Shown: positions 1 to 20,000 of the stretch, piece after piece
Numbering within the stretch: the first letter of the stretch is position 1
Layout: each line of letters starts with the position of its first letter
IMG/VR virus record: IMGVR_UViG_3300030333_004050
DNA length: 20,000 nt
From: an uncultured virus (IMG/VR IMGVR_UViG_3300030333_004050)
Lineage: Duplodnaviria > Heunggongvirae > Uroviricota > Caudoviricetes
Reading direction: 5' to 3' (one strand)
Made by a program: the position numbers and the translations under genes
The notes under the pieces: generated by a model
Databases searched by the model: none
The model's input: only the letters and a program-made list of their open reading frames with translations
Told to the model about the DNA's origin: nothing

Positions 1-1
1 T

Positions 2-325
2 GACCGCAGGCAACGCGCTATTGACGCTCACTTGAAGAACGAAGTATTCGACAGAAATATGCCTGTTGAAGATTGCGTGAAAGAGACACAGAACTGGTCT
101 ATGGTATGGGGCGAGACTACTCGAACTGAGTATGTTCCGTCGTTGGTGCAAGAGTTAGTGCCGCCTGCCGTATTCGGTCAAATGGTTAGTCTGTCGAAGA
201 CTGCCGTTGAGAAGGTTCTCCCCATACTCCCCGATGATGTCGCAACAGAAGTCCGCAAGACTGCCGTCGTCAAACCCCAACGGCGAATGAACATCAAGAA
301 AAAGGAAAGCACCATAGATGACTGA
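2..325 (+). CDS. Hypothetical protein, 5'-truncated by window edge
   Basis: The frame is open from position 2 (DRRQRAIDAHLKNEVF...) to the stop at 325, which overlaps the next ATG at 318. Confidence 0.7.
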   Translation, partial: DRRQRAIDAHLKNEVFDRNMPVEDCVKETQNWSMVWGETTRTEYVPSLVQELVPPAVFGQMVSLSKTAVEKVLPILPDDVATEVRKTAVVKPQRRMNIKKKESTIDD

Positions 326-659
326 CAAGAAACCAACCGACGAAAAATATGTTCCATCATCCAAATACGGACGCAGGCGTAAAGGGCGATTAGGAAAGTC
401 GGACGGAAGAAATGTCAAGCGTCTTTGGACGGCTATGATGAAAGCGGGTGCAACCAGCCCCGACGGCAAACCATTGACCACTGGTGAAATTGCGGCTTTG
501 CCGAACCAACCATTCGAGATGAACCGCTTGTCAAATCACCTGGCGAAGAAGCCGCACCTATTCGTGTGCGTAGGAAGTGAGAAGATTTCCAGCGTGGATG
601 GAAGAACTCGTTATCCGCAGAAGACATGGTTAGCCCTACCGGATGCGTATGACCTATAA
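318..659 (+). CDS. Basic protein, possible winged-helix DNA-binding protein
   Basis: Lys/Arg-rich N-terminus, then a 'PLTTGEIA...MNRLSNHLAK' helix-turn-helix-like pattern and a beta-hairpin wing. Confidence 0.55.
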   Translation: MTDKKPTDEKYVPSSKYGRRRKGRLGKSDGRNVKRLWTAMMKAGATSPDGKPLTTGEIAALPNQPFEMNRLSNHLAKKPHLFVCVGSEKISSVDGRTRYPQKTWLALPDAYDL

Positions 660-699
660 CCTAAAGTTTATATAGGCATACCCCTACCGCTAAACATGA
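649..699 (+). promoter_or_regulatory. Archaeal BRE/TATA promoter for a leaderless mRNA, copy 1 of a 51-bp direct repeat
   Basis: AAAG-TTTATATA (TATA 667-674), with ATG 696 following 21 nt later. 47/51 identical to 1100-1150. Confidence 0.8.
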
Positions 700-1103
700 A
701 CACAGGACGCGACCTAACCAACGCTGACAACTGGAACGACACCATAGTCGAAGGACAACGGGGGTATGTTCCCCTCAACGACTTCGCAATCGGCTTCGAG
801 GGCATCTCGAATGACAGGCAAAGAATTGTCGTCAATCTCATTAGGGCGGGAGTGTCAATGGAGAACGCCACCTGCGACGGAGAGAACCCATCCGGTCGAA
901 TCCAATACCACATCTTGAGTCCATACACCCTTCGCTACGACATCATAGCGGCTATCACAGGCGAACTACAAACGCCATCCGACATTGTGCGCGAGAGAAA
1001 CCTAAGAGAAATCATCATCGGAGTCGAGGACTTTGGTGGAACGACCAATGTCATAGTCGGGTTCTGTTCGCCGGAGAACTATGAATATCTCCTTGAGGCA
1101 TGA
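696..1103 (+). CDS. Hypothetical protein (135 aa)
   Basis: The ORF starts at leaderless distance from the TATA box and stops inside the second repeat copy. Confidence 0.75.
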   Translation: MNTGRDLTNADNWNDTIVEGQRGYVPLNDFAIGFEGISNDRQRIVVNLIRAGVSMENATCDGENPSGRIQYHILSPYTLRYDIIAAITGELQTPSDIVRERNLREIIIGVEDFGGTTNVIVGFCSPENYEYLLEA

Positions 1104-1150
1104 CCTATAACTTAAACCTTATATAGGCATACCCCTACCGATAAACATGA
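1100..1150 (+). promoter_or_regulatory. Archaeal BRE/TATA promoter, copy 2 of the 51-bp direct repeat
   Basis: AAACCTTATATAGGCATACCCCTACCGATAAACATG, with the same spacing to ATG 1147. Confidence 0.8.
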
Positions 1151-1380
1151 GTCACAACCACCCGAACCACCCAGCCTATCGCCTCAGCGAGAACGAATTG
1201 AGAGCGGCACTAATGGAAACAGAACGCGAAGCGTCGAAAATGCAAGAAGCAATCCTGTTTTACTTCAGCGAGAAGTTCCGAACAGACGCTACCTTCACCC
1301 TCTCAAGCATGACTGCGACCGAAGCCCATCTATGGAGTGCGGCGGAACTAACTATCCACCAATTCGGCAATAATGAATGA
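1147..1380 (+). CDS. Hypothetical protein (77 aa)
   Basis: ORF directly behind the duplicated promoter. Confidence 0.7.
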   Translation: MSHNHPNHPAYRLSENELRAALMETEREASKMQEAILFYFSEKFRTDATFTLSSMTATEAHLWSAAELTIHQFGNNE

Positions 1381-1389
1381 CCTTTCACC

Positions 1390-1419
1390 TTAAGACGGTG
1401 GGGTTGCCCCTTTAGGGGC
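1390..1419 (+). promoter_or_regulatory. Second-class promoter motif TTAAGAnGGTGGGGwTGCmCC
   Basis: A near-identical motif lies at 4440-4460. Both are 28-30 nt upstream of an ATG. Confidence 0.55.
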
Positions 1420-2250
1420 ATGGTGAGAGTAAATACTCCGTCTTCCGAAGTGTCGCGCGCGGCCAACATTACGGTCTTCGCTGACGACATGGTGGAGTTC
1501 CTCAAGTCGGTTCATCTCGACGACCCACCGACCCCAGTGAGGATTCTATTCGACAACGACGGCATCTCGGTTTGGACTACCAATCAAACTCGGACTTTGC
1601 AGGTATTCGCTGACAGGTGGGATATGGAGAGTTATAACATTGAAGCCCCATGTGTCATTCTCGTCAATCCGAAAGAACTCTCAGATATGCTTCAAACCAA
1701 AAGCAGGGGTCAAATCATATCCATTCGTGCTGATGCACACACGGCCATTGAAGTGACTAACTCCGGTGGCGGTGGCTTCTCCATCATGCCTGCCGACGAG
1801 GACGAGTGTCTGACTATACCCGACCGATGGGTCTTGCCTGTCAAGGACGGAGAGAGGATATTCCCGATGTTCCGCAACGAGAAGGCGGACTGGGTGATAG
1901 ACATAGACATAGCAATGATGCGAGACATTCTCAAGGACATGACAGTGGCGAAAGCCCCGTATGTCGAACTGACCCTCTCCGAAGACGGGGGCAAAGCCGA
2001 GTCCGGCCACTGGACTTCAAAGACAACTCGTTCATGGACGGGCGTTGACTTCGTTTGGGTCAAGCCACACACGACAGATTGCACTATCCGCTTCACTGAC
2101 AACTTGAAGCAAATCCTTAGCACATTCCATAAAGACACGACTTCGGTGAGAATAAGCAAACACCGTGATGGTGCTTTCGTATTGATGGAAGCAAACAACG
2201 GAACGAAGAGTATCTTTGTGTTAGCCACTGAGGCGGTGAAAGAGACATGA
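1420..2250 (+). CDS. pcn: DNA polymerase sliding clamp (PCNA-like)
   Basis: 276 aa. PCNA-like pattern 'VRILFDNDGISV...ESYNIEAPCVILVNPKELSDML' and a second domain 'IDIAMMRDILKDM...VELTLSEDG'. Located next to the primase. Confidence 0.7.
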   Translation: MVRVNTPSSEVSRAANITVFADDMVEFLKSVHLDDPPTPVRILFDNDGISVWTTNQTRTLQVFADRWDMESYNIEAPCVILVNPKELSDMLQTKSRGQIISIRADAHTAIEVTNSGGGGFSIMPADEDECLTIPDRWVLPVKDGERIFPMFRNEKADWVIDIDIAMMRDILKDMTVAKAPYVELTLSEDGGKAESGHWTSKTTRSWTGVDFVWVKPHTTDCTIRFTDNLKQILSTFHKDTTSVRISKHRDGAFVLMEANNGTKSIFVLATEAVKET

Positions 2251-2453
2251 GCGAGTTTATTGACAAAGCAAAACAGATAATGGGAATGGATGATAACGAC
2301 ATAGAGGCGTTGAGGCTGTCAGTGACAGTAGCACTATTGGCGTCAGCATTGGGTCTGACTGAGGAACAGATAGACTTAGCATTAGAGCAACGAATGAAGG
2401 TCGAGATAAGCCAGGCAGGCGACCAACTCAAGGAACTATTGAAGGGAGAATGA
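2247..2453 (+). CDS. Hypothetical protein (68 aa)
   Basis: ATGA overlaps with the genes on both sides (translational coupling). Confidence 0.75.
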   Translation: MSEFIDKAKQIMGMDDNDIEALRLSVTVALLASALGLTEEQIDLALEQRMKVEISQAGDQLKELLKGE

Positions 2454-3613
2454 TGCGATTATCATTCGAGGACTTCGAGAGCCTTTGTGAAGAACTGGGC
2501 TTCACGACATATCCTCGTGCGATAGGCAACCCTCGTCAGCAATTCATTTACACACCCGAAGAAGCGTATGCGGGATTCAACGAGTGGAACGGCAACCATT
2601 CGTGCTTCATCAGCACACAAGGATATGACAATCTCGGCTACGACGCGCATGGAAAACAACTGCCTTCCGTCATACAGTATGGACTCACCTTCTTTGACTT
2701 CGACCACGACACTAAACCGGAGAACGCGTATGCGGACGCATGGAATCTATCTCGGTATCTTGAGGAACACGACATTTGTCATTGGGTTCAGTATTCCGGC
2801 TCGAAAGGGTATCACCTTTTCATCGTCCATAAACCAACACGATTCAAGTTCAATCACCAGGACGGTTCGGCAGATTCCCTACGGAGAATCGTCAATCAGA
2901 CCCAAACTGAACTCAAGATTTTGCTTAGTTCAAATACTCTCGATGTTCAAACCACTGGCGACCCTAAGCGTCTGTGTCGTTTTCCCTTTACTCGTCATGT
3001 CAACAGACACGGCGAAGTATCGCTTCGACATTGTATGCCGTTGACAAAAGAGATGCTTTCATCCGGCCACGATAATATCGTTGCTCAGTCTCACCGACCG
3101 CGAATGACTGGAGACTATTTAATAGGGCAAAAGAAACTCACTTTGAAAGAACTCATTGAAACTCTAAGTATATCCGTCAAGAGAGAAGATGTTGAACTCA
3201 GACCTGTCAATCGAACCGAACTCGAAATTGATGTTGATACTTCGTTAGGACAGTTCATTGCATCTCTCGAAGTCCGTTGTCCTGGCGTGGTCAATGAGTT
3301 GAAGACTCTCAATCCATATCATAAGGCGCGCGTCCACACAGCCATGTTCGCTAAGACGCTCGGTATTGACATTGACACCTTCGATTCTCTATGGGTGGAA
3401 CTGGCTAATGCACAAGGTTATGTTGATGTTCACAACACGGAATATAGAAGGAAGCAGTTGGAGTCTCTATTCTTCAACGACGCCTACCATACAAACGCGA
3501 ATTGCACTACGCTAAAGAGAGACAGATGTTGTATTGGAGAGGCTTGCCCGAAATACATTCACGAGTTCCCAAAGAGAAAGCGTATCATAAGAAAATGGAG
3601 TAAGAAAGCATGA
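2450..3613 (+). CDS. Archaeo-eukaryotic primase, PriS catalytic domain fused to a PriL-like Cys-rich C-terminal domain
   Basis: AEP motifs DFD (FFDFDHD), SGSKGYH and D..R..R.P. The C-terminal 'RCPGV...H.AR...Y...NCTTL....CC....CP' resembles the PriL Fe-S domain. Confidence 0.85.
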   Translation: MMRLSFEDFESLCEELGFTTYPRAIGNPRQQFIYTPEEAYAGFNEWNGNHSCFISTQGYDNLGYDAHGKQLPSVIQYGLTFFDFDHDTKPENAYADAWNLSRYLEEHDICHWVQYSGSKGYHLFIVHKPTRFKFNHQDGSADSLRRIVNQTQTELKILLSSNTLDVQTTGDPKRLCRFPFTRHVNRHGEVSLRHCMPLTKEMLSSGHDNIVAQSHRPRMTGDYLIGQKKLTLKELIETLSISVKREDVELRPVNRTELEIDVDTSLGQFIASLEVRCPGVVNELKTLNPYHKARVHTAMFAKTLGIDIDTFDSLWVELANAQGYVDVHNTEYRRKQLESLFFNDAYHTNANCTTLKRDRCCIGEACPKYIHEFPKRKRIIRKWSKKA

Positions 3614-4443
3614 CACCAGCAAATAAGACATTCAAGGCATCAGAAGTGTTAGAGGACGACGAGGCATTCGAGCAGGCCGCTACTACTGGCGGACTTGGCC
3701 GTAAATTGGCTCTCTTGCGTCTCCTAAGCGGCGCAAAGGTGGAAGTGGGCGAAATACCCACTGAACACAACGCGCGCTGTGAGTGGCTCGGTAGGGCTAT
3801 CATACAGGAACTCCTTGACCGCCAACAGAAGATAGACCACAGGGAACATTGGGTGGTTGCCGAGTATCTCAACAATCTCGGTTTTGAAATCGTCCACCTG
3901 GAAACAGGCAAGGGTGATGTCTCCAGCCGACGCGTCTCCGTCGAAAGAAAGGAAGATGACTTCCTACCGAGTTTGTTTGACGACAGAAGACTGAGACAGT
4001 TGGGGGCAATGAGAGAAGAAGCCGAGTTCTCATATCTCGTAGTCACGAAATCGTATAATGAAATCAAGGCTGATGTAGCAATGCGTGGAGTCAATGAGCG
4101 AGTTCTCATTGGGTATATTGCATCCTTATGCGCGGTTGGCTATCCACCAGTCTTCCTACCGGATAGACACGACGCGGCTGAGTTGATACGGAGAATCGTC
4201 GAGAAGGTTGAGGACGACGAACCTCGCATCTTCGTTCCACGACCGAAAGGTGCTTTGCCGAGAGATTATCGAAATGCAATAATCGAATCATTGCCGAAGG
4301 TTGGACCTAAGACGCGGCGTAAGTTGGTTGATGCTTTTCCTACCATTGCAGAACTATGCAATGCGACTCCCGAAGACCTCTCAGCGATAGAAGGAATCGG
4401 CAAAAAAACTGCAACTAAGATATTCGAGTGCCTGCATAGTTAA
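3610..4443 (+). CDS. ERCC4/XPF-family structure-specific nuclease with tandem HhH motifs
   Basis: GD-x8-ERK-x2-D motif (GDVSSRRVSVERKEDD), plus HhH motifs LPKVGPKT and IEGIGKKTA. Confidence 0.9.
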   Translation: MTPANKTFKASEVLEDDEAFEQAATTGGLGRKLALLRLLSGAKVEVGEIPTEHNARCEWLGRAIIQELLDRQQKIDHREHWVVAEYLNNLGFEIVHLETGKGDVSSRRVSVERKEDDFLPSLFDDRRLRQLGAMREEAEFSYLVVTKSYNEIKADVAMRGVNERVLIGYIASLCAVGYPPVFLPDRHDAAELIRRIVEKVEDDEPRIFVPRPKGALPRDYRNAIIESLPKVGPKTRRKLVDAFPTIAELCNATPEDLSAIEGIGKKTATKIFECLHS

Positions 4444-4467
4444 GAAGGTGGGGATGCACCCTACATT
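4440..4467 (+). promoter_or_regulatory. Second-class promoter motif
   Basis: TTAAGAAGGTGGGGATGCACC, matching 1390-1410. Confidence 0.55.
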
Positions 4468-4665
4468 ATGCTTCAGTATAGAGTGAATGTTGACTTCGGA
4501 ATCGAAGGTATCGAACAAATGCAAATAGATGCACCGAATGTTGGTGTCGCCCTCAGAAAGGCGTATGAACTCGCGCTTGACCGGAAGCAAAATCCGGTCG
4601 CAGTAAGCGTGGTTCAAGTCATAGACCAGTCATGGATAACGACCGCGCCGCAACAACCAGTCTGA
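4468..4665 (+). CDS. Hypothetical protein (65 aa)
   Basis: ORF behind the conserved promoter motif. Confidence 0.65.
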   Translation: MLQYRVNVDFGIEGIEQMQIDAPNVGVALRKAYELALDRKQNPVAVSVVQVIDQSWITTAPQQPV

Positions 4666-4700
4666 GATAGCGTCAATAGCCAGTAATCAATGGGGAGAGT

Positions 4701-5054
4701 GTGCTACCAATGCCGGACGGTTTGCTATGGGCGGTCGAAGGCGAGAATGGTATGGAACTTCATGGCTACCATGACGACATACTCATGGCTATTGTGAGTG
4801 TCAAAGAGAGCAACACATGGACTTTCAGATTTCCAGGCCATAGGGGTCAAGGCACTATACGAGTCGGGGGTGGATGCAACTACAATCCACTACACATGGT
4901 GGAGATTCTAAGGCATCATTTCATTGATGATGAGCCGCCTCTTCCCACAAAAACTGAAAAGCCCAATGACAGTGTCACAAAGCGCATACAGAACGCTGAG
5001 TTCAGCGAAGACTGGGTAAAGTGGGATGATAGGTGGAGTGACAGATGGTCTTAA
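4701..5054 (+). CDS. Hypothetical protein
   Basis: ORF with a GTG start (ATG at 4710 is an alternative); overlaps the next gene. Confidence 0.65.
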   Translation: MLPMPDGLLWAVEGENGMELHGYHDDILMAIVSVKESNTWTFRFPGHRGQGTIRVGGGCNYNPLHMVEILRHHFIDDEPPLPTKTEKPNDSVTKRIQNAEFSEDWVKWDDRWSDRWS

Positions 5055-5362
5055 CATTCACAGTTGAAGAAGACGATGGTTCAGCAGTAGTTCTCGCCGT
5101 ATCATCTCATAATCTCAGTGATTCTATTCACATTATACAGGATGACGGCAGTTGGGAAGTCAAGCACTGCGACGAAACTTATGTCATGAATGATTATGCA
5201 AATGACATCAAGGTTGCGAGAGATTTTGCAGTCAAGATGCTAACAGGCATACCATTTAGGAAAATGGACGATATTTTAACCGACCCAAACGGCGAAAAAC
5301 CCTACATTAACTTCAAGGACTACGAGAGGGGGTCATCCTTCGATGTTTGGAGTGTTAAGTAA
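5045..5362 (+). CDS. Hypothetical protein (105 aa)
   Basis: Preceded by a GGAGTGA RBS; TAATG coupling to the fibre gene. Confidence 0.7.
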
Positions 5363-8300
5363 TGTCGAGGAAGAGAGACTTAAGGAAAGAAGCCGCTAAG
5401 CGTCTCGGCAGAAAAACCACTGATGATTCATTCGTAAATCGCGCTCGGCAGAAGGCTAACATATCCGACGAAGACGCTCTCGGACCTGCGCCACCACCTG
5501 CTTTACCAGTCGGCCCTCAAGGCCCAATCGGACCTGCACAGGACGGCTTGACTACTGTTAATTGGCGTGGTGTCTATTCTGATGACATAGAGTATCAGAT
5601 GGGCGACGCAGTATTCTATGAAGGGTCATCATACATACGCATACGAAAGGGAACTACCGTAGGCAAAGTTCCAACGAAGAAGCGATATTGGGATGTTCTC
5701 GCTCAACAAGGCGGCATCGGACCGAGTGGACCGGAAGGGTCGCAAGGTATTGCCGGACCGAGTGGACCTGCTGGTAGTGCTGGCCCTGCTGGAGATGACG
5801 GACCTGCTGGACCTACTGGACCTGCTGGGCCACCTGGCCCGACAGGAGCGGACTCAACAGTAGCCGGACCTGCTGGACCTGCTGGGCCTGCCGGACCTAC
5901 TGGACCTACTGGCCCTGCTGGCCCGACTGGAGATGACGGCCCTGCTGGGCCTGCCGGACCGCCTGGCCCAACTGGAAGCACTGGACCTCTCGGACCAACT
6001 GGTGATACTGGACCGACTGGACCAACTGGTTCTCAAGGACCACAGGGAGATACTGGACCTCAAGGCGACGCCGGACCTACTGGTCCAACTGGTCCTACTG
6101 GTCCTACCGGACCAACTGGACCTCAAGGAACTAAGGGTGAACTTAGCGGATTTCGCTATGAGTTTGACTCAGCGACGACTGGAACTGGAGTTGGTGCTGG
6201 TATTTTGCGTCTAAACAACGCAACTCCTTCATCGGCTACAAGTCTATTTTTCCACACAACTTCTGACGATTCGATTTCAGTTGCAGATTTGATGACACTT
6301 CTGAGTGGTGCAACTTCAACAAAGAAGGGTCATTTGATTCTCAAAACATTAGCCGGAGATATTCTGACTGCTACTATCTCGGACATTTCTCTTGCGTCGA
6401 GTATCTATACTGTCACAATTGCGGATGCTACTTCCACAGGAACATTCAGTGACGCCGAAGAAGTATATCTCGAACTCTATCGTATAGGAGACAAGGGAGA
6501 CACTGGAAGCACTGGGGCAACTGGCCCTACCGGACCAACTGGACCTGCTGGTTCAGATGGCTCAGATGGTGCAGATGGCTCAGATGGTGCAACAGGACCA
6601 ACTGGACCTACTGGCCCTACTGGCCCTCAAGGTGCTACTGGACCTACTGGACCTACTGGGCCTGCCGGAAGCGACGGCTCGGACGGGTCTGATGGTGCTA
6701 CTGGTCCGACTGGTGCTACTGGTCCTACTGGACCTACTGGAAGCACTGGTCCGACTGGACCTACCGGACCGGATGGTAATTTTGGTGGTGCTACATTTGA
6801 CTACACATTTAGCACGAACACAACTGACTCCGACCCAACACAGGGCAAACTCAAGTTCAACAACGGAACACTTGCGTCCGCGACTGAACTGTATATTGAC
6901 GACGAGGATGACAACGGAACTGACATTCAATCATTCTTGAGAACGATTGATGATTCGACCTCGACGATTAAAGGACACTTTAGAATAAGCAACCGCTTAG
7001 ATGCGAGCGACTTCAGACTTTTCACAATCAGTGCTGTCACTGAGGCAACTGGATATTTCAAAGTCTCATGTGCGTCAGTAAGTGGGTCGGCAACTTCATT
7101 CTCAGATGCGGAAGATGTAATCATAACATTCGCGCGCACTGGAGATAAGGGAGACACTGGTTCGACTGGCCCAACAGGACCAACTGGAGCGGATGGCCCG
7201 ACTGGCCCAACAGGACCAACTGGTCCGGCTGGTAGTGATGGTTCGGACGGCGCGGATGGTGCTACTGGCCCAACAGGGCCAACAGGGCCAACTGGCCCGA
7301 CTGGAAGCACTGGAGCGGCTGGGCCAACTGGCCCGACTGGTCCTACCGGACCTGCTGGGTCTGATGGAGACGATGGTGCAACAGGCCCGACTGGCCCTGC
7401 TGGTCCAACAGGCCCGACTGGGCCTACTGGAAGCACTGGACCTACTGGCCCGACTGGACCGGAAGGGTTGGTTTGGGAAGGAGCATGGTCAAGTTCCACT
7501 ACTTACCAGGTGGACGACGCTGTCACACACAACGGAACTTCTTACATTGCGACTGCTTCACATACTGACCAAGAACCACCGAATGCTTCGTATTGGAATG
7601 TCTTAGCGTCAAAAGGTGACACTGGTTCAACTGGTTCAACTGGGCCAACTGGTCCGGCCGGACCGACAGGGCCAACTGGGCCTGCTGGTTCAGATGGAGA
7701 CGACGGTGCTACTGGGCCGACAGGGCCAACTGGACCTACTGGGCCGACAGGGCCGAGTGGGTCTGACGGAGACGACGGTGCTACTGGCCCTACTGGTCCA
7801 ACAGGACCAACTGGAAGTGCTGGGCCAACTGGTGCTACTGGACCAACTGGAACTGCCGCCGGATTCGGAACTCCTACCGCAAGCACTGGACCAATAGGAG
7901 TCACAGCAAGCGGACCGGACACGGCCAAAGTATTCGCATTCACAATACCTGCCGGAGACACTGGACCTACTGGTCCGACAGGGCCGACAGGGCCAACTGG
8001 TCCGGCCGGAAGCGACGGAGATGATGGAGCGACTGGCCCAACTGGACCTACTGGCCCAACTGGACCTGCGGGTAGTGATGGTTCAGACGGAGCAACAGGC
8101 CCGACTGGGCCGACTGGTCCTACTGGTTCAACTGGAAGCACTGGTCCTACTGGTCCGACTGGACCTGTTGGGCCATCGGAAGGTGGAATATGGAGATTCG
8201 GAAATGCAACCGGAGCGTCTATTCCATCAAACGGTTATTTCAAAGTCAACAACGCCACATGGTCGAGTGGAACTCACATTTACATTAACAGGCTTGACAA

Positions 8301-10329
8301 GGATTCAGACGCATGGACTAACTGGTTCGAGCATTTACAATCTTTGACTTCATCCACTATGGGATTCATCAAAATTATAGGAACAGACTCCGGCACACCC
8401 GACCCATCCAATGAGGGTCATTTGTTTGAGATAACTGCGGTTGCAGATATGACGACTGGTTCTAATGTTGGTTATGACCTAACCGTGACTCCGGTATTCA
8501 ACAACTCAGAACCAACAAGCGGCGACGAGTGCTACATCTTCCTTTCATTCTCCGGTGACAAAGGTGACACTGGAGCAACTGGGCCGACTGGCCCTACTGG
8601 TAGCACTGGTCCTACTGGGCCTACTGGTCCAGCAGGCAGTGACGGTTCGGATGGAGCAACTGGACCGACAGGCCCGACAGGCCCGACTGGCCCTACTGGC
8701 CCTGCGGGGTCAGACGGTGATGATGGAGCAACTGGTCCTACTGGGCCTACTGGGCCTGCTGGCCCAACTGGGCCTACCGGACCTACGGGTGCGGCTGGAG
8801 ATGATGGGTCGGATGGTGCTACTGGCCCTACCGGACCGACTGGCCCTACTGGGCCTACCGGACCGACTGGGCCTGCCGCTTCACCTGCTGGTGATGGTAG
8901 CGAGGCTTCACCGTCCTACACATTCTCTTCTGACACCAACACTGGAATATATCGCAAGGGGTCAGACTCGATGGGATTCGTAGTAGGTGCGACCGAAGTA
9001 TTGTCAATGTCTTCGGCAGGCATCAATGTTGAAAACAACTACAAGTTGGGTATCTCAGATGGTGGAGCGTCTAATCCAACTCTCAGATTCAAAGATGACA
9101 CCAACACTGGTTTATTCAGACCTGCTGGTGACATTATCGGATTCACAACAAACGATACTGAAAGAATCAGAATCGGTGCATCGGGTCAAATTGGAATAGG
9201 CGGTGCGTCCTACGGAACTGCTGGTCAAGTGCTGGCTTCCGGTGGTGCATCGGCTTCCGTCGAGTGGGTTGATAATACGGCTGGACCGACTGGTCCAACT
9301 GGCCCTGCCGGACCTACTGGCCCGACCGGACCTACTGGGCCTACTGGTCCGACTGGCCCTGCTGGTTCAGATGGTGACGATGGAAGCGCGGGTGCTACTG
9401 GCCCTACTGGTCCGACTGGTCCAACTGGCCCAACAGGGCCAACTGGTTCAGCCGCCTCGCCTGCGGCGGACGGAAGTGCAGGGTCGCCTTCCTACACATT
9501 TACTTCAGATAGCAACACTGGTTTATTCAGAATCGGTGCAGACAACTTAGGAATCGCAACAGGCGGAACACAACGGGCCAACTTTGACTCAGATGGTAAA
9601 GTGCAAATTGGAGATTCGTCAGTCAATCCAGGCAGTGTGACAATAGGAAAACTGACAGTGTCGAGAGATGAAACGGAAGGCTCGGATGATGGCCCAACTC
9701 TAATGTTGGTTGATGGTGATAGTGACGCTAACAATGGACCGTTAATCAAGATGTATAGGAATACAGAAAGTCCAGCCGCCGACGATGCGTTGGGTGCAAT
9801 AGGATTCTCCGGTGAAGACTCCGGTGGGAGTGAAACAACATACGCACGAATACAAGCAGTGTCAAACGATGTCACAAACGGTTCGGAAGATGGTTCGCTT
9901 GAGTTTAGAATAATGGCGGCTGGAACACAAACAGATGTATTGACTATTGAGTCTGACCCCGACCACACAGCCCACCTAACTTTGTCTTCTGTGTCACAGG
10001 CTGGCGCGAAAGTAGGCCCAACTTCAACTGCTAATGATGGCTACTTGACCCTAATGACAGTGTCAACTTCAAAGTTCACAGGGATAACTGCGAGTGTGCA
10101 TATCACAGATTCAACCAACAATGAAGTTCAGACAGAAATGATAGTTGCACATTACGATGGGTCGGCCGTCAACTATACTACTTACGGACAGATATACGAT
10201 GGCGGCGCGGCGATAGGTGAATTACAAGCGGTATTATCGGGTGGCCGATGGACGATAACATTCCAAAACAAACAGGGTAGCACTGCGGACTTGACAGGCT
10301 CAATACACGCAGTGTTGCATCCAGCATGA
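5362..10329 (+). CDS. Collagen-like virion fibre/adhesin (1655 aa) with CBM5/12-like modules and repeated globular domains
   Basis: Multiple long Gly-X-Y (GPT/GPA/GSD) tracts. Two 'W.G.(Y/W)...Y..(G/D)DAV...G.SYI...P...YW.VLA' modules, three related ~115-125-aa domains ending GDKGDTG, and three 'G....P...F..D.NTG.(Y/F)R' repeats. Confidence 0.9.
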
Positions 10330-10347
10330 AACTAAGGAAGTGAATAC

Positions 10348-11064
10348 ATGGGAAGACAGCCATTTAGACAAATGAAAAGCGACGGAACAATGGAAGAAGC
10401 GGCAGACGCAAGTGGCGGTGGGAAGTTTAGCACCGGACTTATCAACACAACAAAGGATAAGTTGTTGATAAATGACAACTCTTGGCCTCTCCACGCCTGC
10501 ACTGTGTATAGTGCTGGTGAAGATTCAAGACAGACTGCGTATTCTTATGACAATAGCCACTACTATACTACATACTGGCCTTTCATAGCACCGAGAAGCG
10601 GAGACATAAGTAAAATCAGTATCTATGTCGGAACTGTTCACGGCTCGGAGTCATCAGTCGCAATTGGTATTTATGACGCGGCTGACGGACACATCAACGA
10701 CCTGTTGGGAACGGCGACTTTTGCTGGCGGTGAGGGAGAGGCTATGGCCTCGTCGGGAACGAAATCTCAGACTTCCTTTGAATCAAATGTGGGTGAAGGC
10801 GATTCGCAAACTATTACTCTCGTTGAAGGCAACAAGTATTTTTACGCATACAAGAGAGATAATACAGATACGACAGACATAGACTTCTATGTGGATGGAA
10901 GCAACAAGGGTGCAACAATCATGAGGGCCGTTCCTTCCAACTGGGGTAGCACTGGGTATCTATGCTTCTATAATAATAATTCAAACTTACCCGTTAATGA
11001 AGCGGCTATTGGATGGATTCAACACGCAGGCCGCTCTCGGATGATGTGCTGGATAGAAATGTAA
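10348..11064 (+). CDS. Hypothetical protein, probably virion/fibre-associated
   Basis: 238 aa, Ser/Thr/Gly-rich, between the fibre and chaperone genes. Confidence 0.7.
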   Translation: MGRQPFRQMKSDGTMEEAADASGGGKFSTGLINTTKDKLLINDNSWPLHACTVYSAGEDSRQTAYSYDNSHYYTTYWPFIAPRSGDISKISIYVGTVHGSESSVAIGIYDAADGHINDLLGTATFAGGEGEAMASSGTKSQTSFESNVGEGDSQTITLVEGNKYFYAYKRDNTDTTDIDFYVDGSNKGATIMRAVPSNWGSTGYLCFYNNNSNLPVNEAAIGWIQHAGRSRMMCWIEM

Positions 11065-11073
11065 GGTGAAGAT

Positions 11074-11382
11074 ATGGATAGACACGCTAAAGTATATGCT
11101 GGCCGAACTCTAATAGAGACTATCAGTTATGATGTTGACTGGTATCAAGTGAGGAACGAACGAAACCAATGTTTGTCTGAAACTGATATGTGGATGCTTA
11201 CCGACAGATATGACACCTTGACAGAATCTCAGAAGTCAGAACTGACTACTTACAGACAGGCACTTAGGGATTTACCGTCCGTCCACTATGACGAATCCGA
11301 CTTCGACATAGAAACTGGTTTGGGTTCAAAGGGAGCAAATGCGGCCGCAGATAATTTTCCAACGAAGCCGTCCTGGTTGTAA
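11074..11382 (+). CDS. Phage tail (fibre) assembly chaperone-like protein
   Basis: Signature 'W..VR.ERN..L.ETD...L.D...YRQALRDLP...FP.KP.W'; GGTGA RBS. Confidence 0.85.
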   Translation: MDRHAKVYAGRTLIETISYDVDWYQVRNERNQCLSETDMWMLTDRYDTLTESQKSELTTYRQALRDLPSVHYDESDFDIETGLGSKGANAAADNFPTKPSWL

Positions 11383-11383
11383 T

Positions 11384-11632
11384 CTATCGTCTCAACCTAA
11401 ACTCTTGCGTAGGATTCTGATTCAGACCTACGCTTCTCCGTTCAATTCCTTCTATTCTCGCAACGACTTGAGTGACCTTTCTTATCGACGGAACATACTT
11501 CATTCCGTCGTCTTCTAACAACTGATTTATCGTGTTAGCCGTGAGCCATTTATCACGAATCATAACACGCTTGATTCGGCGGGTCAGCGCGACCTGCCGA
11601 CGACTCATGAGGGTGAGAGAAAAAATAGGCAT
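11384..11632 (-). CDS. Small basic protein, possible winged-helix regulator
   Basis: Fills the gap between + strand genes. 'WLTANTINQLL...PSIRKVTQVV' HTH-like pattern. Confidence 0.55.
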   Translation of the reverse strand: MPIFSLTLMSRRQVALTRRIKRVMIRDKWLTANTINQLLEDDGMKYVPSIRKVTQVVARIEGIERRSVGLNQNPTQEFRLRR

Positions 11633-11761
11633 TTAACGGATTCGCGCACTAAGGACATGAGCAGGTTCTAATTCCGCGACCAAATCAATAGTCGGGCAAA
11701 AGAAGGTATTTTACGGTGTTAGAACATATATCCTCAAATACATGGGGATGCAGGCTTGAAT

Positions 11762-12271
11762 ATGACGAAGGAACTCCAACAACATGAAGTCGAATCTATG
11801 GTCATGAACTGGGAACAGGCACAGGAAGACTTCGGCCTCAGAATCACCTTTGAGACACGACTCAAGGCATATCAGCGAGACAACGAAGCACTGGCTAAGG
11901 ACTACATGGATAAGCACTTAGACGCAATCAATGTTCTTCTCGGTGTGTTGGATATATTCGACGGTCCGTTGATGGCTGACTATCATGACGCGCAGTATGC
12001 GTATGGTTCGTTCCTTCAAGTCATCGGGAACACCACACGACAGTTCCAACGGTTGCTCAGAATACTTGCACCGATACCTCAAGAAACTATCACACAATGT
12101 CTTGACACTGTCGCTACCGACCGACCTATGGATGAACTGATTAACGGCATTGACCACTTCGATGATGTCATGCTTGGCGCGCTCTTTGCGGAGCGTCAAG
12201 CGCAGATTGTCAAGACTTCCTTTGAGGACTGGGATAGTGGGAATGTAATAGTAGGGAGTGAGGAAGAATGA
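11762..12271 (+). CDS. Hypothetical helical protein
   Basis: ATG at 11762, downstream of a TGGGGATGCA motif shared with 4449-4458. Confidence 0.7.
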   Translation: MTKELQQHEVESMVMNWEQAQEDFGLRITFETRLKAYQRDNEALAKDYMDKHLDAINVLLGVLDIFDGPLMADYHDAQYAYGSFLQVIGNTTRQFQRLLRILAPIPQETITQCLDTVATDRPMDELINGIDHFDDVMLGALFAERQAQIVKTSFEDWDSGNVIVGSEEE

Positions 12272-12480
12272 GTAGCGGCGAAGGATGGTCCTTTCAGAAG
12301 TGGTTGTTGAAATACAGAAACTTCGCACAGGGCGACGACATAGTCACAATCACAACAAGGACGGGAATATGCACATTGCGCCTGTCTCACATATCCGCCA
12401 TCGTGGAGAGGAAGGACGGCTCGTTCGACATACACATGATGAGCGGCAGTATCTTTGAAGCGGACAGGTTGGATGAGTGA
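12268..12480 (+). CDS. Hypothetical protein (70 aa)
   Basis: Coupled to both neighbours (ATGA, TGATG). Confidence 0.7.
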   Translation: MSSGEGWSFQKWLLKYRNFAQGDDIVTITTRTGICTLRLSHISAIVERKDGSFDIHMMSGSIFEADRLDE

Positions 12481-13070
12481 TGCGAGTTCTCGTAGCCTGC
12501 GAGTATAGCGGACGGGTGAGAGAAGCCTTCCGCAAGCAGGGTCACACTGCCTGGTCCGCCGACCTATTGCCTGCTGACGACGGAAGTCTGTATCACTACG
12601 AAGGAGATGTGCGAGACATACTCGATAAGAAATGGGATTTGATGGTCGCACACCCACCATGCACATACCTATCGAACAGTGGAGTTCGATGGTTGCACAC
12701 TGACCCCGACCGATGGGGTTTGATGAAGGACGGTGCTGACTTCTTCAAGGAACTACTTGACGCGGACATACCGAAGAAGGCCATCGAGAACCCCATCCCT
12801 CACAAGTATGCCGTCGAACGCATTGGACGCAAATACGACCAACTCATTCAACCATACCAATTCGGACATAAAGAGACGAAGGCGACCTGCCTTTGGTTGC
12901 AGGGCTTACCGAAGTTAGAGCCGACTACTGACCTCAAGGAAGAGACGATGGCTTTACCTGCTAAAGAACGCGCGCGAATACATCACTTACCACCTTCAGC
13001 CGATAGGTGGAAAATACGAAGCACAACATATCAAGGATTTGCAGATGCAATGGCTGAACAGTGGGGCTGA
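12480..13070 (+). CDS. Short phage-type DNA (cytosine-5) methyltransferase-like protein
   Basis: 'MRVLVACEYSG' SAM-binding start, catalytic HPPCT, IENP motif and 'QP.QFGH...K.T.LW'. Confidence 0.8.
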   Translation: MRVLVACEYSGRVREAFRKQGHTAWSADLLPADDGSLYHYEGDVRDILDKKWDLMVAHPPCTYLSNSGVRWLHTDPDRWGLMKDGADFFKELLDADIPKKAIENPIPHKYAVERIGRKYDQLIQPYQFGHKETKATCLWLQGLPKLEPTTDLKEETMALPAKERARIHHLPPSADRWKIRSTTYQGFADAMAEQWG

Positions 13071-13074
13071 TAAA

Positions 13075-13233
13075 ATGGCGAAAAGATACGATAGGATAGA
13101 CGACGACAAGAAGACAATGCGAACAGTATTTTGTCGAAAGTGTTTGAAGAATGTTGAACCAAAGATGGTGAGGACAGTTCGATTCTTCGGGAAGAAATTG
13201 GGGCGTTGTCCGATTTGTAATGAGGCTGTCTGA
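13075..13233 (+). CDS. Small zinc-ribbon protein (52 aa)
   Basis: CRKC...CPIC; ATG at 13075 just after the MTase stop. Confidence 0.65.
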   Translation: MAKRYDRIDDDKKTMRTVFCRKCLKNVEPKMVRTVRFFGKKLGRCPICNEAV

Positions 13234-13397
13234 TGGTTAATGAAAACACGACGATGGCTCAATTGAAATGCGAGAAATGCGGTCGGGCGTATGCCCTCGT
13301 TGATTTCTATTACGCGCGTTGCACTGAATGTCTTGAGTGGATAGAGGCGCGCATAGCACTTGAAGAATGGAAGAAGAGGAATGAGAAAGATGGTTGA
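13233..13397 (+). CDS. Small zinc-finger protein (54 aa, not in ORF track)
   Basis: MVNENTTMAQLKCEKCGRAYALVDFYYARCTECLEWIEARIALEEWKKRNEKDG. TGATG coupling upstream; overlaps the next ATG. Confidence 0.7.
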   Translation: MVNENTTMAQLKCEKCGRAYALVDFYYARCTECLEWIEARIALEEWKKRNEKDG

Positions 13398-14346
13398 ACA
13401 GTATCAGACAGAATGGGTGAAAGGAGAGGCAATCTCCGAAGGCGTGAGACGATGTGATGACAGATATGAGATTGTCAAATCAATAGCCGAACGATACGAC
13501 CGACCATTCTCCGTTCTCGACATCGGAGCGAATCTCGGCTACTTCGGTTTTCGTTTGATGGAAGATTTTGATTGCCAGGTCACATTCATTGAAGGACACC
13601 CGACCTACGCAGATGCGTTAGAGGAACAGTGCAAGCAGAACCAGGCTGGAATACTTCTCACACGACATTTCAATCAAGAGGACTTGAGATTACTCGGTGA
13701 AGTCGAACACTTCGACATCGTCCTCGCTCTCAGTGTGGTCCATCACATACAAGGTGATGTCAACAAAACCTGCCGTCTTATTGAGAAACTGGGCGACCAT
13801 GTCATATTTGAAATGCCGAATGAGAAGAACGCGTGTGGTCAAAGGCAAGTCCATGCGTGGTATGCTGGTGACAACTGGGAACACATCGGCAGTGGAGAAT
13901 CACATTTGTTGGATGGGAAGAAGCGTCCGATTTACCTTTCACAACAGTCGAGAGAAACAATGGGAGCAAGATACATCGGAGTTCCAGCAGGCCATCCTAC
14001 GACCGTCCGTATAGAAAGCGACTACGAAAGGAAGCGAATCTCCTGGCGGAACTTCAAGGAAGAACCACGAAACTGGATTCACGGAATCAACCTCGCAACC
14101 TTCCGTCACTTCATGGGCCGCTATCCTTCTCACGAATCCATCTTGGAATCCATTGAGTCGATACTCCGAGCGCGCGACACAGAACATGGAGATGTCAGAC
14201 CTCATAACTTCATCATAGGAAATGACCTTCATTTGATTGACGAAAACGACCCTCAACACAACCCTTCCGCCTTCAAATCAGACCTCGAATGTCTTGACGA
14301 AATCAAGCGTTGGTTTGCTGGCGAAGCCCCGCACTATGAGAAGTAA
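13390..14346 (+). CDS. Class I SAM methyltransferase with a C-terminal kinase-like segment (WbdD-like)
   Basis: VLDIGANLGYF, FDIVLALSVVHHI and SHL...RPIYL. C-terminal HGDVRPHN catalytic loop followed by LHLID. Confidence 0.75.
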   Translation: MVEQYQTEWVKGEAISEGVRRCDDRYEIVKSIAERYDRPFSVLDIGANLGYFGFRLMEDFDCQVTFIEGHPTYADALEEQCKQNQAGILLTRHFNQEDLRLLGEVEHFDIVLALSVVHHIQGDVNKTCRLIEKLGDHVIFEMPNEKNACGQRQVHAWYAGDNWEHIGSGESHLLDGKKRPIYLSQQSRETMGARYIGVPAGHPTTVRIESDYERKRISWRNFKEEPRNWIHGINLATFRHFMGRYPSHESILESIESILRARDTEHGDVRPHNFIIGNDLHLIDENDPQHNPSAFKSDLECLDEIKRWFAGEAPHYEK

Positions 14347-14390
14347 GCGCGACCGAAAGAGTGAATTACCGGAGAGAGATATTTCACGGT

Positions 14391-14936
14391 ATGTCAGAAG
14401 ACATAGATGAGTGGGATGGAGAAACACTACCAGCCGAACCGGATAACGAACCCCTCGTGCGTTGGATAGCACAGATGTTGGTTCGTGGAACACGGCCGTC
14501 AGACATACGCCGAAAGGTGAATGAAGCCTCAATAGAGAAGGCTCTCACCCCCGATGAGTGGATTTCACTTATGTCCGATGCAACCGAACTCGCAAAAAGC
14601 ATGAAAGATATGGTAATCATGAAAGCAGAACTGGAAGATACGGACTGGCTTAGGTTGGACTCGTATTCCAGGCGGCGTAGGGCGTTGGAAAGAATGGAGC
14701 GTCTGATAATTCGAGCGGAAGAGCAGGCCGATACTGTCAGTAAGTTGGGCCAGGTGTCGTTCATGGTTGGTGGGATGATGAAACAACAGGACCAACTCGA
14801 TAAGATGAGCGGCGCGCAAGACGCGAAGCCGCAAGTTGTAGTCAACATTGGCTACGACCCGTTGGAACAGATGAGAGAAGTAATCGGAAAGGAGATTATA
14901 GACATCGAAGCGAACGACGAAGACGAAGAGATTTAG
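14391..14936 (+). CDS. Probable terminase small subunit
   Basis: HTH-like N-terminus, helical hairpin, 'LDKMSG...QVVVNI' C-terminal strand and acidic tail. Immediately followed by iterated repeats. Confidence 0.5.
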   Translation: MSEDIDEWDGETLPAEPDNEPLVRWIAQMLVRGTRPSDIRRKVNEASIEKALTPDEWISLMSDATELAKSMKDMVIMKAELEDTDWLRLDSYSRRRRALERMERLIIRAEEQADTVSKLGQVSFMVGGMMKQQDQLDKMSGAQDAKPQVVVNIGYDPLEQMREVIGKEIIDIEANDEDEEI

Positions 14937-15092
14937 CCGATACTTAGCCGATACTTTGCACATTTTTTGCACATCTCATTTAGCCGATACCTACGATGAT
15001 TTTTGCACATCATTTAGTCGATACCTGCGATAAAAATTGCACATCTGGTGCATTTTTGGAACTGGTGTAATTTTTGCACTGGTGCAATTTTT
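14933..15092. repeat. Iterated short-repeat array (candidate pac/terminus or origin)
   Basis: TTAGYCGATAC x4 (14933, 14944, 14980, 15014), TTGCACAT x4, 34-bp tandem units 14977-15010 and 15011-15044, and CTGGTGYA(A)TTTTT x3 at 17-bp period (15045, 15062, 15079). Confidence 0.85.
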
Positions 15093-15120
15093 ACACTACT
15101 TCGGCGCGCGCGTCATTTTG

Positions 15121-15203
15121 CCCGTGTCGAGATGGGATGGGGGTATATAATCTTTTGGTTATAGGACTCTCAAACTATCAGAAACGAAAGGTTTATACCC
15201 GAA
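15121..15203. repeat. Divergent-promoter module R1
   Basis: CCCGTGTCGAGATGGGATGGGGGTATATAATCTTTTGGTTATA...ACTATC...CGAAAGGTTTATACCCGAA. Confidence 0.8.
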
Positions 15204-15260
15204 GGCTTCCCGTAAGGGGGTGGTGGGGCGGGCGCGTCTGTCCGCGCGGCATATCCCCGC

Positions 15261-15315
15261 AGTCCGCCCCGTGTCTGAGATGGGATGGGGGTCTATAAAC
15301 TTTCAGTTTAATATA
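15261..15315. repeat. Module R2 (leftward half conserved)
   Basis: AGTCCGCCCCGTGTCTGAGATGGGATGGGGGTCTATAAACTTTC. Confidence 0.75.
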
Positions 15316-15503
15316 GGTCAGATTCAATATAGCACCCTATACGCGCGCGCGTAGTAGTAAAGGGGGGTTTGGGCCTGGATTTTGGGGGTTTGGCTTGGTC
15401 CGTTTTTCGGGGGAGTATATAAAAGACAGACTATATTTGCCCAAACCTTTATACCAAATGCTCTCGTGGCTCAGATTACCCAACAAAGGGGGAGAACGAA
15501 AAC

Positions 15504-16067
15504 ATGAACACCGAAACAACCGAAACAACCGAGACGACTGAAATGGTCACTATCGACCGCGCTTCCGGCGCAGTTGTGACCGTTGGTGCATTTGGTGGCC
15601 TTGAGGCCGCTATACGCGCTAACAGAAACGCCATAGGCGGCGACACCACCGCTACGGCCCGTGAGGTCAACGGAGAGGACTCCGTGACCGAAGCGACCTT
15701 CGTTATCTCAAACGAGGCGACAGGCGACACAATCCGCCTATCCGGCGACATAATCGTCGGCGCATCATACGACCGCACACAACCGACCGCACTACCACTG
15801 AACGCGCTTAACCTATTGAGCGCATCACTACTCGGAATGCTACGCCCTGCCGCTCGCAACGCGGCTATCGCGGCAATCGAGGCAGGCATGGACGGCGCAC
15901 CTTCTGACGAGGTCGCGCAGGGCATCCTTGACGCAGTGAACCTATCCGACGAAGCCCTTGAGGCAGGTCAACAGGTTCTCGCCGACATGAGGCGAGTTAG
16001 CACCCGCACTGTTAGCGCATCGGTTCGCTTTGACACCAACACCGCCGAGTCCGGCGTGAGGGTCTGA
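15504..16067 (+). CDS. Hypothetical early protein (187 aa)
   Basis: Long ORF. Upstream are AAACCTTTATACC (about 15443-15455) and a GGGGGAG RBS; the N-terminus has TET repeats. Confidence 0.8.
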   Translation: MNTETTETTETTEMVTIDRASGAVVTVGAFGGLEAAIRANRNAIGGDTTATAREVNGEDSVTEATFVISNEATGDTIRLSGDIIVGASYDRTQPTALPLNALNLLSASLLGMLRPAARNAAIAAIEAGMDGAPSDEVAQGILDAVNLSDEALEAGQQVLADMRRVSTRTVSASVRFDTNTAESGVRV

Positions 16068-16076
16068 GCGGGTCTG

Positions 16077-16219
16077 AGAAGGGCCAATTTCTTCTGACTT
16101 ACATAACCACTACTGGCGGCCTTCGGGCGGCCAGTGGTGGCCCTCTTAGAGGGGGCGGGTGTGGTGGCCCGCCCTCTCAACCATTCGCGGGCCGACAGGC
16201 TCGCAGTGGCCCTTTTTTT
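16077..16219 (+). other. Multi-branched structured 3' element ending in a T7 tract (terminator or small RNA)
   Basis: Closing helix AGAAGGGCCA/TGGCCCTTTT. Inner hairpins include a C(UUCG)G-capped one at 16107-16140. Confidence 0.6.
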
Positions 16220-16241
16220 CATTCCGGCCTGGCGGCGCGGG

Positions 16242-16342
16242 AGTCCGCCCCGTGTCTAAGACGAGATGGCGGTATATAATCTTTAGGTTATATTACTCTT
16301 GACTATATACTGATGCAAACTATCTAAACATCTATAACCGAA
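16242..16342. repeat. Divergent-promoter module R3
   Basis: AGTCCGCCCCGTGTCTAAGACGAGATGGCGGTATATAATCTTTAGGTTATA...ACTATA...AAACATCTATAACCGAA. Confidence 0.8.
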
Positions 16343-16360
16343 ACACCCCCAGACCCCGCC

Positions 16361-16708
16361 ATGACTGGCGGGCGCGTCGAAGGGCGAGGGGCTATCCAGT
16401 CAGTAGGAGATGAAGAAGAAATGAAATGGATATTGGAAAAGAATGAGTATAACGGATGCTCAGTATTGAGGGGCGACAGACAGACCCTCAACTGGGCCTT
16501 GAATGGGTTGTGTGAGCCGTGTCATCACGCGCTACTCCATAACCCAGTATGGCGCACATTACCGCGCGCCTGTCATGCGAGTGGGTTCATCCACAAAATA
16601 ACAGACGAGAACATATACGAGTCGCTTGAAGCATGGACCTTCTGCAAGACCTGTTCAAAAATTGTTGAAGCCGACGAGCCAATCAACAACGACGAACCGG
16701 ACTTCTGA
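16361..16708 (+). CDS. Cys/His-rich hypothetical protein (start 16361 or 16421)
   Basis: CEPC...CKTC motifs. ATG 16361 is at leaderless distance; ATG 16421 has a GGAGATGA RBS. Confidence 0.7.
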   Translation: MTGGRVEGRGAIQSVGDEEEMKWILEKNEYNGCSVLRGDRQTLNWALNGLCEPCHHALLHNPVWRTLPRACHASGFIHKITDENIYESLEAWTFCKTCSKIVEADEPINNDEPDF

Positions 16709-16717
16709 ATAAACTAA

Positions 16718-16754
16718 GACGGCCCGTCGTCAGAATACTGGCGGCGGGTCTGTC
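16718..16754 (+). terminator. GC-rich 3' hairpin
   Basis: GGCCCGTCGTCAG-AATA-CTGGCGGCGGGTC, a 13-bp stem with G-U pairs. No T-tract. Confidence 0.45.
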
Positions 16755-16851
16755 AAAACAAACGAGAATATAGGCTTTTGAGGGTATATACAACACAACC
16801 TTCATAAGGGGGAACACATACGCACAACCAAGAACAAAGAGGCGAAACACC

Positions 16852-17178
16852 ATGTCAAACTACTGCACACGAAGAGAAGACGGACAAATCAGAAACCAAA
16901 TGACCGAGTGGGGAACAACCTTTGAGGCGCGACGCGACGGCGTCATCCCTCATTCCATGCCCCTCATCAGACTCGGAGAAATCGCACCAACTGGTCAACT
17001 TCAAGGAGAGGGTTGGGGTGCTGACAACAACATGACACTTGAGCAAATGCGCGACCTATTCGGAGAGGACCAACTCGTCTATCAAGGCGACCTTCTCGGC
17101 TACGCGCACCTTTGGGTCTTAGAGTGGTCATTCGACCGACTGGCGGTCAACTGGTTTAACGACGGGGTGGTCGCTTGA
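16852..17178 (+). CDS. Hypothetical protein (108 aa)
   Basis: ORF with GAGGCG upstream; the leader (AACAAAGAGGCGAAACACCATG) resembles that of ORF 15504. Confidence 0.7.
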   Translation: MSNYCTRREDGQIRNQMTEWGTTFEARRDGVIPHSMPLIRLGEIAPTGQLQGEGWGADNNMTLEQMRDLFGEDQLVYQGDLLGYAHLWVLEWSFDRLAVNWFNDGVVA

Positions 17179-17390
17179 GTCGAATGAACATTATCGCGGC
17201 TAAGGGCTACTTGACAGGCAGTCGAGACTTGTCGTGCGACTGCGGAAACAAAGACCTTCAAGTCTCAGTGTTTAGAGGCATCAACGACTTCTTGACTTTC
17301 AGTTGCCTAAAGTGCAACGACGCGAGGTCATATTCTCTTGAAGAGTTGCTTGAGCAAGGCCGAGAGGACGACGAGGGGGCGAGTGAATGA
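17175..17390 (+). CDS. Small zinc-ribbon protein
   Basis: CDCGN...CLKC; overlaps both neighbours. Confidence 0.65.
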   Translation: MSRMNIIAAKGYLTGSRDLSCDCGNKDLQVSVFRGINDFLTFSCLKCNDARSYSLEELLEQGREDDEGASE

Positions 17391-17578
17391 GTAAGCGCAT
17401 TGACCGTCAGCGTCTCGTGCGGGCCAGTGGTCGCTCTCGTGCGGGCAAGAGAGGAAAGACAATCATTCACCCAAAGTGCGGTTCAGCGTTCAAGGTGTAT
17501 CACTTCGCGTGGTCCGCCTGCGTCTGCAAGTGCGGCGAGGTTGTCGAGCGCGAGGACTTCTTGCATCTCGTCGGCTAA
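17387..17578 (+). CDS. Small basic zinc-finger protein (63 aa)
   Basis: HPKC...CVCKC; GAGTGA RBS and ATGA coupling. Confidence 0.65.
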   Translation: MSKRIDRQRLVRASGRSRAGKRGKTIIHPKCGSAFKVYHFAWSACVCKCGEVVEREDFLHLVG

Positions 17579-17747
17579 TTGTCACCAGTGACAAAACCGA
17601 CCCTTCACACTGGACGGACGCCGAAAGGCTAAGTGCTAAGGAGACGCGTCAGCGTTTGAGCAACGGCCAGGATTTCTCAAGGGGTAAAATATCGAGTGTC
17701 CGAGTCGGGGGGTTGGCGAGCCTGCGTTTGCCCCGCACCCCTGCTCA

Positions 17748-17827
17748 CCCATGTCGAGATGAGATGTAGGTATATAATCTTTTGGTTATATGATTCTCTA
17801 ACTATATACAACCAAATGTTTATAGGG
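17748..17827. repeat. Divergent-promoter module R4
   Basis: CCCATGTCGAGATGAGATGTAGGTATATAATCTTTTGGTTATA...ACTATA...CCAAATGTTTATAGGG, with ATG 17848 at leaderless distance. Confidence 0.8.
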
Positions 17828-17847
17828 GGGAATGCCTACGACCCACC

Positions 17848-18402
17848 ATGACAACCACCACCTGCGACTACTGCGACACCTGCGCGCCTTCCGGTGCGAC
17901 TGACATTAACCCAAGAGTAGCCAACCCAAACAACCCACCTGCGGACCATTCTCACGCCGTGAGGCTTAACAGAAACGGCCACGAGTGGTTCTTGTATGAC
18001 AACGGGTGCGACTACTGCGACGCTGACTGGGCGGCTCTAATCTTAATCAACGGAGACTCAATGCTTCATCAGTTTAGCGTCGTCACTGACGCGCTTAACG
18101 CATACGACATGGCGCGCTGGGGTTCGACCTTCGGACACCCTCGCGGGTCTGACGAGGTTAGAGCGTTGTTCAGTGAATACATGACAGGGTATGGAGTATG
18201 GGGAAACCGCACTGTCAATGTCTGCCCCGACTGCTTCGACGCTGACGCGCATACAGTTGACCGCGACACTCCAGTCTTAGGAGTCAACTGCATGGACGCT
18301 GAGGCGCGCGCGGCCATGTGCGAGAGGGCAACTGCTTTCGGAGAGGCTGACCGTTTGGTTGACGAGGCAAACCGCAACTGGAGACACCCTCGCACCATGT
18401 GA
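17848..18402 (+). CDS. Cys-rich hypothetical protein (184 aa)
   Basis: CDYCD twice, plus CPDC. Bounded by the R4 promoter and a terminator. Confidence 0.8.
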   Translation: MTTTTCDYCDTCAPSGATDINPRVANPNNPPADHSHAVRLNRNGHEWFLYDNGCDYCDADWAALILINGDSMLHQFSVVTDALNAYDMARWGSTFGHPRGSDEVRALFSEYMTGYGVWGNRTVNVCPDCFDADAHTVDRDTPVLGVNCMDAEARAAMCERATAFGEADRLVDEANRNWRHPRTM

Positions 18403-18425
18403 GACAACTCACTGCTTCCATAAAC

Positions 18426-18469
18426 GGGAGTCCGTCGCCAATCCTGGCGGCGGGCTTCCACCTTTTTTT
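18426..18469 (+). terminator. Hairpin plus T7 terminator
   Basis: GGGAGTCCGTCGCCA-ATCC-TGGCGGCGGGCTTCC, a 15-bp stem, followed by TTTTTTT at 18463-18469. Confidence 0.75.
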
Positions 18470-18493
18470 GGTCGAGGTTCGCCGCGCGCAGTG

Positions 18494-18584
18494 CGTCCAC
18501 CCCGCTCTTGAGATGGGATGTAGGTATATAAACTTTCGCTTATATGATACTCAGACTATCATAACCGAAACCTTTATACCCGAA
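18494..18584. repeat. Divergent-promoter module R5
   Basis: CCCCGCTCTTGAGATGGGATGTAGGTATATAAACTTTCGCTTATA...ACTATC...CGAAACCTTTATACCCGAA. Confidence 0.8.
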
Positions 18585-18599
18585 CCCCTACTCCGTTAA

Positions 18600-19120
18600 T
18601 TTGTAGTGAAGGCGGGCGTCCTTAGTGACCCTGCTGGATTAGAGCGAGTCACCTTCGCCGCGCGGAACTTAGTAAGTATGCAAACCGAACGGTGCGTTAA
18701 TGCGGCGACCCTGTCTCGTTCTGAGTGTTGGTTTGGGAGATGTAATTCGGCCGCCCTTCGGGGCTGTGGCGTCTTCTCCTTAACAATCCGCGTTGCCTAA
18801 CCAGCGCGCGGGGGGCTTTCCCAACTGGTGAGAGAGGATGTGTGGTTCGCCATGCGCCAACGAAGGAGACGGCTGTGGTGGCTTATGGACTGGAACTAAC
18901 ACGCTACATCTGAGACTTGGGTGGTTTTGTAGCCTGTGATATACAACGACCTATCATGCGGGGGAAATAGGCAATCCCCGCGCCCATTTCTCAACCTATT
19001 CCATCGGGGATAGGGGGGAGACAATAATCGACCTGTAATCCCATAGTGGGGCGCGCTCGGCCGAGCGAATAATAGACCTGTAATCCTATGGTGGGGCAGT
19101 CTTCTTCCCTATTCCCATCT
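18600..19120 (+). ncRNA. Candidate large structured non-coding RNA of unknown family
   Basis: Starts about 21 nt after the R5 TATA box and has no credible ORF. Serial stems with many G-U pairs on the + strand and two UUCG loops. Confidence 0.55.
19023..19097 (+). repeat. Two 30-bp direct repeats flanking a perfect 14-bp palindrome
   Basis: AATAATCGACCTGTAATCCCATAGTGGGGC and AATAATAGACCTGTAATCCTATGGTGGGGC (27/30 identical). CGCTCGGCCGAGCG at 19054-19067. Confidence 0.85.
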
Positions 19121-19416
19121 TACTATATACAACTACTATTTACTGTTGATTAGAATTAATGATGAAGATAGAGAGAGCATTGGGGCATACACACAACAGG
19201 GGGTAAAGTGTGTGTGTGTGCTATGGTCCTTCCAGGTTGCATCATTCTTTTCTTTGATTAAATACGGAGTGGCGTAGCCTATCGGTTTTGCACCTGGCTT
19301 AATGATGGGTTTTACTTACACCAAAAAATCAACGAACATATAGTCTGAAAAGTATGACTGCCGATTTTAGAAAAGAAGCCTTCATCATTGTTTTTGATAG
19401 TTATATGAAGTTAATG

Positions 19417-19444
19417 TTATATACCCTAACCCAGTGCGAGGGGT
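19417..19444 (+). promoter_or_regulatory. TATA box for a leaderless operon
   Basis: TTATATA at 19417-19423, 21 nt before ATG 19445, the same spacing as at 667/696. Confidence 0.7.
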
Positions 19445-19612
19445 ATGGCCGGAAGAATACCGCACCATCAATACAACCGAATACGCAACCGCTACTTGAC
19501 CCGACTGTCAACCTCTCCGTATGGACCAATCACTGAGAGTGAGGACACTAAGGTTCAACTAATCAACGCGCTGACATACATAGCCGTTAGAGAAAAACTG
19601 GTGGTGGAGTGA
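19445..19612 (+). CDS. Hypothetical protein (55 aa, not in ORF track)
   Basis: MAGRIPHHQYNRIRNRYLTRLSTSPYGPITESEDTKVQLINALTYIAVREKLVVE. Leaderless start; ends in a GGTGGAGTGAATG junction. Confidence 0.65.
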   Translation: MAGRIPHHQYNRIRNRYLTRLSTSPYGPITESEDTKVQLINALTYIAVREKLVVE

Positions 19613-19741
19613 ATGAGTTGGTGCTATCGGTGCAACGCACCCGCGACGAGCGCGTGTATATTGTATAACATTCATAACGGGGTTCAATATGAGGCAGGCG
19701 GTGGGCCTGTGTCTATTACAGAAATAAGGACGGTGGAGTGA
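19613..19741 (+). CDS. Hypothetical protein (42 aa, not in ORF track)
   Basis: MSWCYRCNAPATSACILYNIHNGVQYEAGGGPVSITEIRTVE. Identical GGTGGAGTGAATG junctions at both ends. Confidence 0.55.
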   Translation: MSWCYRCNAPATSACILYNIHNGVQYEAGGGPVSITEIRTVE

Positions 19742-20000
19742 ATGCAACTGTTCTATCTGACTGAGAATCACAAAATGAACGCGGCCGCGCATTGCGACCC
19801 TCATGTCGTGAAAATGCCTATCGAGGCTATGCAGTTAGCGGTGACGGCAGTCTATCACGCAACAGACCCACTCACGCCCGCGAAGCATGAGAAGTATGGG
19901 TTTGGCGTCAGACGACGAAAGACCGGACCGAATCGCAATCTCAAGTCTGAGTTTATTCACATACCACTCAACAAGGACGGCGAGCCAATGAAGCCGACAC
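19742..20000 (+). CDS. Pyrimidine-dimer DNA glycosylase (DenV/endonuclease V-like family), 3'-truncated
   Basis: MQLFYL...AAAHCDPHVVKMPIEAMQL..TA...MKPT matches the 'MNIF.L...A..HCDKHVVKM..E.AQLL.TA...YK.TH' family pattern. Confidence 0.75.
   Translation, partial: MQLFYLTENHKMNAAAHCDPHVVKMPIEAMQLAVTAVYHATDPLTPAKHEKYGFGVRRRKTGPNRNLKSEFIHIPLNKDGEPMKPT

Follow-up and report, generated by a model that had tools for sequence, protein, structure and literature searches.

The five intergenic modules R1 to R5 of the window (the whole 20,000-nt stretch of viral DNA that was analysed) are interpreted, with a confidence slightly better than even, as composite cassette boundaries carrying a head-on archaeal-type promoter in a clade of uncultured marine tailed viruses. 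Read from left to right, the proposed boundary comprises the hairpin and T-run of the upstream gene, then, about 38-40 nt on, a putative head-on promoter (BRE side, TTATATACC, CATCYCATCTC and a CACGGGG(T/C)GGAC initiator region), an AT-rich stretch with further TATA-like boxes each 15-16 nt, and an ordinary rightward promoter predicted 28-31 nt ahead of the next start codon. The head-on element would fire leftward in vivo, its conserved spacer may be the docking site of a class-specific regulator, and the head-on initiation complexes or transcripts could shield each cassette from read-through. The approximately 50-100 bp of shared sequence would provide the homology for cassette exchange, as in the PeSLs (promoter-early stem-loop cassettes) of T4-type phages. 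A first-pass annotation had interpreted the modules as small or antisense RNA genes, as decoys for TBP and TFB, or as recombination-competent cassette boundaries, and is partly supported.

Module copies and their conservation

Matches to GAGATGRGATGNNGGTATATAA (at most 3 mismatches) were found at 15129, 15277, 16258, 17756 and 18510, all on the + strand and all intergenic, with no further match elsewhere in the 20 kb and a mean of 0.00 matches in 200 dinucleotide-preserving shuffles. In a repeat search these five copies came out as family D2, and R1, R3, R4 and R5 also formed a 77-nt family, D1, in agreement with the five-copy module first described. Mean pairwise identity between the five copies falls from 0.85 in the 22-nt core to 0.64 and then 0.42 in the two 25-nt stretches that follow, compared with 0.24-0.30 in the flanks; the left half is thus the best-conserved part, as had been claimed. 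Each module holds four TATA-like boxes, and a tandem GAGAT repeat is its most invariant part outside the TATA.

Related contigs gave 69 distinct contexts of the conserved element, over which conservation spans about -30 to +42 from the TATA and then ends, approximately 12 nt beyond the predicted leftward start. Identity to relatives is 77-96% in the modules versus 71-75% in a flanking conserved gene. The complete relative G006 has only 4 core matches, all inside one 3-kb region (71.1-74.3 kb).

Organization of the five copies

The leftward element of R1 (15118..15157, - strand; nhmmer E 2.4e-09, pattern with 0 mismatches) has the first base of its TATA at 15150 and a predicted start at about 15119-15122. 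It is directed into iteron-like arrays of TTAGCCGATAC and TTTTTGCACA units (14929..15100, unstranded; direct-repeat family D4) that lie directly in its path; this junction recurs in relatives, and the array length varies in DNA run X4. The rightward BRE/TATA of R1 (15185..15200, + strand), read from the sequence as CGAAA then TTTATACCC at 15192, has no ORF downstream and converges on the leftward element of R2, with predicted starts about 50 nt apart, a convergent layout that is also present in contigs L082, L035 and L036.

R2 is a split module. Its leftward element, a TTATAGACC variant (15258..15304, - strand; nhmmer E 5.3e-12, pattern with 1 mismatch; predicted start about 15267-15270), lies 156 bp away from the detached right half (15416..15455, + strand; direct-repeat family D3), which contains TTTATA at 15448-15453 and is the predicted promoter of gene 15504-16067, a leadered gene with GGGGGAG ahead. 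A hairpin followed by T7 (16190..16219, + strand; T-run at 16213-16219, stem by sequence reading) is the likely terminator of this gene; its stem was missed by a simple terminator scan because the loop is too long. The R3 pattern match begins 38 nt past this T-run. The leftward element of R3 (16240..16286, - strand; nhmmer E 2.0e-11, pattern with 2 mismatches) has a predicted start at about 16248-16251, and its rightward TATA-like box TCTATAA (16331..16363, + strand; sequence reading and ORF list) stands 30 nt upstream of the ATG at 16361 of a 115-aa gene.

The leftward element of R4 (17740..17784, - strand; nhmmer E 1.2e-10, pattern with 0 mismatches) has a predicted start at about 17746-17749. 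The rightward TATA of this copy, TTTATAGG (17819..17850, + strand), is among 22 gene-proximal promoters and lies 29 nt upstream of the ATG at 17848 of a 184-aa gene, the geometry of a leaderless mRNA. This gene (17848-18402) is followed by its predicted terminator, a 15-pair hairpin with T7 (18426..18469, + strand; terminator scan; T-run at 18463-18469), and the R5 pattern match begins 40 nt past the T-run. The leftward element of R5 (18493..18538, - strand; nhmmer E 2.0e-12; predicted start about 18500-18503) contains the best BRE/TATA, CGAAAGTTTATATACC, present on the minus strand as the first-pass annotation had read it, and the rightward BRE/TATA of R5 (18565..18581, + strand; TTTATACCC at 18573) has a predicted start at about 18601-18604.

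The resemblance previously noted to a gene-linked promoter corresponds to an inverted partial copy of the module (19393..19447, + strand; inverted repeats I1 and I2, the resemblance itself being captured by I1), in which TTATATACC at 19417 lies 28 nt ahead of the ATG at 19445. The distance from the left TATA to the rightward TTTATA-type box is 48 bp in R1, R4 and R5, within the 45-55 bp originally given, and 58 bp in R3, slightly outside it. The leftward element faces no credible gene, as first proposed: only antisense ORFs lie downstream, and the 38-codon ORF at R4 is lost in the relative L063.

The leftward element as a proposed promoter

Read leftward, the A-rich BRE side and TTATATACC are followed by a spacer rich in pyrimidines, CATCYCATCTC, and by CACGGGG(T/C)GGAC, which is conserved and lies at the predicted start. 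Gene promoters of the virus group have TTTATATACCC or TTAATACC, then a C-rich spacer. TATA-ATG pairs were counted at 5-60 nt spacing in seven sequences of this group: TT[TA]ATA precedes the ATG of an ORF of at least 40 aa by 28-31 nt in 18 of 44 pairs, versus 1 of 19 in the opposite orientation, and the start-site geometry of the leftward element was derived from this peak. A BRE-side weight matrix, built from the 10 nt upstream of the 22 gene-proximal promoters and weak (22 sites, few bits), scored R1-R5 at 0.0 to 3.4 bits leftward versus -1.6 to -6.7 bits rightward; a BRE-like side accompanies the left-half TATA only in the leftward reading. The left TATA box is itself nearly symmetric, which counts against the leftward-promoter reading. 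The match to the group's own gene promoters and the one-sided BRE support the proposal of an archaeal-type promoter in the left half, which combines a putative BRE, a TATA about 26 nt before the predicted start and a conserved start block, as do the HF2-type repeats discussed below.

Orientation and distance to terminators

All 16 of 16 core matches in the window's clade run antiparallel to the genes. A sister clade has the element parallel to the genes, 21 nt behind terminators and with a second promoter further on; the + strand holds 9 of 10 core matches in contig L035 and 10 of 11 in L036, and by reading this strand also carries most of the small ORFs preceded by a TATA at 28-31 nt. T-runs of at least 6 end 21 nt before the TATA in 13 of the 69 contexts, and 17 nt before it in 2. 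Among the 24 class-1 and class-2 copies listed, 12 have a terminator A-run that begins 58-62 nt from the TATA (a 5-nt window); R1 also gives 58 nt, but its A-run is part of the iteron repeats. Where a terminator is present in the window's clade, the predicted leftward start lies about 30 nt beyond the T-run. R1, R2 and R4 have no terminator partner, and within the window the fixed spacing therefore holds for R3 and R5 only. The element is followed by the proximal TATA at about 48 bp or about 80 bp, depending on the layout.

Gene content between modules

Gene content between modules differs in relatives that share the conserved flanks, a comparison that the first-pass annotation had asked for. 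Of the 8 ORFs that lie between the conserved anchors in the window, only 1-3 have a counterpart in each of the contigs L081, L082 and L084, and in L082 the homolog of the gene at 17387 precedes that of the gene at 15504. The R4-R5 interval contains one cassette in the window (184 aa), two different ones in contig L048+L049 (by reading, about 62 aa from an ATG at 272, and 83 aa) and none in L063, which has a hybrid R4/R5 module where the cassette is missing. Each cassette of L048+L049 closes with a hairpin, a T-run, 38-39 nt and then a module. Gain, loss, replacement and reordering of cassettes were thus observed in a few contigs, the junctions falling within modules or at module ends, and these end points, from a handful of contigs, suggest crossing-over within modules. 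In DNA run X4, the joints from one module to another have sides just 20-39 nt long and may be assembly-graph branches at repeats; two that go back (18544 to 15129 and 18467 to 16234), as excised mini-circles of the PeSL kind would, have sides of 34-37 nt. The 6 cassette genes of the window were compared with Pfam and PHROG, and no match was obtained.

Viral affiliation and host

The window is collinear with the complete 80,697-nt relative G006, with homologs in the same order for 16 of its 25 ORFs. G006 encodes an HK97-type capsid, a portal, a protease and a terminase, together with a PolB, a clamp loader resembling the RFC small subunit (280 bits, for a cutoff of 303) and a GroEL (583 bits). 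For the primase, the window gave only a weak Prim-Pol match (E 7e-4), and no MCM, sliding clamp or RadA turned up among the 44 proteins scanned. Magroviruses, as described in the available portions of PMC5434244, combine a head-tail structural module with an archaeal-type replication set (PolB, RFC, archaeo-eukaryotic primase and others), and some of their groups encode GroEL or a thermosome, GroEL being that of groups B, B1 and C. The PolB, RFC-like and GroEL set of G006 would fit this repertoire, which makes Marine Group II archaea the probable host; the virus is probably a marine magrovirus of these archaea. Searches of the virus against prokaryote genomes and against deposited phage records gave no matches.

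Comparison with known systems

The cassette boundary is of a known kind, comparable to the HF2 intergenic repeats and the T4 PeSLs; its head-on mounting is unusual. In the class I and class II repeats of HF2 and other haloferacalesviruses, as covered by the accessible sections of Russ, Pfeiffer and Dyall-Smith (2021, PMC8707807), intergenic blocks of an archaeal tailed virus likewise carry a BRE just 5' of a TATA box and a start-site block, are conserved above the sequence around them and persist in related viruses; the conserved blocks of the mapped class I repeats take in the TATA box and the start site, some repeats are active in both orientations, and promoters are embedded in repeats with a 14-15 bp spacing. 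The HF2 repeats have no sequence similarity to the modules; they stand at the start of long sense transcripts, and relatives preserve both where they lie and which way they point. The modules, in contrast, as read from sequence, oppose every adjacent gene in one clade and run with the genes in another, are linked to terminators at a fixed distance and bound exchangeable single-gene cassettes.

The analogy with T4-type PeSLs drawn in the first-pass annotation is supported by the block of small ORFans, by the fixed spacing behind a hairpin and T-run where these are present, and by junctions in modules or at their ends. Within the parts consulted of Arbiol et al. (2010, PMC2839356) and Comeau et al. 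(2014, PMC4122927), PeSLs join a terminator stem-loop to a promoter and recur through a hyperplastic block of small ORFans, where close relatives differ by insertions, deletions and replacements whose end points fall in the repeats and the cassettes are transcriptionally self-contained. The modules differ in having archaeal BRE/TATA promoters rather than sigma-70 promoters, and two back-to-back promoters per boundary, the conserved one facing backwards. No sigma-70-like early promoter was found at the modules (5 sites in the window, all elsewhere, versus 4.1 expected); the module would thus work like a PeSL outside that family. A conserved motif of a TATA plus inverted repeat precedes most left-arm ORFs of HGTV-1, also an archaeal tailed virus in which a promoter-like motif recurs ahead of many small ORFs (Sencilo et al. 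2013, via the excerpted text of PMC3950731, where it has already been compared with PeSLs); that motif is in the sense direction before ORFs, and was compared here by description only. Divergent initiation, with antisense starts upstream of head-to-tail genes, is known from the BRE-TATA-BRE promoters of Pyrococcus furiosus, where, in the passages seen of PMC6640164, starts separated by 49-50 bp arise from one shared TATA and the divergent transcripts of symmetric promoters are held to be non-functional, the antisense product being noise. The modules have two separate TATA boxes 48-58 bp apart, hence predicted starts about 100 bp apart, and their backward promoter is the better conserved of the two.

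Alternative explanations

An unlikely alternative is that the left half is not a promoter but the binding site of a virus-encoded regulator, with two CATCT/GAGAT half-sites beside a TATA-like box, which activates or represses the neighbouring gene promoter in either mounting. The occurrence of the element in both orientations to the downstream promoter, and at much the same point between it and the terminator, would be expected of such a site, as would the invariance of the tandem GAGAT, and HF2 blocks outside the core promoter have been proposed as regulatory motifs in the part of PMC8707807 that was available. Conservation nevertheless stops about 12 nt past the predicted start, like that of the mapped HF2 promoters (same source). 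The block also obeys the promoter grammar of the group and includes a complete TATA flanked by a BRE-like side. Its distance to the proximal TATA varies (about 48 versus about 80 bp), an uncommon trait in archaeal activator sites. It is equally doubtful that the modules are small or antisense RNA genes, with the leftward transcript itself as the product, timing the shut-off of cassette genes by pairing either with the upstream mRNA at its 3' hairpin and U-tract or with the convergent transcript of R1. An RNA started at any terminator-linked copy would indeed be complementary, over its first 60-70 nt, to the 3' end of the upstream mRNA, the predicted starts of convergent pairs lie about 45-55 nt apart in four groups of contigs, and long counter-transcripts are reported for HF2 (PMC8707807, in part). 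However, the transcribed part is unconserved beyond about 12 nt, the leftward strand of R3-R5 has no T-run downstream, so that no defined small RNA is predicted, and the sister clade has the element ahead of genes in the sense direction. The RNA data (Logan contigs of one sample, carrying no strand or end information) include no contig over the stretches expected from leftward starts, which is not proof of absence; the small RNA genes of the first-pass annotation were thus not supported.

A bacterial host, with the block acting as a rightward sigma-70-type promoter (TATAAT within GGTATATAATC) and an upstream element, is considered very improbable. TATAAT is present in R1, R3 and R4, the terminators are classical hairpin-plus-T-run sites and the chaperonin is of the GroEL type, but R2 and R5 lack TATAAT, the 5 scanned sites compare with 4.1 +/- 2.2 expected and none is at a module, and the spacing of TATA boxes to start codons is 28-31 nt instead of 7-12 nt. 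The RFC-like clamp loader and the family B polymerase likewise argue against it, and GroEL is reported for magrovirus groups B, B1 and C (PMC5434244, in part). Equally improbable is the idea that the extra TATA boxes are decoys soaking up host TBP and TFB: each module has four TATA-like boxes and the modules are clustered in one genome region, but the 4 copies of the complete relative G006 are too few to titrate abundant general factors, and decoys require neither a conserved initiator region nor a fixed terminator distance.

A candidate non-coding RNA behind R5

The rightward promoter of R5 probably drives a candidate structured non-coding RNA rather than a gene. The ORF-free transcript that it would feed (18596..18945, + strand; metatranscriptome contigs, alignment A2) contains no conserved ORF, and an Rfam scan of the whole window (E up to 1) gave only a chance miRNA match outside this region. 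Metatranscriptome contigs span 18614-18943 with a word depth of 24-101. Alignment A2 displays invariant blocks between variable, indel-rich stretches, and its structure counts are 67 pairs, 96.5% of cells paired and 3 compensatory pairs. This RNA, the split form of R2 and the parallel orientation in the sister clade are additions to the first-pass annotation.

Architecture of the repeated modules

The repeat of five copies proposed in the first-pass annotation is real: the pattern GAGATGRGATGNNGGTATATAA, with at most 3 mismatches, was matched five times in the 20-kb window (R1 to R5, at 15129, 15277, 16258, 17756 and 18510, all on the + strand) and not once in 200 shuffles of the window, and a repeat search grouped the same five places. 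Pairwise identity among the copies is 85% in the 22-nt core, 64% over the next 25 nt to the right, 42% over the following 25 nt and 24-30% in the flanks, so that the left half is indeed the best-conserved part. To the right of the core comes an AT-rich stretch with two further TATA-like boxes about 16 nt apart, followed by an ordinary rightward promoter. Rightward boxes expected in R1, R3, R4 and R5 were located from the sequence on the + strand, as TTTATACCC at 15192 (R1) and 18573 (R5), TTTATAGG at 17819 (R4, with ATG 17848 placed 29 nt on) and TCTATAA at 16331 (R3, with ATG 16361 placed 30 nt on). R2 is a split copy whose right half (15416-15455) belongs to a direct-repeat family, lies about 110 nt off and serves gene 15504. 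The likeness previously noted to the gene-linked promoter at 19417 corresponds to an inverted partial copy of the module (19393-19426), which gives a TTATATACC box 28 nt before ATG 19445; cores of the TTATATACC type were found nowhere else in the window.

Three cassette genes (16361-16708, 17175-17578 and 17848-18402) encode small Cys-rich proteins with CxxC pairs, zinc-ribbon-like by eye, for which Pfam and PHROG gave no match. At 19018-19097 lie two direct repeats of 35 nt, 86% identical and 45 nt apart, and the region 19100-19440, ahead of gene 19445, is strongly AT-rich and ORF-poor; its part 19121-19223 is conserved in the related loci L081, L082 and L084.

Promoter grammar and direction of the left half

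Gene promoters of this virus group consist of TTTATATACCC or TTAATACC followed by a C-rich spacer, and the start codon stands at 28-31 nt. When the conserved half of the module is read leftward, it shows an A-rich side that is often CGAAAG-like, next TTATATACC, then a pyrimidine-rich spacer (CATCYCATCTC) and lastly CACGGGG(T/C)GGAC, which coincides with the predicted leftward start; by sequence, it shares the grammar of the gene promoters. A weight matrix built from the 10 nt upstream of 22 gene-proximal promoters gave R1-R5 scores of 0.0 to 3.4 bits leftward against -1.6 to -6.7 bits rightward, which is modest evidence for the leftward reading. Across seven sequences of the group (TATA-ATG pairs taken at 5-60 nt, ORFs of at least 40 aa), TT[TA]ATA stood 28-31 nt before the ATG in 18 of 44 pairs, against 1 of 19 in the opposite orientation. 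A sigma-70 reading was rejected, such sites being no commoner than in shuffles and absent from the modules. This spacing and the lack of a sigma-70 excess mean that the sequence itself points to archaeal-type transcription.

Conservation was examined over 69 distinct contexts of the element, drawn from viral and metagenome contigs, and extends from about -30 to +42 relative to the TATA, with background beyond. In halovirus HF2, whose class I intergenic repeats were mapped by experiment, the conserved blocks of these repeats take in the TATA box and the start site, and activity is lost when the start-site block is mutated (PMC8707807); the shape of conservation is the same in both systems, from sequence comparison in the present case. 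In Pyrococcus furiosus, divergent transcripts from symmetric TATA boxes are regarded as noise (PMC6640164); unlike these, the backward promoter of the modules has its own TATA and is the better-conserved half. ORFs following the leftward starts were also considered and rejected: they are antisense to real genes or, for the 38-codon ORF at R4, lost in the related locus L063. No leftward RNA was seen in the RNA data, which consisted of unstranded contigs of one sample (metatranscriptome runs X19 and X20); they do not cover 16090-16250, 17613-17750 or 18400-18505 and, being contigs, are uninformative on this point.

Orientation and terminator spacing in related contigs

The element is mounted in opposite ways in two clades. 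In the sister clade of lower-GC contigs (G001 and G002, loci L035 and L036), core hits lie on the + strand in 9 of 10 cases in L035 and 10 of 11 in L036, the strand that carries most of the small genes by reading of the sequences. The usual order there is gene, hairpin and T-run, 21 nt, element, leader of about 50 nt, second promoter and leaderless ATG. Of the 69 contexts, 13 have a T-run of at least 6 whose end is 21 nt from the TATA on its upstream side, and in 2 more the distance is 17 nt. Order, strand and T-run spacing together identify the element in the sister clade, at sequence level, as a normal, sense-oriented distal promoter.

Within the window's own clade (the window and L081-L084), 16 of 16 core hits are antiparallel to the genes, with a divergent ORF less than 200 nt behind the element in 12 of the 16. 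L082-L084 also contain a second class of left half at the place of the R1-R5 core, CTATAAAC..TTAACCCATATCACTAACCCC read leftward, or GGGGTTAGTGATATGGGTTAA..GTTTATAG on the gene strand (L082 2883-2990, 5449-5480 and 6229-6260; L084 10748-10780 and 11529-11560), situated 36-38 nt after T-runs. Taking both classes, 12 of the 24 copies in this clade face a terminator, and in 12 of these 12 the T-run starts 58-62 nt from the TATA, about 30-34 nt past the predicted start, while the sequence between element and terminator is not alignable. In the complete genome of the related contig G006 only four copies of the element are present; they cluster at 71.1-74.3 kb, and 78 of the 95 ORFs lie on the other strand.

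In the window, the leftward halves face different things. R3 and R5 face a terminator (38 and 40 nt from T-run end to pattern match) and R4 a GC-rich 3' region without T-run; R1 faces iteron-like repeats, a junction found also in G001, G003 and other contigs, and R2 faces the rightward promoter of R1 with predicted starts about 50 nt apart, a convergent layout that recurs in L082, L035 and L036.

Face-to-face promoter pairs with predicted starts about 45-55 nt apart (window 15192-15298, L082 3042-3153, L035 8770-8871, L036 5934-6040) enclose a GC-rich, hairpin-forming segment, and their layout looks like a convergent-transcription switch. Directly downstream of the leftward element of R1, interleaved short repeats of TTAGCCGATAC and TTTTTGCACA units (14929-15100) form an iteron-like array, possibly an origin or a regulator-binding array, whose length varies in the DNA sequencing run X4. 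The junction at which the element points at iterons was also seen in L035 (about 10337-10500), L037/L039, L072 and L081-L084.

Cassette turnover at the modules

It had been asked whether the genes between modules are swapped among related genomes, and they are. In L081, L082 and L084, only 1-3 of the window's 8 ORFs recur between two conserved anchors, one homologous to 14361-14936 (73-80% amino-acid identity) and the other to 19742-19999, and in L082 the homolog of 17387 precedes that of 15504. At the nucleotide level the modules are nearly the sole aligning parts of the block, with 77-96% identity versus 71-75% for the flanking gene. Comparison of near relatives revealed one site in three different states. 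In the window, a single cassette (17848-18402, 184 aa) separates the R4 module from the R5 module. In a 1025-nt contig (L048 and L049), the left flank of R4 and its module are retained at 92% identity, and two different cassettes follow, of about 62 aa from ATG 272 and of 83 aa (by reading); at the end of each, a hairpin with its T-run is separated from a module by 38-39 nt. L063 has no cassette: the left flank of R4 (81% identity) runs straight into the right half of R5 with its downstream RNA (76%), and the overlap of the two alignments at this joint is the module itself.

The modules are thus conserved composite boundaries, made of a terminator, a backward promoter-type element, an AT-rich spacer and a forward promoter, at which cassettes come and go. 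Such turnover is the behaviour by which promoter-early stem-loop (PeSL) boundaries of T4-type phages are defined (PMC2839356, PMC4122927), and the PeSL analogy made in the first-pass annotation is supported by cassette gain, loss and replacement with the junction in the module or at its end. A PeSL-like role was already suggested in print for the TATA-plus-inverted-repeat motif of HGTV-1 (PMC3950731). Repeated promoter/terminator cassette boundaries are of a known kind, and the modules show the cassette shuffling of T4-type phages at work in marine, probably archaeal viruses. The new features are that a conserved promoter is mounted head-on with fixed spacing to terminators, that its orientation is flipped from one clade to the other, and that the carriers are probable magroviruses. 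For this virus group the modules supply concrete transcription signals that can be tested, among them terminators, leaderless starts and no fewer than two classes of promoter.

In run X4, some short contigs connect one module with another, with sides of only 20-39 nt; they may represent mini-circles, rearranged variants or branches of the assembly graph at repeats. A cassette of the G006 array (L089:11949-12941 (-), corresponding to L081 7784-8749) encodes a protein with ArdC-N and zincin-metallopeptidase domains, of anti-restriction type, and its annotation suggests that the block carries host-takeover or anti-defence genes. As this relative's block holds an ArdC-like gene, the accessory block is probably a place where host-interaction genes turn over.

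Possible roles of the backward element

On sequence grounds, the backward element would be an active, class-specific promoter whose conserved spacer could be a regulator site; its head-on mounting may shield each cassette from read-through and from its neighbours, and the shared 50-100 bp would supply recombination homology. A further reading, which we consider rather unlikely, makes the backward promoter a purpose-built, orientation-switchable insulator. Its initiation complex would meet the read-through polymerase while the active site is still on the weak U-rich hybrid, so that termination is enforced by this roadblock, leftward transcripts would also cover the 3' hairpin of the upstream mRNA, and flipping of the core of about 45 nt would turn the insulator of the window's clade into the tandem booster promoter of the sister clade. 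The roadblock fits because of the fixed spacing of 30-34 nt beyond the predicted start, the one observation in its favour. If true, magroviruses would carry an orientation-switchable boundary making accessory cassettes autonomous and exchangeable.

Virus group and presumed host

Marine Group II archaea are uncultured, as are their viruses, and both abound in surface ocean waters. Among deposited phage and archaeal virus records, the window had no megablast match, neither the array nor one module had a DNA match, and the 191-aa flanking gene had no protein match; only remote terminase, portal and tail-fibre matches were obtained. The window, which encodes methyltransferases and a tail fibre of collagen-like type and gives a weak Prim-Pol hit, is present in whole or in part in marine, seawater and estuary metagenome runs from nine studies. 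Homologs of 16 of its 25 ORFs were found in collinear order in G006 (80,697 nt, CheckV 100% complete), which encodes HK97-type capsid, portal, prohead protease and terminase as well as a family B DNA polymerase, an RFC small-subunit-like clamp loader and a GroEL-type chaperonin. The same gene combination is described for magroviruses, presumed viruses of Marine Group II archaea, by Philosof et al., who report GroEL in groups B, B1 and C (PMC5434244). Judged by gene content, membership of the magroviruses is likely; a scan of 44 proteins gave no MCM, clamp or RadA. The main text of the three magrovirus papers searched for the word "promoter" has no occurrence of it.

Searches bearing on the host gave little: the motif is absent from one-per-species prokaryote genomes, the Prim-Pol-like protein had only a 21-residue match there, and an ESM Atlas lookup of the capsid protein returned the label "Viruses" only. 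A tRNA scan of the window found none. G006 also encodes a 2OG-Fe(II) oxygenase and a TET-associated glycosyltransferase (L086:8915-9481 (-) and L089:2855-3772 (-)), annotations that hint at hypermodified DNA bases in the virus group.

A candidate RNA behind R5

No credible ORF follows the rightward promoter of R5 (predicted start 18601-18604). Three contigs from the two metatranscriptome runs start at 18614, and the RNA contigs together reach 18943; their word depth there is 24-101 versus 0-7 over neighbouring genes, only a hint since the data are contigs. When it is aligned with homologs in L063, L070 and L075 (to about 18945), long blocks without any change alternate with variable stretches rich in indels, whose lengths include 2, 4, 5, 7, 11 and 29 nt, and no ORF is conserved. 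The consensus fold brings invariant blocks together at long distance, pairing columns 44-53 with columns 143-152 and columns 153-165 with columns 354-366. Of its cells 96.5% are paired, and it has 3 compensatory pairs, a number that 5 of 500 shuffles attained; a slid-partner control paired 39-52% of cells, but it is biased, since these four sequences had also served to derive the fold. An Rfam scan of the window at E up to 1 gave nothing relevant and no match for this RNA, its single-sequence folding energy is unremarkable (z -0.96), nhmmer with the alignment found no homolog in other loci, and similarity to the candidate RNAs of L035, L036 and L084 was only scattered when all four were aligned. 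Window 18596-18945 (+) is put forward as a candidate for a new structured RNA of the virus, about 350 nt long or longer.

The two sister-clade contigs share a conserved segment of about 230 nt that lies behind a promoter and has no ORF (L036 about 3860-4090 (+), L035 about 7300-7520 (-)). Its orientation relative to the surrounding array is opposite in the two, and it is possibly another non-coding RNA cassette, inverted.

Follow-up and report, generated by a model that had tools for sequence, protein, structure and literature searches.

The DNA analysed here (the window: 20,000 nt of an uncultured virus, IMGVR_UViG_3300030333_004050, read on one strand) contains at 18566-18579 a promoter of the kind that elsewhere in the same DNA lies just ahead of leaderless genes, and here no gene begins where one would be looked for. 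The question raised by this locus is what such a promoter is for. In a first-pass annotation made from the sequence, it was postulated that the promoter drives a highly structured, ORF-free RNA of about 520 nt, extending over 18600-19120 and perhaps representing an undescribed class of large viral RNA. The analysis reported here leads to a different partition of the locus, to which we assign a probability of roughly 0.6: the + strand from 18602/18603 to about 18943-18950 would encode, as a gene on its own, a non-coding RNA of ~330-350 nt, a stable accessory species that acts as a decoy or scaffold, and 18951-19120 would be a separate element.

The Virus and Its Probable Host

The source is a marine tailed virus of ~80 kb that has archaeal promoters of the TBP/TFB type. 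Every credible gene of the window lies on the + strand, and these genes encode a prim-pol (2450-3613), a helix-hairpin-helix protein, a 1655-aa collagen-repeat tail fibre with a CBM_5_12 module (5362-10329), a tail-fibre chaperone, and two methyltransferases, together with numerous small ORFs for which neither Pfam nor PHROG provides a family. The nearest complete relative in IMG/VR, G001 (80.7 kb), has genes for an HK97-type capsid, portal, prohead protease, terminase, and tape-measure protein, and relatives of its terminase form more than 80 clusters, from contigs of 75-86 kb. Magrovirus genomes are described, in PMC5434244, as being ~100 kb and as carrying PolB and MCM; Pfam showed neither of these two among the 30 G001 proteins scanned. 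A genome terminus near 18600-19120 was considered and rejected, since the terminal repeats of two related genomes, G012 and G013, are only 123 and 91 nt long and were read as overlaps left by the assembly of circular or permuted genomes; no terminus can thus be placed there.

An archaeal host is plausible because of the promoter architecture and because two of the three organism-named bins with a related terminase are euryarchaeal; these are a "MAG Euryarchaeota archaeon" (one among the 24 cluster members listed) and a "Methanobacteriota archaeon", and the third bin is a Legionellales MAG. The promoter architecture is the stronger of these arguments, binning being weak, and the host is probably archaeal. 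A tblastn search with the terminase gave 352 phage records plus two Haloarcula viruses; identity to the phage terminases was under 60% throughout, most of these phages have Firmicutes as hosts, and the closest cultured phages too are Firmicutes phages. The prim-pol had no match among phages, and relatives of the structural proteins in Atlas were found in viral clusters only.

A Promoter Without a Start Codon

In archaeal promoters that depend on TBP and TFB, the TATA box precedes a leaderless start by a fixed distance of ~23 nt. The element at 18566-18579 on the + strand, CGAAACCTTTATAC, is indeed the canonical BRE/TATA that had been claimed: it has an A-rich BRE and a TATA box, and the fixed distance then gives a predicted start. 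It had also been claimed that the same type of TATA box precedes leaderless ORFs elsewhere, and the spacing bears this out. Among + strand TATA hexamers that follow an A-rich stretch, an ATG lies 21-24 nt downstream at five of eight sites (667, 1119, 16331, 17819, and 19417), versus none of the six - strand TATA sites; compared with a background rate of 0.079, this gives a binomial P of 1.4e-4. Similar spacing is seen in G001, at four of nine sites on the coding strand and at none of three on the other. The site at 18573 belongs to this leaderless-gene type and is without an ATG at that spacing, the nearest one downstream being found only at 18679, as the claim of no ATG after the promoter implies. 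When the spacing of the leaderless genes is applied to the BRE/TATA at 18566-18579, transcription is predicted to start at 18602-18603. A scan of 18500-18600 detected no sigma-70-like site.

Upstream of this promoter, the unit is set apart from a 184-aa gene (17848-18402, + strand) by a terminator-like structure, a hairpin of 15 pairs followed by a T7 run (18426-18469, + strand), at which the gene ends. The 184-aa gene was not found in any of the five complete relatives searched, and in its distant relatives (L005-L007) the downstream context differs.

The BRE/TATA is the last element of a promoter cassette of ~75 nt on the + strand (18510-18584), with the order GAGATGGGATG..GGTATATAA..CTTT..TTATATGA..ACTAT..BRE/TATA. 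Further copies are present in the window at 15129-15203, 15276-15304, ~16250-16340, and 17756-17824, and the cassette is found too in three other contigs (L001, L004, and L008). Part of a cassette-like but degenerate motif, ATATACAAC, recurs at 18939-18950 and at 19125-19136.

This arrangement suggests one alternative explanation, namely, that a mobile promoter cassette simply fires into a spacer; the RNA would then be a functionless by-product, and whatever scaffold it appears to have would be sequence recently shared among strains. Such an explanation is favored by the five-fold repetition of the cassette, by the copy with a TATA box at 15192, which likewise has no ATG, and by the recurrence of ATATACAAC. 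We consider it unlikely for reasons that appear below: the sequence is assembled from RNA libraries, its 5' module recurs in another context, and its basal helices keep their pairing.

RNA-Library Contigs and the Extent of the RNA

Of 24 sequencing runs listed, 20 contain part of 18400-19500: 17 are DNA libraries from nine studies, and three are RNA libraries from two studies. When the contigs of the three RNA runs and of one DNA run were placed on 18200-19800, the five RNA-library contigs all fell inside 18614-18943, none of them with a loose end. The longest, of 331 nt, matches 18614-18943 over its entire length with 8 differences and 1 gap; two variant contigs cover 18614-18720, another covers 18691-18852, and one from the second study covers 18644-18900 with 13 differences and 4 gaps. 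Their identity to the window is 95-99%, and they represent at least three strain variants. Three contigs from one sample start at 18614, which is 12 nt past the predicted transcription start, and the last base within any RNA-library contig is 18943, a short distance beyond a T4 run at 18925-18928. No RNA-library contig lies on the flanks, 18200-18613 and 18944-19800, where missing contigs do not show that RNA is missing. One sample supplied two of the RNA runs, and the contig of the third has a depth of only 4; the depths (101, 24-41, and 4) permit no ranking of genes.

The search of metatranscriptomes for a discrete + strand transcript beginning near 18600 thus succeeds in part: the contigs indicate that the region is transcribed, and they cannot give the strand, the true ends, or the level of the RNA. 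We infer the + strand and the 5' end from the promoter and from the G-U argument given below. Nevertheless, an independent, promoter-driven, ORF-free unit, as had been proposed, is supported, its sequence being present in metatranscriptome assemblies of two studies, and this recovery in at least three strain variants speaks against a chance by-product. Taken together, the promoter, the terminator, the lack of a conserved frame, and the position of the RNA contigs on 18614-18943 argue for a discrete non-coding RNA of ~330-350 nt (18602-18950, + strand, the 5' end taken from the promoter and the 3' end approximate) rather than one of 520 nt. The ~520-nt span has to be given up, since the RNA-library contigs lie on 18614-18943 only and two things are combined in it, the RNA gene of ~340 nt and a conserved stretch of DNA that is separate from it.

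Coding Potential

The longest start-to-stop frame after the promoter begins with a GTG and would encode 64 aa (18606-18800), and in the whole gap, 18403-19444, no frame exceeds 78 codons. The GTG lies 3-4 nt after the predicted transcription start, where leaderless genes have their ATG. Consequently, the transcript could be a leaderless mRNA for a micropeptide, with the first 15-21 residues common to all strains and the remainder serving as a 3' UTR. The changes at 18635, 18644, and 18659, all synonymous and in the third position, are compatible with this, as are the changes ahead of the stop in the X20 strain, four of five of which are synonymous; both of the changes that fall within the first 15 codons are synonymous. 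It may be noted that synonymous changes in the shared first codons also preserve base pairs.

However, the frame does not last. Codon-level conservation of 18606-18800, which the first-pass annotation had set against a non-coding RNA, is rejected by nonsense changes and frameshifts in three other strains: the 64 codons of the window are reduced to 24 in L003 (a metagenome contig that is ~93% identical to the window over 16287-20000), to 21 in the X18/X19 strain, and to 53 in the X20 strain. Relative to the window, L003 has indels of +5, +18, +29, -3, -8, and -3 nt. In the X18/X19 strain, 18670 T>G changes TTA to TGA (18669-18671) and a T is inserted after 18688; in both this strain and L003, 18730 G>A changes TGG to TAG (18729-18731); and in the X20 strain, 18767 T>A changes TGT to TGA (18765-18767). 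The 12 changed sites are distributed 5/2/5 over codon positions 1/2/3, showing no periodicity and no excess at the third position. The composition of the region, which is rich in G+U, is also unlike that of the A-rich coding strand.

Nor does the frame have a credible homologue. There is no Pfam or PHROG family match, and among 5.8 billion clusters none contains a protein with three 5-residue words in common with it. An exhaustive phmmer search gave only two matches, to long repetitive proteins, one of them Cys-rich with nine weak stretches summed; these are regarded as spurious, and they cover exactly the part that is truncated in other strains. Furthermore, the RNA-library contigs extend more than 140 nt beyond the stop. 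A micropeptide mRNA is thus judged to be quite improbable, and a peptide of 21 residues or fewer from the GTG at 18606 may be kept as a residual possibility beside the non-coding RNA.

Folding and the Basal Helices

The short helices that led to the first description are all present at about the expected places: GTGAC/GTCAC, CGCCGCG/TGCGGCG, GCCC-UUCG-GGGC (18753-18764), ACCAG/CTGGT, TGG-UUCG-CCA, GCTACA/TGTAGC, GTGATA/TATCAT, GCGGGG/CCCCGC, and the pairing of 19006-19022 with 19099-19116. Whether they amount to a highly structured RNA is another matter. In comparison with dinucleotide shuffles, the + strand of 18600-19120 folds at -198.9 kcal/mol versus -188.5 +/- 6.6 (z -1.57; 7 of 100 shuffles as good). 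Values for 18602-18950 (z -0.70; 29 of 100 as good), for 18960-19125 (z -0.82; 41 of 200), and for the homologue in L003 (z -1.68; 5 of 100) are no more impressive. The description as highly structured is therefore not sustained, the folding energy being at no point in this range (z -0.70 to -1.68) beyond that of shuffles, and for this reason a defined structure of the RNA is unproven. Folding at chance level is also what a by-product transcript would display. On the - strand of 18600-19120, 86 of 100 shuffles fold as well as the actual sequence (z +1.17). Thus, the + strand does fold better, as had been argued from its G-U wobbles, but this is attributed to its richness in G+U.

A more informative approach is to ask which pairs are kept when strains differ. 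The only full homologue for covariation is L003, which was used together with tables of variants. Judged from these sequences, three basal helices, and only these, are supported, by five one-sided changes. P1, a hairpin at 18611-18635, belongs to the conserved 5' module; in L003, 18635 U>C converts a G-U pair to G-C. P2 (18639-18724) is an arm whose base helix pairs 18639-18648 with 18715-18724 and encloses a variable segment, V1. This helix is intact in L003 even though the insert has been replaced and is longer by 5 and 18 nt, and two changes within it, 18644 G>A and 18723 G>A, convert G-U to A-U. P3 (18725-18902) has a base helix of 18725-18734 with 18893-18902 and encloses two further variable segments, V2 and V3; here, 18730 G>A (G-U to A-U) and 18891 U>C (U-G to C-G) both keep the pair. 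On all three helices, placed on the + strand, minimum free energy (MFE) and consensus folds are in agreement.

The five single changes, which come from three variants, all convert G-U to G-C or A-U when read on the + strand. They favor this strand, since each of them, read on the - strand, would give an A-C mismatch in one of its two alleles, and the fact that every one of the five preserves pairing is a second point against a functionless by-product. An RNAalifold structure, which is biased toward compatible pairs, contains 4 two-sided changes; its 0 broken pairs carry little weight because compatible pairs are chosen by construction. The distal part of P3 fares differently: among 13 changed sites in the X20 variant, 9 are paired in the MFE structure of the window, and 7 of these 9 changes break the pair, so the distal P3 pairing of that structure is not supported. 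Beyond P3, 18903-18933 on the + strand can form a GCUACA...UGUAGC hairpin with a U4 run, or alternatively, 18903-18908 can pair with 18602-18607 as a closing helix. Neither form is established, since the hairpin is disturbed in the X9 DNA variant (18927 T>A, a deletion at 18929, and 18931 A>T).

Variable Segments

L003 is nearly identical to the window up to 18649, its divergence is concentrated in 18650-18870, and from 18901 to 19450 the two differ at a single base. Three variable segments can be distinguished. V1 (18649-18713), inside P2, is hypervariable; V2 (18747-18770) and V3 (18813-18861), both inside P3, are variable, and in L003 there is a 29-nt insertion after 18745. From the alignment, V1-V3 look like segments that have been replaced, in the manner of cassettes, rather than mutated, between strains that are otherwise nearly identical.

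Segments of this kind might bring to mind a mini-CRISPR array or a guide-like RNA. This was rejected, as the flanks of V1 and V3 have no common repeat and a search of the window and of G001 for antisense targets gave no complementarity above 12 nt. The 5' end behaves in another way. In a DNA contig of run X9, 18600-18631 is unchanged, the next nine letters match as well, and the flanking sequence differs on either side, which suggests that the 5' end is modular and used in more than one context. This recurrence of the conserved 5' module is the third observation that weighs against a spacer transcript.

Distribution and the Proposed Accessory Slot

No match to the RNA was obtained by BLAST in 30 related IMG/VR records, 5 of them complete, and the 5' motif, with 3 mismatches allowed, was not found in 31 related records; a blastn search of G001 with the whole of 18600-19120 gave nothing real. 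The RNA is absent from all six complete related genomes. Exact-pattern scans of the viral collection with the direct-repeat segment described below and with the 5' module gave no hit, and blastn against 50,697 phage records gave no match. The gene downstream, for its part, has no relatives among viral contigs. The carriers (the window, L002, L003, and the run contigs) belong to one virus sub-lineage only. Thus, the idea of an undescribed RNA class shrinks to an RNA known from a single sub-lineage (0/30 by BLAST and 0/31 by 5' motif). Because carriage is limited in this way, conservation says little on function, and the limitation is also compatible with a by-product.

In G001, the matching place is occupied by small genes and a zeta-toxin-like cassette on the other strand; G002 shows an ORF-free gap of ~1.2 kb (fold z -0.93), in which a comparable promoter-like motif is present. 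From these comparisons of gene order, we infer that the RNA occupies a fast-changing, lineage-specific accessory slot of the genome.

Since the RNA-library contigs are 95-99%, not 100%, identical to the window, it could be asked whether they derive instead from a host gene of which the virus has acquired a copy, the RNA being a captured or shared cellular one. The searches of cellular genomes offer little encouragement. BLAST found no match in the two MAGs that carry a related terminase, and among 301 genomes of the order to which the terminase-bearing archaeal MAG belongs, three gave matches, all of 22-27 nt and at chance level; in addition, no Rfam family is involved. The differences of the RNA contigs are, moreover, located in the same variable segments as those of L003, which is a viral contig. 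A cellular origin of the contigs therefore appears to be very improbable, and a viral accessory RNA accounts for them better.

The Segment Downstream of the RNA

The segment 18951-19120, to which no strand is assigned, begins its series of features with the GCGGGG/CCCCGC hairpin. A 14-nt palindrome, CGCTCGGCCGAGCG (19054-19067), is flanked by direct repeats of 35 nt that are 86% alike (19018-19052 and 19063-19097), and the long pairing of 19006-19022 with 19099-19116 is also located here. It is 100% identical in L003 and is probably a DNA-level or separate element that lies outside the RNA. The segment leads into a landmark (19117-19300, again without strand) consisting of a CT-rich and then an AT-rich tract, a (CA)n/(TG)n hairpin at 19185-19221, and AAATACGGA at 19262. 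The landmark has 75% identity to L001 and L004 and is common to G001, G002, and G013; the (CA)n/(TG)n hairpin is present also in G002 and G013. A scan for the hairpin pattern returned only the G001 record from the viral collection and nothing from genome contigs. The landmark may be an origin or a regulatory region.

If it is an origin, the RNA could have a quite different task. RNA II of ColE1 and the transcripts of the mitochondrial LSP prime or activate replication through an RNA-DNA hybrid, and by analogy, the promoter at 18573 would fire toward an origin at 18951-19300, with the transcript priming or activating replication and the 330-nt RNA being its released 5' part. The likeness is a tangible one. 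The predicted start lies ~515 nt upstream of the AT-rich tract (19117-19170), so that, as in ColE1, a promoter is found ~0.5 kb ahead of an AT-rich, repeat-bearing, invariant segment; runs of four to six G residues are present on the + strand, i.e. the non-template strand (18958-18964, 19007-19020, 19047-19052, and 19092-19097); 18901-19450 differs from L003 at only one base, and the landmark beyond it is common to G001, G002, and G013; the direct repeats and palindrome resemble binding sites; and the virus encodes a prim-pol. In contrast to ColE1, there is no antisense partner seen here, the origin is putative, and the arrangement is not kept in G001, where the genes beside the landmark point away from it and no such transcript unit is found. 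Nothing marks the region as an origin, and GC skew, in both the window and G001, is uninformative on this point. Finally, the hypervariable segments would be left unexplained by a primer function. An origin-proximal transcript is thus considered unlikely, if somewhat more deserving of attention than a captured cellular RNA, and the stand-alone non-coding RNA, with the conserved segment as its neighbor, is retained.

Comparison with Known RNAs

The whole window has no match in Rfam 15 at the gathering score. At E<=10, two sub-threshold matches are found in 18300-19500, both outside 18602-18950; one of these, to ctRNA_pGA1 (29.5 bits vs a cut-off of 45), covers 18414-18472 and corresponds to the upstream terminator hairpin. 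L003, L100, and L101 have no match at E<=1, and ARAGORN finds no tRNA or tmRNA gene in the window. These results agree with the earlier statement that the RNA is not recognisable as a tRNA, RNase P, SRP, tmRNA, or intron, and they extend it to 6S, GOLLD, ROOL, and pRNA. The RNA is new as a family and lineage-specific. A literature search, which was not exhaustive, yielded no report of a stable non-coding RNA from viruses of uncultured marine Euryarchaeota.

Several known RNAs nevertheless invite comparison. GOLLD and ROOL are large ORF-free RNAs (~600-800 nt) of bacteria and phages, whose function was long unknown. Like them, the RNA described here is carried by a virus, lacks an ORF, and is large for a non-coding RNA. 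It differs in its size (~340 nt), its archaeal-type promoter, the lack of an Rfam match, the lack of a covariation-supported fold, and its presence in one sub-lineage only. The pRNA of phi29 is an abundant, promoter-driven RNA of a tailed virus whose sequence changes quickly while its helical scaffold stays. Here too, a virus encodes a promoter-driven RNA with changing sequence on a helical scaffold, but one that is twice as large, that has no Rfam match, and that is missing from six of six complete relatives, which is not what would be expected of a packaging component. The VA RNA of adenovirus and the EBERs of EBV are short, highly expressed RNAs that have their own promoters and bind host proteins. 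The likeness to them is in logic only, as they belong to eukaryotic viruses and thus to another domain of life.

A further comparison is with Tan1, a 229-nt RNA described in PMC5069720, which is abundant in marine metatranscriptomes, belongs to marine group II Euryarchaeota, and has no known function. The two RNAs have in common their recovery from marine metatranscriptomes and their probable host group. Tan1 is set apart by being shorter and encoded by the host, whereas the RNA of the window has no real match in the 301 archaeal genomes.

A Model for the RNA

The results lead to the following model. Transcription of the upstream gene would be terminated at the hairpin with its T7 run, and the cassette BRE/TATA would start the RNA anew at 18602-18603. 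The RNA would then accumulate as a stable species encoded in the accessory slot of one sub-lineage and, during infection, would work as a decoy or scaffold that binds a protein or nucleic acid of the host or of the virus. Diversifying pressure would fall on the variable arms, V1-V3, and 18951-19120 would be a separate, invariant piece of DNA leading into the landmark that related viruses have in common. Of the roles considered, that of a decoy or scaffold, played by a stable accessory RNA, would be the most likely.

A bolder form of this model can be put forward as a speculation, and a rather doubtful one: the RNA might be the first abundant virus-encoded non-coding RNA family from a virus of uncultured marine Euryarchaeota, with a conserved three-helix scaffold and arms swapped as cassettes between near-identical strains, because it takes part, as decoy or guide, in an arms race against the defences of the host or against competing viruses.

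Viruses of these abundant, uncultured marine Euryarchaeota are known from assemblies only. An RNA with its own archaeal promoter, and assembled from RNA libraries, could mark active infection in ocean metatranscriptomes, and it would be a compact subject for studies of structure and binding. It also provides a hint that archaeal viruses, like phages and eukaryotic viruses, may deploy RNAs besides proteins against their hosts. Furthermore, the repeated promoter cassette and the hairpin landmark offer points of entry into gene regulation in this virus family and into the way its genomes are organised. With respect to the arms, one detail can be read in two strains, the window and L003: V1 and V3 of the window have TTCGCC..GCGC in common, and V1 and V3 of L003 have GAGCCAAAC in common. 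A strain-specific motif common to V1 and V3 would fit two arms that recognise one partner.

The slot of the RNA gene and the downstream landmark

In G001, the nearest complete relative, two genes on the opposite strand fill the slot matching the RNA gene (L001 6299-7274, - strand). One of them encodes a zeta-toxin-like kinase (Pfam Zeta_toxin, E 1.6e-15), and the pair looks like an accessory cassette. In the further relative G002 (L101 reverse strand, about 2735-3930), a phrog_624-type gene is preceded by an ORF-free gap of ~1.2 kb, which contains a promoter-like ACCTTTAAGTA as well as two copies of CUCUGAGGCC. This gap has no match in Rfam and a fold z of -0.93; it may hold an RNA that occupies the slot of the RNA gene but is unrelated to it.

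Downstream of the RNA gene lies a landmark that is conserved in at least four lineages (window 19117-19300; L001 7480-7660; L100 2190-2265; L101 842-990, - strand). It consists of a CT-rich and an AT-rich tract, the latter containing ACTA repeats, and of a (CA)n/(TG)n hairpin closed by a G5 loop. In both the window and G001, the landmark includes AAATACGGA and is followed by a phrog_624-type gene. The landmark could serve as an origin or as a master regulatory site. Just ahead of it in the window (19018-19097), two direct repeats of 35 nt that are 86% alike lie on either side of the perfect palindrome CGCTCGGCCGAGCG at a spacing of 45 nt; both terminate in a small CCCA/UGGG hairpin.

Comparison of the window with L003, a closely related metagenome contig, has revealed two more short, heavily diverged patches, at 16301-16450 and 19451-19480, in strains that are otherwise nearly identical. 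The first of these spans the N-terminus of ORF 16361-16708, directly 3' of a promoter cassette. These patches and the variable stretch of the RNA gene (18650-18870) together make up a mosaic pattern.

Promoter cassettes

The promoter cassette, ~75-90 nt in length, is present in five copies in the window (15109-15500, 16237-16340, 17736-17830, and 18490-18584), with three copies arranged in tandem at 15100-15500, and it also occurs several times in the compared stretches L001, L004, and L008. In the window, a GC-rich hairpin precedes every copy, and a copy can contain as many as three TATA-like boxes. A second BRE/TATA box for which the leaderless position lacks an ATG is found at 15192-15275 (TATA at 15192); downstream of it come a G-rich hairpin and, after that, the next promoter cassette. 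The motif GGCGGGCG recurs just past predicted starts, at 15221, 16361, and 18602. The segment at 15192-15275 could represent a further short non-coding unit, or else an attenuator.

Other genes of the virus and its family

The window also encodes a tail fibre of 1655 aa (5362-10329), which contains 14 collagen-repeat stretches as well as a CBM_5_12 carbohydrate-binding module; a tail-fibre assembly chaperone (11074-11382) follows. A 184-aa protein (17848-18402) with repeated CDxCD and CPDC motifs has just five relatives among a 5.8-billion-cluster collection and is missing from all five complete related genomes searched. Finally, G001 encodes a TET-associated glycosyltransferase (L013 2855-3772) and a 2OG-Fe(II) oxygenase (L010 8915-9481), and the presence of these two enzymes suggests that DNA in this virus family is hypermodified.
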